This document shows, piece after piece, positions 1-64,000 of a stretch of DNA of 64,000 bases. The stretch's first letter is position 1; each line of letters opens with the position of its first letter. The stretch comes from Dicyema japonicum (lineage: Eukaryota; Animalia; Dicyemida). Under the pieces are notes generated by a model. The model saw only the letters and a list, made by a program, of their open reading frames with translations. It ran no database searches and was not told the origin of the DNA. The DNA is taken from contig RDEW01000017.1 of the NCBI GenBank assembly GCA_011109175.1, forward strand, positions 186,001-250,000, given 5' to 3'. The position numbers were made by a program, and so were the translations under genes.

Positions 1-680
1 CACGTGCAGACAACAATGGTCTCGATTGACATCAACAAGGCGTTTGACTCGGTACAGAGGAAAGATTTAATTGGAAAAGTCTCTGATTCAAAAAATCGCC
101 CTAAATTGAAGTTATGGCTGGCCAATTTTTATCTGGAAGATGTGGGAGGGTTATCTGTGGCCACCTCAGATCACGATCACGTTTACTACCAAACGGAGTG
201 CCCCAAGGTTCGCCTTTGTCCCCATTCTATTCAACCTTTTCCTCCACGAGCTGCTAGCAGACATTGACAAAGACTTCCTACTGCTTTCTTATGCTGACGA
301 TATCATCATTGCAACAAGAAGCAGTCTCACTCGCACTGAAGAAAGTGGATTGTATCGACGATTGGTGATAGCTAACCGTCTCTCGGTATCGGCTCCAAAA
401 TCATCATGCACTCTATTCACCTCCGACTGGCGGTCCAAAGAAGAACCAGAAATCTTCATCGGACATACTCGGATACCTGTCACAAGAAACCCTCAATCCT
501 GGGAGTGATACACGACAGGCTGCTTAATTTTACCTACCATGCCAAAAAAGTCTTCACCAAAGGGCTACAGAAATTGAATGTCAAACGGGCCCTCAAACGA
601 GCCCCCAATATGAATAAAGCAATCGGAACCATATACCGCCAGACAATCGCTTGTTATGACAACGGACTCCAATTATGACC
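1..680 (+). mobile_element. Degraded Vingi/Ingi-like LINE reverse transcriptase fragment
   Basis: SIDINKAFDSV, PILFNLFL and SYADDI motifs across shifted frames; similar to the intact ORF at 28073-30880. Confidence 0.8.
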
Positions 681-779
681 TGAGCGCTTGGAGCACGCAA
701 TGGAGGTTACCTCTAATGATCGCGAGTCCAATGTGTCATACAGTTATTTATGACATCAAGAAGCAATCAATCAAAGGGC

Positions 780-915
780 CATACGGTAGCCACTCTGACT
801 GTTTGGTTATTCTAGCCAGGATTGCGAGCGAGATTCGCTTAAATAGCCAGAAGCGCTTGCTGAGATCTCCAATGCTAGTAGATTTCTGATACCAAGACGA
901 CCAAGAAATTTGAAT
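780..915 (-). mobile_element. 3' tip of a CRE-like retrotransposon
   Basis: Minus strand encodes ...RFWLFKRISLAIL..., matching the C-termini of the other CRE-like copies. Confidence 0.55.
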
Positions 916-1657
916 GGTTATTGAAAGTCCATTAAAAATCTAGTTTATTGGTCAAACTCCCCTTGTCGCCCTGGGGTCGCTTAGTTAGTTGAGGAAATTC
1001 AAACTAGTCGAGGATGGTAGAGATAGTGATCTGTATTTTCAAATTGGCTTTTTCAAGAAAATCGTTTTCAGGGAAAGTTGAAAAAGTTTAAGAACCCCGG
1101 TCTAATAATTATGGACTTGATGAAAAACTAAATAGGGGTCAGATTGAGATTTTCTGATTCTAACCTCAACTGGACGCATTGGGGAAGTATAAAATGATTC
1201 ATTTTGACTTTGAATCTGATTATACTCATAGTTACTGTTAGTAACAAACATGGGGAAGGGGTTGTACCCCTGAGACCATTAATGATTAAATGAGTTGAAT
1301 TCTTACTCGTGAGGCTCGGGGGTGAGTTCAATATCTCTCAACGTAAGAAGGATCTCCTCGAAGTGATAACTTCGTGCCCAATCGATTATCGTCACCGGGA
1401 GGTCATATAGAGAAGGTAAGTGGTTCTTCTTATTAGGTGTCCTGCAAGGCAGTGACCCCCAACTTTTTTTGTCACGGACTGGTAAACGTTAGACAATTTT
1501 GCCGCAGGGGGTAGATTGTTTACTTACCTGCCATTTTCCGTGTCCTACTAAATAGCCACTAATCTCCTACAACTCAGTAAGGGGGAGGTAACTCAACGTT
1601 ACTAACAAAAATACTCAGACATTATTTAGTACTAAAAATCATTACAGTTATCCCATC

Positions 1658-2633
1658 TCAGCAAAACTGAAATAACTACCAAATCAACCTTCCATCGAGC
1701 TCCACAGGCATTGCAAAGGCAAAACGTGTCATTGGTTCATCAGCACTCCTAGTCTGCAGTTGATTGTACAGCACGTCATGGGCCTTGCATTTTCCACATT
1801 TTATCTGAGTCGAGTGTGTTCCCGATGTGGTCCTCAGTTGGGCTTCCTCGATCGAATCCTTCTTCATTTGAGCTCGCAGGGACTTCAACTCTCCATTAGC
1901 CATATCCTGAGAACTAACAAAACAGACTACCGCCGTGCTCATGATGGCAAATTCCGCGGGGAAATTAAACCAGACAATATATTTTGACGCAATTGAGGAT
2001 TCTTGGGGTCCTTCAGATTCATCACACGTCCCCGAACTCTGTTTTTATATGACATGTCCGTCTTTGAGTTCAAATTGAGGTAAATTTGTGCTTAAATCGA
2101 AAAGAAAGAGTATCTTGTTCAATAAGAGCTCCAATTTCGTCAACGAAAGCCACGTTTCTGTCGTCAGGACTTTCACCGTTCTAAGGGCATCCCCCAGCAT
2201 GGATCGACACTTCAGCCTAACGGGATCTTCCGTGGGGTCCGCAGAACATCCGTTGAAAGTCTTGACTAACTTTCTTCTCCACATGATCCTTAGAAGATCC
2301 CTTTTCTTTGTCACCTACTGGTAGAGACAGACACGTGAACCGTTCAGATGCTTCTTCCACTTGACCACGAGGGATTTGGAAACCATATTGATCGCGGAAT
2401 TAGTCGACTTTTTACGAATATTATGACGGTGAGTCCGATCCTGGTTTTCTAATATTAATATCAAAGGGTACCAAAAGAATATCAAATCAACGTTAAGGTC
2501 CTTCAGTCGATTGAGATAGGACATGACCAAATCCTCATCCTACGAATAATTCGACTAATTTAACTAGTGTGCTTTCATCGAGCAATTTTTCTAGCTCTAC
2601 TTTGATTTTCCCAATTTGAGTAATAACAGACAT
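1658..2633 (-). CDS. TCEA1: Transcription elongation factor S-II (TFIIS), spliced; several single-base frameshifts
   Basis: MSVITQIGK start; [13 protein letters not shown]; [11 protein letters not shown]; [10 protein letters not shown]; Zn ribbon CGKC...[11 protein letters not shown]...CNACGARWK|FC*; GT-AG introns of 20-25 nt plus one AT-AC intron. Confidence 0.93.
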
Positions 2634-2890
2634 TGGAGTGATCTAAAAAAGTGGGGTCTAGTAGTAAAAAATTGTTATTAGTCAATAAAATTAAAGATTT
2701 AGCTTAACTAAAGATTTTTAATTTAGAATGATAAGAGACCCACAAGACCTTGATATTTTTAAATAAATTATTTATATTATTAACATTATTATTAAAATAA
2801 TAAATAAATTACTTAATAAAAACACACGAGATAATTAATTTTTACTCCAGTCTCCTTTTGTAAGCAATTAGTTCTCTAAATTAGATAACA

Positions 2891-3075
2891 TAGTGGTTAG
2901 TGCTGTCGTTCGAGTCGCGATTAGCTGTGAATTCGATTTCCTCACCACTATTTACTTGGTCGAAGGATTTCCTTTCTACTCTTTGCTTTTTTTAATGCTA
3001 GGAGACGTCATTGTACCCACCTGACTGAGGAAACCACCAGTGCCTGGCCAGCATCCAAAAAGGATCTTTTTTTCT
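2891..3075 (+). mobile_element. SINE family A copy (tRNA-like head plus pseudoknot core)
   Basis: A box TAGTGGTTAG, B-box-like GAATTCGATT, core ...CCACCTG...CCAGTGCC...AAAAAGGATC shared with 22938-22998. Confidence 0.65.
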
Positions 3076-3077
3076 TA

Positions 3078-4745
3078 CACAAGTCAGAAAAAGAATCCAC
3101 ACAAGTGCAGTCCCATACTAACGATTTCCCCCAGAGAACGGAAAGATTGTTAGCCCATCCGGCCTTTTCCCGTCTCCGATGTTTAGTCCCACGGAGTCCA
3201 GCACTGCCGAAAAGCCTGCAGCTTCAAGAGCACGCATGACAATTTTGTTCATAGCAGCGTGGAGGGGTGCTCTGCCCGCACTCCTTTTTCACGAAAGCGG
3301 ATGCAGCCCTTTGGCATCGACGATCTCTCCACAACGGCATTGGTGTTCGACGCATAAATCAACTCCCAGGCGCTGTGCGATCCCAATCCGAATACAGTCT
3401 TCCTTCAAAAGGGTCCCCAGAGAGGAACACGCAAGTGATCCAGCCATGCTCCGCTTCCATGGTTGGCGACGGACACGAGGCATACAAGACGATGCAAGTC
3501 TCGTAGTGCCGGCACGACATGTGACAGAACGTCATGAACTTTTCTTCACGGCCATCCAATCGTGACATCATCAAGATACCAGAGGTTTAGTTCTGCGTTG
3601 ATAGAGCGAACAATTTCATCGATAGCCAGAGCGAAGAGAAGTGGACCAAGTGGATTCCCTTGTTGGACTCCAGTCTCTTAATAAATAATCTTGTCCACGA
3701 AAACAAGTGAAGAGTTGGTTCCGTAAGTGAGGTACACGAGTGGATAAGATACGGGGCTCGTTTGCTTGCAGTTTCGAAAATTTGATCCCTCCGCAGTGAA
3801 TTGAAGACATTGCAGATGTCAAGCTTTACCCCCATGTGTGCAGTTTGTTCGTCTTTCTGTCCAAAAAAGCACCTCGTAGCATGCACCGCCGCCTCGCATC
3901 CGTTCCTTACACCGACCCCTAGTTGGAGGGGGGAAAATTCTCCAGATATTCTCGGACAGACAATACTGCATGCGATTTTAGCTGTCAACCTTCTGAAATA
4001 GTTGCCGACCGCGATGGGGGAAACCCCACTTTGGAATTTTTTGAAGGCCAGTAGACGTGCGCTGAAAAAAAGCTCCCTTGCATGCGGAGGAATATTCCCG
4101 TTCAAAATACGCATAACCAGTTTTGTGATTGATTTGACAAGGTAGCAGCCAGCTTCTGCCCCAGCCGTGAGATCCTTGATGTGACCTGGCCGCAAGCAAT
4201 TAAGACCTCCACTGCTTGCCACGAACGACGAAATGCCGTGCCGCACTTCGCCTTCGGTGACGATCGTTCTTGCGTTTTGGTTTCAGGACTTCCATCTTGG
4301 TGAGAGAATGTACATGGAAAACATGAATGTTCTTCATCTTCGAGGAAAGGGAATTCCCACGTGTCGCACTTTCTCTTGTGTTTCGGTGTTGCTCCTTTGA
4401 CTCTATGAATGGTATGCCAAATGCGAGCGGGGCGAAACCGAGAAGTTTGAGACAGGCCTCTTGGTTGTTGGACGTGAGTGCGCCGTCGATTACGGAAGCC
4501 AGGCATGTCTGCGGGGATCCGGACGGGTCTCGGAATCTTGAGTGGAATCTTCTTGGCTTTCCTTGGCTCCGACAAAAAAAGCAAGAGGGAGTCCGTATCA
4601 TTGAAATCCAACGGCTCATTTTCATTCGTTTGATATAATGGTCTGGGTTTTCCGACCAGTGCCCATGCAGACACTGTGGAGCAAGCATGCAGCCCACTGA
4701 GACATCTTTACACACCCGAGTTCAATGCACGTTTATCTTACTGTA
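3078..4745 (-). mobile_element. CRE-like non-LTR retrotransposon (RT plus restriction-like endonuclease), degraded; longest copy in the window
   Basis: PIAVGNYFRRLTAK, QLGVGVRNGCEAAVH, KLDICNVFNSL; C-terminal CRCG...H-LSC...RH and DGKRPDG. Confidence 0.85.
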
Positions 4746-4811
4746 AAATTTTGACTAATTTAAATTTATTTGTAAAATAAGTATTGTGGAATGTGTCTTC
4801 TTAAGGATACG

Positions 4812-5050
4812 TCCTGGAGGAAAGGTTTAATCTAATCGAGAATGAGTTTTTCCAGAATTTTTGAAGAAGCACACAGAAAAGATATAGGTCTGTAAGAGGA
4901 AGGTGAGTTTTCCAGCCGTCCTGGTTTTAAGATTGGTCGTATATCGAATAATTTCCATAGGGTAGGGATGGAGTTCCTGTTGATGGAAAGATTGAAAAGC
5001 CATGATAGGCCTGTCTGCTTCAATACTATTGTAGAAATAGTATTAAAAAA
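4812..5050 (-). mobile_element. Vingi/Ingi-like RT fragment
   Basis: IPTLWKLFDIRPILKPG...SYRPISFL...SKILEKL, near-identical in motif to the intact LINE. Confidence 0.75.
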
Positions 5051-5594
5051 ATTCTGAAAATAAAAAAAAATTCTAGACTGCTTGAGTAGGACGATTTTTG
5101 GACGATCCACAAAAAACTACATTGAGTTTCGGAAAAACTATAATGTCCCGAGATTCTGCTCAAAGACAAACTTTAGTTACAGCAGAAAAAATGAGGAAAA
5201 ATATTTGGATGCTCGAAATTCAGTTATTCTACTGATGGATTGTGATTTAAATCCATCGACGAGAAAAATGTTGCAGTTTCAACTGTAATTTACAATTCTG
5301 ATTTTAGGTATTAACGAATTCTTAAAATCGGTTATTAGTCATCCATTAATATGAAAGATTCAATCACAACTTCATTAACCTAAATAAAGCATTATAATCC
5401 CAAGATTATTAAATTTTTACAAAAAAGTGGTTAAATTTAAAAATTAGTGAATAATGAAATTTACTAATAAGAGCCTTAAAATAAAGTGGTTGATTTATTT
5501 ACATGAAAATACTGGTGGAATAATTCCTATAAAATTTATTTTATTTCACATAAACCCTAATCTTATCTTTATCATTAGAGCACAGTCTCTAGTG

Positions 5595-5830
5595 CAGTGG
5601 TGTCAAACATGCGCGTGTGCGGAAATTGAAAAGCACAAGTGCGGCCCGATCTAATGGCTATAAAACACAAAAAATCATTTTGTTATTTTTTACATTTAAT
5701 TAAATTTTTTAATAGTATTTTTAAATCTTATTTGTCAACTCACGTGCTCTTTCTGGAACTAAGAAACGTTGTTTGAAGATGAACGGAGAGTGTTTCAAGA
5801 TAAATGGGAACTTGTCTATTTTTTCACAAA
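5595..5830 (+). mobile_element. hAT (Charlie/SPIN-like) left end and transposase remnant
   Basis: CAGTGGTGTCAAAC terminus; ERRVFQDKWELVYFF resembles the hAT-Charlie N-terminus. Confidence 0.55.
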
Positions 5831-6070
5831 GGAGTCTAGTGGCACCATCGTGGAATTGGTGGAGTATAGCCCCATACGGAGTACCCATCAACCCATAACA
5901 ATAATATTTCTCCTCGCTTTCCTACTTTCAATTAACGCTTCTATTGGTTTCATGCGCCAGATCACCCACAATGAAACAAAATAGAAATAGAGAAGTAGAC
6001 ATGAAGATTTTAAATTTATGGACATTTTTACTTTAAAAAATAAAATAGTCAAAAAGAGCAAAAACTAAAA

Positions 6071-6618
6071 TCATTTGTGACGAGAATCGAGTACTATTGT
6101 GTAAGGGCCGTCATTGAGAATATTCACAGAAGAGTAACTTCCAAACAAGTTAGCTAAATCAGCGGATTATGAATACTTTTAATCCTTTCAGGGTCATATT
6201 GAGATCTTAATGATTCAGTCATACTCTCAAAAACCGACTTAGCAGAGTTACCATCCATGGCTGGGTGAAAATTGGGTTTGGTTCCTTTCAGCATCTGACA
6301 CAGAGTGAACTATCAATTAGAGGTTGAATCTACTTGGCTTATTAGGAGGATGGAGGCATTTGCAGTGACCACATTGAGGGCAGACTTCTCTCCGTTGTGC
6401 TCAAATAATCGAAGAGATAGTATTTTTTTGATGCTGGAAGATAAAAAGGAAAACGACCAACCACCAGTCCATGTCTATTTTTAGGTCATTTTTTGATATT
6501 CCAACGAGAATGCAGAGACCCTTTCCTATTTCTGCGTCCAATTTTCCATTACCTGTTATAAACGAAAACGACAACTAGAGACACTGGCAGAAGTAACACG
6601 TTGTATAACAAGAATCAT
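6071..6618 (-). CDS. DTD1: D-aminoacyl-tRNA deacylase, 4 micro-introns (23, 28, 24, 23 nt)
   Basis: Spliced frame MILVIQRVTSASVS...IGKGLCILVGIS...SQ|FTL...KGTKPNFH...NDGPYTIVLDS; open after GT-AG removal. Confidence 0.95.
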
Positions 6619-6689
6619 GTTAGATTAAAATTTAAAAACTAAAATTTTATTAACATCAAAAAATAAACAATTTAAAACTACACCAGACA

Positions 6690-7561
6690 AGTTTTAATTA
6701 CTTTTTTATTCATCCCCAAGATTAGTGAGAATTCACGATTTTCGTACCACCCGACCATACGAGCCCTTGTGGACGACAATATACTGGGGACAGACTTCCT
6801 AAGATCAGTAGGTTAAAATTCTTGGCACCAAGAGTCGTCAGAATGAGACTTAGACATCACTTCCTTTGGTGGAAGATAAGTTCTGAATCTCTTTGCTTGC
6901 TTGGGCATCAAGACTAGGATGGAGGATCTCTGTGAGTGACCTGGCTTAACACCCCCTTCCTTATTGTGTTCAGCTTCCTGTTAATTGGATTAATAATTTA
7001 AACCTCAAATAACTGCAATTCATTATTTCAAACAATTAAGCGCAAAGTTGACTAACAACTGTGGTCAGAAGTGTATATTTTAAAAGTGCACGATCTTTTA
7101 AATCAACCTTTCAAAATAAATGGTATTCGTGTGCTCATGAAACCTCAGAGAAGCTAATAGACAAAACAAAGTGTTTATTAACCTATTTTGTGGGATAAAG
7201 AGTATCTACCTCCATCGTGGCAGAAGGTGCTATACCTGCCTAAAACTTCTTTGGGTGCAGGAATCTAGGACTTCTGGAACCGAAGACATCAAGAGGAGGT
7301 GACGGATACGTTTTTCTTTCAAACAATTAAGCGCAAAGTTGACTAACAACTGTGGTCAGAAGTGTATATTTTAAAAGTGCACGATCTTTTAAATCAACCT
7401 TTCAAAATAAATGGTATTCGTGTGCTCATGAAACCTCAGAGAAGCTAATAGACAAAACAAAGTGTTTATTAACCTATTTTGTGGGATAAAGAGTATCTAC
7501 CTCCATCGTGGCAGAAGGTGCTATAATTTTGCTGACTTTTAAAGAAGCGCAACAAACTCAT
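6690..7561 (-). CDS. Putative small spliced gene of unknown function, disturbed by a local duplication
   Basis: MSLLRFFKSQQNYSTF start, GT-AG micro-intron candidates, open exon QEAEHNKEGG...SDDS; no family recognised. Confidence 0.3.
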
Positions 7562-7984
7562 CAATAAATTCAAATAAAATAATTTTATAAAATAAACTGA
7601 GGCTGACGACTGAAGAGGATCTGAATTTGTTTTCCATGGCCTTCGACGAATTCAGGGAAAACCGCCTATCAGGTTCGGGAAGATGAGTCCAAGTTCACCT
7701 GGTAACCTGACCATCCCCTGCTATTTGTTTTTCCGAGAGAAAAGTCTTGCCTTACACTATGCCAAGGTTTGGATTCCTACTCGAACCTGTTAGAGCGGAC
7801 AAAAGCGATGACAAATAGTCAGACGACATCACCACAATTGCATGGATCAGAGGGAAGTGTCTTAATGCGATTATACATGCACAGACATCTCGACTGCAGA
7901 CCTGCCTAAAACTTCTTTGGGTGCAGGATCTAGGACTTCTGGAACCGAAGACATCAAGAGGAGGTGACGGATACGTTTTTCTTC
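7027..7984. repeat. Rearranged tandem duplication A-B-A-C-B
   Basis: ~205 bp A at 7027-7233 and 7318-7523; ~85 bp B at 7234-7319 and 7900-7984. Confidence 0.9.
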
Positions 7985-8113
7985 CAACCGATTTCTCAGG
8001 GATATGTCTGATATACCTGACCCCAACTTGAAGAAACACTGAAGAGGTACCCCAAAATTACACAATGGTTCTCCCAAACAATAAAAAATTAATACTTAAA
8101 TCAAAGTAATCCA

Positions 8114-9351
8114 CTACATAATAATACTTGGATTGTATTGGGATGCCGTTATCTCTTTATTAGGAAGAATGGTGCATCCTTTGACATATAATTCATCCAC
8201 CACGCTCACATCCTGCCCTATTACGCACGTGGGTTCTATTCTCACCTTTGGAGTAATAAAAACCACTAACCCATTTTCCTATCCGAGAATTCCAACCAAT
8301 AATGGAGCCACTAATCCACGTGCTGTCCCCGATCGAAACGTTGTTAAGGATAACTGAGTTAACCAGACGGACTCCTTTTCCAACGACGACTTCCTTTCCC
8401 ACTGTTACGTTGGGCCCAATCTCACATCCTTCTCCAATAACAGCTTCTTCCTCCTATTTTGATAACAATTCACGTGGTAACAATGAGCACTGGGTGATGG
8501 ATAGTTATATTCGGCCTACTGTTGTATTGTTTTGAAGGATTAAATTCAAGCCACAGCCTCGTCGCCTGAAGGAAGTCGAGAGGCTGACCCACGTCCATCC
8601 AAAATCCTATCAATTCGGTTAGGAGAACGAACCTGGCATATTGAAAGCGTAAAGTTCTCCCAGTTCGGCCATTTTGGGGAAAACCTCCCTTTCAATTGAA
8701 GTCGGTTTAAGCTAGCAAGGTTAATTGCGGGGGAAACCTGAATTCTGCTTAGAATGGCGGGCTTCAAAATGTAAATTCCGGCGTTTATTTTGTCAGAAAC
8801 GAAGACACTTGGTTTCTCAACAAAACGGGTGATTCTAAGGCCCTCTTCGGTGTCCGCAAGATCCAATACTCCATATTTAGAGGGCTCCTCGACCTTCGTT
8901 ACAGCAATAGTCCCTTCTTTTCCATGTTGTTTGTGAGCCTCAAGTAGACTGGAAAGGGGGAACTCACAGATGATGTCGCTGTTCAGAACAAAAAATGATT
9001 CTTCACTTGTCCCCAGCACATCCGCACTCAAGGCTAAAGGACCGGCTAAATTGTGAGTGAATTAATGAACCAGTTCCAAGAGGAGTTTTTTCAACACGTG
9101 TTTCAATAATAATGTTCAAACTTTCCATCCAAGCTTTAATTTCACTTTCCATCATCTCAGCTTTGTAACCAACGGCAAGAATAACGTGGTTAACCCCAAC
9201 CTTAAATTATGGTTAGATATGCCTTGACAAGAGCCTCAATTTGGTGGAGTACAAGTGGTTTGTTGCAAAACTCTATCATTGGTTTTGGACATGACAATGT
9301 CAGTGGTCGAAGACGGGTTCCGTAGCCACCAACTAAAATGAGAGCCTTCAT
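8114..9351 (-). CDS. GMPPB: Mannose-1-phosphate guanylyltransferase beta, 6 micro-introns (22-28 nt)
   Basis: [24 protein letters not shown]; PLGTAGPL; [10 protein letters not shown]; RFVEKP; FWMDVGQP; left-handed beta-helix repeats; one apparent 1-nt deletion near 8512. Confidence 0.96.
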
Positions 9352-9699
9352 AATTTATTCGTCGTCAGCAAATATTTTTGAAATTTTATTTTTATACGAT
9401 TTTTATTTATAAAATGTAATTGATTAAAAATTTAATTTAAACTTTAAATTAGATAAATTCTGGTGTCTGTAAATGTTGTTAGTTTGATAATTTCTAACTC
9501 CGCACGGGTAAAACTACAGCTATTATTTTTTATGTATGTTATGTTTATAATATAACTGTAGTAATATAGCCCTTATGATTTTCATATGGGTCACGTGCTT
9601 GTGATGGAAACTGACTGCAATTGTTGTAGCGAAAATATAAACTTCACTCCATTACCAAGAAACCATATTACGGTTTGGTTGGTAGTGGCTAAAAAACCT

Positions 9700-9870
9700 A
9701 GCATGGAGGTAGTGCTGACGCGGTTAGTATGGTATCGATTCCCACATCACTACCTAGTTGGTGAAGGGTTCCTTGCTGTTCTGTTCTTTGTTATGATCCG
9801 CCTGTTTCAGGATACTCCCAGTGTCTAGCTTCCATGTAAAAAGGATCTCTTTTTCCTACTCCACTTGAGG
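9700..9870 (+). mobile_element. SINE family A copy, degraded
   Basis: GTATCGATTCCC B-box-like; TGATCCGCCTG...CCCAGTG...AAAAAGGATC core. Confidence 0.6.
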
Positions 9871-10094
9871 ATAGGATGGACTTGCCAGGAAAAATGTTCC
9901 CATATCTCCAAACGTCAAGTTTTCAATGTTTTATGAGTGCTATGTGAGGAACAAATGACGTTGTATCCACGATGGTGACATTGATGTAGAACTGTTCCAC
10001 AGTGACCAGGCTACATCGCCTGTTCAACTTCCGGCCAAGTAACCTCTTGGTGGCTGGTCAACAAAGTAAGCAATTCTATGTCGATATTATGCTT

Positions 10095-10903
10095 CATAAT
10101 TATCTTTAAACAATAGAAGTCAGGTAGTTGCCGCCCTCACTGCGTGGCTGTTCCCTCTCAAAATTGCGAGCGAAATTCGCTTAAATAGCCAGCGGCGTTC
10201 ACGGAGATCTTTAGTGCATGAGGTGATCCGGTTTCCAAGACGTCCGAAAAACTCGAGTGTAGAGGGGGAGTAGGATCCGGAAGTCTCCATAGCAAGGAGA
10301 ACAAATTTGACATCATCGGGAAGGTCGACGTATTTAACGAGTTTGGCCTTCTCCGCCTTTACGGATGCTGAACAGCCCTTGTAGCACTCTCGTGAAGATT
10401 TTTCTGGGCGAACGTGTCTGTACATGTCACATCCCAAACCAGTGGTTTCCCGGCCTCAAATGGAAATATGGTCATCCCGTCCGGTCGTTTCCCGTCACTT
10501 CTGCATAACCCGACCGGTTCAAGAATGGCTGAGTATCCAGCAGCATCCATAGCTCGCCTGACAATTTCATTCAGAGCCTTGTGCCTTGGGGATCTGCCAG
10601 CGCTCTTCCTTCAGGCGAGAGGGTGCAGGCCATAGCAGTCTATCAGGATGCCACATCGGCACGGGTGAGGTACACATACTTTTAGTCCCAGCCGCAGAGA
10701 GATACCAGTTCTAACGCATTCATCATCCAGAAAAGTGCCCAAAGCTCCATTGGGGATGGCGTTTAGCCAAGCTCGCTCTCAGGGGAAGCCCCCGAAAGCA
10801 AACAAGCGCGTCGATGCTGATTGGCAGATTCTAGTAGGAGTCCAAATGATTTCCAGCATAATAAGTTTAACTACCTGACTTCTATTGTTTAAAGATAATT
10901 ATG
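10095..10903 (-). mobile_element. 5'-truncated CRE-like element bounded by a 35-bp perfect inverted repeat
   Basis: DGKRPDGMTIFPFEAGKPLVWDVTC; WLFKRISLAILRGNS; inverted repeat 10095-10129 / 10869-10903. Confidence 0.88.
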
Positions 10904-11189
10904 TGGAAGGATATTTTTCAAATAGCAGTATATGTTATGCTTCATCAATGCTTAAAATACAGCTCTTATGATTTTAAAAGACCATAGGCATTATGTGAAC
11001 AACAGATCTATCAATCGTCCACCATTCTTATAGACACGTGCGTAAGATGGAACTACCGCATAAATAATAAACATTTGTGGTTATGAATAGTTAAAAGAGA
11101 GTAATCATAATTTAATGTCTTATTATTGTATACACTGCTCTTACTCGTTGAGATTCTTCCACGTGTTTTTATAATGGTCACGGATTTCG

Positions 11190-13330
11190 CTTATTTAATG
11201 TCTCTTATAAGATTTAAAAATCTATTGGTATCACTAAAGAAGAAATAAAGTAGCTAACTAATCTGATGACCCTAGTTTCTGAAATTACCAGGGTTTAGTC
11301 AGTTAAAAGCACTCCCGTTTTACCCATAAGCATACTTTGGGTTTCACTTTTACTGTACTCCCTACAATTCGTTCTACTAGTTTTCTATCCAGCTTTTTTT
11401 GCAGGTTTCCGTAATTCACCTAGGTCATTTGCTGTTTTCACTTCCCCCCCCAATTTGGTCATAATCATGATCCGAACAAAAAGGAAGTGTAATTCTCTGC
11501 CGTCCGCGAAAGCTTGGTTGAAAAAGTTCTCCGTGATAAGGTTGCATAGGTCGACACCGTAATTTTATCACTTCCCGCTTATCGATTCCATAGCTCTTAT
11601 AATCGCGTTTTTTAGTTCCTTGGCAGGGAGAAGCTTACAGTTTTTCTCAGCTGATTTCTGTAATGTCCGTTAAGTTCCTCAAGATCAGTTTGACGTTCCT
11701 CACATTCCCGAGTTATAGACTAGGATTGGTTGTACGGACATAGTATATAAACGCAACCATAGATTTAGAAAGAGGTCCCTTCTATGCGTCCAAATGCTCC
11801 ATTTTTCATTGACAGACAGCATTTTTACGAGCAATGTCATCAGCATCTCCCAAAAGCAAACCGAGCTTTTTTTATGAACCTCCACATTTCGTCAACCCGC
11901 TTGGAAATCCGACGTTAGATCGATCCCGAAGGTAATCTCACAACTTTAATAATCCATTTGGGGATTCCGGATTTTTCAAGGACTTCCATTAAAAAGTCGT
12001 GATCAACCGAGTCAAAACTTTTTTGGCATCAATCCATGCAGCATAAGTGATTTATTGATTTATTGACTAGTGCTTGCTTTTGGCATCAATCCACCTCCAT
12101 TTACTTTATTAAGTGATTTATTGACTAGTGCTTGTTCTTTAGCACCCTGACATCTTTTCCTTGTTCCCATCTGGTTTTCAGAAAGAAAGCCCAACGCTTC
12201 CACATAATCCGCTAACATGTCATTGATTCACTTTGTCAAAAGTTTATGGAGTGGCGACGTGCATGTAATAGGGCGTATGTCCTTTGGCGACTGTGAAGCT
12301 TCACATTTTGGGATCAAGTATGTAATTCCAGTAAAAACCAGTTTCCAGGGACGTACTCTCCGTTTACAATCCTAAGCATTTCGGTATAGATAAATTCATG
12401 CAGCGAGGTAAATTTCTTAATGAGAAATTGTAGACCCCATCGCAACCTGGGGTCTTCCAATTCGGCAAATATTGAATCGTTTGTTCGAAACATTTTTCGA
12501 GAATTCAACAGACACATTTTCAGCACCAGTTATTTTTTTCCGATATTAAAACTTTTCGAATTGAGGTATATTATTTTGTCCTCAATTCAAATTCCTTTAA
12601 AATGACCTTCTATTCAATTCAAATATTTGGTTGTCCATACGAAATTTCCTCCTCGCTTCAAATGACGACATTTTTTCTCCATGACTTTAACCTTATCTTG
12701 GATAAAAGACTGGCCCTTTCTCCAGATTGTTTCTTTCTGTATCCAAGTAGCGACAAAGCATGACACCCCATAGACTTCTCGTTATTAAAAAAGTCCTCGT
12801 AAAAAACTTTTCAATAAAAACAAAATGTGATTTCCATTGTTCAATTTTCTTAGTCAAATCCCCCTTCCATTTTGAGGGTTCAAATTTCTTTGTGGTAAGA
12901 GTTTGTTAGGCAGTTTGCCCACCATAAATAATAAAGGAAATTTGATCAATTGATGTTGGGTGATTCAGGCATTCGAAAATATCACATCAACTCTTACATG
13001 AGGAATTTTCTCCGTACGGGGTCTTGAAGAATGGTCAATTGACTGATTCGCCCGTAACTGCTCAATAGAAGTACGCTCACTACAAGCATGGCCTCAATAG
13101 ATGTCGAGGACATATCAGGCTTAGAATATGAGGTCCCCTTCGAATCAAGTTCGTTACTTCGTAATTGTTGACGTTTTTGGAATATATGAGTTTTCTGAAT
13201 TCAGATATTGATATTTCCTCTCCAAACTTACACTTGAAACTTACCAAGAGAGTAGCCCATCCACCTCGGAAGACACGGCCGAGTCTAGAGCGCGTGCTTT
13301 CAATAACCGAGACACCCCATTGTTCTCGAC
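11190..13330 (-). mobile_element. Degraded NeSL/R4-like (REL-type) non-LTR RT fragment
   Basis: Minus-strand pieces IRPITC, NQMGTRKRCQGAKEQALVN, KFDSVDHDFL; many stops and small duplications. Confidence 0.65.
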
Positions 13331-13544
13331 AATCAGCTGTTGAGAAAGATATTATTGCTCGTGGAACTGGAAGTTTTGTGTTGTTTTGTTAAGGACGAAT
13401 CCTCGAAGCATCAGCGTCAGAAACATGTTCGACAAACTCGACGGCCGTTCGACTTGGGTTTTCTTTCCACAAGTCCACACAATCTGATGAATTTAGATGA
13501 TTCTCAGCAACAACAACCATTAACCATTATGTGCAACACTCAAA

Positions 13545-14180
13545 GAAACAATATTTATAGTTAGTCTTTTCCATCTTCCTCTGTCGAATGCGAGTGATCT
13601 CAATTCGTCCAGGTCGTCTCCCGTCTTTAGATTTTTTCTCACACGATTTAAGTCTTTGTTTAGGGCTGTCGAAGTGTCGATCTAGGTCGTCCGCGGAAGG
13701 GTTTTTCGCAACTGTCAAAGTAATCTTCCATTGCTTTGTTAGCGGGTACTTCCGGGTTTATTCTTAGTACATGCCCAAATAGCCTCCACCGGGCATCTAT
13801 CACATCCTTGCTGATGTAAGAACACATCACTTGTAGAAGATACCAGTAGTTAATATTCTACGTGACCATTTCATTCCGAGTAAGCTTTTTAGTTGTCTTC
13901 TATGGAACGAATCCAGTTTTAATAGTTCGTTAAAAAAACTTTCTCAGGTCCCACCGTTTTACAGCAAAATCGGTTTCACAAACGCGTTGTAAAGTCTGCA
14001 TCTGATGTCAATTCCAAGTCCTTTGGCACTTAGCCATTCTTTCTTCAGTTTAGCCATTGCCGCATTTGCCAGTGTTTTCCTCCTTAGTACATCTTCAGCG
14101 TCTCCTAGTAGAGAGCCGAGCTTATTAGTACGTCTCCATCTTTCATGAGTAATATCGTCTTCTCTTTTGATTTCCGTTAA
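13545..14180 (-). mobile_element. RTE-like LINE 3' fragment
   Basis: KLGSLLGDAEDVLRRKTLANAAMAKL; LYNAFVKPILL; RWRLFGHVLR. Confidence 0.75.
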
Positions 14181-14254
14181 CCAGCGACGTGTTACTATTT
14201 TTTATATTATTATTTTTTTAAGTCAAACATAAATATTAGTATTAGTCACAGTTA

Positions 14255-17200
14255 TTATTTCTTTTGCGGTTTAGATTTTATTATAGATTTTTTAGAGCCT
14301 TTTCGTTTGGGAGAGACTGAATCGGGGGTTAGACTTCTTCTGATTTCTAATTTTTTTTCGCGTAAAAAATATATTTCCTTTTCATTCTCATTATGCACTT
14401 TATCGACTTTGACTTGCATTTCTCTCAATTCGTTGATTTGGTTGGTCTTCTCACTGTCGCGATCTGAACGTTCTTTTTGACGGGACCGCGTTATTTCTTC
14501 GTACCATTCGTTGAATTTGGTTAAGTTGTTTTCCTTCTCCTTGATTAGATCCTCTATCAATTCATCCGTCAACATGAGTGGATTTTCGATCAGATTCCTG
14601 GATTCATTACAGAAACTAAACTTCTCATAGAGGGACGCATCAATCTCTTTGATTTCGTCCTTGGCCTGTTTTATGCACATTTGAAGGATTTTGTCGACAT
14701 TTGTGTTCTCCTCAGACTCGGGATAAATATTGTTCTCCTTGTAGTACTCGAGACGGGTGTTAACAGCCTAAATACCATTTTATTCTTACTTTGATGTATC
14801 TCCCAGGTTGAGCTTCTTCCCAGGCCTTTTTAATGACCACGAGTTCTTCATTCCGGCTTATACTTTTGACGACTTCTATGTCCTCCTGAAAGTCACAACT
14901 CCCAAAACCTGTCGATGTCCAGAGCTTACAATCTTGAGCACCCAATGCGGCTTTGATTTGTCAAAAAAGTCATGAGAGGAGTCCAGTTTCAATTTGTCCT
15001 TCCTTTTCCCTTTATCTACGGATTTTTCCATAGCTTGAGAAGTAACTTGGCTCTTCATGTAAACTTTGCGTCATAGAAACAAATACTGTTGAGTTCGTTA
15101 GAATCAAGATGTTTAAGGCTCTCGACAAACTCCTCCTCGGCCTGAGTCATCGGCCAGTCGTAGTTCAAAGCACTGACTTTTATAGAATAGTCGTGCTTCT
15201 CTTCTCCATTTTTCAGAAAAATCACCACCGGGAGGACGGCCGACCCGATTCCTTTTGCAAAGCTAATGACCTCATCTTTATCCCATATTTCCACTAAAAC
15301 AGGAATTTCACTGTGCGAGGTTTCCACGTATATTGTCGTCAAATGCTCTTCAAAGACTCTCACGTGATAGCTGAACTAAAATTTAATCATACTCGGCAAA
15401 AATAGAAGATTCCAGTGGGACGTAGTAGTCCGTTATTTCACGCACATAAAAGCTGTGGCTGATTTCGTTTTTCTCGGACGTAGGAAGTTTACTGTGGTCC
15501 CCAATCAGTCTCAACTTCCATTTTCCGCTCGAAATGGGGTTATCCTTAGTAAAACCTTCTGCTAGAAAAGTATATCCACGCTGAATGATGAAACCACGTT
15601 ACTTTATTCGGTTTATAAATCGCAGGACTTATTTTGTCGAACACTCTTGAAATTTCGTTCCCTGTATCGTTGTCGATCACTCTCAGTCGACAATTTTGGA
15701 AGACAGAGTAAAGTTTAGGGACGACAAGGACTTCCTTAGACACGTGGAATATTCCCCTGGCGGCTAAAGGAACGAGAAAACCTGAATAAAAGAAACCACG
15801 AAAAAGCAGGCTGTTCAGCAAATATTCCCGTATAGTCGCAAAAGGCTACCTGAGTCCATTCTCCAGCATTGAAGGGGAAAAAACGATTTAGATTCGGAAA
15901 CTCAGACAACAAACCACGAAAAATGTTCAGTCCGATTCTTTCAGCTTGATTTTCTAATGGAATGCTTAGTTCAGAGAGTTTCTTGCGATATTCCTCAAAT
16001 TTAGGGTGATCTAGGATAAACCCCATTAAACACCAGAATTTCGTGATTTAACAGCTTGTCTGACCAAATAACTCCGAAAGTATGACTGCAGCTTGACTAT
16101 TGAAATTAGAGAATCCGGAGTCCAACTAAACCTCATCTCATCACATTACATCTGCTGAGACTGACGAGAAGCCCCTAAAAGTGAGGCTAGAACGAAATAC
16201 TCTTTATAGGTTTGTCCGATATTTTGTCATTTTTTGTGCCTTAATTTTTTAAATTTCTAATTTTACTCTTTTTTGAAGTTTTTCCAGCCGTTTTCTGTTC
16301 GGATGAGACTACATAATCATGGATCACGGAAAACCAGAGTTAGCCGATCCTGTTGTTGCTTTATGAGAATATTTTAAGGAGAAATTAAGAATTAAAGCCC
16401 GGAGGGGGTGCCTTATACTATCCATATTCGCTTCTCCAATGGTGGACGATATTTCACTGATAAGGATAGCATAGAACGTCTAAATATCATCCACAGAAAC
16501 AGGAAGAGCATATAAAGGTAATCTACTACATCGAAATATCCATCCAAGGTGGCTTCCGCAAGGGAGTTGTAAGGGCAGTGCAGTTTGTGGAATGAGGACC
16601 ACTCCTTCCTCAAAGCATTCTGGTCGTGCCACAGGTTAAGACAGGAATTGAACGTTTTGACAAAATTAGCTGCATTTTCAATATAGCACGTAGATTCCTA
16701 GTTTATATATTTGAAATTCACTTTTCCCAGTTTCCCCATAAGAGCGTCCTCGTCTAATAAGTAAAACTGAGTATTTGAAAGAAAGTAGGTGTGATACCCA
16801 TATGTGGACGTGGACATGCAACGGAGAACGTGACGGCTACTTTAAGAGATCTGAAATTACCCTTTCGGCAGAATCAACATTTCAGATTTTGTCCCCGCAG
16901 TCCTCAATGTTAGAAGAGGCGGATTCGCAGATTCTATATTCCGCCAACTGTAGGATTCCACCACCAATTGGGCGTGGCAATCTGTCGCAACTCTCTTTTC
17001 ACATTCTTCTATATTTGATTCCGACTCGTGCTCGCTCACGGGGGTGTAAGACTGCTGACTAGATCCCTCATTTAATGTAAAGGCAGTCAAGGAAATGAGA
17101 AGTTCCATTTGCTCATTTGAGTCAATTAAGACAAACAGAGGAGAGTTCTCATCAGGCAAAAGAATCTTGGTAAGTTCACGGAAAACCTGAGTCAGCAACG

Positions 17201-19391
17201 ATTTTTTGTCCTTGGCTGTGTTTGTTGCTGAACTCGTATGAATGTATGCTTATTGCAGCACATATATGCCTGAGGACGGTGATATAGGCATAAATATCTG
17301 GAATTACTCACAATACGACCGGAAACACTGGTAAAAGTCAGCAAAGTCAAGGGACATGCTGTTTAAGCTATGCTTGTACACCTCTTCCTGTGTGACGCTT
17401 ACTTCATCTGTCTCCTTTAATTTTATCTTCTTCACTGCTAATTTAAAAATGTTGAAATAACCCCCGGACTTGTTTTCCTCGGTTGAACTCCGTTTCTGCT
17501 TGCTTTCCCCCTTAGAGGAATCGGCACTGCTAATCTTCCTGCTTCTTGGGGCTTTCAACGTTACCTGAGCGTTATTTTTTAATTTTCATACATTTTGTTT
17601 CACTTTTCGAGTGCTAACTGCGTCAGGTTCAGATTTCTCGGATTGATTTGACTGCTTTTTCTCTGTTTTTGGTTTATCGTCCACTGAAGCTTTGTCGTCC
17701 TCCAGAACCGATCCATTTAGGTTCTGACATTCCTCCCTTCTAAAAATCACGAATGAAGTAACTTGGAGGAACTGATGCGGAAATTAAAGTATGGAGTCAA
17801 AAGTTTGATGAATTTGTATTCAACCGTGGACGCCGAGCTCACTAAGATGAAAAGATTTAAAAACATGTGCTCGATTTCTTCCTTGGCCTTATTAGCTTCC
17901 ACGCTGGGACTGGGGGTTCGACAGGCGGGGGGAATAAAGGAATATCTCGAATTTGCTGCAAAAGTACTGGATGGGGGTTGGATTGACTGAAACCAATCTT
18001 CCGCATTTTAATGCTCACATCAGTCTAAAATACGGGGGAAGCAGTACCATCTGCTGAAGATCAATCATGTTGAATGGATAATTTGGATGTTTGTACTGAG
18101 CGGTCACGATCACTCCCGGTAACTCTGAGAATACGTCTTCCTCCATAGGAGAGTCGCGCTCTTGAGTTAATCAATCTTATACTTGTCACGATTTTCTCCT
18201 TCTTTTTGTCGTCTTTTTCTACCGAGGGGTAACTACTAGTACTCACTTTTATTTTTGATGGACGATTCCTTCGTTTCGACGGGGATGTCCTTGAATAAAA
18301 AGTCGAAGTAAACCACTTGGTTTGAACAAATCTCTTGGAGATCCTCTTTGGGTTCCTCGGTTTCCCATTTGAAGACCTTTAATGATTTTTTTAGTAAATC
18401 CCAAATCGTTTCATATTCAGTATTTAACATTGGGATCGATTCTGGCAGCCAGCCTGTGAGACATTGGATCGCACTAAAGTCCCCAATCTTCCCATCTTTC
18501 ATACTGGGAGATCAAAATAAAAAAAACTCAAGAATTGCTATTTTAAGGAGTCCTTTTGTTAGCAAAAGGGGCCACAACTCGTTCGAGTTTGAGGAAGAAA
18601 CTAAAAGGGGGAGGTTATTCCGATCAAGGGGGATATAATCATCGACAGTAATTTTCCTCCAGCACCCCTACAGTTCGTAAACCATCAACCATCCAAAAAA
18701 GTTTGATACAGTATTTCCCATATTGGTTGAATTGGCATATATTGGGACCACGTGTGATTTTGTTGATTGAATAAATATGCTCCCAGGGTCTCCAATTGTG
18801 GAACGAATTATCAGGTAAGACATAGCATTGGTAAGCTGGGTCAACGTTCGTGGCATTACGCACGTGACTGATTGTCCACAAGAAGGAAATTTCGCAAATA
18901 ATGTGACGGATTATCTAATGTTAACTTGCCGGTACTTCGAATTGATAAACGTGGTCGTTGTTCAGTGTGAGGTCGAAGTCGTAGTATGACGTGGGATCGA
19001 CCACGATGGGGGGTTTGGCCATATATTCACCTGGTTTGTTCCAGGAAATCACATTCTGCTTCAAAAGTTCAGGAAAATTGTTTTTTTCAGGGTCTTCGAA
19101 ATAGTGACAAGACTAAAATGACTTTATTAGCCATACAGTCCGGGACTTGTCCTTATCCTTCGTCTTCACTTGGCCTTCCTTAAAAGTTTAAGAAAAAAAT
19201 ACCCATTTTTCATTATTAACTTCGACATCACTCCATTCCGGCCAGATAACGACTCTTATTTGCTTAGAAGTTACCGTGCTTCTTCTCAGGGAAGACTCGG
19301 TTCTGAAAATATCAGGTAGAGTTTACTTTACTGCTAGTTTACTACTAGTTGTGGACAATACTCTGCCTTGCTGTTTTTTGTTGGATTTCAT
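14255..19391 (-). CDS. ADGB: Androglobin (calpain-like domain, circularly permuted globin, IQ motif), many micro-introns
   Basis: IWPEWSDVEVNNEKW; PWEHIYS...YGKYCIKLFWM|GCWRKITVDD; ELWPLLLTK; CLTGWLPE; PPVPAWKLIR; IQ motif SIVKLQSYFRSYLVR; KKAWEEAQPGR. Confidence 0.9.
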
Positions 19392-19504
19392 TCAAAACTA
19401 TGGAGATAATTTAAAATATTAAGTTGTTTATAAATGAAACTAATTTAATCAATATAATTAAATAATTAAATTTTGTGACTATTTGTCTTTGTGATCCCAT
19501 TCTT

Positions 19505-19655
19505 CTCCGTTCGAATTTCGCTGTTGTTCATTCCGGCTGAAGGTTCTGCGTATCTGCGATACTTATGTTAATGATTAGTAACCCCATCATCTGTGATACC
19601 TCACCATGGAATCGGATTGTTTACAAGAACTCACACGCAAGCAAAAGAAAAAAAG
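19505..19655 (+). mobile_element. SINE family B copy
   Basis: B box GTTCGAAT followed by GAAGGTTC...GTATCTGCGATAC core homologous to 32981, 41862 and 62868 copies. Confidence 0.6.
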
Positions 19656-19800
19656 TTAAGAACATGTTTTGGCCCCCTTCCAGCGATTAGTTAGCACAAC
19701 TGTTCTCTGATACAAAAATAAACTGTGTCCTCACATGAGGAGCTATAATTACTATGGCTCACGTAAAAGTGCTGGTATTTATTATTTTATAAAGATCAGG

Positions 19801-19870
19801 TAAAGTAGTAGTTAGTGTGCTGTCATCTCATCGCGATTAGCTATGGATTCGATACCCCGCATTGCTGCTT
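19801..19870 (+). mobile_element. Isolated tRNA-like SINE head (family A type)
   Basis: TAGTAGTTAG...TCGCGATTAGCTATGGATTCGATACCC matches 2891-2945. Confidence 0.55.
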
Positions 19871-20096
19871 GCTTTGTCTAATGCATGAGCTCCCAACGGA
19901 GGTGCGAGATTTTAAAAATTTATAGTAAATTTTTTAAGAGGAAATCTTTTTCAAATCATAATCTATTATGTTTTAATTAATAACTTTGTACCTAACTACT
20001 TTTTTTGGTTGAAGACTAAATTTATATAAATTTATCCGGAAAAATTTATTATAAAAAATTTTTAAAATCAAGAATTAATTTTAAAATTAATTAATA

Positions 20097-20969
20097 ATGG
20101 CCTGTAACTCCCATGTCAAGAGGATTCTACACTCTATACCTGAATTCTCTATTGACAAGGACGCCGGCCATGCTTGTGAGGCCTGGAGCCGCACTTATCA
20201 GCTTTCTCTGCCTTCCTCGTTCTCTCAGCGGGGCTTGGACGATGCTATATGCTGGAATTCTTTCAAAGATTTTCTAGTGTCATCTAGCCAACATCGCCGT
20301 GCTTGTTTGTTGTCGGGACGTCTTCCGAGAGCGGTGCCTGGCTCAACGCCATCTCCAATGGAGTTCTGGGTACTTTCTGGATGATGAATGCGTCCTATTG
20401 GGAACATTTGCGACTGGGATTGAAAGTCTGTGTTCCACATCCGTGCCGATGTGGAGACAAGATCGACTGTTTTGGCCTACACCTTCTCTCCTGCAGAAAG
20501 AGTGTAGGAAGATTTCCCAGACACATGGCCTTGAACGAAGTCGTTGGGCGAGTTTTGGACGCCGCCGGACACCCCTCCGTGCTCGAACCTGTCGGCCTTT
20601 GCAGGCGGGACGGGAAACGACCAGATGGTATGACAATCTTCCCTTTTGAAGCCGGGAAACTTCTTGTCTGGGACGTTACCTGCACCGACAAATTTGCCTC
20701 TTGCAACCTACTCCAGAGTGCTTCTGGAGCCTGTTGAGAAGATGAAACGGGAAAAGTACAAGGTCCTACCCAAGGATTTTTTGTTTGTTCCATTCGCCGT
20801 TAAGACGTCTGGTTCCCTTGCGCCTGCGACGCTGGAATTCTTGAGTCATCTAGGGAATCGGATCCCTACACGAAAAGGAGACCCTCGTGAGCGCTGCTGG
20901 CTATTCGAGCGAATCTCGCTCGCTATCCTGAGAGGGAATAGCCACGCAGTCAAGGCAGCCTCTATATAA
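20097..20969 (+). mobile_element. 5'-truncated CRE-like element
   Basis: ESGAWLNAI, CRCG..H.LSC, DGKRPDGMTIFPF, FERISLAILRGNS. Confidence 0.88.
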
Positions 20970-21045
20970 CCTTTACTCTATTTTCTTCAATAAAATTTTA
21001 AGAATTAATAATTAAATATTTAGAATTATTTAAGCCATAACAAAA

Positions 21046-21800
21046 TCAATATTCCTCATTCCCCTTATAGAAGCAGGTCATGAGTGAAATGATTATCTAT
21101 TAATGATTATTACAATATACATTCCAGGAGGCCATCCCAAGGGAGATGATATTCACTAATTTTGTCTTGAAGACGTAGACGTTGACGAATGTAGAAAGGC
21201 AGCCACGGTGATAAGCATTGTAGGGAGTGCAAGGCATTTTACTGCAACACGTGATGGGAATTGTCAATATTGAAAACTCTGATGACTTTTCGACGCCACA
21301 GCATTTAAACTGGAATGATGTGTTAAATTCAAACTTTATTCTGAAGGTAATCCACGCTGGAGTTATACTGGCGATATTGGGTGAAGTACTTCCTGAAAAG
21401 CTTCTCAGTCCTGATGCTGTATTGCTTCGCAGTCAATTTTTGGAAGCAAAATGGAATGAGCAGTACTCCCACGGCTATAACACTGAGTATGACAAACTAG
21501 AATATAAAATCGGATTACCAGTATTTTAGTCTTCTTTCCCTTTCCCCCAGTATAGGACAGTCTGGCAGAAAAAATGGCCAAAATTATGGTAAGCAGAGTA
21601 GCACAGTTCAGTAAAGAAAAGGAGAATATACATTCTTGCATAGTCAGTATATTTTTCAGCAAATTAGTATAATCACTGTAGAACGCGTATTGTAGCATCA
21701 ACAGCAGGAAGAAAACACACTAACAGTAAGGTGGGTCACTTACTAGGTTGAATGTGAAATTTATGAAGAAAGTGATGGTATCAAGCCAATTTCGTCCCAT
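21046..21800 (-). CDS. Tetraspanin, divergent
   Basis: Hydrophobic segments; large extracellular loop QFKCCGVE...PITCC...HRGC; short C-tail ending GNEEY*; GT-AG micro-introns. Confidence 0.8.
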
Positions 21801-21949
21801 TTTGTCGATAATTATATATTATTACTTATAAACGGTGACAGTCCGTAAAAATATCCACATTTGGAATTTTTATTCCAAATGTGGAAATCTCTATTTAGTA
21901 ACGCATCACAATTAATGTTAATACATCACACGTTTTACATAACAAACCA

Positions 21950-22625
21950 TTTTTAAGCCATCAGTCTCTACGAGGTTCTGAGGTAGTCCGAAATTTTAAG
22001 CTTTTTTCAAAGGATCCTCCAAATTTAACTCTTAGCAGTCAATTCATGATCTCACTAGACAGCCTATTGGAAAATAACTTTGGAATGTTCCAGAAACAGT
22101 CTCTAGTCATCAAAGCCTCAATTGGCTAAATTAGAATTTTTTTACTTTTCATTTGAAACCTTAAATTGATGTCGTCTATATACTTGTGCAAACAAATTGT
22201 ATTTATGGAGATCCCAAATTTTAGCCAAGCGGTTGATGGTTGGAGAGTCAAAGTACCTCTATTACAAGAAATTGCACTTAGCTTCCCTTGTCTTTTTTAT
22301 TTTCATAAGCATGGATGTGGTAACGGACTTCAGAAACCATAAATTTTAAACAAAGGGAAAAGCGTCGGATCCACAAAGTACTTTGTTCAGTCCCTTCCTG
22401 TTCAAAATTAAAAGAACTCAAAATTTGCTTGACTGATAATAACCCAAATTGAGTCGAAACATCAATTAATTTAGGCGAAAGATCGATTCCTAAAGATATA
22501 GAGGCTAATTCAATATTAGCTGTTAATAACACCCTGGCCACTTAGAAATTATAGTATTGCCGACACTATTAACTCTGTGCTCCGTTTCTGTTACATCGTT
22601 ATGGTCTGACTAATTTCTAAACTAT
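21950..22625 (-). CDS. Possible unknown protein-coding region
   Basis: 87-aa open segment 22278-22541 flanked by micro-intron-like sequence; no family recognised. Confidence 0.25.
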
Positions 22626-22850
22626 GGGGTATTAAGACTTCAAAAGTACAATACAGAAAGTTATATTAAAAACTGTATCTTCTATAAAATAATTTTAATA
22701 AATTAAAGGAAAAAATAATAAAATATTTCTCGGGGGTATTTCAAATAATATTAAAGCGGGAGAATTTAATTTAATTTATTTAATTTAAAGCGGGAGAATA
22801 TGGAAATTTTGCTGTTAATCATTTTAACAAAAAGTATTCGGGATATATAA

Positions 22851-23180
22851 GGCCACGTGGCGCCATGTGGTGCTGCGTGGTTAATTGGTTTAAATTTTCT
22901 GCTTGCTTGTCTGTTCCTCCTCTCTTCCTAATAGAGTGGCGTCATGTGATCCACCTGTCTAGGTGACGCCCAGTGCCAGGCCGGCATGAAAAAGGATCAT
23001 TTGCTCTTCCCCACTCCACTGGAGGGGTTTCCACAACTGCATGTAATGGACGTCTTACCCTTTATGCTGATTCCAGATGGACTCTGTTTCTGTAGAAGTG
23101 GAAACTGGATACACTTAATTAGTTGTTTACTTTAACTTCTTTCTCGGTGTATCCGGGATTAATAAATAAATAACAATAAG
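22851..23180 (+). mobile_element. SINE family A, near full-length (pseudoknot core plus LINE-like 3' end)
   Basis: Highly similar to 38115-38455 (-) and 63385-63562; ends CGGTGTATCCGGGATTAA(TAAA)n. Confidence 0.85.
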
Positions 23181-23561
23181 TATTCGCTCAAATTGCCGAG
23201 ATAAACGAACGTGCAACAATAAGGAATATCTTACCGAATTGCTGATAGAATGTCTTCAAAATAACACGTGGTCATGAAAGCCTCCAAAGTGCAAAAGTAA
23301 AGTTCACTTGAGAATTTTAGGAGTTCACTGTGGTCCTCCCAGTGAACTGATTAATGGTTACATTCGTATGCTGACCAACTACTACTTCGGAGGAGTGGTT
23401 CTTCAGCAGTGCGACAAAGGCTTTGAATATGGAGGGGGTCGCTTGTCAGACAATGTACCTCTGATAAAACGTGGTCAAACGAGTTATATCGATGCAAAAG
23501 TTAAAAATTGAGTGACCATAGGGATACAATGTGGAGGTCCTCCACAGATTGATAATACGTA

Positions 23562-24314
23562 CCATATTTTCCGGTGTATAAGTCGATTCGTTGTATAAGT
23601 CAACCCCCTAAAATTCGACGGAAATTTACGATTTTATAATATATTCTTTGTATACGCATTTTGAATACTATTTACTTTGTAACCCTGTGATATTACGCGC
23701 TGAGAGAGACTAACAACAATGAAGACTTAGAAAGTGATTTATTTTTAGATAAGAAACAATAAATTTGAATTATAAAGTGCTTACACAGATTTCAAAATCC
23801 GTCTTCATCGTCAATATTTCTAAAAAGCTCGTTCCATTCATTTTCGTTTAGTCTGTCGTCATAAGGGCATCTTCTTGGTTTTTTATCCTCAGTTTCCTCC
23901 TCCTATTCCAAGATAAGGTCGTCTTCTGTCCCATCGAGAGCGTTGGAAATGCAGCATTTCTTAAAGGAGCGTTCCACAGTTGACAGCGACACATTATCCC
24001 ACGACTGTTTAATCCATCCTGTTATTATTTCTAACGAGGGTGCTTTCATCGTTCCCCCTAAATACTGAGCAACTTCCACGTTAGAACGCATAATGTGTCC
24101 TTTTAAGAACAGTGAACCCAATATCTGCCCTTGTAAGGACAACCACATTATTCTGCTCTTATATATAATAACTTATTGTGAAGAGTGAATAATTACCGTC
24201 ACATTTGAAGCGATGAATACGAAGTTGAATTTCATGACTCGGCGTATAAGTCGAGGTCGATTTTTTAGTCGAATTTTAATCGAAAAAGGTCGACTTATAC
24301 ACCGGCAAATACGG
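23562..24314 (-). mobile_element. pogo/Tigger-like internally deleted DNA transposon
   Basis: TIRs CCATATTTTCCGGTGTATAAGTCGA / TCGACTTATACACCGGCAAATACGG, TA duplication on both sides; SFKKCCISNALDGTEDD. Confidence 0.92.
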
Positions 24315-25490
24315 TATGTTAAGTTAGGGGCTACAAATTTCAAATCAAGAGCATATTATATTTGTAAAGAGAGATACTAGTCCGAGTTGGAAGGGACAGC
24401 AAAAACATGTGAATTCAACGGTACGTGGGTTGGGGAAGACGCCAGTTGTCGAATAAGTCACGAGTGATTATTGTTAGGACGGACTTGCGATCCCCCGAAG
24501 CCCATAATAGTACACACTCACAACACAAAATCGACATATTATGCATTCGACAGTTACATTTTCTTGTAAGGGTGGATACGTGAGGAAATCAGGGGATTAC
24601 ATCCACCAGTGTAGTACTTTGGGGTGGTGGGCTGGAAGACAGCTAATATGCAAGACTACGGCCTGGTTTTTCAAATAGAGAGGAAATGTGATCCTCTACC
24701 TTTCATCTCCAACGTTTACTTAAAAATGAAAATGCATGGTAGATATGAGTACAAATGTCTCCCAAAAAATATTCACGTAGGGGGAGATCTTGTCAGAGTA
24801 TGTCTGGGGGACCTTACTTGGTCGGGAACAGAACCAATCTGTGAAAGTACTGGACGTTGCATCATTATTAAAAGGACAAAGTGTAATAGACCTCACAAAG
24901 GGAATAATTCCATTCAAATTGGGAGTTCCTATTTCTACCAATCGGACATTCACTTTATGTGTAAGAGTGGCTACAAATTCGTGAAGGGAGACTACAAAAT
25001 TACTTGCGGTCTTAATTTGAAGTAGAATGGAAGTCCTCTTTATTGTAAAAGTAGTCATTTTCCCGATTCGTAGAAATTAAGTGTCCCGAGCCTCTCTCGA
25101 AAAACTCAACAATTATCCTGAACATGACTGGGAACAAACTCAGCGATGTCATAATATCAATCTGCGAACGGGGTTATAAAAGGGTTTCAGGTAGTGGTAC
25201 ACGATGGTGTACGGCAGCTGAAGAGTGGACTGGGAGTCCTCTCACTGCAAAAGTTTGCGAGTTTGTATCTTAGAAGTCGTGAAATCTGAAACTAAAACTG
25301 TCGAAGCGAAACAGTCAAATAAAATTGGAATGATTTTTTTGCTTTTGATGGCAATATTCCTGCTTGTTTTGCTGCTTTCTGACATTCCAGTCATTTTCCA
25401 ACAAATTAAAAATAAATTTAGTTAACGCTTGGTTTTTAATGGTTAATTTAAATTATTTCATAATTCTGCTCATTTCATTATTCGGTTCTA

Positions 25491-25685
25491 GCGTGCCGTG
25501 ATGTGGTTCACCAATTCTGTAAGTATGGTAACGCCCGGAGGGTACCTAATGTTCCTCCGAAGACAACCATTAAACATTTACCTCGAAGGAATACTCTGGA
25601 CTTTTGACGCTTTCCTAAAAAAACCATCTAAGTTCCTTCAATTTTCCCGGACGGGATTGCAATCCAGGCATTAGTGCATCTGATG
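25491..25685 (+). mobile_element. Internally deleted derivative of a Vingi-like LINE (5' pseudoknot variant plus RT scrap)
   Basis: GCGT..GATGT GGTTC ACCA...TGGT AACGC..CGGAGG...CCTCCG..AACC, then PDGIAIQALVHL resembling GPDGIPLILLKHL. Confidence 0.55.
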
Positions 25686-25989
25686 CAAGGGCGTGCTTAG
25701 AGAGGCCATAGGAACAGCCGCCCGGGCAGCAGATCCAAGCCTTAGAGTTCACGTTATTAAGTTATACTCAATTTTTTCTCGATGTTTTTCATCATAGACA
25801 CGATCGACTGCTAGCGATCACTGACTGCTTTACATTTAGCCAGAAGGCCTGTACAGTCCGACCTCGAAATGAGGTAAAAATTCCCCAATTTTGAGGTTTT
25901 CTCCAAAAATGAAGGTCTCCTTAAAAAAGCTTAATATAAATGCGGAAAAATCACTGTTATAATAAAAAATTACTCCCACTTTATTTAAC

Positions 25990-26870
25990 CAACAATAAAA
26001 AAGTTAATATTTAATAATCAACAACCTTCCTCGCCTGCCTGTTCGCCAGCCTCTTCAGGCAGGTTCGATTCTGGTTGCTGAAACAACTCCGAAACCACCT
26101 TGTCCAATTGAACCCTCTGCCCATATAGCATCTCCGGGCTCTGCCTCCTATACTTTAGTGTCAGGCTTTTTAGGGTCCGCTTTAATACAATGGACTGTAG
26201 ATAGGCCTGGAGCTTCCTATCTACACCCCAATTGCTTCAGATAACCCTTGTGGTACTTTGTTGCAATTCCTTCCCACGTCATTACTATCGGAATAACGAG
26301 ACCTTGCGACCAAGCATCTGCCTCATCTCGTTTGCAAGCAAATCATACTTCCTTTTTTTCTCCACCTCTACAGTATGCAAACGGTCTTGAGACGTAATGC
26401 CAACCTCTATGATAAGGACTTGGCCAGACTCCTTATCGTGTACCACAATGTCCGGTTTATTGTGCTTGACTAGCACCGAGGTACGGATAACACTGTCTAC
26501 CTTAATTTGGACCCTGATCTTCTCTACTACAGATTGCACCTTATGAGTCCGCAACTTTCTGGTGTGGCGAATACCATACGTATTGCATAGTAAGAAGATG
26601 AAGACTCCTTACTACCTCTTTATGCCTCCACACATAGTCGTGGCAGAGCATGGATCCGCACCGAGTGGCTAAATGATCAACCGACATGGTCCTTGACTTA
26701 CAATGGGGACATGTATTTGTTGATTGACCAAAAAAGATATTGCGGTCTTGTATATATGTAGGTGTATAGCGCCTCCGATCGAAGTGAGTTGTCACCGTAT
26801 TTTAGCCATATTGTCGACGACTTAAGGTAGACATGTTGGTTGTCCAATACTCTGAAGAGGACCCTTGTTT
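25990..26870 (-). mobile_element. NeSL/R4-like non-LTR element 3' part (CCHC plus REL endonuclease)
   Basis: CPHC...DHLATRC...YVWRH; HNKPDIVV...IIEVGIT...EKKRKYDLL. Confidence 0.85.
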
Positions 26871-27546
26871 TTGAATCTATTGCAAACACTATTTGCACTA
26901 CATTGTATTTGTTTCTGCAGGAACCCCCATAAGAGACGTTGCTTTCATTATAGACAGAAGCGTGCATGCACAACACCACGAGAAATAGTGAACAAACATC
27001 ATTAGCAATAATGGAAGAAAGAGGATCCAGATCAGTCTGAAGATTCCCAATGAGAGAATTTACTGCAAAACTTTTCTCATGACGTCATTCAGTCCCAGAG
27101 ACGACTTTACTGCTATCAATGCACAATCCAGATTGTTTCCGCAGGATGCCCATACAGACTGTAAAAATTCTTCCGGGTAATGAATGCAACTATGACCATC
27201 CTTGACCCAATAAAAGAAATATAATTTGTTTGACAACCAGGAAATCGTTTGATGCAGAAACTATTGATTTATCGAACCATTTAATTGTCTTTTACTAACA
27301 TACAATTATTAGCAATTAAGGAAAATGGATCAGAGAAATCAAGATAGATATATGAGGGATATTCTACTCTCGAACCAAGCCGTAGAATGTACTCTGGAGG
27401 TAACGTTATATTCTGATTGTTATTCTTGGAAATTTTATTTTCCCTAACACGCAATAAAAATTCAGAATGTGAGAGGCATCCGAAATCCGCATATTTATTG
27501 TCAACCCAAATTTCCTCATGTGTCTCTATAATATGATTTTTAATGC

Positions 27547-27913
27547 AAATTGATTTTAACGGGTCTTAAGGTAAGTTGAACATTTTACCATAATCCTCGA
27601 AATCTTTACGTATAAAAGTCATCTTTTTTAAATCTTATAGAAATTGATTGTAACAGTCAATTTAGTAGAATATGTATTTTATTAACAATTATAATTATTT
27701 TCCTTTTCTTCTGTGTAAAATAAATCTTTCATTCTAAAGTTATATAAAAATAAAAATATTTTACCTAAAGATGTCGAGGACCTTGTATATGTTCCATTAC
27801 CTTCTAAATCAATTTTTATAAGAGTTTAAAAAAGATGACTTTTTATACCTAAAGATGTCGAGGACCTTGGTATAATGTTCAACTACACCCATAGGACCCG
27901 TTAAAATCAATTT
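27547..27913. mobile_element. MITE/foldback element with ~100-bp imperfect inverted arms
   Basis: AAATTGATTTTAACGGGTC...TATAAAAGTCATCTTTTT is mirrored by AAAAAGATGACTTTTTATA...GACCCGTTAAAATCAATTT. Confidence 0.7.
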
Positions 27914-27916
27914 TTA

Positions 27917-28007
27917 GGACAGAGCCCTGCGGAACCTCTCTATTGAAACATATCTTCCGATGCGCACTTGAGAAGTCCGTCGGTTAGGAAGTTCCTTTGC
28001 GAACAAA
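27917..28007 (-). mobile_element. Older LINE RT fragment, downstream half of the insertion target
   Basis: NFLTD-TSQVRIGRYVS...VPQGSVL continues the RT piece at 30911-31170. Confidence 0.65.
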
Positions 28008-28072
28008 TTATTATTTATTATTATTATTATTATTTAAGCCAAAGAAACACCGTCTTAACCAATAACTAATAT

Positions 28073-30880
28073 TCAGGTGATCCCGGCATCTCTCAATAAT
28101 CGGGCCATTTTTTCTCGATGCTCCGACTGTGATCCCACGCATTTTCTATACGGACGGGGGTCTTTTTCCTTTTCTCTTCTGAAATTGCCTCCAGTTGCCT
28201 CTATGATAGACTCGAGTGCTCTGGGGGCAATTTCTTTATCTGTATATTTTTCTAGTAACTTTTTTGCTCTTGACTGGATATCTTGAATTTTTGTTAGGTT
28301 CGTTGCCGACAGGTTAGATCCCCATGCAGCACATGCATAGCCTATTGTTGGCTCGACATACTGTTTGTAGAGGGTCCCGATACCTGGCGGATAAATTCCT
28401 CCACAGTTCCAAAGGAAGGCCTTTACAAAATTGATCTTCTTTGCACAGGTTGATATGATAGATTCCACATGGGCTGAGAAGCAGAGGAAAGTATCAAAAG
28501 TTACTCCCAGTATCTTCTGCGTTTTCTTTTGTGGTATAGGTACTCCATTTAACGTGACATCAATTGTTTGCGTTCCCATCTTTCTATTCTTAGTAAATAG
28601 AGTGACTGCTGACTTTTCGGAACATGCATTTAATCGATTCTCGCACAACCATCCAAATATGTTATTTAGTATTCCTTGTAGTCTTTCCTTAGCATGTTCG
28701 ACGTTTACGTCTCTAGATGCGACAACTATGTCATCGGCATAGGAAAGTAGTATGTCATTATTATTCATAGGTACGGGGAGATCACTCAAAAACAAATTAA
28801 AAAGGATTGGTGACAGAGGAGATCCTTGGGGTACACCATTGGGTAATAATCCCGATCTGGAACTCTTGTTTCCGACGGATACTTTCCCTCGGCGTCCACT
28901 TACGAAATTTGCTAACCATAACTTTAATGGTGCATCAATTTTTGTCAAAAATATTTTTCGTATGAGGATCTTCCTTGGGACAGAGTCGAAAGCTTTTTGA
29001 ATATCGATCGTACATATGACCGATTTTTCCTGTTTTGGCTTGTTCTTGTGTCCTTCAGTTATGAACTTCATTAATGTTGTTAGGAAGGAGGTTGTTGATA
29101 ATCCTTCCTTGAAGCCATGTTGGAATGTAGGTTGTGGGAGAAAAGGGCGAATAACTTTTAGGACCAGTTTCTCCAGGATCCTCGACAAAACACATATAAG
29201 GGAAACTGGTCTGTAAGAGCCGGGATCGTTCTTCGGTCTTCCCGGCTTCAATATTGGTCGAATTTTTGATAGTTTCCACAAAGTCGGTATGGTATTTCTG
29301 TTCAGCGATGTGTTGTAGATGTTTGTTAATGCATTTATTGATGCTGGGCCCAAGTGTTTCAGCAGAATAAGAGGAATTCCGTCTGGGCCACATGAGTTTG
29401 TTTTTTTCTGATTTGATATTGCTTTGGATACATCTTTAGGGAGAAAATAAATCAGCGGGGCAAATTTGGATGGCTTTCTCTTTATTTTCGTTTGTGTGTT
29501 AATCTTTTTATAAGGAATGTGACTGATTCGAATACAATGTTTCATATATTTATTCAGATTGAGCTGGCATTGTTCTTTGTTATCTTCGTATTCTGGGTTC
29601 TTCAGACGCCTCAACATCTTCCACATGTTGGAAATTGAGGTCTGGTTATTCATGGCAGCAGAGATTCGCATGAGTTTCTTCCTTTGGGTGTTGTTTGTGC
29701 TTTTCGTGATAAGAATGTTTAGTGACCTGATTCGATTAATAACCTCTCGTGAACGATGTATCATTTTCTTAAGGTTGTTTCTTTCCATAATTATTTTCCT
29801 TGTTTTTGAGTCGTATTTCAATTTTTCGTTTTTTATATATGCTTTTCTGATAAAAATATTTCTTCCGTCAATGATTATTTTGTTGAAATAGTATATAGCT
29901 TTGTCTATGGAGGAGAAATTTTCAGATTGGAAATGTTGCAGTTTTGAATCAACGAAATTTGTAAAGCCAGTCCAATTTGCATTTTTGTAATCATAGAAAT
30001 GAATAGGCTTCGGTACAAAGCGTGGCTCGCAGTTCAGCTTCATTAACATTGAATGGTGGTCGCTCCGGAGGTCATAACGGACCGTCCAATTAATGATCGT
30101 GGAAAGACGAGGTGAGCAGACGGATAAGTCCGGAGATGTCACCATGTCCTTCGTGTTGTATGGTGTCCTAGTGTTCTTTATCGGGTTGTTGATGATTATT
30201 AAGTTTTGCATTTGGGATAATAGCAGGTTTCCTCTGTTATCAGCGGATTGGTAGCGGAACCAAGAAGGGTGCTTCGCATTAAGGTCTCCACATAAAAGCA
30301 AGTTCTCCAGTTTGTCCAAGGTAGATAGGTCAAAGGAGAAATTTTTCTTGCAGGAGCCAGGAGGAGGAACATAAACATTCGCAATTTCAATTTTTCCAAT
30401 GGAAGTTATAACAGAGATTCCAATTATCTCCGTGTTCGAGTCTTCCATTAAGCTCTTGTAAAGAGAAGGGTTCTCGAGGTATTTTATTCCTTTTCTCACA
30501 AGAGTCAGTAGACCCCCTCCTTGACCAGATGGGCGGTCGGATCTTACTGTGTTGTATCCGTTAAAGAGAGGAGTAGGAATGTTATTTGAAAGTTTCGTTT
30601 CCTGGAGAAGGCAGATGTCCACTCTGTTCCTCTCCAAGAATAAGGAAAGTTCGGCAATTTTTCCTCTGATCCCGTTTATGTTTAAGCTTTGGATTGTTAA
30701 CTTCTTTGGGCCTGGGTTTTGTTCCACGTCTCCTGAGGTCAACAGTCTCAATCGATAGAATGTTCCAACAGTGAGAGAATGCCGTCCAGTGGGAAGTCCT
30801 CTGGTTGGTAGAGAGCAAATGGTTCTTTTTAGATATAGTTTATGACTATATCCGACGCCACCAGAAACGGTGAACCACAT
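28073..30880 (-). CDS. LINE polyprotein: 57-aa leader, 2A, AP endonuclease, reverse transcriptase
   Basis: SLNINGI, CLLQET, GDLNAKH, SDH; YRPVSL, QHGF, DIQKAFDSV, GVPQGS, YADD; first ATG inside the element at 30880. Confidence 0.88.
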   Translation of the reverse strand: MWFTVSGGVGYSHKLYLKRTICSLPTRGLPTGRHSLTVGTFYRLRLLTSGDVEQNPGPKKLTIQSLNINGIRGKIAELSLFLERNRVDICLLQETKLSNNIPTPLFNGYNTVRSDRPSGQGGGLLTLVRKGIKYLENPSLYKSLMEDSNTEIIGISVITSIGKIEIANVYVPPPGSCKKNFSFDLSTLDKLENLLLCGDLNAKHPSWFRYQSADNRGNLLLSQMQNLIIINNPIKNTRTPYNTKDMVTSPDLSVCSPRLSTIINWTVRYDLRSDHHSMLMKLNCEPRFVPKPIHFYDYKNANWTGFTNFVDSKLQHFQSENFSSIDKAIYYFNKIIIDGRNIFIRKAYIKNEKLKYDSKTRKIIMERNNLKKMIHRSREVINRIRSLNILITKSTNNTQRKKLMRISAAMNNQTSISNMWKMLRRLKNPEYEDNKEQCQLNLNKYMKHCIRISHIPYKKINTQTKIKRKPSKFAPLIYFLPKDVSKAISNQKKTNSCGPDGIPLILLKHLGPASINALTNIYNTSLNRNTIPTLWKLSKIRPILKPGRPKNDPGSYRPVSLICVLSRILEKLVLKVIRPFLPQPTFQHGFKEGLSTTSFLTTLMKFITEGHKNKPKQEKSVICTIDIQKAFDSVPRKILIRKIFLTKIDAPLKLWLANFVSGRRGKVSVGNKSSRSGLLPNGVPQGSPLSPILFNLFLSDLPVPMNNNDILLSYADDIVVASRDVNVEHAKERLQGILNNIFGWLCENRLNACSEKSAVTLFTKNRKMGTQTIDVTLNGVPIPQKKTQKILGVTFDTFLCFSAHVESIISTCAKKINFVKAFLWNCGGIYPPGIGTLYKQYVEPTIGYACAAWGSNLSATNLTKIQDIQSRAKKLLEKYTDKEIAPRALESIIEATGGNFRREKEKDPRPYRKCVGSQSEHREKMARLLRDAGIT
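30707..30745 (-). other. 2A (StopGo) ribosome-skipping peptide LLTSGDVEQNPG|P
   Basis: Exact D(V/I)ExNPGP motif immediately before the APE domain. Confidence 0.9.
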
Positions 30881-30887
30881 GACGCAC
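30821..30887 (-). ncRNA. Candidate HDV-like self-cleaving ribozyme at the LINE 5' end
   Basis: GCGTC-ATGT-GGTTC-ACC-GTTTCT-GGT-GGCGT-CGG-ATATAG-TCATAAA-CTATAT-CTAAAAA-GAACC gives P1/P2/P3/P1.1/P4 order with C in J4/2. Confidence 0.6.
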
Positions 30888-30910
30888 GCTAAAATTTGAA
30901 TAATTGATGG

Positions 30911-31170
30911 TTTTGTTGGAATATCTGCAGCCACAACTCTTGATAGGAGGGCTTCGTGGCCACACACTATCGAAGGCCTTGGATAAATCCAGGCACACCG
31001 TTTCAGTTGTCTCTTGAATGTTGTTCCTTTTAGTACGTCCACATACATTTGGTGAATGCGGTCGGTATAAAACTTTCCAGGTCTGAAGCCAAATTGTTCT
31101 GCGAAGAGGAAATCGCTCTCTTCTATATGCCGACACAGCCTCTTGACAGACCTGAAGACTATAGTTTATT
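30911..31170 (-). mobile_element. Older LINE RT fragment, upstream half of the insertion target
   Basis: KRLCRHIEESDFLFAEQFGFRPGK...TVCLDLSKAFDSV-HEALLSRV across shifted frames. Confidence 0.75.
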
Positions 31171-31231
31171 ATGTCACATGGGCAGCCCGTTACATTTTTG
31201 ACCTTGAAAAGTTTCTTTGATTATCCGACAT

Positions 31232-32160
31232 TTAATTTATTTATTTAAAACCAAGAATCACCGACAAAATAAAAGAGAGGGGGCTGTCAGGTGATCTCGG
31301 CTTCCTCAAGCAGCTGCCTCATCCTTTCTCGGTTGCTCCTCCCGAGTGCGGACACACTTCCTGTATGACGAATCACTTTTCAAAAGTTTAGAGGTTTCGG
31401 CTGGGTTCCCGTTCTCATCACGAGTTCCTCGAACTGGGTTGGCTTTAGTGTCGAAGAGAAGGATCTTTGTAGGGTCCTCGTTACTATCTCTGGAAGGAGT
31501 TTATTTTCTTTAGATTTGTATAGGATAGGTTAGAACCCCATACCGCGCAGCAGTAGCCGATCGATGGTAGTATATATTGGGAGTAAATATGATTTACTGT
31601 TGGGTGGTAGTATATATTGGGAGTAGAGATGATTTACTCTTGTAGTATCCAAGTAGCGTTTTTACAAAGTTTAGTTTTCGAGGTTTGCGTTAAAGGCCTT
31701 CCTTGATTAATTTTGTCAAGCAAGTAAGGTGGGTAGTTGATGAACGAGCCTTCTTAAAGCCATGTTGGAAGGATACGTCTAGGATGTAAGGTTTAATCTG
31801 ATCGAGAATGATTTTTTCAAGGTTTTTGGAGGTAACACACAGGAGGGATATCGGTCTGTACGAAGCTGGTGAGTTCTTCGGCCGTCCAGGTTTTAAGATG
31901 GGCCGAATATGGGATAATTTCCATAGAGTAGGAATCGATGGAGAGGTTGTAAATTCTGGTCAAGGCCAAGATGGTGTAGGGGCCTATCTTCTTAAGTACA
32001 ATAGAGGGAATTCCATCTGGACCACTTGCGTAAGACGATTTCTGGTTTTGAATAGCCTTCCGTACGGCGTCCATTGAAAGAGCTATTCGAGGTTGCCTCG
32101 CGTTTGGTTTTATTGAAGATGTGGGAGGACCCTCAATTTTCTAGTGTGGGATGAAGCTCA
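31232..32160 (-). mobile_element. Truncated, internally deleted Vingi-like LINE copy
   Basis: GPDGIPSIVLKKIG, FQHGFK; C-terminus RPYRKCV-like...LLEEAEIT*; same 3' tail; ~40-bp tandem duplication near 31566-31640. Confidence 0.8.
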
Positions 32161-32544
32161 CGGAGGAGTAAACTTTTATAATATTGTTTAAAATTATTAA
32201 TTATTTATTGATTAAAATATTAAAATCAATTTTTTTACATTTAAAAAAGTTACAATTGAAAATGTTCTTGGGGTGAAGAGTTTATGAAAAAAGATTTAGG
32301 GGTGCGAGCTCTCAATAGGTTCGGAACCCATGGTCTAATGATTCCTTCTTCGATTACTAAGAGGCATCATGGGACTCACCAGGCTCAGAAAACGATCACA
32401 TCCAAAAATGATCCTTCTCTTCCTTACTCCAGAAAAAATTCTTACAATGGTGGATATAGATCGATGCGATTTTTGGAAAGGACGCACCCCACTTCACCGA
32501 GGGAATTAAATACCTCTTTCAGGTATATCCCGGGTTATTTAAAA

Positions 32545-32692
32545 AATTAAAGCGGGGGGAAGGCAAATGAACTTTTTTAATTTTGTCCTGGCACTGACGC
32601 CAGTGAAACAGGTGGATCACGGGACACCACTAACGAAGGAAAAAAGAGAAGGAACTTAACAAAGGAGGAGGCTGGGAAAATCGTATCCATGG
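32545..32692 (-). mobile_element. SINE family A copy
   Basis: Reverse complement GTGATCCACCTG...GGCGTCAGTGCCAGG...CATTTGCC. Confidence 0.65.
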
Positions 32693-32980
32693 GTCATTAT
32701 TTTCTGGTATTCTAGATTTTTATATTTTTTCCTTTAAGGAAAACGGTTCTTATCCAAGCTTCTCCATTTTGGGCAGACGAGATCGAGCCCAGACAGTGGT
32801 GCATTTCTGAATCCTAATTCTGATTAGTTTGTTTGTTCAAACTCATCATGATGTCAGGAGTTCTTAATCTTTAAACAATCTAAGCACTTGGATATTGCCC
32901 GGTTTGGAAATTCATATACCAGAACTCATATTCATAATTCGTTTCCTTCTGCTCTGTCACTTTCTTCGTTCAATCAGCAT

Positions 32981-33110
32981 GACGCTGCTGTACATTCTGG
33001 CTGAAGGTTCCACGCATCTACGATGCTTTGACTTGATGAATGACACCGTCATCAGTGGACATCTCACTGCAGAACCGGATCGTCTAAAAAAAGGACTCAC
33101 ACCCAAGAAT
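32981..33110 (+). mobile_element. SINE family B copy
   Basis: GAAGGTTCCACGCATCTACGATGC...CCGTCATCAGTGG...CACTG...AAAGGAC. Confidence 0.75.
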
Positions 33111-33779
33111 TGAAAAGCATCCCTTGGTTCTCCCTTAGTTATGATAACCGCCTGGGAGGAGCTATAGATAATATGGCTCTTCGTATAGTGCAGTATTAAC
33201 CGTGGGAACAGGACACACTTGATTAGCTGTCAATTTCTTTCCCGTTATATACAGGTTAATTAAATTACACTAAATCAATCACGAGTCAGTCATAGTGAAA
33301 GAAAAATCAAGGGATGTGATGATCAGGCCTTGGAGATCGTTTCCGTTTTACCGCAATCACCTTCAAAATCTCTAGAGCGGTTGGAAGAATTAATAAGAGA
33401 GTCGTCAACAAAATCGGGAATGTGATTGCTGAGCGACTCAGAGACCCCCGCAAACGGAGATGGTTCCCGCAATGTCTCTGAATCGCCATAGTCCATGGTA
33501 ATACCCACTGTCTCCTGACAGCTGGAACCAGGAAATTATTGGGGAAACCTTTGAATTTGAAAATAGTGTATGAGAGAAGTAATACGACAAATATTACAGT
33601 AGTTACCCCCATAAGAGGATAAAATTTTCAACAATCAGAATAAATAACCACAATAGATACTTAATTTTGGAGGGAAATCCGGTCAAATAATCAGCATTGT
33701 TTGAAAGTCCTCTGAGTGTGCTAAGATTAGGTTACGGGATTGTTTGAAGAAATCATAGGACGAGAGTTCGATCGATGAC

Positions 33780-34400
33780 TCTAGATATTTCCATAGCAAG
33801 AGGAAAAAACATTACCGGGAAGGTCAGCGTTCTCGGTCTTCCCAGGGTTGAAGAGGCATTGGTAGCAGTCTGAGAAAGTTGTTTGAGGCGAAGGTGTCTA
33901 TAAATGTGACGATGGTCTTAACATCCCGACGTGCTCGAGTATTGAAAGGAAACCATCCGCCTCCAAAACTCATCGAACGACTTCGTTAAAAACCTTGTGC
34001 CTGGGAGCCCTGCCATCGTTCCTCATGCAAGTGAGTAGATTAGTCCAAAACCGTCAATATGACCCCTCTAATGGGCACACAGATTTCTAGTCCTTGTTAT
34101 ATTGAGACCCCTACTCGAAACGAGTCGACATCAAGAAAAGTCCGGGAAACCTCACATGGAGTAGTGTTGAGCCAAACTTCATTAACAGAAAAGGCTCCAG
34201 ACAAACACGGCGGTGTTGGCTCGTAGGACTCAAACAATTTTCGAAAGTTCTTAGCCTAAACGTCATCAAATTCCGCTGTAATTCCAATAATAAAAAGAAA
34301 AAATTAGTCAGCTTCCCTACCGTGAGATCAGAGACCACAAGAGGCGAAAAATGTAGGAGGAACATAGAGGACCGAATCCCAAGCCCACCAAATTTAACAA
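33780..34400 (-). mobile_element. Degraded CRE-like fragment
   Basis: KFGGLGIRSS, GRAPRHKVFNEVV remnants. Confidence 0.6.
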
Positions 34401-34506
34401 AAATAGTTAAGGCATCTACAACGGAGCAATTAATAGGTTAACAAGAAAACGTGAGCAATCAATAATAAGATTTGTCAAATACCAAAGAAAAACAAAAACA
34501 AAGTAA

Positions 34507-35258
34507 CTAGTAGATTTTAAAGGAAGGTCCCATAGTAGATTTGATGTAAAGAGCCCCAATGTTCTGCCAGTGCTTCTTTGTAAGAGAAACCAAGAAATTT
34601 GTGGACATCACAATATTCTCGATTATCTCCTTATCAGACATGCCCACGTTGGCCACGGCAATATTCAGACTTTGACCTGTTGCCATGAAAACACAAGGAA
34701 CCTTCTTCAGCTGGAACTTAATCGAGGCTCGTAGATCCTCCGCACGTGTGGCAACAGATTCATTTGGGTTAATGGGCAAGACCAGTTTCCCAGAACGGGA
34801 AGCGGTGGCACCAAAAAAACGGGTGACGAACTTCATAAGATCGAGACTGACAAGGAACCCACCGTACTTCTTGACTGAGAATATTCAACATGGGCATACC
34901 AAATCTTTTTCTGACCCTGGGCTGTGGGGAGAAGGTCTTCATTTGACCCATACTCATGCCAAAAATACCAATCGCCTCGGACTGCTCGAGGTGCTCCTGT
35001 TCCCCAATAACACAGAGCTTCAAATTAGGACGAGCCACGGACTTTAATCTAGAGGAGAGATAATGAATACGACTACCTAAGGACACCAGAAAAACGCTTG
35101 TCGTTCGCTGAATATCCCTTCAATGAAATTTGTAGTTCAATAGTTTCCAGGAAGTTACGTTTCTTCTCCTGTGAGAATTCCAAAAGCTTTGTGACTTTAT
35201 TCTTCAAATTATTCTGGTCGATTTTGCTAAGAACATAAAACGTTAACAATAACCTCAT
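34507..35258 (-). CDS. RPL10A: 60S ribosomal protein L10a (uL1), divergent, 4 micro-introns
   Basis: KRNFLETIELQISLK, DKRFSG, IKFQLKK, NFLVSLTKKHWQNIGALYIKSTMGP. Confidence 0.95.
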
Positions 35259-36360
35259 GCCTTAAAACACGTGAAGCGAAATTAATATTATATTAAAAAT
35301 TAAAAATTAAAAAACTTTAATAATTATAAAAATAAATTTATCAAAAGATTTATTTTTTATGCCATGGACAAGCAAAAAATAGTAACAGCCCTTTCACAAG
35401 AGCCATAATACTTATATCTCCACATGTGGAGGACACACAATTTACTGAACAATTATGATGACTCGTTGAAAGGGGACATGCTTTTAACATTTTTTTTATA
35501 TCACTGATGTCGGTGTCACAGGTCAAACCCAAAAGCAACGTAGATGTGTGAAACCTTCAGTGAGATTCGATCCTGGAAGCATATCAATTTAACTGGCAAT
35601 GTCTCAGAACGAATTAAAATCATTAAAACGTTTTCAAAACGCCATTCTTATCACATAATGCCTCTTTAATAGAACTTGGTCGTGGATAAGCATAAAGACC
35701 CGAACTTCTCTACACAGAGAAGAGTGATGATTATTATAAATATTACAGAAACTCCGTAAAAAAACAACTAATTAAGTGATCCCAACTTCCTATAATCCTC
35801 GAACTCCTTTCGTGATCTAAAATTATCCCGCCTGTTGAACGATAAAACCTCTGTGAATTCCAACATAGGAACTTGACAGAGGTGTTCTTCTTTAAGACCA
35901 ATTAGCGTTCCTTTGAGTAAACAATCGAATTGCCCATTGATTTCCTCTTTTTTTGCAGAAATGCGGGAAACCGTGTTGTGATTCCTCGTGGATTTCTCTG
36001 AAAGAGAGTTGGGATTAGTATGGGAAACAAATGTGTAGTTCTGCGTCTGATTGAATTTAGTTTGTAGAGTTTAAATGAGGACGTCCAAACCTTCACATGG
36101 GGCAGGCGTATTCGATTGTTAGAACGATGACATGGTTATAAAGTCTGAACGTGTAGCCAATATAAGGGGAAGATCTCTTCTTTATATTTGCATTCAGCAT
36201 ATTCAACTACTGGAGTCCCTTGGTCAAGGCTTCTTCAGTGTCATGAGTAGGGAGATTTTATTTTGACTTTAAAATTTCAAAATTTTTACCTTTCTTGACT
36301 TTATGGCAAATTTATCTGGAAAAATTTTTTTTAATAAAAAAAAACTAATCAAAAACTTTA

Positions 36361-36531
36361 TTGAACGAGCGGAGTCTTTGGCCCCAAGACGGTCTCTTTC
36401 CTTAGAGCACTTGAGTGTCTATTGACCAAAGCCTCGAGGGAGCGTCGGGAAACCGAGTGGCTTTTCCAAAGGATATCCCTGGCAGTAGTCAGAGGTAACA
36501 GCCACTAGAAGAGATCCGCTGGACTCAGTAA
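36361..36531 (+). mobile_element. CRE-like 3' tip
   Basis: TSGVFGPKTVSFL...WLFQRISLAVVRGNS. Confidence 0.75.
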
Positions 36532-36869
36532 TTAATTTATTGAACTATAGAATGATGCAATTAAAACGTTTTCAGGTTACAATTCTTAGATATAATTTTT
36601 ACAATAATAAAAATCTTTACTAAATAGATAATGATGTGGAAGGAAATTTTCTCAGTCGTATATGCATGGATAAGTATGTTGTTTTTCCATTTTTGTAATC
36701 TATATACTTATTAAAGCTCAAATGTTGTATGCTTGTGCCACCATAACTCGGAAATAAATGGACGGATTTTAATTTTAAAAAAGTTGTGAACAAATAAAAA
36801 TATTGTCGAAAAAGTGAGTGAACCAGATATAAAGAATTTGAGTTTCTGAAAATATCAATCAATATCATC

Positions 36870-37385
36870 CTGTCAAGTGTGGATACAACTCGCTAGTGAA
36901 ACCCATACTACTGTATAACGCTGGCCTGCTCAAAAAATGAACTGAAGAGGCTTAATGCGTTTCGTAGAGACCAACTACGGCATATGATGTTCGAAAGAAG
37001 TGATACGATGATGTCATCTAATCTTCTCTATAAGAGGACGAAGACCTCAGAAATTTTTAATGAGATTCTGAATACAAGATGGAGGCTTTTCGGCCATTTT
37101 CTGCGACTGGACCTAGATGCCCCCACGAACGTAGCCATGGAGCATTACTTCATGTTGGAGGCCCCCCCCGTTTCCGTGGTCGCCCAAAGACGACACTAGC
37201 AGTCGTTCTCGACGAGGACCTCAAAGAAATTGGACGGCATGGAAGTGGAGAAGATCTTGACTGGTTGCGCACTGCGGCTTTGAATAGGAGGAAGTGGATG
37301 AAACTAACCAGTGATTTGCTAACTCGTGTTGCACATGCTTTGTCAAGTCCTATGACATAGCGATAAGTGCTGATAATAATAAGTG
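36870..37385 (+). mobile_element. RTE-like LINE 3' fragment
   Basis: VKPILLYN, RWRLFGHFLR, RGRPKTTL; (TAA)n-like tail. Confidence 0.8.
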
Positions 37386-37589
37386 TCGATACTAATTAAA
37401 GCTCAATGTTGTATGTATGTGGCACCATAACTCGCGGATAAATTTTAAAGGCGAAGTAGTAATGATTCCAAGACATTAATTATGTTTTATTTCAGGTAAA
37501 AGTCATGGTGGATACAACCAGTAAAACGAAAAATATTGTATTATAAGATGTCCTCAGATAGTTTATGATACATCTCTTTTTAATAAATT

Positions 37590-38112
37590 GCAATACCTTG
37601 CCCGAACCTAGGGACTTTTTCGGACGACGAATCTTTAAGGATTGGAATCGGACAAAGGCTAGGACTAGACGTTTGCTAGGAGCACAGATGCCGATGTGAA
37701 GGGATTGCACCCGCTGTCCTGCAGAAGAAGCGCCGGAAGAGGACCAAGTCACGATGGTCTGAACGATGTGATCGTCAGAGCTCTGAAGGCTACAGGCTTC
37801 CATCACAGTTTGAACCAGTGGGTCTCGATCGAGGAGATGGAAAGAGACCTGACGGGATGACCCTTTTCCCCTACACATCCGGAAGATCTTTGGTCTGGGA
37901 CGCAAGTTGTGTTGACACATATTCAAGCACGAATCTTATCAAATCGGTTCAGACACCTGGAACAGCTGCTTCAACCGCGGAAAACCTAAAAATCAAAAAA
38001 TATTCTAGCCTAAGGGGACCGGTACCGATTTACTCCTGTTGCGGTGGAATCATCGGGAGCCGTTGGTCCAATGACGGCTGAGTTATTGAGCGAACTCGGA
38101 GGCTTTCTCAAC
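37590..38112 (+). mobile_element. CRE-like fragment (same subfamily as 40262-41045)
   Basis: GLDRGDGKRPDGMTLFPYTSGRSLVWDASC. Confidence 0.85.
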
Positions 38113-38114
38113 TA

Positions 38115-38455
38115 ACATTTATTTATTTATTATTATTTATTAACCCCGGATACACCGAGAAGGAAGTTAAAGTAAACAACTAAATAAGTGTATCCAGTTT
38201 TCACTTCCACAGAAACAGAGTCCATCCGGAATCAACATAGAGTAAAAGACGTCCATACTTGCAGTTGTGGAAACCCCTCCAGTGGAGTGGGGGAGAGCAA
38301 ATGATCCTTTTCGTGCCAACCTGGCACTGGACGCCACCTAGACAGGTAGATCACATGACGCCACTCTAATAGGAAGAGAGAGGAGGAACGGACGAACAAA
38401 CAGAAACTTCAGCCAATTAGCCACGAAGCACCACGCAGCTAAATGCATTGTGGCT
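38115..38455 (-). mobile_element. SINE family A, near full-length
   Basis: Reverse complement of 22851-23180 with scattered substitutions; core 38303-38362. Confidence 0.85.
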
Positions 38456-39570
38456 TTTTAGTGTAGCTAGGCGTCCAAGTTTTTTTAGGAAACGAAGCGA
38501 TTTTCCACTTATTCCTCCAGTTGTCTCAACAACAATGGGGTAGAACGCGAATCGGTAGTGTAGCGCTATGTATTTCTTCTCCTTTGTCCTCATCGTTTTT
38601 TTTTGCGGCATATAGTGTGTCTACCGCGCTCCCGACAATGTTGGATAGGCAAAGGGCGTCGACACAAGTAGCATCCCATACCAAAGGTTTACCCTTCTCG
38701 AATGGGAAAATTGTGATTCAGTAAGACCGTTTTCCGTCTCTCTGTCTAAGCCAACGGGTTTAAGTATGGAGGGGTTTCCAGCAGACTACAGGGATCGCTT
38801 GACAATTCCATTGATCGTCTTATGTCTTGGGAATCATCCTGCACTTCTTCGACAAGAGAGGGTATGGTGTCCATAACAGTCGACGGTACCACCACACCTG
38901 AATTTGTGAGTCTGGCAAATCTTCAGTCCAAGTCTGGTGAGATGCCGATGCGGACAGTGTCATCGTAGGGCGGGTCCCGACTATACCAATGGGGAGGGCA
39001 TTGATCCAAGAGCCACTCCATACGCATCTTCCAGTAAAAAATTTTGTTAGAAATTCATTGGACCAACGGCTCCCGATGATTCGGTCGTAACAGGAGCAGC
39101 ATGACGTGGTCCCCTTCTGGCGCTTCTTCTGCAGGACAGCGGGTGCAATCCTTTCGCATCGACTGTTTTCCCGCATCGGCATCGGTGCTCCTGGCAAACG
39201 TATAGTCCCAGCCTTTGTCCGATTCCAATCCTCAAAGAATCGTCGTTTAAAAAGGTCCCGAGGATTGAACAAGGTATTGCACCAAGCCATGCTCCACTCT
39301 TTCCACTTGAAGCTGACACCAAACAAGCCAGACGATGTTGATTTGCTTCTTTTTTAAGATCTTCCAAAATTTTGGATCAGACAATGTTATCCCAATTACT
39401 TTGCTTCGTTGTGTCTTCGTGAATTTTGAGTCTGGACCCGTTCCATTTCCAACAAGGTTCGTCAAATGACTCACTCTAGCGAAGTCTAATAGTGTTATGA
39501 AGGACTTGCGTGCCAAATGGCTGCAGCTTGTGAGAGACAATAGATATGCCGGGTACGCAACCTCCAGCGC
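38456..39570 (-). mobile_element. Two adjacent CRE-like fragments (38456-39040 and 39047-39570)
   Basis: SGSWINALP...[11 protein letters not shown]; SGAWLGAIP...CRCGKTVDAKGLHPLSC; the second has an internal deletion. Confidence 0.8.
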
Positions 39571-39739
39571 GATTTTGACTTTATTGACAAAAAAAATAAA
39601 TTTTGACTTTGCAACTTTCGATTTATATAATGTTTTGATTAAAAATCACATTTTATAAGTTTAAAACAATTTTAAAGAACATATTAATTTTTGACTTTAT
39701 TGACAAAAATCAACCTAGTGATGAGAGAAGGCGAGTGGC

Positions 39740-39985
39740 AACTAAACCTCGAGAATCTTCTGTTTAATAAATATCGGAATAATGGTGCCCCCAATGTACA
39801 CGTCCGTCTCACATTCGGACTTACTATCTCAGGTAAATATTATAAATTTGCGTTTTGTCCCTGACACCGCAAGACAACAAACACCAAGCCAATCGTGCAC
39901 CCTGTTGAGGTGTGATTGGACAGTAACTGCGCAAGGGATGGGGATCTGTTCTTAATGACGATAATAATATGTCACAGTCCTATTA
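39740..39985 (-). mobile_element. Vingi-like RT fragment
   Basis: DIII...VQSHLNRVHDWL...IFT...IGGTIIP...QKIL. Confidence 0.55.
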
Positions 39986-40261
39986 ATTAATCCACAAATA
40001 AATTAATTTCTAAAATTTGTTTTTTTAATTAAATTTAAAACAAACACTAAAATATAATGTATAACCTTTGTTTTGTGATTTCCAGAAAAAATATAAAACT
40101 ATTTTAGATTTTATATTCCTCAGAAAACCAACCGCACTCACTTTTTTGATCATTTTATTAAAATCTATTTATAAATAGGTTAGCCAGAATAAAAAAATTA
40201 TTATCATTTTTAATTTTTTTTTTTTTAAACAAAAAAATTTTTTTTAACAATTAAACAAATG

Positions 40262-41045
40262 TCAGTTGAGGAAGCCTGCTGCGTGGATTGCGAACGAGTT
40301 CCCTCGGAGTATGGCTATTCCAATCTTTTGTCTTAGCCATAACCCTTCTCGTTGATCCCTTTTCTTTCTGGCAAGCAATCCTCCGAGTTCTCGCAAGAAC
40401 TCAGCCGTCATTGGACCAACGGCTCCCGATGATTCGGTCGCAACAGGAGTAAATCGGTAGCGATCCCCGAGGCAAGAATATTTCTTGATTTTTAGGTTCT
40501 CCGCAGTCGAAGCAGCTGCTCCAGGTGTCTGAACCGATTTAAAAATGTTCGTGCTTGAGAACGTGTCTATGCAAGTTGCGTCCCAGACCAAAGATCTATC
40601 AGACGTGAAGGGGAAAAGGGTCATCCCGTTAGGTCTCTTCCCATCTCCTCGATCAAGACCCACTGGTTCAAGCTGTGCTGGGAAGCCTGAAGCCTTCAGA
40701 GCTCTGACGATCACATCGTTCAGAGCAGCATGACGTGGTCCCCTTCCGGCGCTTCTTCTGCAGGACAGCGGGTGCAATCCTTTCGCATCGACTGTTTTCC
40801 CGCATCGGCATCGGTGCTCCTGAAAAAACGTCTAGTCCCAGCCTTTGTCCGATTCCAATCCTCAAAGAATCGTCGTCCAAAAAGGTCCCGAGGTTTGGGC
40901 AAGGTATTGCACCAAGCCATGCTCCACTCCCTCTACTTGAAGCTGACATCAAACAAGCCAGACGATATTGATTTGCTTTTTTTTAAAGTCTTCCAAAATT
41001 TTGGAGCAGACAATGTTATTTCTTGCGGTTCTAAATCAAAGTCAT
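40262..41045 (-). mobile_element. 5'-truncated CRE-like element
   Basis: 171-aa ORF with H-LSC...RH, DGKRP, LVWDATC, IAILRGNS. Confidence 0.88.
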
Positions 41046-41131
41046 TTCTTGCTGTTCTTCAATAAAATTAATTTTAATCCTTACATCAAAAATGAAAAAA
41101 ATTATGTTTTTGAGTTAGATTTAGGATTATA

Positions 41132-42490
41132 CAGTCAACCCTCTCTATAATGAACCCTCTCTATAGTGAACATGCCACATTAATGCAATTCACAATAACA
41201 AAAATTAGTAATTGTCATTGATATATTAATTATAAAATGAATTCCACTTTTAAAAATGTATAATATCATTTATTTAAATATTTTGGATTTCACTATTAAA
41301 GAGTAGTGAACGTCAAATGCTTGTGAACATAAAAATATTTAAATAGTGTAACCGGAGTTATTGTTTTTTTCCATTCTAAAATCTTTTATTTTAAACCATA
41401 TAAATGTAAAAAAAGGTAAGATATTTTATTTTATGATTAATAATATCTATCAAGTCGCTCTTTAACGAAGTAATCGGTTATTTTTCCTCCAATTTTGTAA
41501 CCATTTCGGATGTTTTTCATTACTGTCATTCGGAATTTGTAGAATTTTTTTAATGACTTTGGTGTTATGCAGGAAATGTTCTGTTCCAGAGTATTCAAAG
41601 TTTCCAGAATTTGTTTCTCTGTCCCGTCCTCGTTTTTAGCTATATCTCCATTATAGATAAAAGTGTCGCATTCAATAGTTTCTTATCATCTGCCTCGGTT
41701 AATATTTCATTTACAGCTTCGGTCATTATCTCATCAGTTAGGCGATCATCAATATTTAAGACATCACGATTTTTTTCAATTTGTTTCCAACAATCTGTGA
41801 TTGAAATTTCTGTTATTTCATTCCAACTTTTGAAACCAGCATTACAACCTGACGAAGGTTTAGCAAGTTCTCCACGCATCTACGATGCTAAAATGGTTTG
41901 ACGAGTGACGCCGTCAACAGGGGATACTCACTGCGGAACTGGATTGTCTAGAAAGGACTAGCATTCAAGATGATCAAAAAAAGAAGAAAATGTACTTGCC
42001 CAAGTCTCAACCATTCGACGGAGATCTATTTGAATCGTTCGTTAAAAAGCGATCATTTGGATTTATAATCAGTGATTGAAAACTTTACAGTAATTTTCAA
42101 TAGAAAATTGAAACAATATTCATCAAAAAATATTTTTAATTTGGACGAAACAGGATTGTTTTTTAAACTTTTGGGGAACAGAACATTAGCTGATGATGCC
42201 AATGTAGATCACAGAAAAGTTGAAGAATTTCACTCTATTGAATTGCCTGATAATTATAAATCTAGCTTGGCTTGAAATATCAGAATTGACAATTACAAAT
42301 TGTTTCAAGAAAGCTTTAGAAAATGCGTTAATACAGAACCTGACAGAAATAGAGGAAAAAGATGATGAAAATTTTATGATTCATGAAAAAAATCAAATTG
42401 ATGATGAAAACTTCATACATAACTTTTCGAGAAAACTAATACAGCATGACGAAGAGAAAGAGACAAATAAAAAAATTCATGTTCCGACAC
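41132..42490. mobile_element. pogo/Tigger-like transposon remnants
   Basis: TA|CAGTCAACCCTCTCTATAATGAA terminus; NIFNLDETGLFFKLL; AW..I...TITNCF. Confidence 0.65.
41862..41990 (+). mobile_element. SINE family B copy
   Basis: CCACGCATCTACGATGC...TGACGAGTGACGCCGTCA...CACTGCGGAACTGG. Confidence 0.75.
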
Positions 42491-42498
42491 TATATGAA

Positions 42499-43075
42499 CT
42501 ATATCCAATTAAGTCGTGTCCGACCCTTGGAGATCTCATGAACAAGTTTCCTCCACTCTTCCCGATCTGTCGCAATTTGGAGTAGCCTTGATATAGGCAT
42601 TCCCGTGACGTCTTCCATCGTGGATAGCCACCGAGTCCTCGGTCGACCAGGTCTTCTCTTCCCAGTAATATTGCTCAGCATAATGGTTCTTTCCAGTGAG
42701 TCAGAACGGACAACATGCCCAAAGAACGTCAATCTGTGTTTTACGATTTTTCCTTCTAGCGAAATGTCCGTCTCCACCCGTTTGAGTACATCGGTGTTTG
42801 TTATTTTGGAAGTCCAAGGGATTCTTAGTAACCTCCTCCAGAACCACAGTTCAAAATCATCAATTTTTCGTCTATCTGCCTTTTTCAGTATCCATGATTC
42901 TGCGCCGTATAGAAAACCCGAGAACACGATTGTATTAACCAGTCTGCATTTGGTCCTTAAGCAAATATCTTTGCTTAACCAAATTCTATTCATTCTCTGG
43001 AAGGCTTCCATTCTCATTTCGAATTTTTAGTTCCATTATTATCAGTCGTCATAATTTTGGTCTTCTTGATATTTA
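42499..43075 (-). mobile_element. RTE-BovB-like LINE 3' fragment
   Basis: LYGAESW...FELWFWRRLLRIPWT...FFGHVVR...GKRRPGRPRTRW. Confidence 0.88.
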
Positions 43076-43167
43076 GCAATAAACCAAAGATTATTTAATT
43101 AAAAAAATTAATTTTGTTAAATAAAGAAAAAATTTAAAACTTGATAGAAATACTTTTTGCTGAGTAA

Positions 43168-46100
43168 ATGGACAACGTGCTTGAGTCAACACGAATAGGA
43201 GATAATATGGCGCCAAAAAGTCCTAAATGTAAGTTAGATGAGTTCAATTAAGGTCAAATTGGGAAAAATATATTTGATGATTCATTTGACAACAAATGTA
43301 CTGTTTTACCTCATTTTAGTGGACTCTGGGATTTCTGGTTACGACGAGGAGTATTCCTTAGCATATGAAGGAGTCTCTCTCGTTGAGGATTATAGGCTGG
43401 AGTCCTTCAAACCGATTCCCTTAGAAATTACTTCGAGAATGAGTATTTTTGCTTATCGACACCACAGGTGAACCACACAAGATCTTTGGATTCCTTACCT
43501 GTATTAACCGTGCTTATGCCGTGATAAACTCAAGTCTTTACATATGGGACTATTCCACGGGGTATTATGGAGTATATAACCTCAAGGCATAATGTGGTCT
43601 GTATACAAGAGTCCAACAATATTCTCGTCGTCTCGGCGTTCAAACCTTTACTTGATGGTATTATTCCATGTTTATTGATAGAGGAGTTCTGTGGAAAGTA
43701 TTGTCTTGTTGTAGGGACCAGCCGAATGGTTCGTCTGTATCTCATTTCGTTCGACGATGAATGCCATTTCACTTCAATGAGCGTGTACTGTGAAAGGAAT
43801 CAGTGGTCCTGCAGCCTTAGTTATTCCACATTCAACTGCATTTGTTGTACTGCCAAGGGACTCGTCTTTATTGCTGATAAGGCCGGAATATTGTACCAGT
43901 TCATCTACAACGTGAAAATCTGTTGTAACCGTAGACGCATCCTAATTTTTGGGGGAGCGAACGTTGTAGACTGGAATGCGTCTCTTCCTCCAGACTAAGC
44001 TCTTACATTTTTAATGTCATTCCGTTTTTGGCGTCTCCGCTTGGTTACCTGTTTGTTTGAGACCCAGATTGTGCCGTGGAGCTGTGTGTAGACGACACGA
44101 GGGACATTTTATACATGCTGTTCGATTCGGGGGACATTCAAATATACGATCTCTCGTATGGGAAGATTGTAGCTGTAACTGGAATAGACTCGACCTCTTA
44201 CATTAGAAAACTGAACAAATTCGGGTTCATCGTTTATGTTATTTAGACTTGACAATGCACGTTTTGGGGGGAAAATTAATAAGATTGAGTGCATAACCTC
44301 TTCCGAATCTAGAAATCTCAATCTGGTGGGCGTAACTGTGATTGGTTAGTCTCACCTTTTTGAATGTTTAGGGATCCGACTTTATTTTTCGATAACGATA
44401 AGATCATCAAATGGGAAGAGAGTTTTAGCACGTGTCATTTGTGTCACATTCGTATTCCCCCTGCACTGTTGAGGAATTCCACCATAGCCATGTGTTCTCA
44501 CTATAGAGGTTTACATTCCATGGTCAATTTAGGTTGTTTTGTCATGTTTGGGTTCGAGAACTCCACTCCTCTTCTCTGGACTTATTTTGCTGATGAGAAT
44601 GTGAATATTTCTACCATAAATGAGAGAATGGTTTTTACGATGGTGGTAATTTTAGTGGGTCCTGTCTGACGTGGGTAATGTATTGGCTTTAAAGCACCAA
44701 CGGCCATTTATTTATATAGGATCTGACGACATTATGGACAACATTTTAAACTACCACTTTATATCTTCATCACGTTTTCTGGTGATGAATGACAAAGCAT
44801 GTGCTCGTATTCATTTATAGGGAGTCATTGTGTTACGCTACATGAAGCCCATTGACAAGTTAATGTCTATTATTGAGGACCCTGAAGTATTTTCTGTTAA
44901 ATTTTCGTTCTTTTCCTCCAAATTTAAGGTCCATTTTATCATCATTGTAGGCTGAGGATGTCGTGGCTATGTGCATGTCTGTCGCTGTTAATTCCTCAAC
45001 TACTGACTATTTGGTTTAATGTTTTTTGATTCGTAGATGAGGAATAACGCACTCAGTATAATTCAACTTCTCTGCTCACGTAAGGAACAACCAGCTGAGC
45101 CACGTGGTTGAGTTTGCTAATTTACCTGCAGATGATTCGATTCATGAGTACTCGTTTGTCAGTAGTCTTCCTCCTGACTACTCTAATATAATTCTGTTTA
45201 AATCAGCCACTCATTGGATAATGCAATTTTTATTAGGCATTTATCATTTTTATTTCAGGCCAATATTTTCTCGTAGGTTAGCCAGGATTGTGCAGGATGA
45301 GAATCTTGGAAGAATTAGAGATCAGATGAAGTCCACATCATCCCGTGTTCTCTCTGTGATTGGGAAATTTTTCAAGACCAATACATACTCTTCTCAGCTG
45401 GACTCCTCATACGTAAATAAAATCAATATTTGTAGCTTGAAAGCCTTTTTGAGTCAAATGAGCTATCGTGGATTAGAACAAGGGCTAAGCTGATCCTAGA
45501 ATTTTGTGAAACTGGCTTAGAGCCCCTGATGGAAACATACCTGTATCCATTTTACTTATTCTAGGAAATATCATAGTGCGACCAATGAGATTACTGGTTT
45601 ATTATTTTCCTTGATTTGGTAGTTTATGAGGAGGCTCATACTCAGTATATATCCGCTAAGGATCTTATATTTAATCTAAGAGAAATACTGGGACTGTGGC
45701 AAGTTTTATGCCAGGAAAATATAGTCGTTATGACAGCCTTTCTCCCCAATGTAGTATTTGAGTCATATTTTCAGGAAATGAAGAAGGATCTGAGCAGTCA
45801 TACATTAAATGGACTGGTAACTACACATATTCAATACTTTCATCATTTGCTGAGATCATTGTTGAGCTACAAAATAGACAATTCGACGGATGTGAAGCAT
45901 ATAAGCGACAAACTGATCCAATACTGTCCTTCTCTGCACAGTTCTCATAACGCGTTATGCCTAGAAGTATTATTAGTGAAAAATATTTAGGCAATTAGCA
46001 AACTGTTCCAGGCAAAGTCAGTTTTGGATGAGAAAGTGAGGCTGGGTCTTATAGAGGATGCATTCACCATTTTTAATGAGGTCCCTTCTGGTGTTGATTT

Positions 46101-47715
46101 AAACACTGTGAATCAGTACATTTATGAATTGGGCTGTTTTGCCCGTGCTGTGCCGTTGTGTTCACGTGTGGCCCGATCTATTGATGAGGCCGACGTCACT
46201 TTGGATTGTTTCACGTTTGACATTTCTAAATTGGACTTTAAAACGGTCAGTATCATTGATAAACGGTGATTTCTCTAATTATATATGCAGTACCTCCTGC
46301 TATGAAGAGCTGATTTTGTTACTGGAGAGGGTAAGAATGGATTATGAGGACTTTTCTCCCGAAGTTAGTCTTTTGTGTCCTGACGACGCAAAAATGATAG
46401 TATGGCTGATATAATCTCCAAGTTTGATAGTATGACTCAACAAATCCTAATATCGAAGGACAAGATGTTGTTGTTTACTGTATATGACTGGCTGTGTTCT
46501 ATTGGGCTCTATGATATGCTCATTAGTGTTTTGCGGGTTATATATTTGTTTAGGTTGATTCTATATATTTGGGGAATTTCTCCACCACAAGAATGACGCT
46601 AAGCTTGCCCCTGTTCTCGTAAAGTATTACCAGCACACAAAACAGCTCCTGTGTGCGGCTCAAGTTCTGTTGGAAATGGCTGAAGAGAAAGAGTAAGGGT
46701 TATTAATCAACCAGGAGTGGAATTGAGCTCGGGGAGAGAATTGACTTGCTTTGTCGTGCTCTCGTTTGCGCAAAAAGTTCACCCCCCAATTCAAACAAAC
46801 TGCAAACTTTGAATTATATTGATGGCAAATTGAAGGTGAGCTGATTGTGTGACTTTAAGCTTGCGAGAGCTCAGGAAATTGTCATCAATGAACTGAAGAG
46901 AAACGGAGCCGTCGATATTGCTGCTTTTCTTTTGCTTGAGTTGGTCGAAGATGAGAAAACTGTATATAATTTAAGTATTGTAGCTATTTGAGGAGTATAT
47001 TATCCCACGTGATCTGCTTCAGTCACAACTGCTGGTTATGCGAGCTTTGGGCATATGCGTGAGGGATGATATCGTCATGGCTTGGCAGATTATCGTTGAG
47101 AAGTGTAATGTTTGAGTTTGACTGATAGTTTACAGTCGATGTGAGTTGACTGGACAGTCGGATGGGAATGAAGTTCAAATGTTTGTGATTGAACTTTGCA
47201 GTGCTCTTATGCCAGACGTGGCTTATATTCCAATCGGTCGTCATTAAGCTTAGTTTTAGACTTTATCAGTGAGTTGTTGGAGATCTTTGCATTCTCCTTC
47301 AATTTGAGTACTTCTTGGGTGGTAGAAATATTTTTTGAAATAAAATATCCCATGAACTTGTTACTAGAATGCTACTTTGAACTGATTACGGAGAGGGTAT
47401 TAATTTGAGATATGTAGAATCCCTTTATTCCCACGAGACCGTTTGGGTGTAACAGATTGCTCTCTGCTTTTATTCACATCATTAAGGGATTCTCGAATGT
47501 GCCTGAGATTGTCACAGACGAAAGTTCAATGTTTGCTTTCTGTTTATGTTTTAGTAATGAATTGTTTGTTGAATATTCACAACAAAATTGAAAATATGGT
47601 TTCTTTTCTTAGGAGGATGTTTCAACCACTGACAGTTGAGCTTGAATCGATTATTAATCAACTTGATCAGTTTAATAGGGACATTGAACCATATATTGAA
47701 AATAACTTCCCTTAA
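43168..47715 (+). CDS. NUP155: Nucleoporin Nup155, more than 20 micro-introns
   Basis: SGISGYDEEY...PIPLEI...INRAYAVINSSLYIWDY; VDDTRDILY; LCHIRIPP; EILGLWQVLC; LLFTVYDWL; LGERIDLLCRA; a few 1-nt frameshifts. Confidence 0.85.
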
Positions 47716-47799
47716 TTATGTAACTTGATTTTGTACTTTTATATTTCTGTCATTATTTTTAATTTATTAAAACAGTTAACCACAAGAGGTTCTATTATT

Positions 47800-48520
47800 A
47801 CCGGTGTTTTCCAAAATAAGCTCATGCCAAAAAAGCAATGCCAAAAAAATAATTGAATACAAAAAACGTAAAAAGAATTTATTAACTCAATATTTTCAAC
47901 ATCATTTTTATTGTGAAAAAGATGATTTTATTAAGATAATTCTTCGGTCAAATGAAAGAAAAATAGAATTGTTCGGAAAAATTATACGTCTTCATTTTGG
48001 ACAAAACCAAGTACAGCATATCAACCATAATGTACTACACCGACTTTAAAGCATGGGGAATGAAGTACATGTATTTATGTTCTTATGGAATAGGAAAACT
48101 ATATTTTATTGCTTGATAATGAATTCTTCCAAATATTGTCACAAATTAGAAGAATGTTTGCTCAAATCTGCTGAAAAACTTAATTTAAGTCCAAACCAAT
48201 GAGTATTTCAATAAGATAATGACCCAAAACATACTTTAGAAAATGACCAAAAAAATTAAAGATTACTAAAATGGGCAAGTCAAGCACCGGACCTCAATCC
48301 TATAAAAAGTATATGGAAAATTGAAGACTAAAATACGAAATCCAACGAATATTTCTGATTTAAAAGCAATTTTCAGAGAAGAATGGTCTAAGATATTTTC
48401 AAAATACACAAAAGCTAATTATAAAAATCGTTTAAAAGCAGTGATTCTTAAAGGGGTCATGCCACAAAATTTTAGTGTTACTTTACCTAACGTTGCCACT
48501 CATTTTTTTCCACAATAAAT
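47800..48520 (+). mobile_element. Tc1-like transposase remnant
   Basis: FQ*DNDPKH...WASQAPDLNPI-SIW. Confidence 0.75.
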
Positions 48521-49504
48521 AATTTTTAAATGGTTAAAAAATCAGGAATAAAGAAAGAATTCCTTAACTAATTTGCTCAATTAAGATGTATCGTTTTATT
48601 TTATATAACGACGATTGAGGTCTTCCGTCAGTTGTGTCCTTCGCAGTGTCGCAATTCCTCTCAATTGAATACCATTAGGACGAGTTCTCCAGGGACGTCA
48701 CCACCTCAACCAAAACATGTTATTTTATATAAAACAACTTTTTTAATTAATGGGAAAGATTATTTTATTATAGAAAAATAATAATCACATTTTACTTGGG
48801 TTGCCATGACTGTTCTAGGACCGTTCTTTGAGTTTCTGTATGCTTCGAGTTTTCTGCTTTTATAGGACCCGTTCCCTCTTTATTCGGACTAATCGTCATG
48901 TCTTCATCAATTAACGGATCTAAGACTTTTTTATTCTTAAAAGTTATTGGCAATCTAATCTCCCCCCGTTCAGATCAATTGAAATACCCTCATCAAACTG
49001 AATCATTAGCTTCGTTTGGTGGGTAGATACAAGGATAAATACTACATTTTTATTACATCTATTAACACCAGATGACTTTGTGTTAAGGATGTCATATCTA
49101 TGGGATATGCTCTACCACTGAGGACAAAAACCTCTTTAGAGTTCCAATTACTGATGGCTCGTTTCTTGAAATTGTCGACCAATAATTCAACCCTTCCACC
49201 GAGTAGTAGCACTGTTTCCATTACTCATCTCAGCTTAGCCAGAACTCACGCCTCATTTAAGATGTGAAGAACAGTTATACTAAATAATCCAGGATATCGA
49301 AGGTGTCCTTAACTTGTTTTTTTTTCTTTTTGCTTACATGTGAGTCCCTGAGACATGTTCCGAAGTGATATTGACTGACGACACGTCAATCCGATGCATG
49401 TAACCTTCGACTGAAATGGAAAACATCGAGATTCTAACCATCCGGATTTTATCCGGCACTTATTACACTGCGCCATACAGCTGGCCTTATATGAAATGAA
49501 AATT

Positions 49505-49800
49505 CCAAAGACCACGGTAGCACCACTAACTAATCATGTGATCCCAGCACGCTCTAGCAGAAACCTTAACTTAGCCCGATGTTCCTCTCTCGACCCCACA
49601 CATGCACTTATCGGCCGAGTGACTGGATCTTTGTAGTGACGACGGTGCGTTCCACAGTTCACGCGTATAATGGATTCTAGAGGCATTGGAGGATGGAACT
49701 GTCCAGAGGATCATCGTTCCGTAATTTTGGAGGCTCTTTTTCGGCTAGCCTCTATCTTCAAGACATTTGTCCAAGATATGAATCGGCCCCAGCCAGTGAG
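49505..49800 (-). mobile_element. Vingi-like LINE 3' tip
   Basis: PLESII...CVGSREEHRAKLRFLLERAGIT* matches the intact ORF C-terminus. Confidence 0.8.
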
Positions 49801-49967
49801 ACACTTTAAAATTAGATAAATTTATTTTAATTTCCAAAATAAATTATAAATGTTTATAAAAAATAATTAATTTTTGAAATTTATTATTATTTAAATAATA
49901 AATAATTACGTTGTGTTTACATAAGTTTTTAACATTGTAAGTCATAACCTTTCACTCTTAAAGGCAA

Positions 49968-50842
49968 ATGGACAACAAAATTAAAATAGAACGGAAAGGT
50001 CTTTTAAATTACAAAGAAAAAATAGCTACCGCGTCCCAGGACATGGCATACTCTTGCCAACAGAAAATTACTGAGATTTATGGTATAGATGCCTTCAGTC
50101 AGGGTACTCATTTCATCAAATTAAGATAATTACAAGATAGTGTCCGACCTAACTGACAAAATAACCTCCAAGACATCCCAAGAGAGTGACTTGATTAAGG
50201 ATCTCACTGAAGCTCTTTCTAAAAGTTCTGATGATCACTAAGTTTAGTCAACCAAGCATGCGATGAGACGATCAAGAGAACGTGTATGATTAGCGACGCC
50301 TCCTCAGATGCAAAGTTCCTGATAGACGAGGCCTTTAACAACCTAAGTATGGAAAATATAACTCCCAGACTGTGGAGTGGTGGCGAGTGATGTGTTGGAT
50401 GAGTCCGTCCCAATAGAGGACGCTTTTGTGAAGAAGCAGAAGCCTGAGAGGGGTAAGAGGCAAAAACGTGATGTGGGGGATGTTCAAAATGTTTATATTG
50501 GTTTGATTGGAAAGGACTCTCAGCCGAGTGATGGTAATATCAATTCGACTCGTCGTAAGAAGTCAAACAAGGTTCCTCCCAAGCACGACGATCAGGAGAA
50601 GTCGAATAGATACTACAATAAACGGGCAATGGTTTTTGTAGTTTGAATTTCAGGTCAAGGACTCCAACACAGAGTTGTACTGTTTTTGCAGAAAACCCGC
50701 CTTCGGAAGGATGGTTGGGTGTGACAATCACTGTAAGATCGAATGGTACCATTTTGAATGTTTGGACATGAAATCAAGCCCCAAGGGAAAATGGTACTGT
50801 CCGCTGTGCAGGGGGGAGGACGAGACTGTACCGAAATCATGA
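49968..50842 (+). CDS. Inhibitor of growth (ING) family PHD-finger protein
   Basis: Last exon LYCFCRKPAFGRMVGCDNHCKIEWYHFECLDMKSSPKGKWYCPLC; helical N-terminus; micro-introns. Confidence 0.88.
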
Positions 50843-50999
50843 TTAGCTTTATTTTTTCTTTTATATATTCTTTTTTATGATTTTCCTCAGGATTTACTCG
50901 CTTTAGAGACTTGTTCTTTTGAACGTAATTCGAAAATATTGCGAGTAATTTTTACCCCTTTCGTGCCCCACTGTTTTTTGGATGTGGTCTACAAAGGCT

Positions 51000-51200
51000 C
51001 AACCTGGTAAAGGGTATCTTCGACCAGTCTGGTTGATGTGATTAGCGGAGACCTTCCAATGTCACTCTAGTCCACTCTGAACCAGCGGAAAGGGTTGAAA
51101 CGTCCAGTCCCTGCATTTATGTGAGCCTTTCAAATGGGAAAGAGTAAATGACCTTTTTTTGTGGCACCCTGGTACTGAGTGTTATATGGATCACGTGACA
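51000..51200 (-). mobile_element. SINE family A-related copy, degraded
   Basis: Reverse complement GTCACGTGATCC...CAGTACCAGG...AAAAAGGTCATTTACTCT. Confidence 0.5.
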
Positions 51201-51599
51201 CAACTCTACTAGGAATGATATGCTGAATTGAGGAGAGGGAGAGAAAGCTTCGAATATGCTGACAGTTGAGAATCACTTCCAGGACTAGTTATACCATGAC
51301 ATCTTTAACCACTATGCTGCATGTACCTCTGTCTCACTAAATGTCTACCTAACTTCTTGGTGGATGAAAGCTCATATTTTCCTTCTTGTCACCATGGACG
51401 AGGTGATGGAATTGGGAGACATCAGAAACCTGATACCCTGAACGAAGGACCAAATTCACTAGTGAAGATTACCATTATGAAAACTCTTCCGTCTATGAAT
51501 GAAGCGATGTCCGTGACGGTAGGATGTGTGATGAAAATGGAAGAGGGCAGACCTGCTTTTTTTCTGAAGCGGAAGCCTGTAATGGACTATTGGAAGATG

Positions 51600-52100
51600 T
51601 ATTTGGTCGACACAAGCAGACGTTCTCCTTAATTTCTTCCTTTGATTAATTAGTTGTGACTGTTTGTGCTAGGCTTACTAAAGATTGTAAGCCTGTGGTT
51701 ATCAATTAATAAATATTCAAAGACCCTTCTCTCAAAAGAGTTCGACAATCCACTTGACCACCTCCGTTTTTTCGTCAATCAGGCTAATCTCCATATTTTC
51801 GTTGCCAGCCCCATCAAATGGTTTGATGCAGAAAGGATTTCCTCTTATGAGACTCCATATTCTCAACTATCTTTTTATCACGATTCATCTCACCTGGGAT
51901 GCCTGGCTGGCATCCAAAGGATCCATCTCTTCATCCCCCGGGAAACTATTTCAATTCCTGGCGATGAGTTCTGACTTCAACCTCAGCTCCCCGGTGACCA
52001 AATAATTGAGATGATGACGCTCCTCAAATTGACGAAATCACTACTTAGCTTCAGAAAGAATAAAAGCCTTTCACTGTCTTCTTTTTCTCGTAAGCATGGA
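51600..52100 (-). pseudogene. Possible DH-PH (RhoGEF) remnant
   Basis: RTLLREGSL PH-start-like motif after a helical segment; many stops; cut by an hAT element. Confidence 0.25.
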
Positions 52101-52105
52101 ATAGG

Positions 52106-52530
52106 TCAAGGGTCAGCAACCTTCTACGCCAAAGAGCCAATTTTTGGTTTTTTGTCAATTAAAAAAATTGAAGAGCCACTTTTTAAAATAATAAAACATT
52201 ATATTTAATATTAGTAGTCCTGGCAGACTGCTTCCAATAATTAAATGTTGAACTTTCAATTTTAATATTTTTTGAAGTTCTTCCACAGCTAGTTTTCGTG
52301 CCAATTGAATATTTTCTTGAAAAATCATCATGCTTTGAATTGAAGTGTCTCTCCAGTTTTGAAATTTTGTTCTGGTTGAATGTTTTGTGGTAAAGGAGAC
52401 ATTTTGGAAGATGATCTGAGCTTGATATGATGACTAATCTCAATCCATTGAGGTTGAAAAAAACGTTTTCTATCCATTTTTTACTTATTATCTTATAGAC
52501 ACAATTGAAGAGCCACAAACATAATTTATG
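52106..52530 (-). mobile_element. hAT (Charlie-like) end and BED-finger remnant
   Basis: CAAGGGTCAGCAACCT terminus; PKCLL...KLERHFNSKH. Confidence 0.6.
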
Positions 52531-52941
52531 ATTAGGTGAGCAATATTTTTAAAATTAATATATTCAAAAATATGTAATAATTTAAATAAAAATATAGTCT
52601 AAAATATACATAAAAACATTTTGGAAAAAGAATACTATTTTGAAAATGTTTTTATTGGATACCAAAGATGATTTTTACATTTAAATTCTGTGACTTAAAT
52701 TTCCACCCAACATTCCAGAGAGTCAATGCCGTAAGGGAAAGAGAGTACAGGGAGAGATCATGTGATCCCAAAGGTGTGTTCCACGTCAGCTCACAGTTGG
52801 GGATTTTGAAATTGCAGAATTTTCTTATTTTTTCGACTCTGAAAGAAGAATCTCGTTAACGATGTTGATATCATCCAAGAGTAGTTTAGGATCTCTTGAC
52901 TTCCCCTGGACCTCACGGACTGGAAGTGAAAGTAATGGACC

Positions 52942-53335
52942 TTTTTTCTTTTTTTTATTTAACCCAAGACCACGGTAAATCCAAACTTATTATAACGTAA
53001 TCCCGATGCATTCTAACAGAAACCTCATCTTTGCCCGGTGTTCTTCCTTCGTGCCCGCGCATGAACGTACAGACGGCTGCCTGAATTTTCAGGGCCACCT
53101 TCCCGTGATCTGGAGTCTAGTCTCATAAGATCCTCCAGAGGGGTAGATCCGGTTCGGTGATCTTCACAAATCCAACGCTCCGTTACTCTGAAAGGCCTCT
53201 TTTGCATTTCTTCATATTTGTCCAAGATATGGACGGTCCCCACGAGGCGCATGCATATGAGAAACATGGCTCGATGTACCGTCTGGATACGTCCTGTCTT
53301 AGCGGGACGTTTTTTGACTGTTGTCACTTTCTTAC
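52942..53335 (-). mobile_element. Vingi-like LINE 3' fragment
   Basis: YRAMFLICM/PLEDLMR...KMRFLLECIGIT; tail CCGTGGTCTTGGGTTAAATAAAA. Confidence 0.65.
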
Positions 53336-53339
53336 ATGT

Positions 53340-53530
53340 TAAGGAAACGGACAAATAATATAAAAGCTTATCTGATCCCACTACCATTCCCACTAATTCT
53401 GCATACACCATCAGAATTAATTCCATGCTTTGATATCAGACATGTAAGAAAGTCAATAATCATTCCAAAAGCCATATTTGGAGGAATAATCGTAATTTTC
53501 AAAAAGGGAAGGAATTCAAAGGGATCCTGG
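53340..53530 (-). pseudogene. RhoGAP-domain fragment interrupted by a LINE piece
   Basis: IIDFLTCLISKHGINSDGVCRISG resembles the arginine-finger motif; a stop follows. Confidence 0.4.
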
Positions 53531-53581
53531 TTCAGAATAAAGTATAATCAAAAAATAGAATTTAAATTCCCATAGTTATCA

Positions 53582-55020
53582 CTAATCTCTATATTTCAGC
53601 AAAAAATCGAGATGTTTACTCTTCCTTCCATGGGTAATAGTAATCATATCCACCGTCTAAACAACTCCCACATAATATACCTCCTCATAGAATCGTCCCT
53701 CAACAGGAAGTTCTAAATACGCCCGACATTTCACTATTTTTAAAGCCACAATAGAGAGCATGCAAGAAATCCCATAAAAAATTCTAAATGACATGAAATG
53801 ATGACTTTAGCTGATCGTATATACTCTCCATAGACTCCAAGGCTCCCTTAAAATCCATATGTTCCATTTGCATCAGAGATTGGTAATATTTCAATGACGT
53901 ATAATACACGTGGTAGTAGGAAGCATACTTTGTGTCCACTTTTTCAACAGTTTTTCAATATTGTCAATAAATAGTGCATCGTAATTCTTATCACTTGAAA
54001 ATTAATCCAAAAAAACATATCGGAAAGAAATTGTTCGATTTGTTCACCCATCCGTCTGCGTTGTAGCAAATATTCGTCATCCACTTGGGTCTGACACTTA
54101 CTACAGCTGCCTGACAGATTTATAAGACCACTATGGCACGAAGGACACTTTGTAGCATTGATTTCATTATCAAAGACATCATCTGAGCATCGAGGACATT
54201 GGCAAGTGAAACAGTAGCCTTTTAAAGCGGCATGTCGGTTTGCCTTGTTGCCCAATAAGTCAATATATGTGATGCTAATACTCTGGGTGTTAGAATAAAG
54301 GTTAACCTCTTCCGAGATATTATCAACCGCAATAATTTTCTGTCTAATTCCTCTGTAAACAACGATCGCGTTTGGAACACAGGAATGATTATATTTCGAA
54401 GAGCTAGGCTCAGTTCAGAAGGATATCAACTTTAAATAGAGACCAACTCCTTGTATTCTTGAACAATAGGATTCCCAAATATGGAACGAATTGGTCCGCA
54501 ATTTACAGTAAATTTGGATAAGTTCGCTTGAGTGGATGGACTCGTAGTAATCTCTGCAGTATTTCAAGTCAGATTTAAGATAAGGAATGATTTGTTGATG
54601 TAGAGCCTCATAATCTGAATAAATTATAATGAAATAAGCAAACTTGATGCTAAATCACTGAATGATCTTCCTTGTGGGTCACTTTCTCGGTTCAAAATCC
54701 CTAATTTGTGCTTTGAGTGAATGTTCGGAATACCTTCACTAAAAATTGGAAGAATAAGCGTGTATTATCCGATGGAATTCCGTTTTCAACGAGTTTCTTG
54801 CATTCAAATTTGTGGATTTTCCATGATTTTTTCTAAGCTTAAACGTTAATACAACTTGACAAGATATGCTGCAGTATTTCACGATTTTACAGTTTTGGCA
54901 CATTTTGAGATTTGATTCCGTGAAACACCACGAACATTTCTTATTTACCAAGTCCTGGCTTAAAACATGGGCAAATGGCAGAGATTCCTCGATAACGTCA
55001 CCTGGTCTAAGAAATTTCAT
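53582..55020 (-). CDS. SET and MYND domain lysine methyltransferase (SMYD2/3-like)
   Basis: PGDVI...CSWCF...CQNC...YCSISCQ|KKSWKIHKFEC; GVGLYL...NHSCVPN; ITYIDL; YCFTCQCPRC; ITHG tail. Confidence 0.9.
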
Positions 55021-55069
55021 GTTTTTTAATGCGGTTTATTTAAAATAATTATTTAATTTTATTTATCAA

Positions 55070-55882
55070 ATGTTCTGGAAAAGCTTAGGAGAGTCGTCCG
55101 CGACTTTGTCCTCGTCGAATAAAGATAGATCCCAGCTGATGGATCCTACGCGTTTTTTTGTGGGCTTTTAAATTAAATTGTTAACTCCAGCATTGCTAAC
55201 ATGTAGGAAGCTTACGACCTTTAGGAAGCACGCCGCCAAAACCGATCTCTTCTAACGATCCTCCGCTTTCTTGCTAAGTCCTGGTGGTTAAAACACTTTA
55301 AAGAGATTTTTTCCACCGTAGATAGACTCTGTCCACACCGTAATCTTGACCACCACAGGGATCAGCGATTTTGAAACGCTGTGTCAAAGTAATTTGCTGT
55401 CTTCAATGGCTCGTTTGGGACATACAAAGTCGTTGTCGGGGTAAGATTTCTCTGAGTTTTCTTTACTACGGATGTGTCTACGGTTAGTGGATTTGAGTGA
55501 TTGGAATGTGGGTGGTTCAGGTCAACTGATTGTTGGAGATATTGTCAGCTTCGCATTTTGAGGCAGTCTACCAATGACTCACAGAAGTTTGGCCCGATAT
55601 TGACGAGGATAATCGCGTTGTAATCGAAAAATTGGCATATCGATCCAAATCTTAGATACCACACTCCAGATATGAAATCTTCCTGTGATTAGCCAAGTTT
55701 GCAATGAATAGTTATTTCATTTCATTGACAGAAACAAAGACAACAAATCAAGCTAAAACTGCTAAAAGAACGTGGGTATACTGCGGACGATGACCATTCA
55801 CAGGCACTGAGAACCATCTGTGTTCGCGAGGGCCTCTGTGTCTCAACTCCCAAAACGAAAAATATTCTGAAGCTGTTTTAAA
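55070..55882 (+). CDS. Possible unknown spliced gene, divergent from SMYD
   Basis: ATG 49 nt from the SMYD start, open first exon and GT-AG micro-intron; later frames broken. Confidence 0.25.
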
Positions 55883-55947
55883 ATGTTGTTCAAGTAACAC
55901 TTAAGAATTTCAAAAATCAAAATTTTTTTAAATTAATCGATAAATCA

Positions 55948-56110
55948 GATAGCTTCGAATCCTCGCTGGATATTTAGTAGAAGGTCCTCTTCCTACGCTC
56001 TGCCCCTTTCTTTCAACGTCCAGTTGACTTCATGTGATCGACTTATCTCAGGAAGTCCCCAGTGCCAGGACGGCATATGAAAAGTAACTTGCTCCCCCCT
56101 ACTCCACTGA
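55948..56110 (+). mobile_element. SINE family A copy with tRNA B-box remnant
   Basis: GCTTCGAATCC; core GACTTC-ATGT-GATCG...GAAGTC..GTGCC-AGGAC-GGCAT. Confidence 0.7.
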
Positions 56111-56606
56111 ATCGGGATGCACTTGAAGGTTCTTTAAAGGACTAAGAATGTAAAATCAATAAATCAAATAATGATGCTAATCTCATGAAACATTACGTCA
56201 GCGTGATGTGCAGCTGTCCCCAACGAATGGACATAACAAATGATCCTAAGGGACAGTTGTCATTGGAAGCCCTCAAGCATTGTTGTATTCTAAGAAGCGA
56301 TCTGATGACGGCAATCGATGCCTTGAAGAACTATATAGCCAGTCATCCACCTAAGACTTCCAAGATTAAGCTTAATTAACTTCAGAGCTCCATTAACATC
56401 AATCACTTAACGGCCAAATTAACATATCAACTCAAAAAGCTATTAATAACACTAAATCCCTATAAGAAGCTTAGCCAACAACGTCACAGAGAATTTCCCA
56501 GAATCCCTGAACCATTTAAATCTCTGAAACCAACACAACAACGTCATTAAGTCTAAAGGATTCTATTAGTAAGACAACACAACCAAAATTAAGAAATAAC
56601 TAACTA

Positions 56607-57536
56607 TCAGTCTCGCTTAGCTTTGACGCATCCCTTCAACTGTGATGGTAGTGGAACTCTCTCACAGCTAACCATCACCACCAAAAGCATACACAAAACT
56701 CATCATAGAGCAGAACCTTGGCTTCGCTTGTCCTGTCAATCGATCAATGGAGTCCTTGTAGGTGTTGAAAAACCACGGAACGGACATGGCAGAAACGGTC
56801 CCTTAAATTACAGTTTCACCCACAAAACCCCAAATAAGAAGCATTGGAAGGGAGATAGCCCTGAATAGGTAAGAAAACATCCAGATGGAGACCACATACT
56901 GCAATTCAGCTTACAACAACCTTCAAGGTCATACAAGGATTTTGAAAATTGCAGACAGAACGGAAGGTTTGAATCACGGAAACAACCCTGGAAAGCAACG
57001 AAGCTACGTTGCCACGGATTTGATCCTCATTCAGCACGAGATAGTCAGTACAGAAACTCCTAGTATGTTAAACACCAATTACTCGAAAAAATTGTTATAA
57101 ACTTGGTAATTAAGTGTCGAGGCTAACTCGTTGTATATCTTCAGAGTGGCAGAGGCTAGAAATACGGCCAGCAGAATATTCGAGACCGCGTAAAGGAAGT
57201 TATTCCAGCAAAAGGCTAGAAAAACACTGACAGAGGTGATTAGTATGGCGAGAGATAGCTGGACGTTCTTCCATAGGATAAGGTCGGACACTGAAATAAT
57301 GATGACTAGGAAACCAAATGTACTGCACTTGCAGGGTTTTTCCACAACAACCTCGAAAGGACAGGTGGGTTCCTCAGCTGTGGTAGTAGAAGATATTGGA
57401 TACCTTGATAAGTCTCCAATGTGCACTGGACGGGAGGTAGATCATCAATTTTAGTTGAAGGTTGAGATGTTTCAGATTCACTTAATATGTCCTCTTCTAG
57501 AGTTAATTCAGGCGGATTATCGTTGAATTCAGCCAT
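56607..57536 (-). CDS. Reticulon family protein
   Basis: DLILWKNVQLS plus two long hydrophobic segments, TLK|YVVSIWMFSYL, SVPWFFNTYKDSID. Confidence 0.82.
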
Positions 57537-57659
57537 GAGAACTCAATTAAGAATGATATATATTTTAATAGATTTATATATTTATTTATATAAATTAATT
57601 AATATATTGAAAATATTTTATTAATATTATCAATTATTTGGAAAATTATGATCACGTAG

Positions 57660-58965
57660 TTATCTTGCTCTGATCTTTACTGTTGTGTTCTATCGGAATA
57701 AATCATCCATAAGAGCCTCAAAAATTCGTCAATATTTTTGATGAATTTTCGAATTTGACTTTTTTAAACCGGATGCTTTGTATTAGGATTTTGACTTAAT
57801 TGCTAATTTCTTATCTTTGATGCGCTTAGTAGTGTAACAAATCTCTTTTGACTTTTTCTGAGTACTTCAGTTGCATGCATGGAGAAAGCTGATGTCTAGT
57901 TAAGTCTGACCTCAAAAGCTGATAGTTGACTGACTTGTTTGCTGAACGATGACGAATTTTATTCTACCAACCACCCGTCGTTGGATATGGGTTCACTTGA
58001 AACAGTGCATTAAATGCAACGCTTCAGTCAACTCCGCCCGATTTTTACATTCTTTTACCACGTTTTTGACTGTTTAATAGCATCATTAGTTGAAGAATAT
58101 TCACGTTCAACAGGGTGCTCAAATGGCTTTCCTTTTTTGAATCTTGACTCCGTGATGGACGGGGAACTGCAAGGAGCCACGATTATCCAAATTTCAAGCT
58201 GACGAGTAGCTGAGTACAATAAAACAGATATCCTGGGATAACCTGATTAAAACATGTAGCTTACTTGTTGTCCAGATAAGCTAGAAATGAGACAAAGCGA
58301 CAGAAAAATGACTTTTATTTTTTACGGAAAACCCAGTTAAACCAATATTACTACTCGTGGAGTCGTTGACGTGAAACTCATCTTTGTCCTCACTAGAGTT
58401 GCCTGGCACGCCATCTTCCTAATTCCACCGAGTGATTAATTGCTGTAGACAAATCTTCCTAATAGTGCACACTCCGTATCTATACTCCACCAACATGGTC
58501 TCTAACGTTTTCTTGAGGACGACAGATTGAATGTATGTTCTAGTTAGAGCATTGATTGCTATGATTTCCAAGTGAGAAAAGGCTAAAGCAACAGAAAATA
58601 GGAGAAAGCATAAATAGTTAAATTTAGACTTTATGCGCATTCTCATTCACATTCTTGGACATAAACGTGTCCAGTATTTTGAACTTACATTTGATAATAG
58701 GTTAAATCAAGTTTCCTATGTTCATACAAGAAACAGAAAACCCATTTAAAGAGAGGATTGGTTATTCAAGCGGAGAAATTCCGATCAGTCTTGACGAAGG
58801 ACAGTTTATTTGCAGAAATTTGAGAGGACAGTCCCGGAAGGCAATAAGATCACCGGTGAACTACTCGGGAGTTACTAGAAGGTGAGATTACTTAATTAGT
58901 TGGTTTTGACAAATTTCTCGTGTAATTATCGACCCTTAGCAGACAAATGGATCTACTAACCCATA
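57660..58965 (-). other. Possible unknown or decayed gene
   Basis: ATG near 58965 and micro-intron-like signals, but many stops; no family recognised. Confidence 0.2.
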
Positions 58966-59084
58966 TAAGTTGAAATCTCTGGGATTCTTGTCACAAGTAC
59001 TCATGGCAAAACCCCCGGAATATCAAAAATATAAGTGCTTACGTTAAAAATCAATAATTAAAAAAATAAGTAAAATAACAATAT

Positions 59085-61649
<2,565 letters not shown>

Positions 61650-62867
61650 ACAACAACAACTAAATAAATTATTAAGTTTAAATTTTAATGTATTTCAAAC
61701 TTTATTTTAATTTGCTTAAAATTAGTTTAATAATTTAAATAATCTCATTTTACCGACTATACATAATAATCCTCCAAAAACAGCTCTCTTGGAAAACATA
61801 TTAGCCTTCCATGCCAGTATTTAATGAGAGGTCATGTTCATTCTAATTCGGAAATTGTTATAACCTGGGATCACCTTGCTTTAATATCCTTTTTCTTGTG
61901 GTCTTGGAGTTATTAAATAAATATATAAAAATAGGTTACTTAATCCCAGTTTATTTAAATCGAAATTTAATCTCAGATTATTGCAATCGTGAAAGGCAAT
62001 GCAACGTCGGTAATGTCGGCGGGGACCACTTTGGATGGATTGCTGTGTTAATTAATTATTGTTACTTTTAAAATTTGTTATTAATCTCAGATTATAGAAA
62101 AAAATAATTTTCAAGAAGCCGCACACCTCGATAAGAAGATCTCCTATATGATCCTTCAGTAGAGACTCTTAAGTTTCAATAGAAGCAATGTCTCTAAGTA
62201 CTAGAAGCAATGTCTGTTAACGTCTAATAAATTTGTGCACAGCTTAAAATCTACTAAGTGCGATCAGCGAATCATGAATTTCTAAATTCCTTAAAAACAG
62301 TTCAGCAGAACTTCAAAGTAAATTCTCTAAAACTACGCAGTACTATGAATTGATTGTACAAATTTTGAGATTAAGGTCATAAATGGTCAAGACCCAAAGC
62401 GGATAAACGACAATGTGATTTTCATAGTTACTACGCAATTTTATCGATTTATTGACCATAGCCTTACTACTTCACTGAAACGAAGGAATCAGTTGGTTGA
62501 CCAACAAAATAGTATTCTGTAGCTGTTATACGGACTATTAATAATTAAATTAATAAATTAATTGTTTTGGGTAATTTCCATCTACATTTCTATCGTAACT
62601 AGGTCAACTTCATGATTGATAAAACGAGGTGACGGACTTAGTGAACATCAGAAATTTGAAGTTATGAACAAAGGAAGTGTCACGTAGGACCCGGATTAGA
62701 ATCCCATCCTGCCCTAATTTGAAAAAAATAATATAATTAAACACTACCGCGTTGCCATGAGCACGTAAGATGTCTAGAATTTCGCTCGTACATAACACAC
62801 ATTTTATTTAAGTAAAGAACAGTTATTATAACTAATCGTAGAGGGAGAACCAAGGAATGCTCTTCAC

Positions 62868-63070
62868 TTTTTTGTTTGTTTTTCTTCTTGTGTGTATGTC
62901 CTTTTGACTCTCCAGTTCCTCAGTGAATCTCCACTGATGACGGCGTCACTCGTCAAGCCCTTTTCGCATCGTAGATGCGTGGAACCTTCCATCAGATGAA
63001 CAGCAGCGAGAATCGAACCCGTGACCTAAGCCACTTTAGCCCGACACCTAACCACTATGCCGCCTGGCTT
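62868..63070 (-). mobile_element. SINE family B, full-length with tRNA head
   Basis: A box TAGTGGTTAGG, B box GGTTCGATTC, structured core, A-rich tail. Confidence 0.8.
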
Positions 63071-63384
63071 AAAAAATAAATAATCTTTCAGAAGTTACAG
63101 TATACGATGATAGTTTATGATTCCATATATGAACTTGTGGTAAAATTAATTAAAATAAAAATTTGTAAAAACATTTTGTGGTAAGTTTTTAATTTTTCTT
63201 ATACTCCGAATATAAATAAAAGGAGATTTCTATGGCATGCTCTTAGAATAGACCTAGAGTTAGGACTGAACATACAAAAATGGAAAAAATTAACTATTCG
63301 TTTGATTTCTCGTGCTGCAAAGTCTTTTTTATTTTCGAGACTCATGAACGACACTTCATCAATTCTATATCTCCCACCTTTACG

Positions 63385-63562
63385 ATTTGCTCTTCCCCAC
63401 TCAACTGGAGGGGTTTTCACAACTGCATGTAATGGAGGTCTTACCTTTTATGTTGATTCCGGATGGACTCTGTTTCTGTAGAAGTGGAAACTGGATACAC
63501 TTAATTAGTTGGCTACTTTAACTTCTTTCTCGGTGTATCCTGGGTTAATAAATAAATAATAT
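63385..63562 (+). mobile_element. SINE family A, 3' part only
   Basis: Matches 22999-23175; begins just after the pseudoknot core. Confidence 0.85.
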
Positions 63563-64000
63563 CTCCCAATAACATTATCGGGAAATAAGCTTAATGTTGT
63601 GTGTATGAATATATGCGACACGATAATTCAGTTGTCTAGTTTTGATTTAAAGTTCTTAGGAGACTTGAAATAAGTACTTTATTATTACATTTGTAAGAAG
63701 AAGAGTGTTTAAATTAGCAGTATAAAAAATCAAGTTTTGATTTTTACACACGTGGGATGTCTCCCATTATCACCCATCTTCGGGATCTCTGGGATCTTGC
63801 ATTAGTGCCTAGAAATGATTAAAGTGGAAAGTTTTTGAAATTAGCATTGAGGTCACGCCACTTGACTGGATGATATTGATCGAATTTTTCAGAAACTCAA
63901 ATTCTTCATACTTGAACGATATTTCCAAACGAATAATATTATGCCAGGACAAGAATACTCACAATACCACTACTGGATGCTTTCATGAGACGAGAGTAAC

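Follow-up and report, generated by a model that had tools for sequence, protein, structure and literature searches.

A 26-nt AT-AC intron at an ancestral U12-type position in the TFIIS gene of Dicyema japonicum

The window analysed here is a stretch of 64,000 nucleotides of the Dicyema japonicum genome (assembly GCA_011109175.1, contig RDEW01000017.1, positions 186,001 to 250,000 of the forward strand). Positions 1658..2633 of its minus strand hold a TFIIS (TCEA) gene that, given read-supported single-base corrections, consists of seven coding exons with 277 codons plus stop. A preliminary description, made from the letters alone, had already identified it as TFIIS, and the gene indeed has the architecture of this family, i.e. 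an N-terminal bundle, a central domain and a zinc ribbon with an acidic hairpin. The spliced model, searched exon by exon, matched the Pfam domains TFIIS_M (central domain) and Zn_ribbon_TFIIS over the cut-off and, with exons searched singly, Med26 weakly, while solved TCEA1/2 chains (PDB) match the flanking exons. Fragments of LINE-type reverse transcriptase frames lie on both sides of the gene (window 1-900 and 3100-5100). Introns and elements of interest are listed in Table 1; besides intron 4, four Dicyema TFIIS introns occupy positions common to animal orthologues.

Table 1. Introns of the Dicyema TFIIS gene and elements in or around intron 4 (window positions).
Feature	Position	Strand	Description
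Intron 1	2540..2564	-	25 nt, GT-AG, phase 0, conserved position
Intron 2	2449..2471	-	23 nt, GT-AG, phase 0, conserved U2 position
Intron 3	2315..2340	-	GT-AG, phase 1; 25 nt after removal of one surplus assembly base; 22 nt via upstream AG
Intron 4	2088..2113	-	26 nt, AT-AC, phase 1, ancestral U12 position
Donor of intron 4, +1..+9	2105..2113	-	ATA kept; +4/+5 transposed relative to U12 consensus
Candidate branch region of intron 4	2096..2103	-	putative; A at 2097, +17 from donor and -10 from acceptor
Predicted hairpin	2096..2123	-	exon end pairs with intron middle; donor +2..+8 in 7-nt loop
Intron 5	1907..1930	-	24 nt, GT-AG, phase 0, conserved position
Intron 6	1667..1688	-	22 nt, GT-AG, phase 0, ahead of the final two codons

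In the raw assembly the gene is seemingly broken by frameshifts. Short-read contigs place single-base indels at 1727, 1957, 2177, 2268, 2338, 2423 and 2483, and their correction removes every TFIIS frameshift; a pseudogene, as the many frameshifts would suggest, is ruled out because these are assembly indels. The same contigs change, omit or add no letter in 2088-2113 in any of three runs, which come from one sample, probably the assembled one, and thus confirm the bases rather than a population; this rules out an assembly error at the AT-AC ends. Over window positions 1400-2800, the assembly has single-base indels at a rate of ∼0.7% (11 gaps in 1401 bases), and the frameshifts and some odd splice sites published for the D. 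japonicum genome may be assembly artefacts.

Read on the minus strand, 2113..2088 is a segment that starts with AT, ends with AC and splits a GAA codon between ...IEQ and IYLN.... The preliminary description had reported this segment, had seen no GT or GC donor and had noted that an AT-AG reading adds a residue; all three points hold, with each base confirmed by the contigs. Retention of the segment leads to a stop after 14 codons. No GT or GC donor was found near it, and the GT/GC-AG alternatives that keep the frame measure 80-92 nt and would delete a conserved helix. Two residues separate IE from IF/IY in 129 of 130 orthologous proteins, as AT-AC excision predicts, while three residues, the AT-AG prediction, are found in none. 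On the same contig lie two TFIIS paralogues without intron 4, which are codon-for-codon colinear with the AT-AC excision. These paralogues (L048, C79:380926; L049, C79:267034) have lost introns 1 and 4 precisely and kept introns 2, 3, 5 and 6, and their acidic hairpin reads ILRSDEP. From these comparisons of sequence we conclude that this segment is genuinely a spliceosomal intron, whose exact splice junction is predicted.

The AT-AG reading (23 nt, in frame) brings in a competing AG acceptor at 2091..2092 (minus strand). The AT donor could be joined partly or mainly to this AG, or both spliceosomes could act inefficiently on the intron: both acceptors keep the frame, 23 nt is a modal length among predicted introns and AT-AG introns exist. 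Such mixed or shifted use seems improbable, given that the extra residue is absent from all 130 orthologues and both paralogues and that AT-AG ends are disfavoured (PMC3584512). Still more remote is a loss of splicing in a recently broken gene covered by its paralogues, or the use of a longer GT-AG intron. The two paralogues on the same contig are compatible with such cover, but the reading frame is intact in the reads, the zinc ribbon is canonical and dN is 0.23 against one paralogue (synonymous sites saturated), and the longer intron would delete the conserved helix. Also, the 2017 run X5 contains 0.47 of the sampled TFIIS gene words and the other four runs 0.80, where the predicted share is 0.45-0.49 for fully spliced mRNA, 0.51-0.55 with the AT-AC intron retained and 0.80 for genomic DNA. 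The X5 share, which equals the spliced-mRNA prediction, is indirect evidence that the gene is expressed, and leaves the splice junction unsettled.

We compared the position of intron 4 with introns of animal TFIIS genes. The preliminary description had stated that vertebrate TCEA genes carry a U12-type AT-AC intron in phase 1 just before the IY, and camel TCEA2 does so: it is one of seven of the ten animal TFIIS genes compared with their introns that have a U12-type intron at the same codon and phase. The three others (Lottia, Macrostomum and Dimorphilus) lack the orthologous intron. The seven introns are 243-2720 nt long and end in AT-AC in camel (TCEA2), Owenia, Saccoglossus, Tubulanus and Lamellibrachia and in GT-AG in Lingula; the Argonauta gene (L082) has non-canonical AT-AA ends. 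Their branch A lies at -10 to -13 (at -10 in two and -11 in four orthologues). At this U12-orthologous position, where either AT-AC or GT-AG ends would fit, the Dicyema intron has AT-AC, and because the position is a U12 intron in seven of ten orthologues, the segment is an intron beyond chance. Judged by its position, intron 4 is a descendant of the AT-AC intron of U12 type in animal TFIIS genes. It shares with its orthologues the codon, phase 1, AT-AC ends and an A ∼10 nt before the acceptor, and differs from them in its length, its changed +4/+5 and the loss of the branch consensus.

How much of the U12 signal remains was measured with 113-117 GT-AG micro-introns, predicted in the window and at other loci, as controls. 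These predictions were made ab initio with a length prior, so that the peak in their lengths cannot serve as independent evidence and some of them are incorrect, and the signal measures were chosen post hoc, with the sequence already seen. On a small matrix built from eight canonical U12 introns, intron 4 scores 4.1 bits; those eight, here scored on themselves, reach 15.8-23.9 bits, and six of 117 controls score as high as intron 4. The ancestral donor and branch signals have thus mostly decayed, as the preliminary description proposed, and what is left is a residue, at the level of about the top 5% of ordinary introns, rather than a working consensus.

The donor departs from RTATCCTT at two positions (+4 and +5; 2.4 bits versus 6.9-10.6). 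It keeps ATA, the part of the donor read by the 48K protein (PMC3584512). Positions +4..+9 can form six pairs with U11 (one G-U) and five with U6atac. In register, such a 6/6 U11 helix recurs in only one of 117 controls, intron 2 of the TFIIS gene itself, whose six pairs are presumably due to chance; with the register left free, 14 of 113 control donors bind U11 equally well. No TCCTTRAY occurs ∼11-13 nt before the acceptor; the best site scores 1.7 bits and has its A at -10. The branch site has lost both of its conserved C residues, and the donor its C at +5. Six of seven pairs with U12 are possible at the candidate branch, four of them G-U, a pairing typical of ordinary introns (49 of 117 controls pair as well), and the U12:branch duplex is predicted at -3.7 kcal/mol versus -8.7 for a canonical U12 intron in a PLC gene described below. 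The hexamer TTTAAG proposed by the preliminary description as branch site is probably wrong and too close to the acceptor, for its A would lie at -5/-6, against -10 to -13 for the branch A of the orthologues, and intron 4 itself has an A at -10.

The hairpin predicted across the donor has a z score of about -3.2, and none of 113 control introns is as low. IRE1-type splicing, which a 26-nt intron and a 7-nt loop might suggest, is ruled out since the loop lacks CNGCNG, the consensus of the IRE1-type splicing loop, and the segment occupies a known place for spliceosomal introns.

The preliminary description had also proposed a search for minor snRNAs; U12 (85.4 bits), U11 (67.6) and U6atac (37) are all found over the Rfam cut-off, and the U12 gene lies ∼24.5 kb from intron 4 on the same contig. 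A U4atac candidate falls under the cut-off (32.4 bits), forms the two U6atac stems, in which changes are compensated, and pairs with U6atac at -35.5, against -22.9 ± 3.8 for shuffled sequences; it is likely to be U4atac. Its stem I (L008:1501-1617) is compensated, and U6atac (L005:1501-1598, minus strand) has a GGC triad with C at position 20, a possible catalytic-triplex covariation or an assembly error. Among proteins, SNRNP25 is present; zf-U11-48K matches exist in the genome, none of them assignable to SNRNP48; and the genome search gave no match for CENATAC or PDCD7, which does not imply their absence. The Y domain of the PLC gene is interrupted by a canonical 58-nt AT-AC U12 intron, whose donor and branch site are both perfect. 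Two genome pattern scans for canonical U12 introns gave 79 versus 111 and 40 versus 42 control matches, and a third 203 versus 92, many of them multi-copy; among 59 scanned loci inspected, the PLC intron alone was convincing, and one match proved to be part of the coding region of an MRPS14-like gene. When more AT-AC introns were sought ab initio, the scan returned noise. A literature search found no report of a dicyemid minor spliceosome.

Other possible relics of minor introns were seen in two genes. A SMYD-like SET gene (window 54404-54430, minus strand) has a 27-nt GT-AG phase-2 intron with a perfect U12 donor 8-mer from +5. This 8-mer and a branch-like hexamer also occur in a paralogue (L016:1501-1527), and use of the inner donor breaks the frame. 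SMYD2/3 contain a U12 intron. The Dicyema intron possibly reflects a U12-to-U2 switch via a 4-nt insertion, or chance. The gene adjoining U6atac has two such introns (L005:609-632 and 126-147, minus strand), one a 24-nt GT-AG intron with a perfect U12 branch octamer and its A near -10, the second with a near-U12 donor; these may possibly be relics of converted minor introns. Homologue searches for dicyemid TFIIS or SMYD fragments came back blank, which has no bearing on full-length kin.

Which machinery removes intron 4 can be judged from these features. The preliminary description had offered two alternatives, a miniaturised, co-evolved minor spliceosome or a major spliceosome that reads mainly length and terminal dinucleotides. 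Both machineries are kept here as candidates; a minor spliceosome co-evolved at the RNA level is unsupported, because U11, U12 and U6atac read donor and branch with sequences identical to the Rfam consensus, and because the genome contains a canonical U12 intron of 58 nt. We favour, with a probability of about one half, a switch of intron 4 to the major spliceosome with its AT-AC ends kept, because (i) the U12:branch pairing thought to drive minor-intron recognition is lost; (ii) the reading sequences of the minor snRNAs have not changed to compensate; and (iii) at 26 nt the intron sits among neighbours of 22-25 nt, versus 58 nt for the canonical PLC intron. AT-AC ends without U12 signals, as found here, are a mark of U2-type AT-AC introns.

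Such a switch might have proceeded as follows. The Dicyema major spliceosome would need little beyond GT(a)...AG at ∼21-27 nt, in agreement with a published donor reduced to GTa (PMC13644364), and would remove intron 4 with a weak U1 helix formed by the exon-end AG, the U at +2 and the A at +3. The A at +17 would serve as branch, in a place where ordinary micro-introns are A-rich; an A-rich +16/+17 is seen in the predicted ordinary introns of the genome and agrees with PMC13644364. In U2 introns a G-to-A change at +1 is rescued by a G-to-C change at the last position (PMC1557818), and an A at +1 that is best accepted with C last may let the AC acceptor beat the AG three bases upstream. Released from U11 and U12, the signals would drift and the intron would shrink to ordinary size, with the two AT-AC ends trapped as they could change only jointly. 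A direct, 'trapped' route of this kind, from AT-AC U12 to AT-AC U2, has been proposed (PMC2831892).

Several observations count against a switch: GT-AG ends were the outcome in every one of the 87 catalogued U12-to-U2 conversions (PMC2831892); U1 pairing of intron 4 is below the median (4.0 versus 5.0; 34 of 113 controls as low or lower); and the in-register U11 helix is rare among controls. The strong U2 donor apart from +1 that marks U2-type AT-AC introns, with its typical G at +5, is also absent (T at +5), but G+5 occurs in merely 20% of ordinary introns here, so that this test has little force. The G at -1 is not diagnostic, being also present in the Argonauta U12 orthologue.

Alternatively, intron 4 may still be U12-dependent, with U11 on +4..+9, U12 wobble-paired around the A at -10, and the closeness of the two sites offsetting weak pairing. 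We regard it as a tentative but substantial possibility that the minor spliceosome excises a 26-nt intron in this way, through near-adjacent and largely G-U donor and branch helices. The kept AT-AC ends and ATA start, the six-pair U11 helix and an A at -10, as in two orthologues, are consistent with it, as are the minor snRNAs over the Rfam cut-off, the U4atac candidate and SNRNP25; AT-AC introns are, moreover, mostly U12-type (169 versus 15 in human). The loss of both branch-site C residues and the +5 C, an overall resemblance no higher than the top 5% of ordinary introns, the equal U11 binding of 14 of 113 control donors once the register is free, and the unmatched CENATAC and PDCD7 (with the scope given above) argue against it, and only one base would remain as linker between the U11/U6atac helix and the U12 helix.

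With a switch to the major spliceosome as the favoured reading, intron 4 can be set beside known introns. Its closest known class, on present sequence comparison, appears to be the 'minor-like' or 'hybrid' introns (PMC11347168), with which it shares weak minor-type signals, an ancestral minor position and an exon-end AG; it differs in its AT-AC ends and extreme shortness, and its machinery is predicted from sequence. U2-type AT-AC introns of the human SCN4A/SCN5A class (PMC1557818, PMC2831892) likewise have AT-AC ends without U12 signals and a proposed U12 AT-AC origin, but their U2 donor is strong and has G at +5, whereas intron 4 lacks such a donor, is micro-sized and has demonstrable U12 orthologues. 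The major micro-introns of dicyemids and myxobolids (PMC6543705, PMC13644364) match intron 4 in length, weak signals and A-rich stretch but have GT-AG ends, and neither minor introns nor AT-AC ends are mentioned in those papers. Blastocystis resembles Dicyema in having minor introns in a compact parasite genome, but these are longer than intron 4 (mean ∼42 nt, 77% AT-AC) and were classed as minor by sequence (PMC10639083). That pan-eukaryotic survey left out introns <30 nt, found a shortest mean minor length of ∼42 nt and does not name Dicyema in its text (PMC10639083). The published D. japonicum genome has 67.5 Mb in 377 scaffolds and a mean intron of 38 bp (PMC6736024).

The case, a single intron with predicted machinery, would be new under either outcome. 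If the minor spliceosome removes it, no minor intron in the cited surveys is as short, and intron 4 would reset the lower size limit of U12 introns far below the ∼40 nt on record, and such introns would escape surveys that drop introns <30 nt. If the major spliceosome removes it, intron 4 would be an orthology-backed, direct AT-AC U12 to AT-AC U2 switch, of which there is no instance among the 87 conversions, and this would suggest that genome miniaturization expels minor introns since the smallest intron that the minor machinery can handle is larger. D. japonicum has introns of both size classes together with annotation transcriptomes, so that the size floor of minor introns is testable genome-wide in this species.
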